A DNA stretch of 64,000 nt from Escherichia coli (GTDB lineage: Bacteria > Pseudomonadota > Gammaproteobacteria > Enterobacterales > Enterobacteriaceae): assembly GCF_003018115.1 (NCBI RefSeq), contig NZ_CP027457.1; one strand, written 5' to 3'. The notes beneath the pieces were generated by a model. The model was not told the DNA's origin and did no database searches. It was given only the letters and a program-made list of their open reading frames with translations. Each line of letters starts with the position of its first letter. Positions within the stretch are counted from its first letter, which is position 1. The position numbers were made by a program, and so were the translations under genes. Shown one piece after another: positions 1 to 64,000 of this stretch.

Positions 1-194
1 AAACCATCTGTTTTTGTGGCCGTAAAGCAAGCATGGTGCTGCGTCTTGATCAAGCAGGCAGACCTTATAACGAAGGTGAGCAGGTGGTTATTGGTGGTAA
101 TGAACGATACGTTTCTGTATGCCGTAAACACTATAAAGAGGCGTTACAAGTCGGCTCATTAACGGCTATTCAGGAAAGGCATCGCCACGATTAA
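1..194 (+). CDS. tdk: thymidine kinase, 3' partial (C-terminal zinc-ribbon region)
   Basis: In-frame translation ends ...[24 protein letters not shown]; matches Tdk C-terminus and the K-12 gene order tdk-adhE. Confidence 0.8.
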
Positions 195-442
195 TAAGAA
201 TTTCTTTACTGACAGGGTGAGCAGGGCACTTTTATCCTGTCAGTTCGTTTTACGCACTTCTTCCGGGCTATACACCCTTCGCGGTAGTTTTTAACGCCGC
301 TATACGCCTCACAGAGCGCTTAAGCACCGACGTTGACTAATGACCTGTAAAGTACAATATCGCTGTGTGTAGGCGTTATACATCGCTGCAAATATGATGA
401 AGGCTAATGCTGTCGGTTTATGGAATAGTTGCTTTAGGAAAA

Positions 443-470
443 CAAAAAAACGGCCCCAGAAGGGGCCGTT
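443..470 (-). terminator. intrinsic terminator downstream of adhE
   Basis: GC hairpin cggcccc/ggggccg followed by a T-run on the minus strand, 25 nt after the adhE stop. Confidence 0.6.
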
Positions 471-494
471 TATGTTGCCAGACAGCGCTACTGA

Positions 495-3170
495 TTAAGC
501 GGATTTTTTCGCTTTTTTCTCAGCTTTAGCCGGAGCGGCTTCTTTTTTCGCTGCAGTTTCGCCTTCTACATAATCACGACCGTAGTAGGTATCCAGCAGA
601 ATCTGTTTCAGCTCGGAGATCAGCGGGTAACGCGGGTTAGCGCCAGTGCACTGGTCATCGAATGCATCTTCAGACAGTTTATCCACGTTCGCCAGGAAGT
701 CTGCTTCCTGAACGCCAGCTTCACGGATAGATTTCGGAATACCCAGTTCAGCCTTCAGCGTTTCCAGCCATGCCAGCAGTTTCTCGATCTTAGCAGCAGT
801 ACGGTCGCCCGGTGCGCTCAGACCCAGGTGGTCGGCAATTTCAGCATAACGACGGCGAGCCTGCGGACGGTCATACTGGCTGAATGCAGTCTGCTTGGTC
901 GGGTTGTCGTTCGCATTGTAGCGAATAACGTTACAAATCAGCAGGGCGTTTGCCAGACCGTGCGGAATATGGAACTGGGAACCCAGTTTGTGCGCCATTG
1001 AGTGACATACACCCAGGAAGGCGTTCGCAAACGCGATACCCGCGATAGTCGCTGCACTGTGAACACGTTCACGCGCTACCGGATTTTTAGACCCTTCGTG
1101 GTAGGACGCTGGCAGATATTCTTTCAGCAGTTTCAGTGCCTGCAGAGCCTGACCATCAGAGAACTCAGATGCCAGTACAGAAACATAAGCTTCCATGGCG
1201 TGAGTTACTGCGTCCAGACCACCGAAAGCACACAGGGACTTCGGCATGTCCATAACCAGGTTGGCGTCGACAATCGCCATATCCGGGGTCAGCGCATAGT
1301 CCGCCAGCGGGTATTTCTGACCAGTAGCGTCGTCAGTTACAACCGCAAACGGAGTGACTTCAGAACCTGTACCAGAAGTGGTGGTGACAGCAATCATTTT
1401 CGCTTTCACGCCCATTTTCGGGAACTTGTAGATACGTTTACGGATATCCATAAAGCGCAGCGCCAGCTCTTCGAAGTGAGTTTCCGGATGTTCGTACATA
1501 ACCCACATGATCTTCGCGGCGTCCATCGGGGAACCACCACCCAGCGCGATAATCACGTCTGGTTTGAAGGAGTTTGCCAGTTCTGCACCTTTACGAACGA
1601 TGCTCAGGGTCGGATCCGCTTCTACTTCGAAGAAGACTTCAGTTTCAACGCCTGCTGCTTTCAGTACGGAAGTGATCTGATCAGCATAACCATTGTTGAA
1701 CAGGAAGCGGTCAGTCACGATGAGCGCACGTTTGTGGCCATCAGTAATCACTTCATCCAGCGCGATTGGCAGGGAGCCACGGCGGAAGTAGATAGATTTC
1801 GGAAGTTTGTGCCACAACATGTTTTCAGCTCGCTTAGCAACGGTTTTCTTGTTGATCAGGTGTTTCGGACCAACGTTTTCAGAGATGGAGTTACCACCCC
1901 AGGAACCACAACCCAGAGTCAGGGAAGGTGCGAGTTTGAAGTTATACAGGTCACCGATACCACCCTGAGAAGCCGGGGTGTTAATCAGGATACGAGCCGT
2001 TTTCATTTTCTGACCGAAGTAAGAAACGCGAGCCGGTTGGTTATCCTGGTCAGTGTACAGGCAAGAGGTATGACCGATACCACCCATAGCAACCAGTTTC
2101 TCTGCTTTTTCTACCGCGTCTTCGAAATCTTTAGCGCGGTACATTGCCAGAGTCGGGGACAGTTTTTCATGTGCGAACGGTTCGCTTTCATCAACAACGG
2201 TCACTTCACCGATCAGAATCTTGGTGTTTTCTGGTACAGAGAAGCCTGCCAGTTCAGCAATTTTATAGGCTGGCTGACCAACGATAGCCGCGTTCAGCGC
2301 ACCGTTTTTCAGGATAACATCCTGAACAGCTTTCAGCTCTTTACCCTGCAACAGATAGCCGCCGTGGGTTGCGAAACGTTCACGTACTGCGTCATAAACA
2401 GAGTCAACAACAACAACAGACTGTTCAGAAGCACAGATTACGCCGTTGTCGAAGGTTTTGGACATCAGTACAGATGCAACTGCACGTTTGATATCAGCAG
2501 TTTCATCGATAACAACCGGAGTGTTACCCGCGCCTACGCCGATAGCTGGTTTACCGGAGCTGTATGCGGCTTTAACCATGCCCGGACCACCAGTCGCGAG
2601 GATCAGGTTGATGTCTGGGTGGTGCATCAGTGCGTTAGACAGTTCAACAGAAGGTTGATCGATCCAGCCGATCAGATCTTTCGGAGCACCGGCAGCGATA
2701 GCAGCCTGCAGAACGATATCAGCCGCTTTGTTGGTGGCATCTTTTGCACGCGGGTGCGGGGAGAAGATAATGGCGTTACGGGTCTTCAGGCTGATCAGCG
2801 ATTTGAAGATAGCAGTTGAAGTCGGGTTAGTGGTCGGAACGATACCGCAAATAATACCGATTGGTTCAGCGATAGTGATGGTACCAAAAGTGTCGTCTTC
2901 AGACAGAACACCACAGGTTTTTTCATCTTTATAGGCGTTGTAGATATATTCAGAAGCAAAGTGGTTTTTGATCACTTTATCTTCGACGATACCCATGCCG
3001 GATTCGGCAACGGCCATTTTCGCGAGTGGGATTCGAGCATCTGCAGCAGCCAGAGCGGCGGCGCGGAAGATTTTGTCTACTTGCTCTTGAGTGAAACTGG
3101 CATATTCACGCTGGGCTTTTTTTACACGCTCTACGAGTGCGTTAAGTTCAGCGACATTAGTAACAGCCAT
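495..3170 (-). CDS. adhE: bifunctional acetaldehyde-CoA/alcohol dehydrogenase
   Basis: 891-aa ORF, full-length AdhE sequence ([20 protein letters not shown]...). Confidence 0.97.
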
Positions 3171-3646
3171 AATGCTCTCCTGATAATGTTAAACTTTTTT
3201 AGTAAATCATCTGCTCGAATACGAGAGTATAGTCAGTGCGGTGATGATTTGCTTAACCGATGAAAATCAAAAGCTTACTCGCGCTCACACTCACTGTGAT
3301 TTACTAAAAGAGTTTAAACATTAGAGTTATTATCTCTAATGCGTCACTTCCAGGTGGCGTAAGCAAGATTACTCACTTCTGGGTACTGATTACGTGATCC
3401 AAATCAAATTTTTGCAAAGCTGACACCTTTCAGCATCGCTTTTCGCCATTATAGCTAACAGTTAATAAATTGTAGTATGATTTGATGGCTACATTAGCAT
3501 GTTTTGTACAACTAGATAACAATAACGAATGATAGCAATTTTAAGTAGTTAGGAGGTGAAAAATGCTGTCAAAAGGCGTATTGTCAGCGCGTCTTTTCAA
3601 CCTTATTTATGGCTAACATTATCCGGCTTTTGCTTCGGAGCTAACC

Positions 3647-4294
3647 GTGATTCAGACCCTTTTTGATTTTCCCGTTTACTTCAAATTTTTCATCGGGTTA
3701 TTTGCGCTGGTCAACCCGGTAGGGATTATTCCCGTCTTTATCAGCATGACCAGTTATCAGACAGCGGCAGCGCGAAACAAAACTAACCTTACAGCCAACC
3801 TGTCTGTGGCCATTATCTTGTGGATCTCGCTTTTTCTCGGCGACACGATTCTACAACTTTTTGGTATATCAATTGATTCGTTCCGTATCGCCGGGGGTAT
3901 CCTGGTGGTGACAATAGCGATGTCAATGATCAGCGGCAAGCTTGGCGAGGATAAACAGAACAAGCAAGAAAAATCAGAAACCGCGGTACGTGAAAGCATT
4001 GGTGTGGTGCCACTGGCGTTGCCGTTGATGGCGGGGCCAGGGGCGATCAGTTCTACCATCGTCTGGGGTACGCGTTATCACAGCATTAGCTATCTGTTTG
4101 GTTTCTTTGTGGCTATTGCATTGTTCGCTTTATGTTGCTGGGGATTGTTCCGCATGGCACCGTGGCTGGTACGGGTTTTACGCCAGACCGGCATCAACGT
4201 GATTACGCGTATTATGGGGCTATTGCTGATGGCATTGGGGATTGAATTTATCGTTACTGGTATTAAGGGGATTTTCCCCGGCCTGCTTAATTAA
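3647..4294 (+). CDS. ychE: MarC-family inner membrane protein
   Basis: 215-aa multi-TM ORF, GTG start, conserved position between adhE and oppA. Confidence 0.85.
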   Translation: MIQTLFDFPVYFKFFIGLFALVNPVGIIPVFISMTSYQTAAARNKTNLTANLSVAIILWISLFLGDTILQLFGISIDSFRIAGGILVVTIAMSMISGKLGEDKQNKQEKSETAVRESIGVVPLALPLMAGPGAISSTIVWGTRYHSISYLFGFFVAIALFALCCWGLFRMAPWLVRVLRQTGINVITRIMGLLLMALGIEFIVTGIKGIFPGLLN

Positions 4295-5031
4295 TTCCTC
4301 TCAAATGAAACGGAGCTGCCATGCTCCGTTTACTTCGTCATTATTTTTACTTTGTTCCTGCGCAGTTATCAAAAGCAAAAGGAATAGGTAAAAATATTCT
4401 TCTCAAATTACAGTTAGTTATAAGGATTTCCTTAACTGCTTCTCTTCACCATCATGTTATTTTCGCCACATCATAATCCTGGGCTTGCTGAAGAATAATT
4501 GAAATGATATTAGTAATTCCACTGCCTTTGGTAGAGGAAAGTGCTAAATAATAATCAATTGTTAAATTATTGTGCATTTCACTACTGGAACTGTAATCAG
4601 AAAAGATAGACATGCTTAACCAATCTCTATTTGATTGAATTGAAAGATGTTTGTTAAGACATGGATGCAAGCTATAGATTCTGATACGGTCAATAAAAGA
4701 GAATTGCTTAACAATTTTGCAAAATGTATTGGCGAGTAAGAAGCGCATTTGGTACTTTCCGGGCAACCGCCAGGCGATTCTTTATTGGTAATGAGAATAA
4801 TTAACAATTAAAGAGCGTCGTGAAAGAATAATGTGTCTCGACAGGGGAGACACAGTACGAATCGACATAAGGTGATCGTCTGAATCACCAGAATAAATAA
4901 AGTCGGTGATAGCAATACGTAACGATAAAGTAACCTGACAGCAGAAAGTCTCCGAGCCTGTGCAGGGTCCCAATCCGGGATTACACATGCTGGTTAATAC
5001 CAGTAATTATAATGAGGGAGTCCAAAAAACA

Positions 5032-6663
5032 ATGACCAACATCACCAAGAGAAGTTTAGTAGCAGCTGGCGTTCTGGCTGCGCTAATGGCAGGGAATGTC
5101 GCGCTGGCAGCTGATGTGCCCGCAGGCGTCACACTGGCGGAAAAACAAACGCTGGTACGTAACAATGGTTCAGAAGTTCAGTCATTAGATCCGCACAAAA
5201 TTGAAGGTGTTCCGGAGTCTAATATCAGCCGAGACCTGTTTGAAGGCTTACTGGTCAGCGATCTTGACGGTCATCCAGCACCTGGCGTCGCTGAATCCTG
5301 GGATAATAAAGACGCGAAAGTCTGGACCTTCCATTTGCGTAAAGATGCGAAATGGTCTGATGGCACGCCAGTCACAGCACAAGACTTTGTGTATAGCTGG
5401 CAACGTTCTGTTGATCCGAACACTGCTTCTCCGTATGCCAGTTATCTGCAATATGGGCATATCGCCGGTATTGATGAAATTCTTGAAGGGAAAAAAACGA
5501 TTACCGATCTCGGCGTGAAAGCTATTGATGATCACACATTAGAAGTCACCTTAAGTGAACCCGTTCCGTACTTCTATAAATTACTTGTTCACCCATCAAC
5601 TTCACCGGTGCCAAAAGCCGCTATCGAGAAATTCGGCGAAAAATGGACCCAGCCTGGTAATATCGTCACCAACGGTGCCTATACCTTAAAAGATTGGGTC
5701 GTAAACGAACGAATCGTTCTTGAACGCAGCCCGACCTACTGGAACAACGCGAAAACCGTTATTAACCAGGTAACCTATTTGCCTATTGCTTCTGAAGTTA
5801 CCGATGTCAACCGCTACCGTAGTGGTGAAATCGACATGACGTATAACAACATGCCGATCGAATTGTTCCAGAAGCTGAAAAAAGAGATCCCGGACGAAGT
5901 TCACGTTGATCCATACCTGTGCACTTACTATTACGAAATTAACAACCAGAAACCGCCATTCAACGATGTGCGTGTGCGTACCGCACTGAAACTAGGTATG
6001 GACCGCGATATCATTGTTAATAAAGTGAAGGCGCAGGGCGACATGCCCGCCTATGGTTACACTCCACCGTATACTGATGGCGCAAAATTGACTCAGCCAG
6101 AATGGTTTGGCTGGAGCCAGGAAAAACGTAACGAAGAAGCGAAAAAACTGCTGGCTGAAGCGGGTTATACCGCAGACAAACCGTTGACCATCAACCTGCT
6201 GTATAACACCTCCGATCTGCATAAAAAGCTGGCGATTGCTGCCTCTTCATTGTGGAAGAAAAACATTGGTGTAAACGTCAAACTGGTTAACCAGGAGTGG
6301 AAAACGTTCCTCGACACCCGTCACCAGGGTACTTTTGATGTGGCCCGTGCAGGCTGGTGTGCTGACTACAACGAACCAACTTCCTTCCTGAACACCATGC
6401 TGTCGAACAGCTCGATGAATACCGCGCATTATAAGAGCCCGGCCTTTGACAGCATTATGGCGGAAACGCTGAAAGTGACTGACGAGGCGCAGCGCACAGC
6501 TCTGTACACTAAAGCAGAACAACAGCTGGATAAGGATTCGGCCATTGTTCCTGTTTATTACTACGTGAATGCGCGTCTGGTGAAACCGTGGGTTGGTGGC
6601 TATACCGGCAAAGATCCGCTGGATAATACCTACACCCGAAATATGTACATTGTGAAGCACTAA
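5032..6663 (+). CDS. oppA: oligopeptide ABC transporter periplasmic binding protein
   Basis: Start placed at internal ATG (MTNITKRSLVAAGVLAALMAGNVALA signal peptide) with an upstream GAGGGAG Shine-Dalgarno; SBP family 5 sequence. Confidence 0.95.
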   Translation: MTNITKRSLVAAGVLAALMAGNVALAADVPAGVTLAEKQTLVRNNGSEVQSLDPHKIEGVPESNISRDLFEGLLVSDLDGHPAPGVAESWDNKDAKVWTFHLRKDAKWSDGTPVTAQDFVYSWQRSVDPNTASPYASYLQYGHIAGIDEILEGKKTITDLGVKAIDDHTLEVTLSEPVPYFYKLLVHPSTSPVPKAAIEKFGEKWTQPGNIVTNGAYTLKDWVVNERIVLERSPTYWNNAKTVINQVTYLPIASEVTDVNRYRSGEIDMTYNNMPIELFQKLKKEIPDEVHVDPYLCTYYYEINNQKPPFNDVRVRTALKLGMDRDIIVNKVKAQGDMPAYGYTPPYTDGAKLTQPEWFGWSQEKRNEEAKKLLAEAGYTADKPLTINLLYNTSDLHKKLAIAASSLWKKNIGVNVKLVNQEWKTFLDTRHQGTFDVARAGWCADYNEPTSFLNTMLSNSSMNTAHYKSPAFDSIMAETLKVTDEAQRTALYTKAEQQLDKDSAIVPVYYYVNARLVKPWVGGYTGKDPLDNTYTRNMYIVKH

Positions 6664-6748
6664 TGGCAATACGTGGGGCAGGAGTGTCCTGCTCCACGGT
6701 GTCTGATTTTTATCGCATTACAGAAGGCACAGGCCAGAAGGTAGGGCA

Positions 6749-7669
6749 ATGTTAAAATTTATTTTACGTCGCTGTCTGGAAGCGATTCCGACGCTATTTA
6801 TTCTTATTACTATTTCGTTCTTTATGATGCGCCTCGCGCCGGGAAGTCCTTTTACCGGCGAACGTACTTTACCGCCAGAAGTGATGGCCAATATCGAAGC
6901 GAAATATCATCTTAATGATCCGATCATGACACAGTATTTCAGCTACCTGAAACAACTGGCGCACGGTGATTTCGGTCCATCGTTTAAATATAAAGATTAT
7001 TCGGTCAATGACCTGGTGGCATCCAGTTTTCCCGTTTCTGCCAAACTGGGAGCCGCAGCATTTTTCCTTGCGGTAATACTGGGTGTTAGTGCTGGCGTTA
7101 TTGCCGCATTAAAACAAAACACCAAATGGGACTATACCGTGATGGGGCTGGCAATGACCGGGGTTGTTATCCCCAGTTTTGTGGTTGCGCCATTATTAGT
7201 CATGATATTTGCGATCATTTTGCATTGGCTGCCGGGCGGTGGCTGGAATGGTGGGGCGCTTAAATTCATGATATTGCCGATGGTGGCGTTGTCACTCGCC
7301 TATATCGCCAGTATTGCGCGTATTACCCGTGGCTCTATGATTGAAGTATTACACTCCAACTTTATTCGTACTGCCCGGGCGAAAGGGTTACCTATGCGGC
7401 GGATCATTTTACGCCACGCATTAAAACCTGCTCTGTTACCCGTGCTCTCCTATATGGGCCCCGCATTTGTCGGCATTATTACCGGTTCTATGGTTATCGA
7501 AACCATTTATGGTTTGCCGGGGATTGGGCAACTGTTCGTTAATGGCGCATTGAACCGTGACTATTCCTTAGTGTTAAGCCTGACCATCCTGGTTGGTGCG
7601 TTAACCATTTTGTTTAATGCCATTGTCGATGTGCTATATGCGGTTATCGACCCGAAAATCCGTTACTGA
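6749..7669 (+). CDS. oppB: oligopeptide ABC transporter permease
   Basis: 306-aa polytopic permease, operon position. Confidence 0.95.
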   Translation: MLKFILRRCLEAIPTLFILITISFFMMRLAPGSPFTGERTLPPEVMANIEAKYHLNDPIMTQYFSYLKQLAHGDFGPSFKYKDYSVNDLVASSFPVSAKLGAAAFFLAVILGVSAGVIAALKQNTKWDYTVMGLAMTGVVIPSFVVAPLLVMIFAIILHWLPGGGWNGGALKFMILPMVALSLAYIASIARITRGSMIEVLHSNFIRTARAKGLPMRRIILRHALKPALLPVLSYMGPAFVGIITGSMVIETIYGLPGIGQLFVNGALNRDYSLVLSLTILVGALTILFNAIVDVLYAVIDPKIRY

Positions 7670-7683
7670 TACTGGAGCTCGCG

Positions 7684-8592
7684 ATGATGTTAAGTAAGAA
7701 AAGCAGCGAGACGCTGGAAAATTTCAGTGAAAAGCTGGAGGTCGAAGGGCGCAGCTTGTGGCAGGACGCACGTCGACGTTTTATGCATAACCGTGCGGCG
7801 GTTGCAAGTCTGATAGTGCTGGTGCTGATCGCGTTATTTGTAATCCTGGCACCGATGCTTTCGCAGTTTGCCTATGACGATACTGACTGGGCGATGATGT
7901 CCAGCGCCCCGGATATGGAGTCCGGTCACTACTTTGGTACTGACTCATCCGGTCGCGACCTGCTTGTGCGCGTTGCGATTGGCGGGCGTATCTCACTCAT
8001 GGTCGGTGTTGCTGCGGCACTGGTGGCAGTGGTCGTGGGGACACTTTACGGTTCGCTTTCCGGTTATCTGGGCGGTAAAGTGGATTCGGTAATGATGCGT
8101 CTGCTGGAAATCCTCAACTCCTTCCCATTCATGTTCTTCGTCATTTTGCTGGTGACCTTTTTCGGCCAAAACATCCTGCTGATTTTCGTGGCGATTGGCA
8201 TGGTTTCCTGGCTGGATATGGCTCGTATTGTGCGTGGGCAAACCCTGAGTCTGAAGCGCAAAGAGTTTATTGAGGCGGCACAAGTTGGCGGTGTATCGAC
8301 GCCGGGCATTGTTATTCGCCACATTGTGCCGAACGTACTCGGTGTGGTGGTGGTCTACGCATCGCTACTGGTGCCCAGCATGATCCTCTTTGAATCTTTC
8401 CTTAGCTTCCTGGGGTTGGGTACGCAAGAGCCGTTAAGCAGCTGGGGGGCATTGCTGAGTGATGGCGCGAACTCGATGGAAGTCTCTCCATGGTTACTGT
8501 TGTTCCCAGCGGGATTCCTCGTGGTGACGCTGTTTTGTTTCAACTTTATCGGCGATGGCTTGCGTGATGCCCTCGACCCGAAAGATCGTTAA
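7684..8592 (+). CDS. oppC: oligopeptide ABC transporter permease
   Basis: 302-aa permease, operon position. Confidence 0.95.
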   Translation: MMLSKKSSETLENFSEKLEVEGRSLWQDARRRFMHNRAAVASLIVLVLIALFVILAPMLSQFAYDDTDWAMMSSAPDMESGHYFGTDSSGRDLLVRVAIGGRISLMVGVAAALVAVVVGTLYGSLSGYLGGKVDSVMMRLLEILNSFPFMFFVILLVTFFGQNILLIFVAIGMVSWLDMARIVRGQTLSLKRKEFIEAAQVGGVSTPGIVIRHIVPNVLGVVVVYASLLVPSMILFESFLSFLGLGTQEPLSSWGALLSDGANSMEVSPWLLLFPAGFLVVTLFCFNFIGDGLRDALDPKDR

Positions 8593-8603
8593 GGAGTGCA
8601 GCC

Positions 8604-9617
8604 ATGAGCGTAATTGAACCTGCAACTGTGCCGCTCGCACAACAACAGGCTGACGCACTGCTGAACGTGAAAGATTTGCGTGTCACCTTTAGTACCCCGG
8701 ACGGCGACGTCACGGCGGTCAATGATTTAAATTTTTCCCTACGTGCCGGAGAAACGCTGGGCATTGTAGGTGAGTCTGGTTCGGGTAAATCGCAAACTGC
8801 ATTTGCGTTGATGGGCCTGTTGGCTGCCAACGGACGCATTGGCGGATCGGCAACCTTCAATGGGCGTGAAATCCTCAATTTGCCAGAGCGTGAACTCAAT
8901 AAACTGCGCGCTGAACAAATCTCAATGATTTTTCAGGACCCAATGACTTCGTTGAATCCCTATATGCGCGTCGGTGAGCAGTTGATGGAAGTGCTGATGC
9001 TGCATAAGAACATGAGCAAAGCTGAGGCGTTTGAAGAGTCGGTGCGGATGCTCGATGCGGTAAAAATGCCGGAAGCGCGTAAACGCATGAAAATGTACCC
9101 GCACGAATTTTCTGGCGGCATGCGTCAGCGAGTCATGATTGCGATGGCATTGCTATGTCGGCCTAAGCTGCTGATTGCGGATGAACCCACTACTGCGCTG
9201 GACGTCACCGTACAGGCGCAGATCATGACGCTATTAAATGAACTGAAGCGGGAATTTAATACCGCCATCATTATGATCACCCACGATCTTGGCGTGGTGG
9301 CGGGGATCTGCGACAAAGTGCTGGTAATGTACGCCGGGCGCACGATGGAATATGGCAACGCGCGCGATGTCTTTTATCAACCTGTTCATCCTTATTCTAT
9401 CGGTTTGCTCAACGCGGTGCCTCGTCTCGATGCGGAAGGTGAAACAATGTTGACTATTCCGGGTAATCCGCCAAACCTGCTGCGATTACCGAAAGGTTGC
9501 CCGTTCCAGCCACGTTGTCCGCATGCGATGGAAATTTGTAGTAGCGCACCGCCGCTGGAAGAGTTTACGCCTGGCCGTCTGCGTGCTTGCTTTAAACCGG
9601 TGGAGGAACTGTTATGA
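8604..9617 (+). CDS. oppD: oligopeptide ABC transporter ATP-binding protein
   Basis: Walker A GESGSGKS, ABC signature FSGGMRQR, Walker B LLIADEPT. Confidence 0.95.
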   Translation: MSVIEPATVPLAQQQADALLNVKDLRVTFSTPDGDVTAVNDLNFSLRAGETLGIVGESGSGKSQTAFALMGLLAANGRIGGSATFNGREILNLPERELNKLRAEQISMIFQDPMTSLNPYMRVGEQLMEVLMLHKNMSKAEAFEESVRMLDAVKMPEARKRMKMYPHEFSGGMRQRVMIAMALLCRPKLLIADEPTTALDVTVQAQIMTLLNELKREFNTAIIMITHDLGVVAGICDKVLVMYAGRTMEYGNARDVFYQPVHPYSIGLLNAVPRLDAEGETMLTIPGNPPNLLRLPKGCPFQPRCPHAMEICSSAPPLEEFTPGRLRACFKPVEELL

Positions 9618-10618
9618 ATGCTGTAACCGAAGGAAGAAAAGTCCTCCTCGAAATCGCCGATCTGAAAGTGCACTTTGAAATCAAAGATGGCAAACAGTGG
9701 TTCTGGCAACCGCCGAAAACGCTCAAAGCCGTCGATGGTGTCACTCTTCGCCTGTATGAAGGGGAAACATTAGGTGTGGTAGGGGAATCGGGATGCGGTA
9801 AGTCCACCTTTGCTCGCGCCATCATCGGTTTGGTCAAGGCGACCGACGGTCATGTTGCCTGGTTAGGTAAAGAGTTGCTGGGCATGAAGCCCGATGAATG
9901 GCGTGCCGTTCGCAGTGATATTCAGATGATTTTCCAGGATCCGTTGGCATCGCTAAACCCGCGTATGACCATCGGCGAGATCATCGCTGAACCACTGCGT
10001 ACTTATCATCCGAAAATGTCACGCCAGGAAGTTCGCGAGCGCGTGAAGGCGATGATGCTGAAAGTCGGGTTATTGCCTAACCTGATTAACCGCTATCCGC
10101 ATGAGTTCTCTGGTGGGCAGTGCCAGCGTATCGGGATTGCTCGTGCTCTTATTCTTGAACCGAAGCTGATTATCTGTGATGAGCCGGTGTCGGCGCTGGA
10201 CGTGTCAATTCAGGCACAGGTGGTCAACCTGCTCCAGCAATTGCAACGTGAGATGGGATTGTCATTAATTTTTATCGCTCATGACCTGGCCGTGGTAAAA
10301 CACATTTCCGATCGTGTGTTGGTGATGTATCTCGGCCATGCGGTAGAACTGGGGACCTATGATGAGGTCTACCACAATCCACTACATCCTTACACCAGGG
10401 CATTGATGTCGGCAGTCCCCATACCTGATCCGGATCTGGAGAAGAACAAAACCATCCAGTTACTGGAAGGGGAATTACCGTCGCCGATCAACCCGCCTTC
10501 CGGTTGTGTTTTCCGTACCCGTTGCCCGATTGCCGGTCCGGAGTGCGCCAAAACACGTCCTGTTCTGGAGGGGAGTTTCAGACACGCCGTTTCTTGCCTG
10601 AAAGTCGATCCGCTTTAA
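9614..10618 (+). CDS. oppF: oligopeptide ABC transporter ATP-binding protein
   Basis: Walker A GESGCGKST, signature FSGGQCQR; 4-nt overlap with oppD. Confidence 0.95.
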   Translation: MNAVTEGRKVLLEIADLKVHFEIKDGKQWFWQPPKTLKAVDGVTLRLYEGETLGVVGESGCGKSTFARAIIGLVKATDGHVAWLGKELLGMKPDEWRAVRSDIQMIFQDPLASLNPRMTIGEIIAEPLRTYHPKMSRQEVRERVKAMMLKVGLLPNLINRYPHEFSGGQCQRIGIARALILEPKLIICDEPVSALDVSIQAQVVNLLQQLQREMGLSLIFIAHDLAVVKHISDRVLVMYLGHAVELGTYDEVYHNPLHPYTRALMSAVPIPDPDLEKNKTIQLLEGELPSPINPPSGCVFRTRCPIAGPECAKTRPVLEGSFRHAVSCLKVDPL

Positions 10619-10626
10619 ACACAATA

Positions 10627-10653
10627 AGGGCTGACAGTTGTCAGCCCTTTTTC
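10627..10653 (+). terminator. intrinsic terminator after oppF
   Basis: Hairpin agggctgaca/tcagccct followed by a T-run. Confidence 0.6.
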
Positions 10654-10666
10654 ACGCCGAAAGCGA

Positions 10667-12491
<1,825 letters not shown>

Positions 12492-12861
12492 AGATTAGAA
12501 ATCCTTTTGAAAGCGCATTGTTATGAGTTTACGCATATGGATTCATCTGGCAAATAAAAACGCGGGAAAAGCACTGGTCAGCGTCGGGGGTGGGGGTATA
12601 ATGACCATTCTGTTATTGCATAGAGTAGTTAACATGAAGCGGAGTAGAACGGAAGTGGGGCGCTGGCGCATGCAGCGTCAGGCTAGCCGACGTAAATCGC
12701 GTTGGCTTGAGGGGCAATCGCGCCGAAATATGCGTATCCACAGCATCAGGAAGTGCATTCTAAACAAACAGCGTAACTCGTTATTGTTTGCGATCTACAA
12801 TATCTAAATGTACTGGGCACCATTGCGGTGCCCAATAAGTTTACTCTTCCGTCTTTAAACT

Positions 12862-14115
12862 CTATTTTTGCGCCGATTCTTTACTGTCAGCTTTCGTTTC
12901 TTGTTCATCGTTATCGCTGAAAATACCATGACCTGAGTTCAACAACATTGAAACGAGCATATCATTATTAATCTCTTCACCATTTAAAACTCGCGCCAGA
13001 ATTTCGCTGCCAAACAGTTGCGGTGAGAGAATGATATCCGGATGTACCATCTTAATCTTATTCAGGTTTTTGCTATCACTGACGGCGAGAACTGTTTTGA
13101 CATCACTGCTCATATCTTTTGCCGAGAGTACAACAAACGCGTTATCTGCATCGTTATCACTCAGCGCCAGAATGGCCCGGCAACGATCGATTCCCGCTTT
13201 CTTTAATACTGAACTGTCATTACTGTCACCGGGGATAACATCAGCGTTATCGCCTAAGCGTTGCTCAAGTTGCTTGATATCATCTTCAGGCAAGTTGCTG
13301 ATAACCGTTACGTTTTGTCCGCGTTGATTCAGTTGCAGGATCGTATTGATGGCGAGAATCGAATGTCCGCAAACAATAAAATGATCTTTACGATGCATTG
13401 TATGATTGTTTCCTTTTACAAGTTTGTTGAATCCCCCGCGGATAAGCGGACCAAAAATTGAGGTCATAGATGTGGCAAAAACGGTAATGCCGGAAATAAT
13501 GACCGAAATAGTGAACAATCGTGCTGATTCAGAAACAGGGACAATATCGCCATAGCCGACGGTTGACATGGTTTCTATCGAAAAATAGAACGCGGTCATC
13601 AAACTTTCTATTCGCGGATTAAAACCTTCGCTTAAATAAAGCGCACCGTAGGTGGAGTAAAACAGTAACGTCGTGAAACTAATAAATGCAAAAATTGTCC
13701 CGGCTGCGGCGCTACTGTGGGAGAAGTCTTTGCGCAGTATCAGCAAAAACACCAGCGTAAAAATGCAAAATCCAATACTAAATTTTAGCCAGGGATAAAA
13801 ATGCAGGGTGTAAATTAGCGCTATCAACAACAAAATGATACTGATTGCCCATGCGAGCTTTGCCCGGAACAGTAAGCCAATGGAGTTCAGGACAAGAAAG
13901 ACGCCGAGCATAAATAGTGGGGCGTTTGCCAGCAAGGAGAGATCCAACTCTGAAAATGCTTTGATATGGAAAATATCAAGCAAATTGACCGACATACCAT
14001 AGATTGTTTTAAAAATAAGCAATCCATTTAAAAAGACGGCCAGCGCGAGAATGTCGTGCCGTAGGGTCACCCATAAATTTGTTGCTGTTTGTTTGAATGT
14101 AGCCCAGTGACTCAC
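12862..14115 (-). CDS. kch: voltage-gated potassium channel Kch
   Basis: Pore motif TVGYGD and a TrkA-N/RCK-type C-terminus; start placed at GTG to give MSHWATFKQ (417 aa). Confidence 0.85.
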   Translation of the reverse strand: MSHWATFKQTATNLWVTLRHDILALAVFLNGLLIFKTIYGMSVNLLDIFHIKAFSELDLSLLANAPLFMLGVFLVLNSIGLLFRAKLAWAISIILLLIALIYTLHFYPWLKFSIGFCIFTLVFLLILRKDFSHSSAAAGTIFAFISFTTLLFYSTYGALYLSEGFNPRIESLMTAFYFSIETMSTVGYGDIVPVSESARLFTISVIISGITVFATSMTSIFGPLIRGGFNKLVKGNNHTMHRKDHFIVCGHSILAINTILQLNQRGQNVTVISNLPEDDIKQLEQRLGDNADVIPGDSNDSSVLKKAGIDRCRAILALSDNDADNAFVVLSAKDMSSDVKTVLAVSDSKNLNKIKMVHPDIILSPQLFGSEILARVLNGEEINNDMLVSMLLNSGHGIFSDNDEQETKADSKESAQK

Positions 14116-14414
14116 TGATACCTCTGTAACCACAATTTTGTTTAATTATCTTAGCGTGCACATTTTCTGAACATACATGCAGCGCGTGAATGTGTTAAAC
14201 AATAGTAGATGACTTTATCCGCAGTAATCAAAGGTTTTGAGCGAGCAACTGTACCTCAGGAAAGGTCATTTTTCCTGAATATGCTCACATCATATAAAGA
14301 AATACAGATAAAGTTATTATCTGCTTGTGGTGGTGAATGCACTGACCGGCTATAAGGAAAGGCCAAACAAGAACACGGTTGCAAAAACCGTGCCCTTAAA
14401 TATTGGATCTCTAT

Positions 14415-14711
14415 TCAGAACACTTTCTTAAATGGTTTCACTGAAACGTGTTCATAGACACCTGCCGCTACGTACGGGTCAGCATCGGCCCAGGCCTGAG
14501 CTGCTTCCAGCGATTCAAATTCAGCAATAACGGTTGAGCCAGTAAATCCCGCAGCCCCTGGATCGTTACTGTCTACCGCTGGCATTGGACCAGCTGTCAA
14601 CAAACGACCTTCATCATGCAGTAACTGTAAACGTGCTAAATGTGCCGGACGAACGGAAAGGCGTTTTTCGAGGCTATCAGCTTTGTCTTGAGCGTAAATA
14701 ACATACAACAC
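14415..14711 (-). CDS. yciI: YciI-like protein
   Basis: 98-aa product from a GTG start ([18 protein letters not shown]...); conserved position next to tonB. Confidence 0.85.
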
Positions 14712-14934
14712 GGGCACAACTCCTTGTTCGGGAAAGTTGTAAAGTACGTTATTTGAAAGGGCGAAGATCTGCAACGGAAAGATGATGTCTTTGTTAAGAC
14801 CATGCATAAAGTAAGGTTAATTACGCCAAAAATGACATTTTCACTGATCCTGATCGTCTTGCCTTATTGAATATGATTGCTATTTGCATTTAAAATCGAG
14901 ACCTGGTTTTTCTACTGAAATGATTATGACTTCA

Positions 14935-15654
14935 ATGACCCTTGATTTACCTCGCCGCTTCCCCTGGCCGACGTTACTTTCGGTCTGCATTCATGGTGCT
15001 GTTGTGGCGGGTCTGCTCTATACCTCGGTACATCAGGTTATTGAACTACCTGCGCCTGCGCAGCCAATTTCTGTCACGATGGTTGCGCCTGCTGATCTCG
15101 AACCGCCACAAGCCGTTCAGCCGCCACCGGAGCCGGTGGTAGAGCCAGAACCGGAACCTGAGCCGATCCCCGAACCGCCAAAAGAAGCACCGGTGGTCAT
15201 TGAAAAGCCGAAGCCGAAACCTAAGCCAAAACCGAAGCCGGTGAAAAAGGTACAGGAGCAGCCAAAACGCGATGTCAAACCCGTAGAGTCGCGTCCGGCA
15301 TCACCGTTTGAAAATACGGCACCGGCACGCCCGACATCAAGTACAGCAACGGCTGCAACCAGCAAGCCGGTTACCAGTGTGGCTTCAGGACCACGCGCAT
15401 TAAGCCGTAATCAGCCGCAGTATCCGGCACGAGCACAGGCATTGCGCATTGAAGGGCAGGTTAAAGTTAAATTTGATGTCACGCCGGATGGTCGCGTGGA
15501 TAACGTACAAATCCTCTCAGCCAAGCCTGCGAACATGTTTGAGCGTGAGGTGAAAAATGCGATGCGCAGATGGCGTTATGAGCCGGGTAAGCCAGGCAGT
15601 GGGATTGTGGTGAACATCCTGTTTAAAATTAACGGCACCACCGAAATTCAGTAA
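14935..15654 (+). CDS. tonB: energy transducer TonB
   Basis: [17 protein letters not shown]-terminus, Pro-rich EP/KP spacer, C-terminal domain with QYPARAQ...VKVKFDV...AMRRWRYEP. Confidence 0.96.
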
Positions 15655-15664
15655 GCATAAAGTC

Positions 15665-15690
15665 AAAAGCCTCCGACCGGAGGCTTTTGA
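15665..15690. terminator. bidirectional intrinsic terminator between tonB and yciA
   Basis: Palindrome aaaagcctccg-acc-ggaggctttt with A/T runs on both sides. Confidence 0.6.
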
Positions 15691-15693
15691 TTA

Positions 15694-16092
15694 TTACTCA
15701 ACAGGTAAGGCGCGAGGTTTTCCTTCAGGATCAACCGCGACATACTTAAATAATGCTTCTGTCGCTTTATAGCGTTGCCCGATTGGTTCAGACGCTACTT
15801 TTTTCACCCACACCTCAATATTAATGCTGACCGATGTCGTCCCTTTCTGGACACAGCGTGCATAGCAGCACACCACATCGCCGACCGCAACCGGCCGTAA
15901 GAAAGTCATTCCTTCAACCCGCACAGTCACTACGCGACCGTGGGCAATTTCTTTTGCCAGAATAGCGCCGCCAATATCCATTTGTGACATTAACCAACCA
16001 CCAAAGATGTCACCATTGGCATTGGTATCGGCGGGCATGGCTAAAGTACGTAAAACAAGATCGCCCTGAGGGACGTTATGTGTTGTAGACAT
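15694..16092 (-). CDS. yciA: acyl-CoA thioesterase (hotdog fold)
   Basis: 132-aa ORF, conserved position. Confidence 0.9.
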   Translation of the reverse strand: MSTTHNVPQGDLVLRTLAMPADTNANGDIFGGWLMSQMDIGGAILAKEIAHGRVVTVRVEGMTFLRPVAVGDVVCCYARCVQKGTTSVSINIEVWVKKVASEPIGQRYKATEALFKYVAVDPEGKPRALPVE

Positions 16093-16196
16093 GGTAAAAC
16101 CGACTTAAAAGGAAAATCACAGGCGCGATGCTACTATGATTTTCCTGAGGAGAACAGAGGAGATACAGCGCCAGCCCCGAAGGACTGGCAGTCTGG

Positions 16197-16736
16197 TTAG
16201 GATTTATCTTCCTGCGGCATGTGGCGGTAGATATAGATACCGCTTAACAATGTGAAGATTAAGGTAAGGGCGGTCAGGCCAAAGACTTTAAAGTTGACCC
16301 AAATATTTTGCGGCAGCCAGAATGCGATGTAGATGTTTGCCAGACCGCAAAGGATAAAGAAAACAGCCCAGGCCAGATTCAGCTTCGACCATACCGGTTG
16401 CGGCAGCGTGAGTTCTTTACCCAGCATCCGCTGAATTAGCGGCTTTTTCATCACCCATTGGCTGACTAACAGGGCTCCCGCAAACAGAGCATAAATGACT
16501 GTAACCTTCCATTTAATAAACTCATCATTGTGGAAGAACAGCGTCAAGCCACCGAAGACGACCACCAGAACAAAAGTGATCAGGGCCATCTTCTCAACCT
16601 TACGAAAGCGAACCCAGCTATAGATAAGCACAATCGCCGTGGCGACGATCAGCGCCGCAGTAGCCGCATAGATATCATAAATCTTGTAAAACGCGAAAAA
16701 GACAACCAGCGGTAAAAAATCAAGAAACTGCTTCAT
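16197..16736 (-). CDS. yciB: inner membrane protein YciB (intracellular septation protein A family)
   Basis: 179-aa polytopic membrane protein. Confidence 0.9.
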
Positions 16737-16765
16737 TTTACGATTCCGTAATCAAATGCTTAAGG

Positions 16766-17509
16766 TTATTGGCGAATCAACATATACAGACGGAACAGAT
16801 AGATGAGCAATACGGCTGAAATCAGGTTGCTCAAGGTGTTCGCCAGTACGGCACCAATTTCCGGGGTTAATGCGGCAAAAGAAGAGGCAAAAAGCAGCAA
16901 CAGTGTTTTTGCCAGCAACCAGCTCAGTACTGCGGGTGCCACCAGACGCATATTCGCCCAAGTCAGCCGCATACTGCTACGCATCGAGGCAAAAATGCCC
17001 ATTTTGTCCTGTACCAACATCACCGGTGCCAGGGCCAGTAAAATGGCCATGATAATTCCCGGAACGACCACTAGCATGATGCCAATCTGTACTAAAAGGG
17101 TAGTCAGAAAAATCAGAATAAATAACTTGGGCAATATCGGCGCACTGGCACCAATAGCTCGCAGCGCACTGACTCTCTGACCCGCAGACACCAGCTGGAT
17201 AATTAATATTACGCCTCCGGCGAGAATGGCGTTACCGATTAATCCTGAAAAAGTGGACGCCGCTGAAGCCTGCAGCAAAATTTGTTGCTGTTCCGGTGAC
17301 ATATTCTGAACCAGGTCGAACAACCCACTACTGCCGCTAACGGGAACGCCGTCATTGAGCTGCGCAAGCTGTGCATCACTGGGTGAGAAAACATGCCCTA
17401 ACACCACTGTGATAAACGCACATAGCAACGATACCAACAGAATGGTCATAAATTGATTACGGAAGAAATTTCCGGTGTCACGGTATACGGACTGCGCCGT
17501 GATAGACAT
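16766..17509 (-). CDS. yciC: UPF0259 inner membrane protein YciC
   Basis: 247-aa polytopic membrane protein. Confidence 0.9.
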
Positions 17510-17865
17510 GCACTCTCCTTGAGTTTTATGCAGGTGTTAATTAGCGGGCAATTGTACCCTGGTTAAGCCTCGGGTGGCAGCATCAGGTCTTGTATGGAAA
17601 AGCATATCTTTGTAAAGCGGAGGTAATTGCTGGCCTTCAGGCGTGGGCAAACCGCGGCAAGTGGCGATCGAGTTAATATTTGCGTAGCGAAAATATTTAA
17701 AAATTGATTTAAATCACGTTAACCAGGATTCTCAATGCAACTTCTAAATTAATCCAGATCAATAAAGGGTGAATTATCATATGTAATGTGATCTATGTAG
17801 GATCATTTGTTACTCCAATGTAGGTATATTCGTCACGTTTTTATAACCATAACGACGGAGCGGAT

Positions 17866-18519
17866 ATGAAAAAGTTAACAGTGGCGGCTTTGGCAGTAAC
17901 AACTCTTCTCTCTGGCAGTGCCTATGCGCATGAAGCAGGCGAATTTTTTATGCGTGCAGGTTCTGCAACCGTACGTCCAACAGAAGGTGCTGGTGGTACG
18001 TTAGGAAGTCTGGGTGGATTCAGCGTGACCAATAACACTCAACTGGGCCTGACGTTTACTTATATGGCGACCGACAACATTGGTGTGGAATTACTGGCAG
18101 CGACGCCGTTCCGCCATAAAATCGGCACCCGGGCGACCGGCGATATTGCAACCGTTCATCATCTGCCGCCAACACTGATGGCGCAGTGGTATTTTGGTGA
18201 TGCCAGCAGCAAATTCCGTCCTTATGTTGGGGCAGGTATTAACTACACCACCTTCTTTGATAATGGATTTAACGATCATGGCAAAGAGGCGGGGCTTTCC
18301 GATCTCAGTCTGAAAGATTCCTGGGGAGCTGCCGGGCAGGTGGGGGTTGATTATCTGATTAACCGTGACTGGTTGGTTAACATGTCAGTGTGGTACATGG
18401 ATATCGATACCACGGCTAAGTATAAATCTGATGGTCGTAAACTGGCTAAAGGCAGTTATAGCGACAATGTACGCCTTGATCCGTGGGTGTTTATGTTCTC
18501 TGCAGGGTACCGTTTTTAA
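17866..18519 (+). CDS. ompW: outer membrane protein W
   Basis: Signal peptide MKKLTVAALAVTTLLSGSAYA, beta-barrel ending in the aromatic motif SAGYRF. Confidence 0.93.
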   Translation: MKKLTVAALAVTTLLSGSAYAHEAGEFFMRAGSATVRPTEGAGGTLGSLGGFSVTNNTQLGLTFTYMATDNIGVELLAATPFRHKIGTRATGDIATVHHLPPTLMAQWYFGDASSKFRPYVGAGINYTTFFDNGFNDHGKEAGLSDLSLKDSWGAAGQVGVDYLINRDWLVNMSVWYMDIDTTAKYKSDGRKLAKGSYSDNVRLDPWVFMFSAGYRF

Positions 18520-18557
18520 TTTGCTCTGCAAAACCTCTGCAAAACTCTTCTGCAAAA

Positions 18558-18582
18558 CTGGTCATCAAATGACCAGTTTTTT
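18558..18582 (+). terminator. ompW intrinsic terminator, overlapping the 3' end of the prophage int gene
   Basis: Hairpin ctggtcatcaaatgaccag followed by a T6 run; the last int codons are encoded inside this hairpin. Confidence 0.55.
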
Positions 18583-19695
18583 CCATTCCTTACCGCGTGC
18601 GTCGTTGTAAATATCGGTCATTTTTTGATTCGAATGGCCCAGCAAAATTTTGGTATCAATTCCCTGTTCTCTGAACAATCGTTCTGATAAAGATCTCTGC
18701 TCATGGAAAGAGGGTGGGGTGCCATTAGCACGCCAGTTGTAATCCACAGAATCCCGGGCTTTTTTAAATGCAACGGTTAACGTTGCTGGCTTAACCATCC
18801 CGCCGCGCTTAGCTGTCCCTTTAGCATGATGGTGGTGCAATAGCCACGGACTAAGAACGCAATCGCGACAGGATGACACCACATCATCCAGGGTGAGATT
18901 TAATTTATCGCAACGCAGAGCCAGAGGGATGGCAATCCGGGTTCCTGTTTTTTGCTGTTCGACATGAAGATAACCATCCCTGATATCCGAAAATTTCATT
19001 TTGCAAATATCTGAAAGGCGCTGGCCTGTCATCAGTGCCAGCAGCATACCACGCTGTAAAAAGTAACCATCCTTTTCCGCTGCATTATAAATCATCATCC
19101 ACTCATCAAAGGTCAGTCGTTGCCGTGATATCCGTACCTGTGGTTTTTTTGCCGATTCTGCAGGGTTAAAGCCTGGCGGGACATCGCCCGTTTGCTGGGC
19201 CTCCCGGAAAACATCAATCAGTACTTTCCTGAAAATTTGTCCCATTCTGTTATGTCCTTTTGCCTTGTAATCTTCCAGCACCGATACCACATCTTTTACG
19301 GTTATGGCATCTAAAGGTCTGGTACCAAAACGTTCATCAAATACCCTGAGAGGGGATGCTTTCTGTTTCAGTGTGTTGAGTTTGATCTCTCCGTTTTCAT
19401 ATCTTTCCTGTTGAATTTTTCGGTAACTATTCAGAAAAACCGAAACGGTTGATGAACCACCGGTATCACGAATAATTTTCTCCTGCAGAGTGAGCATTTG
19501 TTCCATTTGTTGCCTGGCAAGACGGCTGTTCGCTTCTGCTGCAATAGCTTCTGCCTGTTTCTGGTCAATACTGCCGAGCCCGTGATTTTTTCCTGTTATG
19601 GGATGCCTGTAACGCCAGTAAACTTTGTTATTTCTTTTGTCAAAATACGGAGATAATCCCGGAACTTCAGTTTTATATTTTCGTGGGCGCGCCAT
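18565..19695 (-). CDS. int: phage integrase, tyrosine recombinase
   Basis: 376 aa; C-terminal catalytic region with HHHHAKG...LLGHSNQKMTDIYND (His/Arg/Tyr signature). Confidence 0.93.
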   Translation of the reverse strand: MARPRKYKTEVPGLSPYFDKRNNKVYWRYRHPITGKNHGLGSIDQKQAEAIAAEANSRLARQQMEQMLTLQEKIIRDTGGSSTVSVFLNSYRKIQQERYENGEIKLNTLKQKASPLRVFDERFGTRPLDAITVKDVVSVLEDYKAKGHNRMGQIFRKVLIDVFREAQQTGDVPPGFNPAESAKKPQVRISRQRLTFDEWMMIYNAAEKDGYFLQRGMLLALMTGQRLSDICKMKFSDIRDGYLHVEQQKTGTRIAIPLALRCDKLNLTLDDVVSSCRDCVLSPWLLHHHHAKGTAKRGGMVKPATLTVAFKKARDSVDYNWRANGTPPSFHEQRSLSERLFREQGIDTKILLGHSNQKMTDIYNDARGKEWKKLVI

Positions 19696-19921
19696 CTTCC
19701 AGTATCCTCTTCAAAGCAGGGTGATCTGTGGCGATCACTTCCGGCTTGTTTACCATTCCGACAAAGCGAGCTCGAGGATCCACTCGCCAGTGTCTTCCAA
19801 CTTTTTTGGGGAGAGGAAATATCATTCCGGCTTTAGCGTATTTACTTAACGTGCCCGGAGTCGGGACCGGGTCACTGAATTCCTCTTTTGCCCACTCAGT
19901 GAGAAGAATAAGTCTTGCCAT
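19673..19921 (-). CDS. xis: excisionase-like protein
   Basis: 82-aa basic protein directly upstream of int, overlapping it by 23 nt. Confidence 0.7.
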   Translation of the reverse strand: MARLILLTEWAKEEFSDPVPTPGTLSKYAKAGMIFPLPKKVGRHWRVDPRARFVGMVNKPEVIATDHPALKRILEDGAPTKI

Positions 19922-19985
19922 GAGAGTTGTTCGCTAATCATGGTCGCCGCCACTATAGCTTGCGGGCGACGACCGGGGTTGAACA

Positions 19986-22457
19986 TTAAAAATCAGCCTG
20001 ACTCGGGATCAGTTTTTGCCAGATGGCTGAAACGTATTTTGCCTGGTAACGCGCATCGTGCAGCGCGTTATGGCGTTCACCTTCGAATGGAATAGTCGTT
20101 CTTGCGTCGAAATCCATCACCAGTCCCAGAGCAACCATCGTTCTTACATCGCGATCATTGGTGTAACGCCACGGGCAGGGGATCCCCTGCCGTTCATATG
20201 AACGGCGTAAAATCACGTTGTCGAAAGTTGCACCGTTACCCCAGACCTGAACAAAAAATTCACCGGAGTTTTCGTCGATAAATTCCCGGAATTGCAGCAG
20301 TGCATCATCCAACGGGATTTCATCGGTCAGAATGGCGGATTGTGCTTCGCGTGACTGTTTCAGCCACCACTTAATGGTGCCCCGATCGATGACCCCGCCT
20401 GCGGTTTCCAGATCGATAGTTTTGCTGAATTCTGGCCCCATCTCTCCGGTTGCCGGATCAAAAAACTTACCGGCTATAGCGTTTATTGGCGCATCAGGAT
20501 TTTTTCCCATTGTTTCAAGGTCAATCATCAGATGGTGCCACAACCTGCTGGTGGATGTGATTTCATGATGACCGTTCACTTTAATTAAGGGATTTGCTGT
20601 CTCGCCAGTTTTATTATCGCTGGCGTGATACTGATCGCTGATAGTGTTCTCCTTGTGCAGATGTTCAGTGCCTTCCATTTCCTCCGGATCATTTTCCTGA
20701 GCTTCAGCCTGATTCTCTTCATCGAATGTTTCCTGGTAGGTTGCGTTCCCCATCACCGCACCACAGTCAGGACAGTTGCCGCCACCGGTCTGACCGCATG
20801 CGGTGCAAACTTTTTCCGGTTCTTGTTGCACTTCTGGTTCAGGCAGTTTCGTTTCTGGCTCGTTTTGTAACGCATTTGGACTGTTTTGTTCCGCTTTCTG
20901 GTCGTTTTGTTCCGATTCGGGCTGGTTCTGGTTCACAGAATCGCGGGTTTCAATCCCCTTAACCCATTTCGGATCATTCGGGTCGCTAATCCCTTCAACA
21001 AATTCACCACGTGATGCAGCAAGCAATTTATCGGTGTCAGGCTGGCTGATATTGGCTGCCTGCATAATTTTGTTTACTTCGTCAGCGGTAACTTTTACCG
21101 GCTCTGGTTGTTCTGAATCTTCTGCGGTATCTGTATTTTGCTGTAAGCCCGTATATGTGCCATTTTTTCGGGCAAAATATTCTTCTTTTGAGATTTCGGT
21201 ACCACCGGCAGCCAGCGCCTTGTCCAGGCCAGAAAGTTTGTTTGCCCTGCCGTATTTTTCCCCGTCCTTATCGGTAAAGACGAAATAAAACGGTCCTTCA
21301 CGCTCTACAGATGGTTCAGCTTCCACCAGGATTTCATTTTTTTGAGAATTGGATTCCGCCGTCTCCACTGGATCAGTTTGTGCTGCTGACGACAGGATAG
21401 CATCAGCAGAGCTCTGGTCTGTTTCTTCATGTTCAAACACGCCCTTTGTCGTCAGGTATTCGCTGATGTATTTGTTCAGTGCAACGGGATCTTTGTGAAT
21501 GTCGATCGGGCGCTCACGAACAAGGCCAAAAATAGTCTGACGGTCATAGCGAAGCGCATCAGGCTGTTTGCGCATTGATGCAGAGATACGCTTCCAGTCT
21601 TCGCGATCCTTGTCGATAACCTCATTTTTAGCCCAGCGATGGATGGTACCGTCAATGTTTCCGGCATCAATATCACCAGGCCAGAGAGCGTAAGCCAGCT
21701 CTTCATCCAGGGTTTTCCATGTCTGCTTGTATTCGCGACGAATGGCAGTAGTGACAGGGTTGATTTTTGCTGCTGAGTTTTCAGTGTGCTGTTGGTTGAC
21801 TCTGGCGCGGGCCAGCTCAACAACAGAAGTATGTTTCCCGGTTTCTTTTCGTTCTGCTTCGCGACGTTTTTTCCAGGTGCGCATCTCTGCCTGAATTTCT
21901 GGCCATTTGGCACCAGGCTTACATTTATGCTTAACCCACCCGATGGCATACAGCTTAAGCTCCGGATACATGGCGTTAACTTCTGGCATTTTCATCAAAG
22001 CTTCCACGATATGTCCGTCGAAGGTTGCCATGTCTTCCTGCAACAATTCCTGTGCGCTAATCACCATATCAACGGTGATGTTTTCACATGTATCGAACTT
22101 AACCATGACAGCGTTCTGTACTTCAGGGGCCAGCTTGTCAAAAGTGACGTTCATCGGATCTGATTCAGGTTCGACCGGGACAAAGGAAGCAGACGCCTCA
22201 TCCCAGCGGTTTTCCAGCATATATTCAGCATCCCAGGAGTCGAGGGCTGGGCGGGGTGTACCGGGTTTATCCTCACAGACAAGAAATTTATAAGCGCAGT
22301 CCTGAGCAGCCGGATAATGTTCAAGGAATTGCCAGTGAAATTTTGCGCGGGCGCGACGTTCATCACCGGCTTCAATGGCTGTGGCCACAGCAACAGCGCC
22401 CTCGTTTTTTATTGCCTGTTCGTCAGGAATGGCGGCGCAAATAAATATTTTACTCAT
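19986..22457 (-). CDS. phage exonuclease family protein (often annotated exodeoxyribonuclease VIII) with C-terminal DnaQ-like DEDDh 3'-5' exonuclease domain
   Basis: 823 aa; C-terminal motifs MIDLETMG (Exo I), FDNVIL (Exo II), HNALHDARYQAKY (Exo III); internal CxxC...CxxC zinc ribbon; acidic Q/E-rich linker. Confidence 0.8.
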   Translation of the reverse strand: MSKIFICAAIPDEQAIKNEGAVAVATAIEAGDERRARAKFHWQFLEHYPAAQDCAYKFLVCEDKPGTPRPALDSWDAEYMLENRWDEASASFVPVEPESDPMNVTFDKLAPEVQNAVMVKFDTCENITVDMVISAQELLQEDMATFDGHIVEALMKMPEVNAMYPELKLYAIGWVKHKCKPGAKWPEIQAEMRTWKKRREAERKETGKHTSVVELARARVNQQHTENSAAKINPVTTAIRREYKQTWKTLDEELAYALWPGDIDAGNIDGTIHRWAKNEVIDKDREDWKRISASMRKQPDALRYDRQTIFGLVRERPIDIHKDPVALNKYISEYLTTKGVFEHEETDQSSADAILSSAAQTDPVETAESNSQKNEILVEAEPSVEREGPFYFVFTDKDGEKYGRANKLSGLDKALAAGGTEISKEEYFARKNGTYTGLQQNTDTAEDSEQPEPVKVTADEVNKIMQAANISQPDTDKLLAASRGEFVEGISDPNDPKWVKGIETRDSVNQNQPESEQNDQKAEQNSPNALQNEPETKLPEPEVQQEPEKVCTACGQTGGGNCPDCGAVMGNATYQETFDEENQAEAQENDPEEMEGTEHLHKENTISDQYHASDNKTGETANPLIKVNGHHEITSTSRLWHHLMIDLETMGKNPDAPINAIAGKFFDPATGEMGPEFSKTIDLETAGGVIDRGTIKWWLKQSREAQSAILTDEIPLDDALLQFREFIDENSGEFFVQVWGNGATFDNVILRRSYERQGIPCPWRYTNDRDVRTMVALGLVMDFDARTTIPFEGERHNALHDARYQAKYVSAIWQKLIPSQADF

Positions 22458-22552
22458 TGTGTTTAAACCTCATTACAGATTTCAGGGTGAACGAATCCCT
22501 GCCATTGCTGGCATTTTTAATCCGTTGGTATGGCGTTAATATGGCTGGCGGG

Positions 22553-22741
22553 TTATCCAGCCGGTATTTCGTTATTCAGGTACAGCGATACTTTGTTTAA
22601 CGGGAGACATTCACCGGAAATTTTTTGCTCGTCTCTTGCCTGATGGCAGGATTCTTTACTGGCATAAATTCCGGTAATCACTTTCTGTGGCTCACCTGTT
22701 ATCAGAAAAACCGTCATCATCAGTGTAAACGCTGAACTCAC
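22553..22741 (-). CDS. hypothetical small phage protein (early-left operon)
   Basis: 62-aa ORF with a hydrophobic N-terminus; position equivalent to kil/sieB-type genes; no family recognised. Confidence 0.35.
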   Translation of the reverse strand: MSSAFTLMMTVFLITGEPQKVITGIYASKESCHQARDEQKISGECLPLNKVSLYLNNEIPAG

Positions 22742-22926
22742 TGCTGCCCTCCGAAAATGCCAAGTTCAAGAAGGGCAATTCTGGAGAGTATGGAATTATC
22801 ATTGAGAAGATAAGGCTCATATTTTCTCATCCTGATGGCGTCCTCAGTAAACTCCCGGTTACTGAGCAGAATACCAATATTAAAACACCCTTCAGACGTA
22901 TTAACGTTTGGTAGTGACGTTTCCAT
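22738..22926 (-). CDS. hypothetical small phage protein (early-left operon)
   Basis: 62-aa ORF, 4-nt overlap with the downstream ORF. Confidence 0.35.
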   Translation of the reverse strand: METSLPNVNTSEGCFNIGILLSNREFTEDAIRMRKYEPYLLNDNSILSRIALLELGIFGGQQ

Positions 22927-23475
22927 TATCGCGTCCTCAACAATGAATTTTGTGATGTGGTGCCTGGTGCCTCCAGGTGACGTTAACCAGTTAACAATTA
23001 ACGCCGGATTGTTAGTTGATGTCTGTTACGCCAGTAAAAGACCGCTTGTTTTAACTGTTCCGCGTGCGCTTAGCCGCATTCACCGCATCACAAAATACAC
23101 TTTAAAAATGGCGGATATCCATTTCCGCCGAATCACCAGAAAAGTGATAACAGAGGTTGTTGTGGCGGTGTTGTCACTCAGGCGCATGGTCAACCTGACA
23201 ACCCGGTGCATTTTCTGGAGCAATGGAGGAAGCCCCAGCCATACTTACCGCCGCGCCATTTCGCGGATTGCCACAACCGGAAGCGCACGATCGAATTAAA
23301 TTTAACGACAAGCCTTATATTCTCGCCGTGCGCTTTCGTGTTATGCCCTGACTTTTCAGGGATATGTTCTTTCAGCAAACTGTCAGTGCCGGATTCTTAT
23401 CCGTGTCCGGCGCACGACCACACGTGACAGCGTGTTGGTCTCCATTTTTAACCCAGAACCTCTATGGAGGATAAA

Positions 23476-23778
23476 ATGCACTCTAAATCAAATCGATATT
23501 ATGTTCATGTGCAGTTATTTGAAGCAACAATGGAACAGGAGAAAAAGTTCGAGACTCTGATGCCAAATTTTAAATACTCCAGGATGATTAATGAAGGTGA
23601 CGTTGAATATAAATTGTTGCCAGGGGCATACGTTATTCAGTCAACGCTCAATTCGAATCAAATACTTGAACAAACCTTTTCTGTTGCTAATTCAGTTGGT
23701 GTTAATGCTCACATTTTTGTTTGCCCTTATGATGAAAGTGCAACCCTTTTGCCTTGTGCTGATTTTGGCACTTACTAA
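23476..23778 (+). CDS. hypothetical protein, AT-rich, opposite strand to the early-left operon
   Basis: Strong Shine-Dalgarno GGAGGA 4 nt upstream of the ATG; 100 aa; no family recognised. Confidence 0.45.
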   Translation: MHSKSNRYYVHVQLFEATMEQEKKFETLMPNFKYSRMINEGDVEYKLLPGAYVIQSTLNSNQILEQTFSVANSVGVNAHIFVCPYDESATLLPCADFGTY

Positions 23779-24082
23779 CTAAATTTAATTTATGTTCAAG
23801 TTCGGCTATTTGCATACGTAGTGCTTTAACCATTGTTTCATGATAAATCTCACTCACTCCACCTGGGTGTGGGGTGAATTTAGGTGAATAATCTTTGTTT
23901 TCAGAACTCAGCTTCTCTTCGTACAGCTTGATAAAGGCATTACGCACATTATGGGATATATTGTCGATGGTTTCTTTTTCTACGGTACTCAGGTCAAGAG
24001 TCGCCAGTTGAGAACGAACTATATTCGCTGCCATATCCTGGAATGGTACTGGTAAATCTTTAAATTCCATCGTCAACCTCAT
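23702..24082 (-). CDS. hypothetical phage protein
   Basis: 126-aa ORF; 3' end overlaps the convergent plus-strand ORF. Confidence 0.4.
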   Translation of the reverse strand: MRLTMEFKDLPVPFQDMAANIVRSQLATLDLSTVEKETIDNISHNVRNAFIKLYEEKLSSENKDYSPKFTPHPGGVSEIYHETMVKALRMQIAELEHKLNLVSKCQNQHKAKGLHFHHKGKQKCEH

Positions 24083-24390
24083 CAGTCAGTGTTTCTGGCT
24101 AACCAGCGATGCGCGCCAGCTTCAGTTTTAAACGTTTTGCTTCTGGTATACGTCATCGCGGTAAACGTGCCGTCCTGGTTAGGGAACACACCGCATACCA
24201 GAGATTCGTTGTTGCCAAGATTGAGTGTATCCATGTTGACCTCATTTGCCCTTAACGCCGGGTAGCGGAACTGTTTGCTGAGAACACCGTGCGGTGTCTT
24301 GATGGATTGTAATTTAGTTTTCTCATGGTGCTTGGTCAAGTGTTTTTGATGAGAAAACTCAACATTTAATGCAAAACAAAGCCAATACAT
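24082..24390 (-). CDS. hypothetical phage protein immediately downstream of the repressor
   Basis: 102-aa ORF co-oriented with the repressor. Confidence 0.4.
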   Translation of the reverse strand: MYWLCFALNVEFSHQKHLTKHHEKTKLQSIKTPHGVLSKQFRYPALRANEVNMDTLNLGNNESLVCGVFPNQDGTFTAMTYTRSKTFKTEAGAHRWLARNTD

Positions 24391-24423
24391 TGAAATGTAA
24401 GGCTTTAAATTTTGTGAAGGGGG

Positions 24424-24831
24424 TTATTGATGTTTGTTACGTTTGCGAGCTTCTAGTAGCTCGGTGAATAGGCGATTAAAATTCTCAACGCGGGCACGGA
24501 GTTCGCTGATCTGTGCTTGCTGCTCTGATTTTGGAAGTGCGCGATACAATCGCAACATCTCCGACTCATCTTCCGATAAGTCTAAGGCGCTGTTGAGTGC
24601 AACTGGTGGATCTGGTGTTTTATCCTCGTCACCAAACAGTATCCAAGTTGGTGAACATTGCAATACCTCAGCCAGGCGATGCAAATTTTGCCCGCGCGGG
24701 GCTGTATGGTCGCTTTCCCATAGTGAAATTGATGAGCCAGATACACCAGCAGCTTTGCTTAAATCGTTTTGACTTAAACCAACCTGTTTGCGTCTTTCTC
24801 TAATTCGTTGACCTAAAGTTTTCTCGTTCAT
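24424..24831 (-). CDS. phage repressor, XRE-family HTH (RacR/DicA-like; no S24 peptidase domain)
   Basis: N-terminal HTH LGQRIRERRKQVGLSQNDLSKAAGVSGSSISLWE; divergent from the Cro-like gene. Confidence 0.85.
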   Translation of the reverse strand: MNEKTLGQRIRERRKQVGLSQNDLSKAAGVSGSSISLWESDHTAPRGQNLHRLAEVLQCSPTWILFGDEDKTPDPPVALNSALDLSEDESEMLRLYRALPKSEQQAQISELRARVENFNRLFTELLEARKRNKHQ

Positions 24832-24908
24832 ATTTAGATATCTTAATAACCCTTGACTTGAGATTCCTTGAGTGATTACTATTGAGAAAACTCAAGCCTG
24901 GAGGGGTG
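24832..24908. promoter_or_regulatory. divergent immunity promoter/operator region
   Basis: Repeated CTTGAG half-sites and palindrome ttgagaaaactcaa between divergent repressor and Cro-like genes; TTGACT -35-like hexamer. Confidence 0.4.
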
Positions 24909-25136
24909 ATGTTTAAATCAGACGTAATTAATTTTTATGGGACGAAAGCCAAAGTAGCGAAAGCTGCTGGTGTTGATCCATCTGCTGTTTCTCAATGGGG
25001 GAAACTGGTCCCTGAAGGTCGCGCGATGCGCCTGCAAGAGGCATCCGGCGGGGAGCTTCAGTATGACCCCAAAGTTTATGACGAATATCGTAAGACGAAG
25101 CGGGCGGGGCGGTTGAACAATGAAAATCACCCTTGA
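24909..25136 (+). CDS. Cro-like / YdaS-family DNA-binding protein
   Basis: 75 aa from ATG with a GGAGGGG Shine-Dalgarno; HTH GTKAKVAKAAGVDPSAVSQW. Confidence 0.75.
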   Translation: MFKSDVINFYGTKAKVAKAAGVDPSAVSQWGKLVPEGRAMRLQEASGGELQYDPKVYDEYRKTKRAGRLNNENHP

Positions 25137-25641
25137 GCAGGCACGCGATGCCCTGGATGCCTGGATAAGCCGACCAGGAATGACGCAGGAGCAGGCGACG
25201 ATATTAATTACTGAAGCCTTCTGGGCTCTACAGGAACGCCCGAACATCGATGTTCAGCGTGTCACGCTTGATGATGGCGGGGTTGATCAGCGTGCGCTTG
25301 GCGTTAACCGGGTGAAGATATTCGAACGCTGGAAGGCTATCGACACCAGGGATAAGCGTGAAAAATTCACGGCGCTGATTCCGGCAATTATGGAGGCTAT
25401 CCGGATTAGTGATTTCAGGTTGTACCGCGAAATTACTGACGGAAAAAGCATTACGTACATGATTGCCGGGTTAAACAAAGAATATGGCGATGTGGTGGAG
25501 TCCGGGCTGCTTTTTGCAGATCCAGCTGTTGTGGAACGTGAGACAGACGAGCTTATAGAAAAAGCAATCGCTTTCAAGCGTGCCTATCGTCACCAGTACC
25601 AACAAAAAGCCGGATGGAATTATGAGCCTTCTTTTTGCTGA
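25120..25641 (+). CDS. YdaT-like / CII-like phage regulatory protein
   Basis: 173-aa ORF overlapping the Cro-like gene; position matches ydaT in Rac-type immunity regions. Confidence 0.65.
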   Translation: MKITLEQARDALDAWISRPGMTQEQATILITEAFWALQERPNIDVQRVTLDDGGVDQRALGVNRVKIFERWKAIDTRDKREKFTALIPAIMEAIRISDFRLYREITDGKSITYMIAGLNKEYGDVVESGLLFADPAVVERETDELIEKAIAFKRAYRHQYQQKAGWNYEPSFC

Positions 25642-26599
25642 ACGCCCGCTGGTTATAAACACACAGCTGGCGATGAAGATTGGTTTAAACGAAGCCATTG
25701 TGTTGCAGCAACTGCATTACTGGTTGAGGGATACCAGTTCCGGCATGGAATGTGATGGCGTTCGCTGGATTTACAACACAACGGAACAATGGCTGGAACA
25801 GTTTCCGTTCTGGTCAGAGTCAACGTTAAAGCGTGCGTTTGCAAGTCTGAAAGCGCTGGGGCTTTTGCGTAGCGAAAAGCTCAATAAATCGAAGCGTGAT
25901 ATGACTAATTTTTACACAATTAACTACGATAGCGCGCTTTTAGATGATGGCAAAGTGAACGAATCCATCGGGTCAAAATGCGCCACTCCATCAGGTCAAA
26001 ATGACACGATGGAAGAGGTCAAAATGAAACGTTCCATTGGTTCAAAACGGCCCAATGTCATCAGGTCAAAATGGCCCGATGATCCTACAGAGAATACAAC
26101 AGAGAATACAACAGAGAATACAACAGAGAATAAAAAACTCTCTTGTCCGGACGCTTCGCAACCGGACGAGTTGACGGCTGAACAGGCGTTTTTAACCCGC
26201 CATCCTGATGCTGTTGTGTTCAGCGTGAAAAAACGCCAGTGGGGAACCCGGGAGGATTTGACATGTGCGCAGTGGATCTGGGGGCGGGTTGTAAACCTGT
26301 ACGAACAGGCTGCCAGTGACGATGGTGAGATCACGCGACCGAAAGAGCCCAACTGGACGGCGTGGGCCAATGACGTGCGCACAATGCGGATGCTGGATGG
26401 AAGAAGTCACAGACAAATTTGCGAAATGTTCAGCCGGGCACAACGGGATCCGTTCTGGATAAAAAACATCAAGAGCCCGGAAAAACTCCGTGAGAAATGG
26501 GATGAACTGGTTATTCGACTGTGGCGTGGTCCCGCGCAGCGTTGCGTGAATCATATTTCTGAACCGGATACCGAAATTCCGCCGGGTTTCAGGGGGTAG
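25622..26599 (+). CDS. replication initiation protein (lambda O-like, replisome organiser)
   Basis: Position upstream of the DnaC-like loader; contains an internal iteron array and a TENTTENTTENTTEN linker encoded by it. Confidence 0.75.
   Translation: MSLLFAERPLVINTQLAMKIGLNEAIVLQQLHYWLRDTSSGMECDGVRWIYNTTEQWLEQFPFWSESTLKRAFASLKALGLLRSEKLNKSKRDMTNFYTINYDSALLDDGKVNESIGSKCATPSGQNDTMEEVKMKRSIGSKRPNVIRSKWPDDPTENTTENTTENTTENKKLSCPDASQPDELTAEQAFLTRHPDAVVFSVKKRQWGTREDLTCAQWIWGRVVNLYEQAASDDGEITRPKEPNWTAWANDVRTMRMLDGRSHRQICEMFSRAQRDPFWIKNIKSPEKLREKWDELVIRLWRGPAQRCVNHISEPDTEIPPGFRG
25965..26133. repeat. iteron cluster / candidate replication origin inside the O-like gene
   Basis: Five copies of (A/G)GGTCAAAATG-like motif at ~25-30 bp spacing, then four tandem 12-bp acagagaataca units. 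Confidence 0.55.
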
Positions 26600-26605
26600 C
26601 GCATC

Positions 26606-27346
26606 ATGAAAAACATTACGTCAGGTGGTGTTCTGGCAAGAGTCAGCAGATTTGTGCCGCAGGATGCAATCCCTCCGTACCGTACGGTGACGGAGTGGCG
26701 GGAATGGCAGCTTGCTGAAGGGCGTAAGCGAAGCGAGGAGGTTAATCGTCTGAATCATCAGACGCGGGTTGAAAAAATCATTAACCGCTCCGGTATCCAG
26801 CCGCTTCACCGGAAGTGTACGTTCGGTAACTACCGGGTGCAGAACGATGGTCAGCGCCATGCCCTGAGTCAGGCGAAATCCATTGCGGCAGAGCTGGAAG
26901 GCGGCTGTACGAATTTTGTGTTCAGTGGCCGGCCTAGCACAGGAAAAAACCACCTGGCGGCGGCTATTGGCAACCACCTTCTGGCGAAAGGTCGCAGTGT
27001 GATTGTGATAACAGTGGCGGATGTGATGCTGGCGTTACATGGCAGCTACGACAACAAAAACTCGGGCGAAAAATTTTTGCAGGGATTGTGTGGCGTTGGC
27101 CTGCTGGTACTGGATGAAATTGGCATGCAACGGGATACGCGTAATGAGCAGGTCACGCTGAATCAGATTGTTGACCGCAGAACGGCATCGTTACTCAGTG
27201 TGGGGATGCTGACAAATCTTAACCATGCAGCGATGAATACACTTCTCGGCGAGCGGGTGATGGACCGCATGTCCATGAACGGTGGTCGCTGGGTGACGTT
27301 TAACTGGGAGAGCTGGCGTCCGAACGTCAGCCAGCACAGGAACTGA
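26606..27346 (+). CDS. DnaC-like helicase loader (IstB-like AAA+ ATPase)
   Basis: Walker [16 protein letters not shown], Walker B LLVLDEIG. Confidence 0.85.
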
Positions 27347-27375
27347 GAAGTAATTTTTATCCGGAGGAAGTTTTA

Positions 27376-28137
27376 ATGGAAACCGTATTGCATGCACTGA
27401 AAGCGATGGGTAAAGCCAATTCTGTTGAACTGGCGGCGCGGCTTGATATCAGCCGTGAAGAAGTTCTCAACGAACTGTGGGAACTCAAAAAAAATGGCGT
27501 TGTTGATAAAACGGGTCACACCTGGTTTCTGGCTGGTGAAGGTGAATCCGGGGTAACCGAAGAACAGCCAGCACAGTCTGAAGTACCGGATGTGCTGACC
27601 GGGGAGGTCGAACAAAAAGTTACCGCGGACATGATGATTGAGTTTATCTGTCAGGATGGGGCTAAAACGTGTGAGGAACTGGCGGATAAGTTCGGTGTTA
27701 GCATTCGCAAGGTTGCTTCCACGTTGGCGGTCGTAACAGCAACGGGGCGCCTGGCACGCGTAAATCAGAACGGTAAATTTCGTTACTGCATACCGGGCGC
27801 TGATTTACCGGCAGAGCCGGAAGCTGCATCCGTAGCGGAAACCGATGGTAAAGCCTTTCCTCAGCCAGCAGGTGTTGCGTTACCAGTCCAGGAAACGACG
27901 ACACAGGAAGAAATGAAAACAGAAATCGTGGAAGACATTGTGAAGTTACAGCCATCGGTCACCGAAACGAAAGCAGATGACCTGATTCTACCATCGCTGC
28001 ATGTGGCTAACCGCGAGCTGCGCCGGGTAAAAGGTCAGGTTCAGAAGTGGGAGCGAGTCTGCGCCGCGCTGCGGGAGCTGAACAAGTGCCGGGATATTCT
28101 CCGGGATATTACCGCCACCAGAGAACAGCTGCGGTGA
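27376..28137 (+). CDS. hypothetical phage protein with N-terminal winged-helix-like region
   Basis: 253-aa ORF; N-terminus [25 protein letters not shown]; acidic middle. Confidence 0.55.
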
Positions 28138-28382
28138 GTGGGTGGAAGACGTGGTGCCGGGCTGAAATTCTGATACTCCGGCAGTGCGCGGGAACGATGA
28201 CTGTCGAAAGTATCGGCAGTCTGATTGGTCGTAGCGAGGCAGCGGTCAGAGCGAAAGCCCGGGATAAGGGAATAAGCCTGATGCTGCAGGGTGATTTTCG
28301 CCTGTCAGCCAAATTACCGTATAAAGCGATGGACTGCCTGAAGCGAAACGGACTGATTGGCGCTGAGGATAGTTTACGATGA
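28134..28382 (+). CDS. hypothetical phage protein (translationally coupled, GTGA overlap)
   Basis: GTG start overlaps the upstream stop; start choice uncertain (alternative ATG at 28197). Confidence 0.35.
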
Positions 28383-28544
28383 CCAGGCCTGAGGCATTCG
28401 TAACGGTAGGAGTTGCAATGGCGGTAGCGCTGGTGGTTTATTCGATTTGCCGCTGGGGTTGACGTAATTACTAATCCGGGGCTATATTCACCGCACGGTC
28501 GAGTTGACCGTCGGGATTGAGACCCCGGATATTCAACCGCGACA

Positions 28545-28575
28545 GACACACGCCGCGAGCGTGTTTTTTATTGTC
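28545..28575 (+). terminator. intrinsic terminator
   Basis: Hairpin acacgccgcgagcgtgt followed by ttttttatt. Confidence 0.5.
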
Positions 28576-28733
28576 GTATGCGCACGCACATCTGAATTAT
28601 GGTGAGGCGTATGGGGCAGCCGAAAGGCTGGCCGGTTGGTTGATCCGGTAGTCTCAACCCTGTACGTCTCGCCACCTGATGATTGAGACCTGAAGGTGGT
28701 GATAGTTAAATTCATCAACCAGAGGGCGTTATC

Positions 28734-29285
28734 ATGACGACTCAAGTTACTGTCAAAAACCTTTCCCCTGTCACTTATAACCAGATTCCTGTAATCACAA
28801 CTGAGTTACTCGCCCGCCTTTACGGAACAGAAGCAATCCGTATACAGCAGAATCACCATGAAAATAAATCTCGATTTATTGAGGGAAAACACTTCTTTAA
28901 AGCTGTTGGTGATGAGCTCAAAAATTTGCGACTAGTTTTAAACGAGTCGCAAAATGAGGTGAAAATTTCTCCCAAAACCCGCACTCTCATCCTCTGGACA
29001 GAACGCGGAGCAGCCCGTCATGCAAAAATGCTCGAAACCGATCAGGCGTGGGAAGTATTCGAAAAACTCGAAGACAGTTACTTCAACCAGTACGAGAAAG
29101 AGCGGGCTATGGGAAAAATGAATATCGATTTTCATCTGGCGATCCGTGACGATAAAACCGCCTTCATCCGAAGTTATGCGCCTGGCCAGCTGGTGACGGT
29201 TGAAGAAGCCCTGGCTTTGCTTAAATCGCGCGGATGGCTGGTAATGCCACGAGATGAACTGGCCGGAAAATTAATGGAGCTTTAA
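28734..29285 (+). CDS. phage protein, ORF6N-type (Rha/antirepressor-like) domain
   Basis: 183 aa; motif LILWTERGAARHAKMLETDQAWEVFEKLEDSYF recalled as typical of ORF6N-domain proteins. Confidence 0.65.
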   Translation: MTTQVTVKNLSPVTYNQIPVITTELLARLYGTEAIRIQQNHHENKSRFIEGKHFFKAVGDELKNLRLVLNESQNEVKISPKTRTLILWTERGAARHAKMLETDQAWEVFEKLEDSYFNQYEKERAMGKMNIDFHLAIRDDKTAFIRSYAPGQLVTVEEALALLKSRGWLVMPRDELAGKLMEL

Positions 29286-29556
29286 CCGATTGAGTTAACC
29301 TTGATATGGGAATTCCCATATCGGGAGAACATTACCATCGGGGATAAAATGATTTGCGGGGAAAGAAGAGTTAAGTAGAATTGCTGCGGGTGCTTGAGGC
29401 TGTCTGCCTCGGGCATGCCGCCGTAAGGCAGACAGAGAAAAGCCCCAGTTAACATTACGCGTCTTGCAGGACGCTTAACATTAATCTGAGGCCAATTTCA
29501 TGCTTTGCACATGTAGGTTAGCCTCTTACGTGCCGAAAGGCAAGGAGAAGCAGGCT

Positions 29557-29712
29557 ATGAAGCAGCAAAAGGCGATGTTAATCGCCCTGATTGTCATCTG
29601 TTTAACCGTCATAGTGACGGCACTGGTAACGAGGAAAGACCTCTGCGAGGTACGAATCCGAACCGGCCAGACGGAGGTCGCTGTCTTCACAGCTTACGAA
29701 CCTGAGGAGTAA
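29557..29712 (+). CDS. hokD: Hok/Gef family type I toxin (HokD/RelF-like)
   Basis: 51-aa product MKQQKAMLIALIVICLTVIVTALVTRKDLCEVRIRTGQTEVAVFTAYEPEE; strong AAGGAG Shine-Dalgarno; the same frame is open 19 codons upstream (Mok-like leader). Confidence 0.88.
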   Translation: MKQQKAMLIALIVICLTVIVTALVTRKDLCEVRIRTGQTEVAVFTAYEPEE

Positions 29713-29814
29713 GAGACCTGGCGAGGGAGAAATCCCTCGCCACCTCTGATGTGTCAGGCATCCTCAACGCACCCGCACTTAACCTGCTTCGGCGGGTTTT
29801 GTTGTATTAGAATA

Positions 29815-30132
29815 TCAGGATATTACCTGGATCCCGTTTTTCTCGACAACTGAAAGAAGCCGAAGAGCTGCACCTCCCGGGCGTTTCACTCCTCGTTCCC
29901 AGTCTGATATCAGGTTTTTACTGACGTTGAGGTATCTGGCAAAAACAGGTTGAGACAGATGCTCTCGTTCTCGCAGTGCACGGATCCTTTCTGGAGACAT
30001 TACCGGCGCAGGCTGAAGACAAGTTTCATCGAATTCGCGCATAGTTTGTTTTGTGATTGCACCGATATCATGGAGTGACTCCATCATTTCATGTACAGAT
30101 GCAAGTGCATCACTGCGGTAATTTTTACTCAT
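29815..30132 (-). CDS. HigA-like antitoxin (XRE-family HTH)
   Basis: 105 aa, HTH LSQPVFARYLNVSKNLISDWERG; 8-nt overlap with the upstream toxin gene (toxin-first arrangement). Confidence 0.8.
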   Translation of the reverse strand: MSKNYRSDALASVHEMMESLHDIGAITKQTMREFDETCLQPAPVMSPERIRALREREHLSQPVFARYLNVSKNLISDWERGVKRPGGAALRLLSVVEKNGIQVIS

Positions 30133-30497
30133 TGGGTACCTCCGTGAACTGGCCTTGTTGAATCAATTGTGCCAGCTGTTCATCAGTAAGATTGAGGACA
30201 TGGGGAGCGGCTTTTCGAAAAGCATTTTCCTCTATAGCAGTGATATTCTCTCGTTCATTCTTTGCGTATGCGTAGATGAAAAAGGCTTTTTCTGCAACGC
30301 GGTAAAAAATTATTGTCCGGTAACCGCCTGATTTTCCGCCACCACTTCGGGCTAATCTTTGTTTAATGACACCACTACCCAAATTTGCGGATATGATCCC
30401 CCTTATCGGCCTGCTCCACGATTTTGCGTAGCGATTTATCGGAAATCCGATGTTTTCGGGCGAAACGTTCAAACCAGGCGTTTTTGAAAATTCGCAT
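30125..30497 (-). pseudogene. HigB-like RelE/ParE-superfamily toxin, disrupted by a 1-nt frameshift in a homopolymer
   Basis: Canonical N-terminus MRIFKNAWFERFARKHRISDKSLRKIVEQADKG is in one frame and stops after 40 codons; the conserved core ANLGSGVIKQRLARSGGGKSGGYRTIIFYR... is in the +1 frame; frames switch at a C5 run (plus 30398-30402). Confidence 0.6.
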
Positions 30498-30720
30498 ACC
30501 TGCCTCTGCATTTTATATAACACATAGTGTTACACCATGTGGACTATGGAGGCAATCTTTATTTGAGAATGCTTGCTGATTTATCGGTGTTCAAAAAACA
30601 GACGTAATTCAGATTGTATAAACGGCAGACAGAAAAAGTCATTGTTCTTGCGCATAAAATCCTCAGATTTACTGAGTGAAATGCGTCTCTTTTCATGGTT
30701 ATAGTCCGAGAGAAGCGATA

Positions 30721-30948
30721 ATGCATTTCATTTCCTTTACGTCAGGAGGTGTTGTGAAAATCCCAGCCAGTTTGATCCCGGGGTTTTATGAGAGCATGCG
30801 CCCGGTTGTTGTTTACAGAAACAGTGATGGTTCTTTTCAATGTGGTTTTGTTATGCGAAGTAATGAGGTTGTTGTAAGCCTTTCTCTTCTTTCTGAGGTA
30901 AGAGAGTTGGCAGGATTACCTGTTGATGATATTCAGAAGCAGCTATAA
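30721..30948 (+). CDS. hypothetical phage protein (position of rem in Qin-type prophages)
   Basis: Small ORF between hokD and the DUF968 gene; start uncertain (GTG 30676, ATG 30721 or GTG 30754). Confidence 0.35.
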   Translation: MHFISFTSGGVVKIPASLIPGFYESMRPVVVYRNSDGSFQCGFVMRSNEVVVSLSLLSEVRELAGLPVDDIQKQL

Positions 30949-30983
30949 AATCAGGCTGACTTGAACCGTCGCTGAGAAACACC

Positions 30984-31271
30984 GTGCCACCGGAGATCCC
31001 GATGGCGCACGATAGCAGATTGCACAATTCTGCCGCCCTTGCCAGTAGGCAAGGGCGGTGTTCGCACGTATTTAAAACCGACTGGTTCCAGCATCCCCCA
31101 TGCACTGAAGAACAGGCCGAATGGCTGATTCAGTGCTACCGCAGACGTGGTTACGAGTTTCAGAAAGATCTCAGCTTCGATCGTCGTCACTGGATAATCT
31201 CCGTCAGGCTCCCTTATTCCGAACGCCCACCGCGTCCGTCCCGCACATTCCAGCAGCGCATCTGGAGGTAA
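30984..31271 (+). CDS. hypothetical phage protein
   Basis: 95-aa ORF ending 2 nt before the DUF968 gene start. Confidence 0.4.
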   Translation: MPPEIPMAHDSRLHNSAALASRQGRCSHVFKTDWFQHPPCTEEQAEWLIQCYRRRGYEFQKDLSFDRRHWIISVRLPYSERPPRPSRTFQQRIWR

Positions 31272-31272
31272 C

Positions 31273-32322
31273 GTGCGGGTATTACTTCGACCTGTTCTGG
31301 TACCGGAACTCGGTCTGGTTATCGTTAAGCCAGGCCGTGAATCAATGTCAGTATTCCATAACGGCAGAATATTGGTGGAGCCGGAACCGAAAAACATGCG
31401 CGGTCTGCCGTCCGGAGTCGTTCCTGCCGTTCGCCAGCCGCTGGCAGAGGATAAAACATTACTGCCATTTTTCAGCGATGAGCGGGTTATTCGTGCAGCA
31501 GGTGGTGCAGGTGCACTGTCTGACTGGTTATTACGTCACGTGAAATCCTGCCAGTGGCCACACGGCGATTATCATCACAGCGAAACCGTCATTCACCGTT
31601 ATGGTACCGGCGCGATGGTGTTGTGCTGGCACTGTGACAACCAGCTGCGCGACCAGACATCAGAATCACTCGATCAACTTGCTCAGCAGAATCTGGTTGC
31701 CTGGATGATTGATGTCATCCGTCACGCAATAAGCGGTACGCAGGAGAGGGAGTTATCGCTGGCCGAATTATCCTGGTGGGCGGCCTGCAATCAGGTGGTG
31801 GATGCACTACCTGAGGCAGTAGCGCGTCGTTCGCTGGGATTACCAGCGGAAAAAATCCGCTCCGTATACCGTGAGAGTGACATCGTACCGGGAGAACAGA
31901 CAGCCATCAGCATACTGAAGCAGCGCACAAAAAATATTGCGCTGCCACTTCACGTCCACCAGCAACAAAATCCACCACAGAAAAAAACGGTTGTCAGTAT
32001 CGCCGTTGATCCGGAGTCTCCTGAATCGTTCATGAGGCGGCCTAAACGTCGCCGTTGGGTTAATGAGAAATACACGCGCTGGGTAAAGACACAGCCGTGT
32101 GCGTGTTGTGGTAAGCCAGCTGACGATCCACATCACCTGATTGGTCATGGTCAGGGGAGAGAGGGAACAAAGGCCCACGATATTTTCACGCTACCGTTGT
32201 GCCGGGAGCACCACAACGAACTTCATGCAGACCCGCTGAAGTTTGAGAAAAAGTACGGCTCTCAGATTGAGTTAATTTTTCGTTTTCTTGATCACGCCTT
32301 TGCGACTGGCGTGCTCGGGTAA
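31273..32322 (+). CDS. DUF968-family phage protein (YdfU-like) with C-terminal Cys/His metal-binding motif
   Basis: 349 aa, GTG start with GGAGGT Shine-Dalgarno; C-terminal CACCGKPADDPHHLIGHG...CREHHNELH. Confidence 0.8.
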   Translation: MRVLLRPVLVPELGLVIVKPGRESMSVFHNGRILVEPEPKNMRGLPSGVVPAVRQPLAEDKTLLPFFSDERVIRAAGGAGALSDWLLRHVKSCQWPHGDYHHSETVIHRYGTGAMVLCWHCDNQLRDQTSESLDQLAQQNLVAWMIDVIRHAISGTQERELSLAELSWWAACNQVVDALPEAVARRSLGLPAEKIRSVYRESDIVPGEQTAISILKQRTKNIALPLHVHQQQNPPQKKTVVSIAVDPESPESFMRRPKRRRWVNEKYTRWVKTQPCACCGKPADDPHHLIGHGQGREGTKAHDIFTLPLCREHHNELHADPLKFEKKYGSQIELIFRFLDHAFATGVLG

Positions 32323-32334
32323 AAGAGGTGACTG

Positions 32335-32697
32335 ATGCTCATAGATTTGGTTTTACCTTACCCGCCGACGGTGAACACTTACTGGCGACGCCGTGGCAGC
32401 ACATATTTTGTATCAAAAGCCGGGGAGCGTTATCGCCGGGCAGTGGCGCTTATTGTTCGCCAGCAGCGACTGAAATTAAGCCTGTCCGGACGGCTGGCAA
32501 TAAAAATTATTGCAGAGCCACCGGATAAGCGCCGCCGTGACCTGGACAATATTCTGAAAGCACCGCTGGATGCGCTGACGCACGCGGGGTTGTTAATGGA
32601 CGATGAGCAGTTTGATGAAATCAATATTGTACGTGGCAAGCCAGTATCTGGTGGACGGCTGGAGATAATAATTACAGAGGTGGGTGTGCATGAATAA
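32335..32697 (+). CDS. rusA: crossover junction endodeoxyribonuclease RusA (Holliday junction resolvase)
   Basis: 120 aa; PPTVNTYWRRRG...RRDLDNILKAPLDALTHAGLLMDDEQF characteristic of RusA. Confidence 0.9.
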   Translation: MLIDLVLPYPPTVNTYWRRRGSTYFVSKAGERYRRAVALIVRQQRLKLSLSGRLAIKIIAEPPDKRRRDLDNILKAPLDALTHAGLLMDDEQFDEINIVRGKPVSGGRLEIIITEVGVHE

Positions 32698-33355
32698 CCA
32701 GTATTTACAGTTTGTTCGTGAGCAACTCATGATTGCCACTGCGGATCTTAGTGGGTCGACAAAAGGCCAGCTGGAAGTCTGGCAGGAAAATGCCCTGTTC
32801 GATACAGGGCGTTACAGACGCAAAAAAATTCGTTACCGCGATGAGGTAACCGGAAAAATGATCACGCGGGATAATCCCCCGATCCCGGGTAAACAATCAC
32901 TGGCGAAAGGCTCATCAATTGCCCTGGTCAGTCCGGTTGAGTTTTCGACATCATCATGGCGACGCGCCGTTCTGTCTCTTGAAGAACATCATAAAGCCTG
33001 GCTGCTGTGGTGTTACAGCGGTAGCATTTGCTGGGAGCATCAGATCGCGATAACGCAGTGGGCGTGGACTGAATTTAATGCTCAATCCGGTACCAGAAAA
33101 ATTGCAGGAAAAACTCTGGTGCGCCTGAAGACGTTGATCTGGTTGGCGGCGCAGGCGGTAAAAGCTGAGCTTTTTGGTGGGGAAGGTTACGAATACCAGG
33201 AACTGGCGTTACTGGTGGGAGTAACAACCAAAAACTGGTCCAAGACATTTACTGGTCACTGGGTTGCAATGAAACACATTTTTCATCGGCTGGATAGTGA
33301 AGCTTTATTGTTGGTGGAGGGAACACGTTCAAAACAAAAGGCGGCATTTTCATAG
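32690..33355 (+). CDS. late-gene antitermination protein Q (phage 21/82-type)
   Basis: 221 aa from ATG with GAGGTGG Shine-Dalgarno; position after rusA, before the late promoter and lysis genes. Confidence 0.75.
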   Translation: MNNQYLQFVREQLMIATADLSGSTKGQLEVWQENALFDTGRYRRKKIRYRDEVTGKMITRDNPPIPGKQSLAKGSSIALVSPVEFSTSSWRRAVLSLEEHHKAWLLWCYSGSICWEHQIAITQWAWTEFNAQSGTRKIAGKTLVRLKTLIWLAAQAVKAELFGGEGYEYQELALLVGVTTKNWSKTFTGHWVAMKHIFHRLDSEALLLVEGTRSKQKAAFS

Positions 33356-33365
33356 CAAAGTATTG

Positions 33366-64000: not shown

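What the first reader, a model, noticed from the sequence alone, without database searches (positions are those of the whole stretch)
23464..24082. Plus-strand AT-rich ORF embedded in the minus-strand early-left operon
A 100-aa ORF with a strong Shine-Dalgarno is transcribed against the flow of the early-left operon and its 3' end overlaps a convergent minus-strand ORF by ~77 bp. This is the region where lambdoid phages often carry exclusion or anti-defence cargo. No family is recognisable.
Basis: seen in the sequence. Interest (0 to 1): 0.4.

Follow-up and report, generated by a model that had tools for sequence, protein, structure and literature searches.

The report
A YmfI-family prophage cargo gene
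The plus-strand ORF is a real, conserved small prophage gene, a divergent relative of the uncharacterised E. coli e14 gene ymfI with a predicted GhoS-like fold, and it always travels with the tail end of the gene it overlaps; what it does is still unknown.

Summary
A 100-aa ORF (23476-23778, +; GGAGG at 23467-23471; 36% GC against about 47% in the flanks) lies against the flow of the early-left operon of a DicB-type lambdoid prophage at ompW. Its last 77 bp overlap a convergent 122-aa ORF.

"No family recognisable" is wrong. The ORF matches PHROG 8894 (E 6e-34) and NCBIfam YmfI_phage (E 8e-32, below the naming cut-off), and is 57% identical to e14 YmfI.

In all 41 IMG/VR loci that carry the conserved YmfJ-type C-terminal motif (YH[E/D]TMVKALR), a YmfI gene converges on it. 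That motif is fused to at least three unrelated N-termini and is missing where YmfI is missing.

The 64-nt leader up to the ATG occurs in 652 E. coli genomes, the ORF in 64. In at least one other prophage the leader precedes a different cargo gene, so this is a swappable cargo slot.

Function and expression are untested. It is a new member of a known but uncharacterised family, of moderate interest.

The parts
23476..23778 (+). YmfI-family CDS (100 aa plus stop), predicted GhoS-like beta-alpha-beta-beta-alpha-beta fold
23467..23471 (+). Shine-Dalgarno GGAGG, 4 nt before the ATG
   Evidence: Read from the sequence. Identical in all alleles and in the alternative-cargo locus L010.
23415..23475 (+). 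Conserved leader shared with other cargo genes. It contains a 10-bp hairpin (23416-23440) followed by a U-rich run, and a predicted second stem that pairs the SD and AUG.
   Evidence: Identical up to the ATG in L010, which carries a different cargo, and absent from L011. Present in 652 of 5426 E. coli genomes. Fold z-score -2.9. Its function is unknown.
23702..24070 (-). Convergent early-left ORF (122 aa; the longest reading starts at 24082). It is a mosaic: the N-terminal 60 or so residues are of the 'MEFKDLP' type, and the C-terminal part is of the YmfJ type.
   Evidence: PGAP CDS WP_001365839.1. Residues 1-72 match phrog_6937/1363/2151. Residues 65-95 align to e14 YmfJ 61-94, 47% identity, E 4e-8.
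23783..23887 (-). YmfJ-type C-terminal module (TP.P..G.V..IYHETMVKALR..I..L), the part that always accompanies ymfI. The core 20 codons lie at 23798-23857.
   Evidence: Shared by partners with three unrelated N-termini. pS 0.7-0.95 against pN 0.13-0.27. All 41 IMG/VR motif loci carry a convergent YmfI gene. Absent where ymfI is absent.
23702..23782 (-). Non-conserved tail of the minus-strand ORF. It reads antisense through the 3' end of the YmfI-like gene and creates the 77-bp overlap.
   Evidence: The O157/O111 allele has a stop, so its ORF is 101 aa with a 14-bp overlap. The tail sequence differs in L002.
24311..24339 (-). pL-like promoter match (TTGACC-17-TAAATT) that would drive the early-left operon through the antisense of the YmfI-like gene
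   Evidence: Consensus scan only. It lies between the cI-like repressor gene (24424-24831) and the DUF1391 gene.

Best explanation
The ORF is a genuine protein-coding cargo gene of the prophage and a divergent member of the YmfI family, whose type gene is ymfI of the E. coli K-12 e14 prophage. Its product is predicted to be a small soluble alpha/beta protein. Its closest solved structural neighbour is GhoS, the RNase antitoxin of the type V GhoST system, which is Cas2-like. The gene is inherited as an AT-rich cassette of about 470 bp (roughly 23418-23890). The cassette also encodes, on the other strand, the last 35-40 conserved residues of the early-left gene that converges on it (the YmfJ-type module). 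In this prophage type the cassette sits behind a conserved 60-nt leader with SD and ATG, and other prophages use the same leader for a different cargo. Inferred, not shown: the gene has its own weak transcription in the lysogen, and its mRNA overlaps the early-left transcript. That arrangement is reported as an 'excludon' for ymfI-ymfJ in K-12. On induction, strong pL transcription through the antisense of the gene would then turn it down. The protein most likely acts on RNA, by binding or cleavage as its GhoS/Cas2-like fold suggests, or on the YmfJ-type module it always accompanies. Rough likelihoods: real gene of the YmfI family 0.95; GhoS-like fold or distant homology 0.8; obligate cassette with the YmfJ-type module 0.85; lysogen-expressed and antagonised by pL 0.4; RNA-directed activity 0.3.
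For: Family: PHROG 8894, E 6e-34. NCBIfam YmfI_phage, E 8e-32 over 88 of 89 profile positions. 57% identity to e14 YmfI. Relatives are named YmfI family in Escherichia, Klebsiella, Enterobacter and Edwardsiella, with unnamed relatives in Salmonella and Raoultella.

Coding: against e14 ymfI, synonymous sites are saturated and dN is 0.38. An in-frame 3-nt indel separates alleles.

Cassette: in 51 of 52 loci examined the gene converges on and overlaps a minus-strand ORF, and 44 of those partners carry the exact motif. The partners have three unrelated N-termini but one C-terminal module. The module is under purifying selection at the protein level. The reciprocal IMG/VR scan found YmfI in 41 of 41 motif loci. 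The module is absent when ymfI is absent.

Slot: the leader is identical up to the ATG in front of a different cargo, and it occurs in 652 genomes against 64 for the ORF.

Expression of the homologue: ymfI-ymfJ is listed as a convergent excludon seen in at least 50% of 58 MG1655 RNA-seq sets (PMC12288877). In SOS, ymfJ rises to about log2 4.8 and ymfI to about 2 (PMC11002266).
Against: No sigma-70 consensus promoter was found upstream of the gene, either here or in three other YmfI loci. A terminator-like hairpin sits just before the SD. No expression data exist for this copy.

The window protein itself gets no Pfam GhoS hit. Profile-profile comparison with GhoS is not significant (E 0.17). 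GhoS Arg28, reported as the most important residue for its RNase activity (PMC4010927), aligns to Glu26 here and to His in the bridging members. No GhoT-like toxin gene follows.

dN/dS among the close alleles is only 0.4-0.7, based on few changes.

A fused-chain AF2 run of YmfI with the partner's C-terminus gave no confident complex: pTM 0.52, helix pLDDT 46-76.

The co-inheritance could partly reflect physical overlap rather than function.
Confidence: 0.55

Rival explanations
1. It is superinfection-exclusion or anti-defence cargo. A lysogen-expressed gene on the opposite strand of the pL operon would protect the lysogen or the phage, as sieB does in Rac, lambda and P22.
For: The position and orientation match. 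sieB-ydaF of Rac appears in the same list of convergent excludons as ymfI-ymfJ. The DNA is AT-rich and moron-like. The slot is swappable, with a conserved leader and alternative cargo. The gene is found in prophages and is absent from 50,697 sequenced phage records.
Against: There is no similarity to SieB or to any PADLOC defence model. The model is a soluble alpha/beta protein, not a membrane protein. No phenotype is known: e14 is often lost without a reported YmfI-related effect.
Confidence: 0.2
2. It is a two-gene toxin-antitoxin-like or effector-immunity pair. The YmfJ-type C-terminal module of the induced early-left protein would be an effector, and YmfI its cognate neutraliser or partner. 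The neutraliser could act on the protein or, in type V style, on the mRNA. The logic resembles polymorphic C-terminal domains with adjacent immunity genes.
For: The module and ymfI co-occur strictly (41 of 41) across three different N-terminal contexts. The whole unit, C-terminus plus opposite-strand gene, is swapped for another unit in L010. The predicted fold resembles the type V antitoxin GhoS.
Against: The fused AF2 prediction gives no confident interface. The module is probably a single helix of about 35 residues. In the cited SOS study YmfJ protein rose by log2 3.81, and no toxicity of YmfJ was found in the papers consulted. The two most distant family members (L019, L021) lack the module. 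GhoS Arg28 is not conserved.
Confidence: 0.2
3. It is a chance or antisense ORF with no protein product. The open frame would be a by-product of the AT-rich 3' region of the early-left gene, or only the antisense RNA would matter.
For: PGAP does not call the ORF in the 100%-identical genome or in several others. dN/dS among close alleles is 0.4-0.7. No promoter was found.
Against: The frame is kept open at the same length from 99% down to about 30% identity in several genera. Synonymous sites are saturated with dN 0.38 against e14. The family yields a confident, compact fold. PGAP does annotate it in O157:H7 (WP_000555741.1), and NCBI has a curated family model for it. Only 0.4% of shuffles reach this ORF length.
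Confidence: 0.04

Closest known systems
YmfI of the E. coli K-12 e14 prophage (b1143; NCBIfam NF051477 'YmfI family phage protein'; PHROG 8894)
   Same: Homologous over the whole 90-residue core (57% identity, E 2e-38). Same place in the prophage: opposite strand of the early-left operon, next to the repressor region. Same convergent 3' overlap with a gene that ends in the YmfJ-type module.
   Different: It scores below the curated equivalog cut-off (109.6 against 140 bits). It has 5 extra N-terminal residues and lacks the 20-residue C-terminal tail (LVGNDFVHHDLTPKPIKLDS) of e14-type YmfI. It sits in a different prophage backbone (DicB/ompW type), behind a different leader, and its partner has a different N-terminal domain. 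YmfI itself has no known function.
GhoS (YjdK), antitoxin endoribonuclease of the type V GhoT/GhoS system (PDB 2LLZ; Pfam PF11080)
   Different: 13% identity. There is no direct HMM or profile match for this protein. Arg28 aligns to Glu. There is no downstream ghoT-like membrane-toxin gene. It is encoded in a prophage, convergent with a phage gene, rather than in a chromosomal ghoST operon.
sieB of Rac, lambda and P22 (superinfection exclusion gene on the opposite strand of the pL operon)
   Same: Same kind of position and orientation within the early-left operon. The sieB-ydaF pair is listed beside ymfI-ymfJ as a convergent excludon in K-12. That sieB lies opposite to pL genes in lambda and P22 is from my own knowledge.
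   Different: No sequence or fold relation. SieB is a larger membrane protein. Exclusion activity has not been tested for YmfI.
Cas2 / VapD-type small ferredoxin-like nucleases
   Different: A much weaker match than GhoS. There is no CRISPR context.

Membership tests
YmfI family phage protein (NCBIfam NF051477 / PHROG 8894) | Significant full-length match to the family profile | tested here: met
   NF051477: E 8.1e-32, residues 6-93 on profile positions 2-89 of 89. PHROG 8894: E 6e-34.
YmfI family phage protein (NCBIfam NF051477 / PHROG 8894) | Score above NCBI's curated equivalog cut-off (140 bits) | tested here: not met
   109.6 bits. The protein is a divergent subfamily, so PGAP labels it 'hypothetical protein' or does not call it.
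YmfI family phage protein (NCBIfam NF051477 / PHROG 8894) | Genomic context like e14 ymfI: opposite strand of the early-left operon, convergent with and overlapping a YmfJ-type gene. This is my working definition from the loci, not a curated one. | tested here: met
GhoS (Pfam PF11080), type V antitoxin | Match to the Pfam GhoS model above its gathering score | tested here: not met
   No hit for the window protein at E<=5. Only the distant member P0010 passes, with 28.8 bits.
GhoS (Pfam PF11080), type V antitoxin | GhoS-type ferredoxin-like fold | tested here: met
   [not shown]
GhoS (Pfam PF11080), type V antitoxin | Catalytic Arg28, reported as the most important residue for RNase activity (PMC4010927) | tested here: not met
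   It aligns to Glu26 by hhalign, hmmsearch and the register of secondary structure. All of these alignments are weak.
GhoS (Pfam PF11080), type V antitoxin | Co-transcribed downstream gene for a small membrane toxin (GhoT) | tested here: not met
   The downstream plus strand is antisense to the conserved partner ORF. The only nested hydrophobic ORF (23591-23782) is not conserved.
GhoS (Pfam PF11080), type V antitoxin | Sequence-specific cleavage of a toxin mRNA | not testable with these tools
   Needs purified protein and RNA substrates.
SieB superinfection exclusion proteins | Sequence similarity to SieB and a membrane-protein character | tested here: not met
   No Pfam hit other than noise. 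The model is a compact soluble alpha/beta domain.
Convergent excludon (overlapping antisense transcription units) | Overlapping transcripts from the two convergent genes | not testable with these tools
   The CDSs overlap by 77 bp, so the transcripts must overlap if both genes are transcribed. Transcript overlap is reported for the K-12 homologues ymfI-ymfJ (PMC12288877). There are no data for this prophage.
Known anti-phage defence systems (PADLOC-DB 2.0) | Match to any defence-protein model | tested here: not met
   No hits for YmfI-like, its partner, e14 YmfI, e14 YmfJ or P0010.

The most novel reading that the evidence does not exclude
YmfI plus the YmfJ-type C-terminal module could be an undescribed two-component phage system. 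A GhoS-fold protein made in the lysogen would counteract, by RNA cleavage or by binding, an effector module that is grafted onto different early-left proteins and released on induction. That would be a prophage-borne, convergently encoded relative of type V toxin-antitoxin logic. It sits in a cassette-exchange slot whose conserved leader serves several alternative cargo pairs.
Probability: 0.2. Interest if true: 0.65.

Novelty: new member of a known kind. Interest (0 to 1): 0.4.

Why it matters
ymfI is one of the K-12 'y-genes' with no assigned function. This work gives three testable leads. First, the predicted fold is closest to GhoS, the only characterised type V antitoxin. Second, the gene is genetically coupled to a short, highly conserved C-terminal module of the SOS-induced gene ymfJ and its mosaics. 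Third, it sits in a slot in DicB-type prophages, many of them in STEC strains, where a fixed leader precedes interchangeable opposite-strand cargo. If the pair proves to be a regulatory or toxin-antitoxin-like unit, it would explain a recurrent feature of enterobacterial prophage early-left regions and would extend the small GhoS family to phages. If not, the gene remains an ordinary uncharacterised moron.

Tried and rejected
1. tblastn of the protein and of the YmfJ-type motif against 50,697 phage records found nothing. The family appears confined to prophages and IMG/VR proviruses.

2. The first word-indexed protein search found only 4 near-identical clusters. The exhaustive HMMER search was needed to reach the family.

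3. The YmfI profile gave no significant sequence hit against PDB sequences. hhalign against GhoS, as a single sequence or as a shallow alignment, was not significant. The GhoS homologues retrieved were too similar to one another to build a deep profile.

4. PADLOC gave no hits. BFVD viral structures gave no hit at E<=1e-3. The afdb50 library was unavailable.

5. Promoter and terminator consensus scans gave nothing useful upstream or downstream of ymfI in four loci.

6. A nested hydrophobic +1-frame ORF (23591-23782), considered as a GhoT-like toxin candidate, is truncated or absent in relatives and was rejected.

7. A fused-chain AF2 run (YmfI, GS linker, partner C-terminus) tested for a complex. 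It gave pTM 0.52 and low helix confidence. No PAE is available, so the result is inconclusive.

8. Literature: papers that mention ymfI or ymfJ give only expression tables or e14 deletion lists. No paper mentions a GhoS-like phage protein. The original GhoS paper is not held.

9. Pfam and PHROG scans of the alternative cargo pair in L010 returned only families of unknown function.

Full report
**Where the window comes from.** The region is 100% identical to the chromosome of E. coli isolate 07-4299. There it lies in a lambdoid prophage integrated next to ompW. Around the finding, the genes on the minus strand are, from right to left:
- a cI-like HTH repressor (24424-24831)
- a DUF1391/YdfA-like gene (24085-24237)
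- a 122-aa hypothetical gene (23702-24070)
- about 770 bp without annotated genes
- dicB (22738-22926)
- a DUF1482 gene
- an 823-aa exonuclease, then xis and int

Cro-, YdaT-, O- and DnaC-like genes run rightward. A pL-like promoter match lies at 24339-24311 on the minus strand. The finding therefore does sit inside the early-left operon.

**The observation.** An ORF runs on the plus strand from ATG 23476 to the stop at 23778 (100 aa). GGAGG lies 4 nt upstream. An in-frame ATG at 23464 would add four residues, but it overlaps the SD. The ORF has 36% GC against about 47% on either side. Its last 77 bp overlap the 3' end of the convergent 122-aa ORF. Only 20 of 5000 shuffles of the local 500 nt gave an ORF this long.

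**It is a real gene of a recognisable family.**
- The product matches PHROG 8894 end to end (E 6e-34).
- It matches NCBIfam NF051477 'YmfI family phage protein' (E 8e-32). The score of 109.6 bits is below the 140-bit equivalog cut-off. That explains why PGAP calls it hypothetical in O157:H7 (WP_000555741.1) or skips it.
- It is 57% identical to YmfI of e14-type prophages.
- The word-indexed search found only near-identical copies. The exhaustive HMMER search and a profile search then recovered about 40 clusters of 92-113 aa. They come from Escherichia, Klebsiella, Enterobacter, Salmonella, Raoultella and Edwardsiella, and identity falls to about 30%.
- Against e14 ymfI, synonymous sites are saturated while dN is 0.38.
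- Among the three close alleles dN/dS is 0.4-0.7, based on few substitutions. One allele difference is an in-frame 3-nt indel.
- The exact ORF type occurs in 64 of 5426 complete E. coli genomes, mostly STEC and bovine isolates.

The family itself, however, has no known function. The papers that mention ymfI give only expression values or e14 deletion lists.

**Fold.** AlphaFold2 on a 26-sequence family alignment gives a confident compact model (pLDDT 84, pTM 0.71). The order of elements is beta1-alpha1-beta2-beta2'-beta3-alpha2-beta4.
- GhoS is the endoribonuclease antitoxin of the type V GhoT/GhoS system.
- One distant family member, P0010, links the two families by sequence. It scores 58 bits on YmfI_phage and 28.8 bits on Pfam GhoS, whose gathering score is 21.
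- The link is weak for the window protein itself. It has no Pfam GhoS hit. The family profile finds nothing significant in PDB sequences. hhalign against a shallow GhoS alignment gives E 0.17.
- In the register given by hhalign, by hmmsearch and by the secondary structure, GhoS Arg28 falls on Glu26 here, and on His in the two bridging members. Arg28 is described as the most important residue for GhoS RNase activity (PMC4010927).
- No GhoT-like gene follows. The one nested hydrophobic ORF is not conserved.

So the protein is GhoS-like in predicted fold and probably a distant homologue. It is not a GhoS-type antitoxin by the defining features I could test.

**The gene travels with the tail of its neighbour.** I examined 52 loci: the window, E. 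coli genomes, metagenome contigs and 43 IMG/VR proviruses.
- In 51 of them the YmfI gene converges on a minus-strand ORF of about 100-130 aa and overlaps it by 14-90 bp. That ORF lies one to three genes downstream of the repressor gene.
- These partners have at least three unrelated N-terminal parts:
  - the 'MEFKDLP...' type, as here
  - the e14 YmfJ type 'MNEQ.LKHVIALLLEDAK...'
  - a coiled-coil type 'MESPKEPTII...'
- All of these types end in the same 35-40 residues, TP.P..G.V..(V/I)YH(E/D)TMVKALR(I/M).(L/I)..L.
- In the window this module lies at about 23783-23887, just outside the overlap.
- Over its 20 core codons, pS is 0.7-0.95 and pN is 0.13-0.27 between distant loci. It is therefore conserved as protein, not as a 3' UTR of ymfI.
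- A reciprocal scan of IMG/VR for H[ED]TMVK[AC] returned 41 loci. All 41 carry a convergent YmfI gene. The two YmfI proviruses that this scan missed have variant motifs (YHETLVKAL and YHDTMIKCL).
- Prophages of the same backbone that lack ymfI have partners with the same N-terminus but a different C-terminus (L010, L011).
- Only the two most distant family members lack the module (L019, L021).
- The 27-residue tail that creates the 77-bp overlap in the window is not conserved. The O157/O111 allele has a stop codon that leaves a 14-bp overlap.

The overlap as such is therefore a family trait, but its length and the overlapped peptide are incidental.

**A cargo slot with a fixed leader.** I aligned the window with two prophages of the same type.
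- Sequence is shared up to about 23417 with prophages that have no plus-strand gene (L011, and K-12 Qin).
- Homology resumes at about residue 60 of the partner, near 23890.
- The 64-nt leader is present in 652 of 5426 E. coli genomes, ten times more than the YmfI-like ORF.

So the swappable unit is the plus-strand cargo together with the C-terminus of the early-left protein. It is flanked by conserved sequence on both sides. PADLOC has no match.

**Expression and mechanism (inferred).**
- I could not find a sigma-70 consensus promoter upstream of ymfI, either here or in three other loci.
- The leader folds into a 10-bp hairpin (23416-23440) followed by UCCAUUUUU. A second predicted stem pairs the SD and the AUG (z -2.9).
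- The hairpin loop is inverted in a related allele while the stem is kept. What this element does is unexplained.
- For the K-12 homologues, a published RNA-seq survey lists ymfI-ymfJ (and Rac sieB-ydaF) among convergent gene pairs with overlapping transcripts in at least half of 58 data sets (PMC12288877).
- In an SOS time course, ymfJ rises by about log2 4.8 and the YmfJ protein rises by log2 3.81, while ymfI rises only to about 2 (PMC11002266).

The most economical reading has four steps. The gene is made at a low level in the lysogen. Its transcript is antisense to the early-left mRNA. Induction of pL interferes with it. The GhoS/Cas2-like protein then acts on RNA or on the YmfJ-type module. 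A fused-chain AlphaFold test for a YmfI-module complex was not confident (pTM 0.52, helix pLDDT 46-76, no PAE). A direct interaction is therefore neither supported nor excluded.

**Verdict.** The ORF is real and conserved, and it belongs to a named but uncharacterised family. What I did not find reported in the library I could search is threefold: the GhoS-like predicted fold, the strict coupling to the YmfJ-type C-terminal module, and the leader-defined cargo slot. These make a K-12 y-gene testable, but they do not yet show a new mechanism. Novelty: a new, divergent member of a known kind. Interest: 0.4.

Noticed in passing
window about 23103-23147 (minus strand): The DicF sRNA upstream of dicB is a deletion variant. 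It keeps the 5' UUUCUGGUGA and a GGCGG...CCGCC-UUUUU terminator, but it lacks about 17 nt of the central stem-loop of K-12 DicF. Rfam DicF does not detect it even at E<=1. The O157 prophage with the 96% YmfI allele has a canonical DicF (76.7 bits). The variant still folds into two hairpins (z -3.6).
   Followed up: partly
[not shown]
   Followed up: partly
window 23421-23434, compared with L002 columns 761-775 of alignment A3: A 14-nt segment (CACGTGACAGCGTG) is exactly reverse-complemented in a related allele (CACGCTGTCACGTG). This inverts the hairpin loop while keeping the stem. It could be a small inversion at an inverted repeat, or selection for the stem.
   Followed up: no
window 23891-24070 (minus strand), and L010, L011: The N-terminal 60 or so residues 'MEFKDLP...' of the early-left ORF form a constant domain. 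It is joined to several unrelated C-termini (phrog_6937 124 aa, phrog_1363 139 aa, phrog_2151 212 aa, phrog_9419 64 aa), so this is a polymorphic-C-terminus protein family of unknown function.
   Followed up: partly
window 22894-23111 (minus strand): The spacer between the DicF-like RNA and dicB gives a sub-threshold match to the Salmonella sRNA family STnc100 (33 bits, gathering score 47, E 1.3e-4). It is about 95% conserved with K-12 Qin.
   Followed up: no
window 23214-23351 (plus strand), hairpin 23346-23361: PGAP annotates a 45-aa plus-strand hypothetical protein here in strain RM10466 (WP_001378876.1). It ends at a terminator-like hairpin, CCCTGACTTTTCAGGG. The region is conserved even in K-12 Qin, where it is intergenic. 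Whether it is coding is unverified.
   Followed up: no
window 23591-23782 (plus strand, +1 frame inside the YmfI-like gene): A nested 63-aa ORF has a very hydrophobic C-terminal half. A frameshifted database protein (P0004) fuses it to YmfI. It is truncated or absent in relatives, so it is probably a by-product of T-rich sequence.
   Followed up: yes
L002 7186-7657 and L003 11127-12086 (related ompW prophages): Related prophages that carry the 80%-identical YmfI allele have different immunity regions. One has a ParE/PaaA2 toxin-antitoxin pair next to the repressor. Another has a SIR2-like gene downstream of the replication genes.
   Followed up: no

Follow-up and report, generated by a model that had tools for sequence, protein, structure and literature searches.

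A probable replication origin within the O-like initiator gene of a lambdoid prophage of Escherichia coli

Replication origins of the lambda type have been known since the 1970s, and because the kind is established the locus described here is filed under it. Iterons and an AT-rich tract in the middle of the O gene make up the canonical ori-lambda (PMC7466680). In the lambda genome (NC_001416), four iterons are located at 39034, 39054, 39078 and 39101 inside O, with spacings of 20, 24 and 23, and are followed by an AT-rich tract. The named lambda-type comparators are the six-iteron origins of Stx phages 933W and P27. Extra iterons lengthen the O proteins of Stx phages, and lambda-type O proteins are described as dimers (PMC7466680). 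In Stx phages, Stx production is controlled by replication of the phage DNA (PMC7466680), which gives origin maps of non-lambda replication modules practical value. The two 'Eru' papers on non-lambda Stx-phage replication regions make no mention of origins, iterons or a loader of the type found here. Literature searches that included the replisome-organiser/iteron and mEp460 literature revealed no experiment on any member of the initiator family described below, and full-text queries with the sequences of the iterons and the 12-mers retrieved unrelated primers only.

The window analysed here is a stretch of 64,000 nucleotides of E. coli DNA. Positions 25943-26134, embedded in the linker-coding part of an O-like initiator gene, are very likely (probability about 0.85) the vegetative replication origin of a lambdoid prophage, a reading made by analogy with lambda. 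As in ori-lambda, the candidate origin occupies the central part of the initiator gene, flanked by the coding regions of the putative DNA-binding and loader-recruiting domains, and its repeats resemble those of lambda/Stx-type origins, in which 4-6 iterons with dyad symmetry and a TCAAAA(C/T)GA-like centre follow each other at intervals of about 20-24 bp. A lambda-like layout is ordinary for such phages, and the finding is routine as far as the prophage is concerned. The central region is found in 1754 of 5426 complete E. coli genomes (about a third), many Shiga-toxin-producing strains included, so that a probable origin is now located for the replication module of that share of genomes.

The replication module and its initiator protein

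The genes and protein regions of the module are as follows.

24424-24831 (-): cI-like HTH gene, upstream of the initiator gene
24853-24882 (+): pR-like, sigma-70-like promoter candidate (consensus scan, 9/12)
24909-25136 (+): P22_Cro-like gene, upstream of the initiator gene
25120-25641: YdaT-family gene in the cII position, upstream of the initiator gene
25622-26599 (+): O-like replication initiator gene, 325 aa, with the putative origin inside it (ORF list; PHROG 391)
25622-25942 (+): N-terminal domain of the initiator, predicted winged helix, presumed iteron-binding module
26066-26515 (+): stretch aligning with the C-terminal half of lambda O, aa 149-298 (BLASTP, 38% identity over 150 aa, E 7e-25)
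26528-26596 (+): C-terminal tail with the DnaT-tail pattern (..SEPDTEIPPGFRG) (NCBIfam DnaT model positions 158-179; PDB chains 6aep, 2ru8, 9zbt)
26606-27346 (+): DnaC-like helicase loader gene (NCBIfam PRK12377; PHROG 50; Pfam IstB_IS21)

The promoter candidate lies between the divergent cI-like and P22_Cro-like genes, a position that fits a pR-like promoter; it is a bare consensus match, and the number of such sites is not above chance. If active, it would drive the cro-like, YdaT-like, O-like and DnaC-like genes through the origin. A DnaC-like partner had been proposed for the initiator, and Pfam, PHROG and NCBIfam all identified a DnaC-like loader gene directly after the initiator gene, which is accompanied downstream by a DUF1627 gene. 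The loader scored 467 bits against PRK12377 (cutoff 389) and 296 bits against the DnaC equivalog model, which is under the cutoff of 357 (both NCBIfam), and is a DnaC/IstB-type AAA+ protein, not a lambda P-type loader. Approximately 3 kb downstream of the replication module there is a Hok/Gef-family toxin ORF (29560-29712, +; Pfam E 1e-23), with an HTH_3 gene on the opposite strand (29815-30132). Identical copies of the initiator gene are labelled 'hypothetical protein' or 'phage O protein family' in RefSeq, mostly the former.

The proposal that the initiator is O-like was upheld by a match to PHROG 391 ('replication initiation O-like', E 1e-90) spanning residues 17-325, and by homology of its C-domain to that of lambda O. 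This conserved lambda-O-like domain covers approximately aa 205-298 and starts after the repeat array. The N-terminal half gave no BLASTP match to lambda O, and the ORF matched no Pfam family at E <= 0.01, including Phage_rep_O (PF04492), RepA_N, DnaB_2, DnaD and Phage_rep_org_N. The initiator also matches PHROG families labelled 'DnaD-like helicase loader' (1e-37 to 1e-25). In a structure model the N-domain ends at about residue 105, and its fold is predicted to be a DnaD/RepA_N-like, initiator-type winged helix. Since the N-domain has no Pfam Phage_rep_O match, it is its co-inheritance with the iterons, together with this fold, that suggests that it binds them. Judged by sequence, the protein appears to belong to an initiator family that combines a lambda-type origin with a DNA-binding domain other than the Pfam lambda O domain. 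Classification by domain as an SPP1 G38P-type replisome organiser was rejected, there being no Pfam Phage_rep_org_N match.

The last 22-23 residues of the initiator (..VNHISEPDTEIPPGFRG) match the tail of the host primosomal protein DnaT, and a PDB sequence search with the whole initiator returned the DnaT tail only. That the initiator is itself DnaT (primosomal protein I) was rejected, as the match is confined to the tail and the DnaT equivalog model gave 17.2 bits against a cutoff of 201; the resemblance of the tail does account for the 'primosomal protein I' label found in some records. The tail-coding DNA (about the last 60 nt of the gene) is approximately 96% common to otherwise unrelated 'phage replisome organizer' genes. 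The DnaT-like tail was noted at 26528-26596 in the window and at 2542-3507 in loci L001-L003. In phages mEp460, HannyBb and PhiR42_1 this O-like gene is present with no loader gene after it, and their O proteins all end in the DnaT tail. Such 'O-only' phages make up 34 of 314 lambdoid phages, and their replication is not understood (2025 paper, PMC12315714). It could be speculated that in loader-less phages the DnaT-like tail recruits host DnaB-DnaC.

The iterons and the 12-nt repeat array

The original prediction had placed five spaced motifs and a set of tandem 12-mers at 25965-26133, inside the initiator ORF. These coordinates are correct, and both arrays lie within 25622-26599 (+). Together they (25966-26134) encode residues 115-171 of the 325-aa initiator, between its N- and C-domains. 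The DNA features of the region are as follows.

25884-25931: AT-rich patch upstream of the iterons (stability z 2.75; GC 0.30-0.33)
25943-25965: possible degenerate sixth iteron, 'iteron 0' (repeat search; the same position in Klebsiella phages reads GAGGTCAAAGTGACC)
25966-25988, 25989-26011, 26012-26034, 26035-26057 and 26059-26081: five 23-nt iterons (repeat search; spacing 23, 23, 23, 24)
26087-26134: four copies of a 12-nt repeat, unit ACAGAGAATACA (Tandem Repeats Finder: period 12, 3.8 copies, 100% matches, 26087-26132)

The iteron consensus, CATCAGGTCA-AAA-TGACCCGATG, is an imperfect palindrome that is self-complementary at 18 of 23 positions, with 5-8 of 10 arm positions complementary in each unit. 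All exact copies of its 10-mer core, GGTCAAAATG, in the 64-kb window lie within the iteron array; there are four, compared with 0.21 +/- 0.43 expected by shuffling (0 of 100 shuffles reached 4). As the fifth core (at 26040) reads GTTCAAAACG, the description of the motifs as 'GGTCAAAATG-type' was accurate. Iteron 0 is far better kept in the Klebsiella relatives than in the window.

The iteron cores fall at codon positions 2, 1, 3, 2 and 2, so that all three phases are used and the same core is translated as GSK, GQN, VKM, GSK and RSK. In a comparison with a Klebsiella phage, DNA identity was 83.6% in the iteron block, with third codon positions 79.5% identical (31/39); the corresponding values for the N-domain were 69.5% and 44% (50/114), and the difference in third-codon identity between the two regions is significant (Fisher p 1.6e-4). 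Given that the cores occupy every codon phase, that the units are all imperfect palindromes and that third-codon identity is raised, the iterons are DNA-level elements, and the sequence evidence points to repeats that act at the DNA level and not at the peptide level.

The 12-mers had been described as four perfect copies. The array is present, but three copies are perfect and the fourth is perfect for 10 of 12 bases, ending in AAA where the others end in ACA (base 11). The repeats are in frame and translate to TENTTENTTENTTEN, as had been proposed, and the length of the linker is indeed set by their copy number. Among alleles at least 95% identical, arrays of 3, 4, 5, 6 or 9 copies were found and the flanks were always identical. 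Three copies are present in about 50 of the 60 best hits and four in six of the 60, the window's own allele among them; five copies occur in three records, six in locus L006 and nine in locus L015. The commoner mEp460-type allele (about 1600 records, approximately 88% identical) has three degenerate 12-mer copies and a fixed length.

It had been suggested that an AT-rich unwinding element be looked for just downstream of the repeats. An AT-rich candidate exists, but it is the 12-mer array itself, since the following 40 nt are 62% G+C. The GC content of the array is 0.30-0.35, and its AT skew of +0.54 to +0.71 reflects an A-skewed sense strand. In a nearest-neighbour scan, the least stable 48-nt stretch inside the ORF was 26090-26137 (dG -54.5, z 2.8), which is essentially equal to the AT-rich tract of lambda (dG -53.9, z 2.87). 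The lambda tract is more AT-rich than the 12-mers, which are 33% G+C, and this counts against the lambda-like reading. No single-strand structure was predicted for the array by ssDNA folding. The patch at 25884-25931, upstream of the iterons, is nearly as unstable as the 12-mers, which counts against the latter as sole unwinding candidate, and it contains one DnaA-box-like 9-mer, TTTTACACA, at 25910-25918, about 50 nt before the first iteron; the DnaA-box pattern occurs at chance-level frequency in the 64-kb window, with no enrichment. Apart from the iterons, the 12-mers and this patch, repeat and stability scans of the replication module found no further repeat array or comparable AT-rich element.

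The origin signature among relatives and alternative readings

Homologues of the N-domain were found in 143 phage records, including phages of Vibrio, Staphylococcus, Bacillus, Klebsiella, Pseudomonas, Lactobacillus, Flavobacterium, Erwinia and Listeria, and in many metagenomic contigs. A survey was carried out on 71 non-redundant loci carrying the N-domain, with 64 control stretches. Between 1 and 5 palindromic iterons were detected per locus (mostly 2-4), with a spacing of 22-23 nt and an almost invariant CAAAATG centre. The half-sites vary by lineage yet remain complementary (GGTCA, GGATC, GTATC, TGCTC, TGTTC, GGGCC, TGCCC, GTGCC and others); positions -3 and -2 are complementary in 85% and 81%, with GC, TA, AT and CG pairs all used. 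N-domain identity is 0.71 within a half-site class versus 0.59 otherwise, a difference that is confounded by phylogeny and is consistent with co-variation only. The iterons are followed by a conserved (A/T)ATACCAGAGACTAC and then by further CNGAGA-core units, with the consensus CAGAGAnTAC and a spacing of 11-12 nt. Such repeats are seen, for example, in Staphylococcus phage 96 ORF015, Bacillus TP21-L gp4, Pseudomonas phage 8P gp039 and Erwinia PEp14 gp53. Vibrio phage SSP002, with 37% N-domain identity, has no CAGAGA cluster, which shows that not every remote homologue carries the element. Given the conservation seen in the survey, the window's 12-mer represents an enlarged version of a conserved origin element.

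Comparison of close relatives indicates that the module is exchanged as a unit of N-domain and repeats. Klebsiella phages carry the N-domain, the iterons and a degenerate form of the 12-mer array in front of a C-terminal domain that is unrelated, and DNA similarity to the window stops where the 12-mer array ends. In a prophage of E. coli O145 RM8988-C1 (L009), an identical combination of lambda-O-like C-domain, tail and DnaC-like gene goes with another N-domain and other repeats (1528-1624 and 1661-1694). These are 15-nt TTGACCCGTCAA-type units that make up a 33-nt inverted repeat, and two CC(C/T)GATCCGTCAG copies 21 nt apart; they presumably constitute another origin specificity. Absence of the repeats from homologous initiator genes would have spoken against an origin, but they were present in all relatives examined, down to approximately 50% N-domain identity. 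In E. coli 700462 (L008, 1542-2438), an in-frame 69-bp deletion has removed exactly three iterons and left two. Recombination between iterons 1 and 4 is the probable source of the deletion, which may have made the origin defective.

Two loci depart from the usual gene arrangement. In a Brevibacillus borstelensis prophage (L099, 2501-4778) the N-domain is a separate 141-aa gene, followed by DnaD-like (DnaB_2) and IstB/DnaI-like loader genes, with no iteron array detected after the N-domain gene; from its sequence this appears to be a split version of the module. In Logan contig DRR287732_2067 (L101, 2149-2330), a distant relative, the CAGAGA repeats are read in another frame (QRLQRVQQRLLQR) and a stop codon closes the ORF shortly afterwards, while the TE.T frame continues without a stop as far as the following called gene; this represents either an assembly frameshift or a real split gene.

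Of the readings that compete with an origin made up of both arrays, the one that survives best accepts the iterons as initiator sites but regards the 12-mers as a slippage-prone microsatellite coding for a flexible Thr/Glu/Asn linker, with unwinding taking place elsewhere, for example at 25884-25931. The copy number varies freely between 3 and 9 among near-identical alleles, which suggests tolerance, the upstream patch with its DnaA-box-like 9-mer is about as unstable, and the motif is read Thr-Glu-x-Thr in most loci, so that a peptide constraint is possible. We nevertheless consider this reading unlikely, since CNGAGA-core repeats directly follow the iterons in 67 of the 71 unique loci compared with 1 of the 64 control stretches, and span phages of Firmicutes and Proteobacteria with unrelated C-domains. 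The first unit is usually read T-R-D-Y and the later ones T-E-x-T, so that a single protein uses the motif in two frames. Fixation is also seen at codons that the search pattern does not cover: TAC is used in 29 of 30 cases versus 155 of 373 in the N-domain, and GAC in 29 of 34 versus 87 of 240 (the Glu/Arg part of this test is circular, as GAG and AGA lie inside the search pattern, and only TAC and GAC count). In addition, the array occupies the position of the lambda AT-rich tract.

If the 12-mers are instead part of the origin, as we prefer, the CAGAGAnTAC repeats might be a sequence-specific element and more than AT-rich filler, shared across phyla and bound on one strand by the N-domain or by the opened complex, whose copy number (2-4, up to 9 in E. 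coli alleles, with 11-12-nt spacing) tunes firing. This we put forward only tentatively, as rather less than an even bet. No description of the element was found in the literature that could be searched, and the conserved repeat is the one feature of the locus that may be new.

It is also conceivable, though quite improbable, that the iterons, by binding the initiator or some other regulator, serve chiefly in autoregulation, in copy control or in the exclusion of related phages, and that the true origin lies outside the gene. Plasmid iterons are known to mediate autorepression and handcuffing as well. Inhibition of related phages by cloned lambda origin regions (PMC3349717) fits such a role. 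However, no further repeat array and no AT-rich element of similar kind was seen in the replication module, iterons paired with a weak duplex between two initiator domains match the proven lambda origin, and the module is conserved as a single unit. Still less probable is that the palindromic units are extruded as ssDNA hairpins, serving as a primosome-assembly or priming signal, and are not duplex sites for dimers. The compensatory changes that keep the arms complementary across the family would also be needed by a hairpin, but the arms are only 5-6 nt long and imperfect in three of the five units, the ssDNA fold of 25940-26140 (top strand) is not clearly better than that of shuffled sequences (z -1.74; 14 of 200 shuffles as good), and dyad iterons bound by dimers are the established solution in lambda (PMC7466680). 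A purely protein-level repeat, a repetitive linker with no DNA function, would suit a poorly conserved, probably disordered inter-domain stretch with in-frame 12-mers, but is highly improbable, being already contradicted by the codon-phase and synonymous-site data: a 23-nt period cannot make a peptide repeat because the 10-mer is read as GSK, GQN and VKM, conservation at synonymous sites is far higher in the iterons than elsewhere in the gene, and the palindromic half-sites co-vary.

With the origin reading retained, the survey provides a recognisable signature for a large initiator family not covered by Pfam: a predicted winged-helix N-domain, NNNNN-CAAAATG-NNNNN iterons every 23 bp, and CAGAGAnTAC repeats. 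With this signature, putative origins could be annotated in phages whose hosts are Gram-positive as well as in those whose hosts are Gram-negative. The half-sites, which co-vary, form a natural data set for a protein-DNA recognition code, and the conserved 12-mer is a candidate for a new unwinding or recognition element.

Proposed mechanism and comparison with known origins

Repeat anatomy, DNA-level constraint, co-inheritance with the N-domain and the homologies of the proteins are observed at this locus. We infer that the initiator binds the iterons, that the duplex opens at the 12-mers, that the helicase is recruited and that the segment acts as an origin, and a lambda-like sequence of events can be proposed for these steps. 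Dimers of the initiator would bind through their N-terminal winged helices to five or six palindromic iterons that recur every 23 bp, or about 2.2 helical turns, and would assemble into an O-some-like nucleoprotein complex. This complex would destabilise the A-rich 12-mers next to it, where the duplex of the gene is least stable, and the lambda-O-like C-domain with its DnaT-like tail would bring in host DnaB bound to the phage DnaC-like loader, while rightward transcription from the pR-like promoter would pass through the origin.

Several systems other than lambda share single features with the locus. The N-domain in the window is predicted to have the type of fold found in the RepA_N plasmid initiators of Gram-positive bacteria (pSK41/pTZ2162 RepA, PDB 4pta) and in the N-domains of DnaD and DnaB(Bsu), but sequence identity is 12-16% and there is no Pfam RepA_N or DnaD match; moreover, the RepA_N/DnaD systems are plasmid or chromosomal, whereas the C-domain in the window is lambda-O-like. 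Genes for replisome organisers of the SPP1 G38P type harbour an origin, with repeats bound by their own product and an AT-rich stretch after them, but the type of repeat differs from that in the window. The 12-mers may be analogous to the 13-mers of oriC, the DnaA-trios and the DnaD recognition element of B. subtilis oriC, all of which are short repeats spaced by about one helical turn inside the region to be opened, beside the duplex sites of the initiator. CAGAGAnTAC is unrelated to the motifs of these elements. For DnaD, strand-specific recognition has been described (PMC10201434).

The closest likeness is to lambda. The original prediction that the region is organised as ori-lambda agrees with the annotation of NC_001416, in which the iterons are likewise located between two protein domains and followed by an AT-rich, A-skewed stretch of low stability. 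In lambda, a palindrome to the right of the AT-rich tract (39162-39194; L010, 1163-1195) contains GTCAGAGAATTC..CCTCTGAC and shares CAGAGAAT with the 12-mer of the window and GAGAATTCTG with locus L104, which may be due to chance or may be a remnant of a common origin element. Lambda and the window have in common an A-rich tract of low stability on the promoter-distal side of the iterons and homologous initiator C-terminal domains (E 7e-25), and in lambda-type/Stx phage O proteins and the window initiator alike extra repeats lengthen the protein. They differ in that the N-domain of lambda O (Pfam Phage_rep_O) has no detectable sequence similarity to that of the window initiator, which in turn carries a DnaT-like tail that distinguishes it from lambda O. 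The loader is P in lambda and a DnaC paralogue in the window, and the weak-duplex tract is a simple AT run in lambda, whereas in the family to which the window belongs it is a sequence-conserved repeat of 11-12 nt.

What the first reader, a model, noticed from the sequence alone, without database searches (positions are those of the whole stretch)
29286..30523. Adjacent type I (hokD) and type II (HigBA-like) toxin-antitoxin loci
A HokD/RelF-type toxin with a strong Shine-Dalgarno and a same-frame upstream Mok-like leader sits ~100 bp from a convergently oriented HigB/HigA-like pair. The upstream leader (29300-29556) should encode the Sok-like antisense RNA and fold-back elements, which I did not map. 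The type II toxin is frameshifted (separate finding), so the cluster may be in mutational decay.
Basis: partly seen in the sequence, partly recalled or inferred. Interest (0 to 1): 0.45.

Follow-up and report, generated by a model that had tools for sequence, protein, structure and literature searches.

The report
Prophage hok/sok beside broken HigBA2-like pair
This stretch of an E. coli lambdoid prophage holds a complete, well-known hok/mok/sok killer-and-antisense module and, next to it, a HigB2/HigA2-like toxin-antitoxin pair whose toxin gene is broken by one extra base; both are already annotated in many genomes, so the finding is ordinary.

Summary
Window 29557-29712 (+) encodes a peptide identical to E. 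coli HokD, with an in-frame Mok start at 29500. Unlike K-12 hokD, it has a full hok leader (Rfam RF01794, 117 bits).
- hok mRNA, about 29388-29806.
- 5' tac (29388-29399), which pairs with 3' fbi (29762-29774). So the fold-back element lies downstream of hok, not in the leader.
- ucb, mok SD and dcb.
- Sok on the minus strand, about 29508 to 29438, with promoter hexamers at 29515-29543.

The locus is 91% identical to the annotated hokW/mokW/sokW of phage 933W.

102 nt downstream, and convergent, lies a toxin-first operon:
- A PF06296 RelE-family toxin (30497-30125).
- An Xre-HTH antitoxin (30132-29815).

Their best solved relatives are V. cholerae HigB2 and HigA2. The toxin carries a +1 frameshift: C5 at 30398-30402, against C4 in the intact 123-aa allele. 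This is a real allele. Fifty complete E. coli genomes carry C5 and 113 carry C4.

The two modules are separate cassettes in the region between the replication genes and Q of a prophage integrated at ompW. "Mutational decay" applies only to the type II toxin.

Novelty: already known. Interest: low.

The parts
29354..29381 (+). Putative hok promoter: -35 TTGCGG (29354-29359), 16-nt spacer, -10 TAGAAT (29376-29381)
   Evidence: Read from the sequence. The -10 aligns with TATAAT of K-12 hokC and is identical in 933W hokW. The consensus scan did not report it because its -35 is too weak for the tool's threshold. Inferred, not shown.
29388..29806 (+). Full-length hok mRNA, about 419 nt (5' end by homology with R1/R100 hok mRNA; 3' end at the terminator T-run)
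   Evidence: Rfam RF01794 covers 29388-29562 at 117.3 bits against a gathering score of 59. MFE -182.4 kcal/mol, z = -7.6 against 100 shuffles. 91.2% identical to the 933W hokW locus.
29388..29399 (+). tac (translational activator element) at the 5' end: GGGUGCUUGAGG
   Evidence: Pairs with 29762-29774 in the MFE of the full-length RNA. Duplex -21.1 to -21.5 kcal/mol; 0 of 300 shuffled 3' UTRs do as well. Aligns with the R100/R1 5' end GGCGCUUGAGG.
29407..29419 (+). Partner of tac in the 5' metastable hairpin (CCUCGGGCAUGCC)
   Evidence: tac pairs here in the MFE once the 3' end is removed. Duplex -17.5 kcal/mol. The R1 model describes tac pairing with a region immediately downstream in the nascent RNA (PMC9841398).
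29440..29448 (+). ucb, the anti-SD for mok (AAGCCCCAG)
   Evidence: Pairs with the mok SD region 29486-29493 in the full-length MFE. ucb-mokSD duplex -9.9 kcal/mol; alternative tac-ucb duplex -10.7 kcal/mol. AGCCCC is invariant across window, hokW, hokC and R100.
29438..29508 (-). Predicted Sok antisense RNA, about 71 nt: a 5' single-stranded tail covering the mok start, a long hairpin, then UUUUCUCU
   Evidence: Coordinates transferred from the annotated sokW of 933W, which is colinear with the window. The same 9-nt overlap with the mok start is seen for K-12 sokC/mokC. Fold -30.2 kcal/mol, z = -4.8, with the 5' tail unpaired. Compensatory changes in the hairpin (GC/CG, UA/CG, AU/GC) among related loci. 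No transcript evidence.
29515..29543 (-). Predicted Sok promoter: -35 TTGCCT (29543-29538), 17-nt spacer, -10 TAACCT (29520-29515)
   Evidence: Read from the sequence. It occupies the same alignment columns as the corresponding R100/R1 hexamers TTGCGC/TATCCT on the minus strand. A start at 29508 lies 7 nt downstream of the -10.
29488..29491 (+). mok Shine-Dalgarno (GAGG), 8 nt before the mok AUG
   Evidence: Sequence. GAGGC is invariant in the four-locus alignment. R1 mok SD is GAGG (PMC9841398).
29500..29712 (+). mok reading frame, 70 aa, in frame with hok and sharing its stop codon
   Evidence: ORF list. Same layout as annotated mokW/hokW and mokC/hokC.
29519..29529 (+). dcb (TAGCCTCTTAC), complementary to the mok SD region
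   Evidence: mokSD-dcb duplex -9.3 kcal/mol. The block is conserved in window, hokW and R100. In R1 the dcb lies within the Sok promoter region (PMC9841398).
29542..29547 (+). hok Shine-Dalgarno (AAGGAG)
   Evidence: Sequence. CAAGGAGAAG is invariant in the alignment.
29557..29712 (+). hok (HokD), 51-aa membrane toxin
   Evidence: Pfam PF01848 E=1.2e-23. Identical to HOKD_ECOLI and seen on at least 1000 contigs. Annotated hokD in identical E. coli records.
29695..29698 (+). TACG motif in Tyr47 codon: the TadA A-to-I editing site reported for K-12 hokD
   Evidence: Sequence. TACGAA is invariant across hok paralogues. Editing of hokD Tyr to Cys is reported in PMC5630033. Not tested here.
29720..29741 (+). 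3' UTR stem-loop GGCGAGGGA-GAAA-UCCCUCGCC, the likely protective 3' hairpin of the processed mRNA
   Evidence: Present in the MFE. Pair 29724/29737 occurs as AU (21), GC (5) and GU (38) among 64 related sequences. The role of the last stem-loop in R1 is described in PMC9841398.
29762..29774 (+). fbi (fold-back inhibitory element): CCUCAACGCACCC
   Evidence: Pairs with tac in the MFE. Nearly invariant in 64 hokD-type sequences. Equivalent end-pairing with compensatory differences is found in R100 hok and K-12 hokB.
29781..29806 (+). Intrinsic terminator of hok mRNA: hairpin 29781-29798 followed by a T-rich tail
   Evidence: Terminator scan. The hok cassette's homology to other loci ends at 29800-29809.
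29815..30132 (-). HigA2-like antitoxin, 105 aa: N-terminal region plus C-terminal Xre-type HTH; intact
   Evidence: Pfam HTH_3 E=1e-07. Best PDB match V. cholerae HigA2, E=6.7e-08 over residues 45-99. Same protein accession (WP_000042395.1) in genomes with intact and with frameshifted toxin.
30125..30497 (-). HigB2-like RelE/ParE-family toxin gene (PF06296), a pseudogene through a +1 frameshift
   Evidence: The two Pfam half-matches lie in different frames. The intact 123-aa allele is in L002. Homologues are 123-129 aa. Profile search hits HigB2 at E=1e-4. For the AF2 model of the intact allele, the ten best PDB matches are all HigB2, TM 0.48-0.62.
30398..30402 (-). Frameshift site: C5 on the + strand (G5 in the gene's sense) where the intact allele has four
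   Evidence: Pairwise alignment. 50 genomes have exact C5 and 113 have exact C4. C5 alleles sit on one related haplotype background.
30503..30532 (-). Putative type II promoter and operator: SD GAGG (30506-30503), extended -10 TGtTATATA (30522-30514), inverted repeat TAACAC-n3-GTGTTA (30518-30532)
   Evidence: Inverted repeat found by the repeat finder. Hexamers read from the sequence. Function is inferred from autoregulation in HigBA2-type modules; not tested.

Best explanation
Two independent, already known kinds of toxin-antitoxin cassette lie tail to tail in the accessory region of a lambdoid prophage integrated at ompW. The region sits between the replication genes and DUF968-rusA-Q.

Cassette 1 (about 29343-29809) is a complete hok/mok/sok type I module of the hokD/hokW type.
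- The stable hok mRNA is made from its own promoter.
- It is held translationally inert by pairing of its 5' end (tac) with the 3' fbi element. In that state the ucb box masks the mok ribosome-binding site.
- Slow 3' trimming removes fbi. tac then re-pairs with ucb, the mok SD is freed, and mok translation drives translation of the overlapping hok.
- This happens only if the short-lived antisense Sok, made from a promoter inside mok on the opposite strand, fails to bind the mok start region and trigger degradation.
- If Sok synthesis stops, through loss of the element or a transcription shut-off, Hok is made and depolarises the inner membrane.

Cassette 2 (about 29804-31000) includes a toxin-first operon.
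- It encodes a PF06296 RelE/ParE-superfamily mRNA-interferase-type toxin and a HigA2-like antitoxin/repressor.
- In this window the toxin is inactivated by one extra C/G in a homopolymer.
- What remains is a probably autoregulated orphan antitoxin.

Shown here: identity, anatomy, conserved pairings, the frameshift and its frequency in genomes.
Inferred from the R1 hok/sok and V. cholerae HigBA2 literature: transcription, processing, killing, and any biological role such as prophage retention or phage exclusion.
For: Identity of the type I module:
- Hok is identical to HOKD_ECOLI. Pfam HOK_GEF E=1.2e-23.
- The hok leader matches Rfam RF01794 at 117 bits against a gathering score of 59.
- The locus is 91.2% identical to 933W, where mokW, hokW and sokW are annotated colinearly.
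- The leader is homologous to K-12 hokC, and the CDS plus 3' UTR are near-identical to K-12 hokD.

RNA structure:
- The full-length RNA folds with z = -7.6, with tac paired to fbi.
- The 5' end's best 3' UTR partner is fbi at -21.5 kcal/mol; 0 of 300 shuffles match it. Equivalent end-pairing is found in hokW, R100 hok and K-12 hokB, with compensatory differences (U-A to C-G; G-C to A-U).
- Alternative tac-metastable, tac-ucb, ucb-mokSD and mokSD-dcb duplexes all exist. They match the R1 model (PMC9841398).
- Sok folds as a single-stranded tail plus a terminator-like hairpin.
- Across 64 related mRNAs, 92.6% of predicted pairs are canonical, against 34-42% when partners are slid. Compensatory pairs occur in the 5' hairpin, the Sok hairpin and the 3' stem-loop.

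Type II module:
- Pfam RelE PF06296 matches in two frames.
- An intact 123-aa allele differs by one base.
- HigB2 and HigA2 are the best PDB matches by sequence and by fold.

Separate cassettes:
- 76 of 80 IMG/VR loci with identical HokD have the full leader, and only 2 have the type II pair.
- In other loci, homology jumps from about 29803 directly to about 31001.

Prophage context.
Against: - No expression, processing or toxicity data exist for this locus.
- According to the literature summarised in the 2026 Hok preprint, the chromosomal hok loci tested in other E. coli strains (hokA, hokB, hokC) did not mediate post-segregational killing. An intact-looking locus may therefore still be inert in that assay.
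- The tac-fbi pair is almost invariant within the hokD/hokW group, so covariation support comes from only three more distant paralogues.
- The MFE pairing of the mok start with 29746-29761 is not conserved.
- The MFE of the truncated RNA shows the metastable hairpin rather than tac-ucb.
- The hok, Sok and type II promoters are read by eye and by alignment; the consensus scan found none of them.
- The AF2 toxin model is only moderately confident (pLDDT 71.5, with residues 36-58 below 50).
Confidence: 0.85

Rival explanations
1. The hok/sok locus is structurally intact but functionally silent, a relic like the other chromosomal hok loci. It is transcribed at most weakly and cannot kill or stabilise the prophage.
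For: [quoted passage not shown] PMC5630033 repeats that four K-12 hok genes were reported inactive. The predicted hok -35 is weak.
Against: The K-12 loci are inactive for identifiable reasons: IS elements next to hokA, hokC and hokE, and loss of the leader in hokD. None of these applies here. Every regulatory element is present. The Hok peptide and the tac/fbi boxes are conserved almost without change in 60 or more distinct phage-borne copies, which argues for selection. The preprint reports toxicity of representative Hok homologues regardless of location.
Confidence: 0.2
2. The two modules form one functional unit. The type II operon has no terminator of its own, so its transcripts run antisense into the hok 3' UTR (fbi and the processing region). 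Expression controlled by HigA2 would then tune hok mRNA maturation or decay.
For: The type II cassette ends only about 11 nt beyond the antitoxin stop codon. No minus-strand terminator was found between 29815 and 29200. The hok terminator hairpin has no U-tract when read on the minus strand. In IMG/VR the type II pair was next to hok in all 15 loci with enough flank.
Against: Most hokD loci (78 of 80 sampled) lack the type II pair and keep the same 3' UTR, so hok regulation does not need it. The constant adjacency may simply reflect one insertion event inherited within one prophage lineage. There are no transcript data.
Confidence: 0.07
3. The frameshifted toxin is still expressed. Either a low-level +1 ribosomal slip or transcriptional slip at the G5 run restores it, or the tract acts as a reversible C4/C5 on-off switch.
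For: The lesion is a single base in a homopolymer. Both alleles are common, 50 against 113 complete genomes. The rest of the gene shows no further damage.
Against: A 5-base run is short for efficient slippage or phase variation. The C5 alleles share one haplotype background, with SNPs accumulated inside the group. That fits a single inherited mutation rather than frequent switching. No stimulatory signal is evident at the site.
Confidence: 0.04

Closest known systems
hokW/mokW/sokW of Stx2 phage 933W (GenBank AF125520 annotation)
   Same: 91.2% nucleotide identity over the whole cassette. It is colinear with the window, with the same promoter -10, tac, an 18-nt longer Sok hairpin, in-frame mok, fbi, and a lambdoid phage setting.
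   Different: The Hok C-terminus differs (92% aa identity). In 933W the module sits in another part of the genome and is not next to a type II pair. The sequence downstream of fbi, including the terminator, differs.
hokD (relF) of the E. coli K-12 Qin prophage
   Same: Identical Hok peptide. Near-identical CDS and 3' UTR, including fbi. The same prophage neighbourhood upstream of a DUF968/ydfU gene and Q. Also adjacent to a RelE-superfamily type II module.
   Different: K-12 hokD has lost everything upstream of the hok SD: no tac, ucb, mok start or Sok. It lies downstream of relBE in the same orientation. In the window the leader is complete, and the type II neighbour is an unrelated PF06296/HTH pair that is downstream and convergent. 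The K-12 arrangement is the minority form, 4 of 80 phage loci.
hok/sok (parB) of plasmids R1/R100, the experimentally defined paradigm
   Same: The same order of elements, and conserved blocks for tac, ucb, mok SD, dcb/Sok promoter and hok SD. 5'-3' end-pairing is present. All alternative pairings of the R1 model have counterparts (PMC9841398).
   Different: Hok is only 39% identical. I recall that mok is out of frame with hok in R1 (my own knowledge, not checked here), whereas here it is in frame. The Sok hairpin is 18 nt longer here. The setting is a plasmid, not a prophage.
HigB2/HigA2 of Vibrio cholerae (PDB 5JA8, 5JAA, 8A0X)
   Same: Toxin-first operon. RelE/ParE-fold toxin containing the G-x-G-K-S/R-G-G-x-R block. 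The antitoxin has a C-terminal Xre HTH and an N-terminal extension. These are the best sequence and fold matches in the PDB (PMC5416850).
   Different: Only 20-26% identity in the toxin, with TM about 0.5-0.6. The toxin belongs to a different Pfam family (PF06296). It has an extra C-terminal helical segment (123 aa against about 110). In this window the toxin is a pseudogene.

Membership tests
[quoted passage not shown] | Small hydrophobic Hok/Gef-family toxin peptide | tested here: met
   PF01848 E=1.2e-23. Identical to HOKD_ECOLI.
[quoted passage not shown] | Overlapping mok reading frame with its own SD upstream of hok | tested here: met
   ATG at 29500, in frame, with GAGG 8 nt upstream. 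Same layout as the annotated mokW and mokC.
[quoted passage not shown] | Conserved hok mRNA 5' leader in sequence and structure | tested here: met
   Rfam RF01794, 117.3 bits against a gathering score of 59, full model length, + strand.
[quoted passage not shown] | Long-range tac-fbi pairing between the mRNA 5' and 3' ends | tested here: met
   Present in the MFE. -21.5 kcal/mol, with 0 of 300 shuffled 3' UTRs matching it. Also present, with compensatory changes, in R100 hok and hokB.
[quoted passage not shown] | Alternative pairings (metastable hairpin, tac-ucb, ucb-mokSD, mokSD-dcb) that allow the refolding switch | tested here: met
   All four duplexes exist, at -17.5, -10.7, -9.9 and -9.3 kcal/mol. 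This shows complementarity only; the switch itself was not shown.
[quoted passage not shown] | cis-encoded antisense Sok RNA with a promoter inside mok, overlapping the mok start | tested here: inconclusive
   The promoter hexamers align with those of R100. Coordinates were transferred from the annotated sokW and sokC. The fold resembles a terminator. No transcript evidence is available.
[quoted passage not shown] | Hok toxicity and killing when Sok decays | not testable with these tools
   Requires experiments.
HigBA-type type II toxin-antitoxin modules (RelE/ParE superfamily; here Pfam PF06296) | Inverted gene order: toxin gene upstream of the antitoxin gene, overlapping or coupled | tested here: met
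   Toxin 30497-30125, then antitoxin 30132-29815, with the overlap ATGAGTAA. The definition is taken from PMC5416850.
HigBA-type type II toxin-antitoxin modules (RelE/ParE superfamily; here Pfam PF06296) | Toxin with a RelE/ParE fold | tested here: met
   PF06296 matches at 8.3e-33 and 5.8e-10. For the AF2 model of the intact allele, the top 10 PDB matches are all HigB2, probability 0.97-1.0 and TM 0.48-0.62, followed by other RelE/ParE toxins.
HigBA-type type II toxin-antitoxin modules (RelE/ParE superfamily; here Pfam PF06296) | Uninterrupted toxin reading frame | tested here: not met
   +1 frameshift at 30398-30402. The window therefore holds a pseudogene, not a functional member.
HigBA-type type II toxin-antitoxin modules (RelE/ParE superfamily; here Pfam PF06296) | Antitoxin with an Xre-type HTH DNA-binding domain plus a toxin-neutralising extension | tested here: met
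   HTH_3 E=1e-07. HigA2 E=6.7e-08 over residues 45-99. A 44-residue N-terminal extension is present; its neutralising role is inferred from HigA2 (PMC11006873).
HigBA-type type II toxin-antitoxin modules (RelE/ParE superfamily; here Pfam PF06296) | Autoregulation through an operator in the promoter | tested here: inconclusive
   The inverted repeat TAACAC-n3-GTGTTA overlaps a putative extended -10. The arms are short and binding was not tested.
HigBA-type type II toxin-antitoxin modules (RelE/ParE superfamily; here Pfam PF06296) | Ribosome-dependent mRNA cleavage by the toxin | not testable with these tools
   Requires biochemistry on the repaired allele.

The most novel reading that the evidence does not exclude
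The adjacency is functional. The terminator-less HigBA2-like operon reads antisense across the hok 3' UTR, covering fbi and the 3' processing site. A type II antitoxin/repressor would then set the rate at which the type I toxin mRNA matures or is destroyed. On this reading, the orphan antitoxin left after toxin loss is retained for that regulatory role.
Probability: 0.05. Interest if true: 0.45.

Novelty: already known. Interest (0 to 1): 0.1.

Why it matters
It matters little for discovery. hok/sok modules in lambdoid prophages have been annotated at least since phage 933W. hok enrichment in prophages is documented. PGAP already names all three genes here.

The practical value lies in annotation:
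- The Rfam 'sok' model marks the hok leader on the sense strand, not the antitoxin RNA.
- K-12 hokD, the usual reference, is the truncated exception. This window shows the common, complete form.
- In the records examined, PGAP annotated the frameshifted toxin as a chimeric 132-aa protein or as two proteins rather than as a pseudogene. This inflates counts of 'type II toxins'.

Tried and rejected
- The sigma-70 consensus scan reported none of the three promoters I propose. Its thresholds need at least 4 of 6 matches in both hexamers, so the promoters rest on alignment with R100, hokC and hokW only.
- NCBIfam gave no hit for the toxin and only sub-threshold HTH hits for the antitoxin.
- PADLOC gave nothing for Hok or the toxin, and only generic HTH hits for the antitoxin. 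There is therefore no support for filing this as a catalogued defence system.
- K-12 hokC, hokA and hokE could not be used to test fbi or tac, because IS186 or IS150 lies immediately next to them. My first alignment of the hokC 3' region was therefore aligning IS sequence, and I disregarded it.
- The MFE pairing of the mok start region with 29746-29761 is specific to this window and not conserved. I do not claim it.
- Folding the 3'-truncated RNA gave the metastable 5' hairpin rather than the tac-ucb stem. The tac-ucb pairing is supported only as a feasible duplex.
- The protein-pattern scan of IMG/VR returned only loci with 100% identical Hok. It helped for context and leader variation, but not for deep covariation of tac-fbi.
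- I considered sequencing error as the cause of the frameshift and rejected it.
Full report
**What is there.**
- The ORF list and sequence show a 51-aa ORF at 29557-29712 (+), preceded by AAGGAG.
- An in-frame ATG at 29500 gives a 70-aa Mok-like ORF.
- The convergent genes are a 105-aa ORF (30132-29815) and a split toxin gene.
- Pfam gives HOK_GEF (E=1.2e-23) for the small ORF and HTH_3 for the 105-aa ORF. It gives two halves of RelE PF06296 in different frames for the toxin.
- The Hok peptide is exactly UniProt HOKD_ECOLI.
- The whole 1238-bp stretch is 100% identical in six listed complete E. coli chromosomes. At least 80% of it is present in 201 of 5426 genomes. There it is annotated as hokD, 'helix-turn-helix domain-containing protein' and 'type II toxin-antitoxin system RelE/ParE family toxin'.

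**Context.**
- In an identical record the region lies in a lambdoid prophage integrated beside ompW.
- The gene order is int, xis, exo, dicB, repressor, cro, ydaT, O, a DnaC-like gene, DUF1627, ORF6N, hokD, the type II pair, two small ORFs, DUF968, rusA, Q, tRNAs, and lysis and head genes.

**The type I locus.**
- The Rfam 'sok' model RF01794 hits 29388-29562 on the + strand at 117 bits against a gathering score of 59.
- The model is 157 nt long and ends at the hok SD and AUG. It therefore describes the hok mRNA leader, not the antisense RNA.
- The leader aligns with K-12 hokC. The CDS and 3' UTR are near-identical to K-12 hokD.
- K-12 hokD diverges just upstream of the hok SD, where relE lies.
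- Phage 933W carries a 91.2% identical, colinear locus with annotated mokW, hokW and sokW.
- Transferring that annotation places Sok at 29508 to 29438 on the minus strand, overlapping the mok start by 9 nt. K-12 sokC/mokC overlap in the same way.
- On the minus strand, TTGCCT-17 nt-TAACCT (29543-29515) occupies the alignment columns of the R100/R1 hexamers TTGCGC and TATCCT.
- The predicted Sok folds into an unpaired 5' tail plus a long hairpin followed by UUUUCUCU (z = -4.8).

**mRNA architecture.**
- RNA 29388-29806 folds at -182.4 kcal/mol (z = -7.6). The 5' GGGUGCUUGAGG pairs with CCUCAACGCACCC at 29762-29774.
- The best 3' UTR partner of the 5' end is this box (-21.5 kcal/mol; 0 of 300 shuffles).
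- The same end-pairing is recovered for hokW, R100 hok and K-12 hokB, with compensatory differences.
- The R1 model is summarised in PMC9841398. It comprises a tac/fbi lock, ucb masking of the mok SD, a metastable 5' hairpin, and tac/ucb plus mokSD/dcb pairing after 3' trimming. Each step has a complementary counterpart here.
- Among 64 distinct hokD/hokW-type mRNAs from IMG/VR plus the window, 92.6% of the predicted pairs are canonical, against 34-42% for slid partners.
- Compensatory pairs occur in the 5' hairpin, the Sok hairpin and the 3' stem-loop.
- tac/fbi is almost invariant. The predicted pairing of the mok start with 29746-29761 is not conserved, and I do not claim it.

**How typical is it.**
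- Of 80 phage contigs with an identical HokD, 76 have the full leader, 4 have relE upstream (the K-12 form) and 2 have the type II pair downstream.
- In many loci, homology runs from about 29803 straight to about 31001. The interval 29804-31000, which holds the type II pair plus a 64-aa ORF, therefore behaves as a separate insertion.
- Conversely, all 15 IMG/VR loci with the type II pair and enough flank have hok beside it.

**The type II pair.**
- An otherwise near-identical allele (L002) has a single 123-aa toxin ORF. The window has one extra base in a homopolymer: C5 at 30398-30402.
- Exact-allele searches find C5 in 50 complete genomes and C4 in 113.
- The frameshift products are on hundreds to thousands of contigs.
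- C5 alleles share one haplotype background, with some later SNPs. This fits a single inherited event.
- Homologues are 123-129 aa and widespread.
- The best PDB matches are V. cholerae HigB2 for the toxin (E about 1e-4 to 4e-4) and HigA2 for the antitoxin (E=6.7e-08).
- For an AF2 model of the intact allele (pLDDT 71.5), the top ten PDB matches are all HigB2 chains, TM 0.48-0.62.
- The gene order is inverted, as in higBA modules (PMC5416850).
- A 6-bp inverted repeat overlaps a putative extended -10 upstream of the toxin ATG. It is a possible operator, untested.
- The antitoxin protein is the same accession in genomes with intact and with broken toxins.

**Verdict.**
- Three points need changing: the placement of the fold-back element, the extent of the leader, and the breadth of the 'decay' claim.
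- Both modules are members of well-described kinds and are already annotated.
- Function is inferred from R1 hok/sok and V. cholerae HigBA2, not shown here. That covers killing, prophage retention and phage exclusion.
- The chromosomal hok loci tested so far did not mediate post-segregational killing, so activity is uncertain.
- The only less ordinary reading left open is transcriptional interplay between the convergent modules. I rate it unlikely.

Noticed in passing
window 28495-28679 (+), upstream of ORF6N gene 28734-29285: An isrK-like RNA (51.2 bits, gathering score 50) and a C4 antisense RNA (RF01695, 69.4 bits) sit directly upstream of an ORF6N-domain, antirepressor-like gene. This resembles a P1/P7 immI-type c4-ant cassette inside the lambdoid prophage.
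   Followed up: no
window 29303-29322: A perfect 20-bp palindrome, GATATGGGAATTCCCATATC, lies between the ORF6N stop codon and the hok cassette. It is outside the region homologous to other hok loci, and no T-run follows it. Its purpose is unknown.
   Followed up: no
window 29493-29513: Among 64 hokD/hokW-type mRNAs that encode an identical Hok, sequence variation is concentrated in the mok start region, which is also the 5' tail of Sok. This would fit insulation between the several hok/sok copies that E. coli genomes carry (median 2 and up to 10 matching places per genome).
   Followed up: partly
window 29695-29698: The Tyr47 codon of hok lies in a TACG motif that is invariant across hok paralogues. 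K-12 hokD is reported to be A-to-I edited there by TadA, recoding Tyr to Cys (PMC5630033).
   Followed up: partly
window 30125-30523 (-): In the records examined, RefSeq/PGAP annotated the frameshifted toxin in one of two ways: as a single chimeric 132-aa protein starting at GTG 30523 (WP_236940275.1), or as two proteins of 40 and 85 aa. Neither record flagged it as a pseudogene.
   Followed up: yes
window 29388-29562 (+): Rfam family RF01794, named 'sok antitoxin', matches the sense strand of the hok leader and ends at the hok AUG. A literal reading of the hit would place the antitoxin on the wrong strand.
   Followed up: yes
window 36917-39868 (+) and 35942-36100 (+): There are five tandem-like copies of the sRNA family STnc100 (119-172 bits), downstream of two tRNA genes in the prophage late-regulatory region after Q.
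   Followed up: no
window 30754-30948 (+): A 64-aa hypothetical ORF travels with the type II pair inside the 29804-31000 insertion, relative to hok loci that lack the pair. It has no Pfam or NCBIfam match.
   Followed up: no

Follow-up and report, generated by a model that had tools for sequence, protein, structure and literature searches.

A frameshifted HigB2-type toxin gene beside an intact antitoxin gene in an Escherichia coli prophage

Does a prophage toxin gene that is interrupted at a run of five identical bases still encode a toxin? The gene in question lies on the minus strand of a 64,000-nucleotide stretch of Escherichia coli DNA, termed the window throughout. It was originally predicted to be a HigB-like toxin gene split by a single-nucleotide frameshift in a C5/G5 homopolymer, and therefore either inactivated beside an orphan HigA-like antitoxin, controlled by slip-strand switching at the run, or a product of sequencing error.

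Frame structure and family of the toxin gene

On the minus strand, the ATG at 30497 opens a reading frame of 40 codons (30497..30375; MRIFKNAWFERFARKHRISDKSLRKIVEQADKGDHIRKFG) ending at a TAG at 30377-30375. This N-terminal fragment comprises 33 native residues, MRIFKNAWFERFARKHRISDKSLRKIVEQADKG, followed by seven out-of-frame residues. The conserved core, containing ANLGSGVIKQRLARSGGGKSGGYRTIIFYR, occupies the adjacent frame within an ORF of 132 aa that begins at a GTG (30523..30125) and terminates at a TAA at 30127-30125. The frames join at a run of five G on the coding strand (30398..30402, C5 on the plus strand), which alignment places at codons K32-G33 (AAG GGG), and the minus strand at the junction reads ...GCC GAT AAG GGG GAT CAT ATC CGC AAA TTT GGG TAG. 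The start, the 40-codon length, the GTG-initiated frame and the meeting point were all as originally predicted.

Comparison of the repaired protein with the window by tblastn aligned residues 1-33 at 30497-30399 and residues 32-123 at 30403-30128 in a different frame, the C-terminal part extending over 30125..30403 with its stop codon included. Deletion of one G in silico yielded a single ORF, as anticipated, although of 372 nt and 123 aa instead of the expected length of about 117 aa. The comparison with intact homologues that had been proposed as a check identified strain 6883, whose intact 372-nt gene (WP_001217944.1) differs from the window copy by G4 and one synonymous SNP; the sole indel in the alignment is one G in the run. 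Because the frameshift was called directly against an intact allele, chance does not enter into the result. An uninterrupted reading frame across the whole domain is absent from the window copy, in which the +1 insertion follows codon 33 and brings a stop codon into frame at position 41. With 373 nt (30125..30497, minus strand) against the 372 nt or 123 codons of intact alleles, the window copy is a PF06296-family pseudogene.

The repaired 123-aa protein was matched to Pfam RelE (PF06296) over positions 1-120 of 120 (E 1.5e-47), and its closest solved counterparts by sequence in the PDB were chains of Vibrio cholerae HigB-2 (E about 4e-4). The repaired toxin had 2,331 relatives in a database of 1.84 billion representative proteins. 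For most of the 150 best-scoring relatives, the alignment began at the first or second residue of both the relative and the query, indicating that the canonical N-terminus belongs to the family. In an alignment of 82 sequences, K45, R60 and K79 were invariant and F9, L23 and G33 nearly invariant, the codon of G33 being the GGG within the homopolymer run.

An AlphaFold2 model of the repaired toxin, built with this alignment as input (pLDDT 95.4), comprised a strand at 2-6, helices at 7-15 and 20-31, four strands within 37-78 and C-terminal helices. The break site lies between helix 2 and strand 2, with F9, L23 and G33 on its N-terminal side and K45, R60 and K79 on its C-terminal side. According to the model, the 33 native residues of the N-terminal fragment correspond to strand 1, helix 1 and helix 2, and residues 32-123 to the beta-sheet core and C-terminal helices. 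The top 11 Foldseek matches to the model in the PDB were all V. cholerae HigB2 (probability 0.96-1.00, TM 0.52-0.68). Sequence and modelled fold together support the assignment of the repaired protein as a full-length PF06296/HigB2-type toxin of the RelE/ParE superfamily. A scan of the repaired toxin against NCBIfam matched no family, PADLOC returned none for the toxin, and PHROGs yielded only families of unknown function.

V. cholerae HigBA2 (HigB-2/HigA-2; PDB 5jaa, 5ja8, 8a0x) is the prototype of PF06296. The window toxin shares the full-length Pfam match and has HigB2 as its best PDB match both by sequence and by fold (the latter with probability 1.00 and TM 0.53-0.68), and the toxin gene stands ahead of the antitoxin gene in both modules. 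However, the identity of the window toxin to HigB2 is only 19-25%, the module resides in a lambdoid E. coli prophage and not in the Vibrio superintegron, and the window toxin, unlike HigB2, is a frameshifted, decayed copy whose likeness is drawn from sequence and model. A survey of the family describes ribosome-dependent mRNA-degrading toxins (HigB2, RelE or StbE) encoded before their antitoxins; ribosome-dependent mRNA cleavage, growth arrest and neutralisation by the antitoxin are properties of the family taken from this literature (PMC11980606).

Distribution of the G5 and G4 alleles

A survey of 5,426 complete E. coli genomes located the 821-bp locus in 214, always on the chromosome, and no plasmid-borne copies were present among the E. 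coli records matched. Thirteen of the 214, 07-4299 and RM7190 among them, were 100% identical to the window over the 821 bp, G5 included. Alleles were counted using queries too short to seed across the length difference, namely a 49-mer for G5 and a 48-mer for G4, which located G5 in 53 genomes and G4 in 116 genomes (121 places). These two alleles cover all 168 records of at least 95% identity, among which neither G3 nor G6 was found. At each G4 locus opened, the annotation gave an intact toxin of 123 aa. G5 occurs in lineages of LEE-negative-type STEC, e.g. O91, O113:H21, O104:H21, O178:H19 and O22:H8, and G4 in O157 (O157:H7), O26, O145, O103 and O111.

Homopolymer indels are the commonest error of long-read sequencing, and as only a single base in a homopolymer is at issue, the true genome might carry G4. 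Against this, an identical G5 is present in 53 complete genomes sequenced by many groups (CDC, USDA, Japanese, Canadian and Chinese sets) on many platforms and is linked to SNP haplotypes, and 13 genomes agree with the window at every position of the 821-bp locus. The projects that report G5 also report G4 in other lineages (O157, O26, O145). Two near-identical O104:H21 records, CP009106.2 (length 4,884,464) and CP023541.1 (length 4,884,467), which are taken to be one strain deposited twice, agree on G5. An error peculiar to this assembly was rejected on the basis of the 53 genomes and the G4 calls from the same projects, and a sequencing artefact is scarcely credible as an explanation. As judged from these comparisons, G5 is a real, inherited allele.

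The presence of both G4 and G5 in the population is also what would be seen if the run were a contingency tract that switched the toxin between on and off states at a useful rate. Comparison of 16 haplotypes placed G5 on several local haplotypes. Site 29992 carries A in nine of the ten sampled G5 loci (the window counted) and in a single G4 strain, 6883, whereas CFIAFB20190157 combines G5 with the G found at 29992 in the other G4 alleles. Run length and site 29992 thus occur in all four combinations. Such a pattern can arise only through recombination or a second round of slippage and could be read in favour of switching, as could the observation that other decayed copies are likewise broken at homopolymers. 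However, the haplotype comparison also revealed the flanks of the locus to be a recombination mosaic, so that recombination is enough to account for the four combinations; recurrent slippage is a possible origin.

The tract itself also argues against a switch. Contingency loci usually contain seven or more repeat units, whereas the tract is only 4-5 nt long; the toxin gene contains no long simple-sequence tract (about 7+ units), its other homopolymers being 4-6 nt and none longer. Only two tract lengths exist, and their distribution mostly follows serotype or lineage, with one four-gamete conflict, at 29992, that mosaics can explain. The run is not conserved across homologous loci, as the corresponding position in a sister allele 84% identical to that of the window reads GATAACGGGCTT (AACGGGC) and lacks the run. 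Furthermore, switching on a toxin that is neutralised by its antitoxin would have no obvious phenotype. The window toxin resembles the contingency loci of Neisseria, Haemophilus and Campylobacter in that a 1-nt change in a G/C homopolymer within the coding region shifts the frame, but differs from them in its tract of 4-5 nt against about 7 or more, in having two lineage-tied states and in the lack of conservation in the sister allele. The on/off switch of the original prediction is thus unsupported as a designed mechanism. A dedicated slip-strand switch is unlikely, and we give switching at a useful rate only a slim chance; rare slippage in either direction at the run is possible.

Start site and alternative routes to expression

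A Shine-Dalgarno sequence, GAGG, is located at 30503..30506 (minus strand), 5 nt ahead of the canonical ATG at 30497. Both the GTG at 30523 and an ATG in frame with it at 30511 lie upstream of this element, within the block TGTAACACTATGTGTTATATA. Read by eye, the block holds an extended -10-like sequence, TGTTATATA, at 30522-30514 together with one half of the imperfect palindrome ACATGGTGT-A-ACACTATGT at 30540-30522, both on the minus strand. The stretch TGTAAYACTATGTGTTATA is the best-conserved part of the leader between the window allele and the 84%-identical sister allele. The motifs and their conservation suggest that 30514..30540 (minus strand) may be a promoter/operator. A consensus promoter scan detected no site directly upstream of the ATG, its sole minus-strand site lying further upstream at 30642-30613, and the palindrome at 30540-30522 was absent from the output of the repeat finder.

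RefSeq presents the G5 allele either as a 132-aa protein initiated at the GTG (WP_236940275.1) or as two CDSs of 40 aa (WP_001365959.1) and 85 aa (WP_024173694.1). In the loci opened, the split CDSs carry the RefSeq/PGAP label 'RelE/ParE family toxin' and the pseudogene flag was never applied to G5. The representative of the 50%-identity cluster (P0001) is itself frameshifted, having been called from the ATG at 30511.

These annotations lend some weight to the possibility that a functional product is still expressed, whether by initiation at GTG 30523 or ATG 30511, by +1 frameshifting on AAG-GGG-G, or by reassembly of the 40-aa product with the 85-aa product started at TTG 30382. The downstream frame preserves K45, R60 and K79, and at GGG-G, as seen in the sequence, tRNA-Gly could re-pair perfectly after a +1 shift. 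The upstream starts, however, precede the Shine-Dalgarno sequence and fall in the putative promoter block, and the canonical N-terminus is the start in most of the 150 top-scoring representatives of the family. A protein initiated at either codon would have a substituted N-terminus without strand 1 and helices 1-2, which belong to the modelled fold. Translation from GTG 30523 or ATG 30511 was rejected, as out-of-frame sequence would replace these elements. The GTG start with a non-canonical N-terminus, which had been named as an outcome that would overturn the prediction, is accordingly unsupported. Because the GTG is upstream of the Shine-Dalgarno sequence and family members begin at the canonical N-terminus, the 132-aa ORF is an annotation artefact; the 132-aa, 40-aa and 85-aa RefSeq products are gene-caller output and do not in themselves demonstrate expression.

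The frameshifting route fares no better. The zero-frame codon after GGG is a common GAU rather than a stop, so a +1 stimulator is missing; by the standard of prfB-type programmed +1 frameshifting, GAU is neither a stop nor rare, and no Shine-Dalgarno-like element was seen upstream. Nor is the frameshift conserved, intact alleles being single-frame. Programmed +1 frameshifting was rejected since homologues are single-frame, the next codon is an ordinary GAU and a stimulator is lacking. Background slippage on GGG-G alone is conceivable, and spontaneous +1 slippage of tRNA-Gly there, or re-initiation at TTG 30382, could give traces of full-length toxin. Taken together, continued expression of a functional toxin by any of these routes is very improbable.

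An intact antitoxin and repeated loss of the toxin

The second gene of the module encodes an intact HigA2-like antitoxin of 105 aa (29815..30132, minus strand) with an HTH_3 domain at residues 50-94 (Pfam E 1.4e-7). Its ATG overlaps the stop codon of the toxin (ATGAGTAA), and it is preceded by a Shine-Dalgarno sequence of its own, GGAGG, at 30143-30139 (minus strand). Among solved proteins its closest match is V. cholerae HigA-2 (5jaa_A, E 6.7e-8), which is equal in length to the window antitoxin and alike in layout, with a C-terminal HTH in both. The operon layout in which a toxin gene is followed by that of an HTH (Xre-type) HigA2-like antitoxin is therefore present at the window locus, and the combination of a PF06296 toxin with an overlapping HigA-2-like partner identifies a HigBA2-type type II module. 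Within its lambdoid prophage the module occupies the early-right region, flanked on one side by an ORF6N antirepressor-like gene and hokD/sok and on the other by DUF968, RusA and Q antiterminator genes.

An identical antitoxin protein (WP_000042395.1) occurs in almost every G4 and G5 genome sampled; the antitoxin was intact in 19 of the 19 loci opened, and a regulator is annotated at each listed match. The G5 genomes of O22:H8 strain 154 and UC4316 exhibit a change of the antitoxin Shine-Dalgarno sequence from GGAGG to AGAGG (equivalent of 30143), and UC4316 also carries a variant antitoxin protein, WP_198458791.1. The G to A change in these two genomes may represent the onset of antitoxin decay following loss of the toxin.

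The most satisfactory account, which we regard as highly likely, is that the window carries a heritable loss-of-function allele of the toxin in a prophage HigBA2-type operon, leaving the antitoxin/repressor orphaned. Slippage during replication, the most likely mutational mechanism, would have added one G to a G4 run at codons K32-G33. Translation from the ATG at 30497 now stops after codon 40, with the protein cut short between helix 2 and strand 2. Of the fold, this product retains only strand 1 and helices 1-2, and the beta-sheet core, which bears the invariant residues, is out of frame, for which reason the toxin is most probably inactive. The antitoxin is presumably still made from its own strong ribosome-binding site, as its sequence suggests, and would continue to repress the operon, so that the locus would now pair the remnant of a toxin gene with an orphan antitoxin. 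The G5 allele would have spread with the prophage lineage and via recombination. Decay of the toxin before the antitoxin is to be expected, since the toxin can be lost at no cost whereas prior loss of the antitoxin would be lethal. The remnant has acquired very few additional mutations and the antitoxin is unchanged, which points to a recent event or to continuing constraint on the locus. Of the three options in the original prediction, an inactivated toxin with an orphan HigA-like antitoxin is the one supported, by the full-length PF06296/HigB2 match and the HigA2-like partner.

Loss of the toxin has also occurred in related alleles. The 84%-identical sister allele has a frameshift from A5 to A4 at approximately codon 15 in O104:H4, in strain NCCP15648 and in phage PhiR12_3, and the O104:H4 copy has a further 1-nt deletion near codon 95. 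The loci concerned are 1540-1906 of L012 (O104:H4 2009EL-2050), L015 (NCCP15648) and L014 (phage PhiR12_3, PV340552); the sister-allele antitoxin, WP_000042397.1, is intact. An intact version of the sister allele is found in strain HCP4S3_I4. In the 37 full-length sister-allele loci of complete genomes, the gene measures 372 nt in six, 371 nt in ten and 370 nt in 21, i.e. a frameshifting length in 31 of 37, and a third allele of 78% identity is 372 nt long in 10 of 10 genomes. Frameshifted loci total about 84 of 221 (38%) and represent at least three independent events, a figure to be read with the provisos that an intact length is no proof of an intact ORF and that many of the O104:H4 genomes are clonal. 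Two more decayed copies, P0003 and P0091, were present among the representative proteins. The phage collection yielded only one relative, PhiR12_3, likewise frameshifted.

Toxin genes lost while the cognate antitoxin is kept have been described previously for the frameshifted YacB of Shigella flexneri pWR100 and for a Caulobacter parE pseudogene, and many orphan antitoxins have been interpreted as remnants or as anti-addiction factors (PMC7354431). YacB and parE-ParD resemble the window module in that a stop arising from a frameshift kills the toxin while the antitoxin gene is intact (PMC7354431). The window module differs from them in toxin family and replicon, and in the recurrence of the loss in sister alleles, at about 38% of loci. 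A literature search on the RefSeq protein accessions found nothing, and no paper was found on this E. coli prophage module.

Alternatively, the antitoxin may have been retained by selection for a role of its own, as an anti-addiction or immunity factor against the intact HigB2-type toxins of related lambdoid prophages that superinfect the host or are co-resident in it, with loss of the toxin itself selected and possibly reverted by rare slippage. The repeated frameshifts (G4 to G5, A5 to A4 and the O104:H4 deletion) would then reflect selection for toxin loss and not neutral decay. E. coli ST130 (CP043478), offered as an example of such co-resident prophages, has two copies of the module in two prophages approximately 175 kb apart, one with G5 and one with G4 and with identical antitoxins, and is a natural setting for cross-neutralisation. 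We consider this selective explanation improbable.

We thus interpret the locus, a HigBA2-family module of an E. coli prophage, as a case of ordinary toxin decay. The original observation is accurate, and no new mechanism emerges from it. The locus is one further clear instance of an established pattern in which the toxin of a HigBA2-type prophage module decays first, and repeatedly, leaving the antitoxin/repressor orphaned. Its main value lies in annotation, as RefSeq shows the broken toxin as an intact 'RelE/ParE family toxin', with the consequence that functional toxins are over-counted in inventories of Shiga-toxin-producing E. coli. The recurrent, independent loss of the toxin is a second useful by-product, and both extend to the O104:H4 outbreak lineage.

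Several further features of the prophage were evident in the window. A hokD type I toxin ORF (29500-29712, plus strand), with a match to the sok antisense RNA at 29388-29562 (Rfam RF01794, 117 bits), stands tail-to-tail with the antitoxin gene, a hairpin terminator (29781-29798) lying between them; the proximity of hokD/sok to the HigBA2-type pair places two unrelated toxin-antitoxin modules next to one another in the prophage. Matches to isrK (RF01394) and C4 antisense RNA (RF01695) at 28495-28679 (plus strand) lie directly upstream of the ORF6N-domain gene (28734-29285), a layout that looks like the c4-antirepressor immunity module of the P1/P7 type inside a lambdoid prophage. Among the listed ORFs of at least 85 aa, no stx-like ORF was evident downstream of Q (32684-33355). 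A 654-aa ORF (40096-42060) may resemble the NanS-p esterases encoded downstream of stx in Stx phages. Genes for tRNA-Met (CAT) and tRNA-Arg (TCG) occupy 35942-36103 (plus strand), between a DNA methyltransferase-like ORF (34964-35902) and copies of the STnc100 sRNA family (RF02076). Five STnc100 copies (119-172 bits) were identified within 3 kb on the plus strand, downstream of Q and the tRNA genes, one at 36917-37129 and four near-tandem at 38889-39868.
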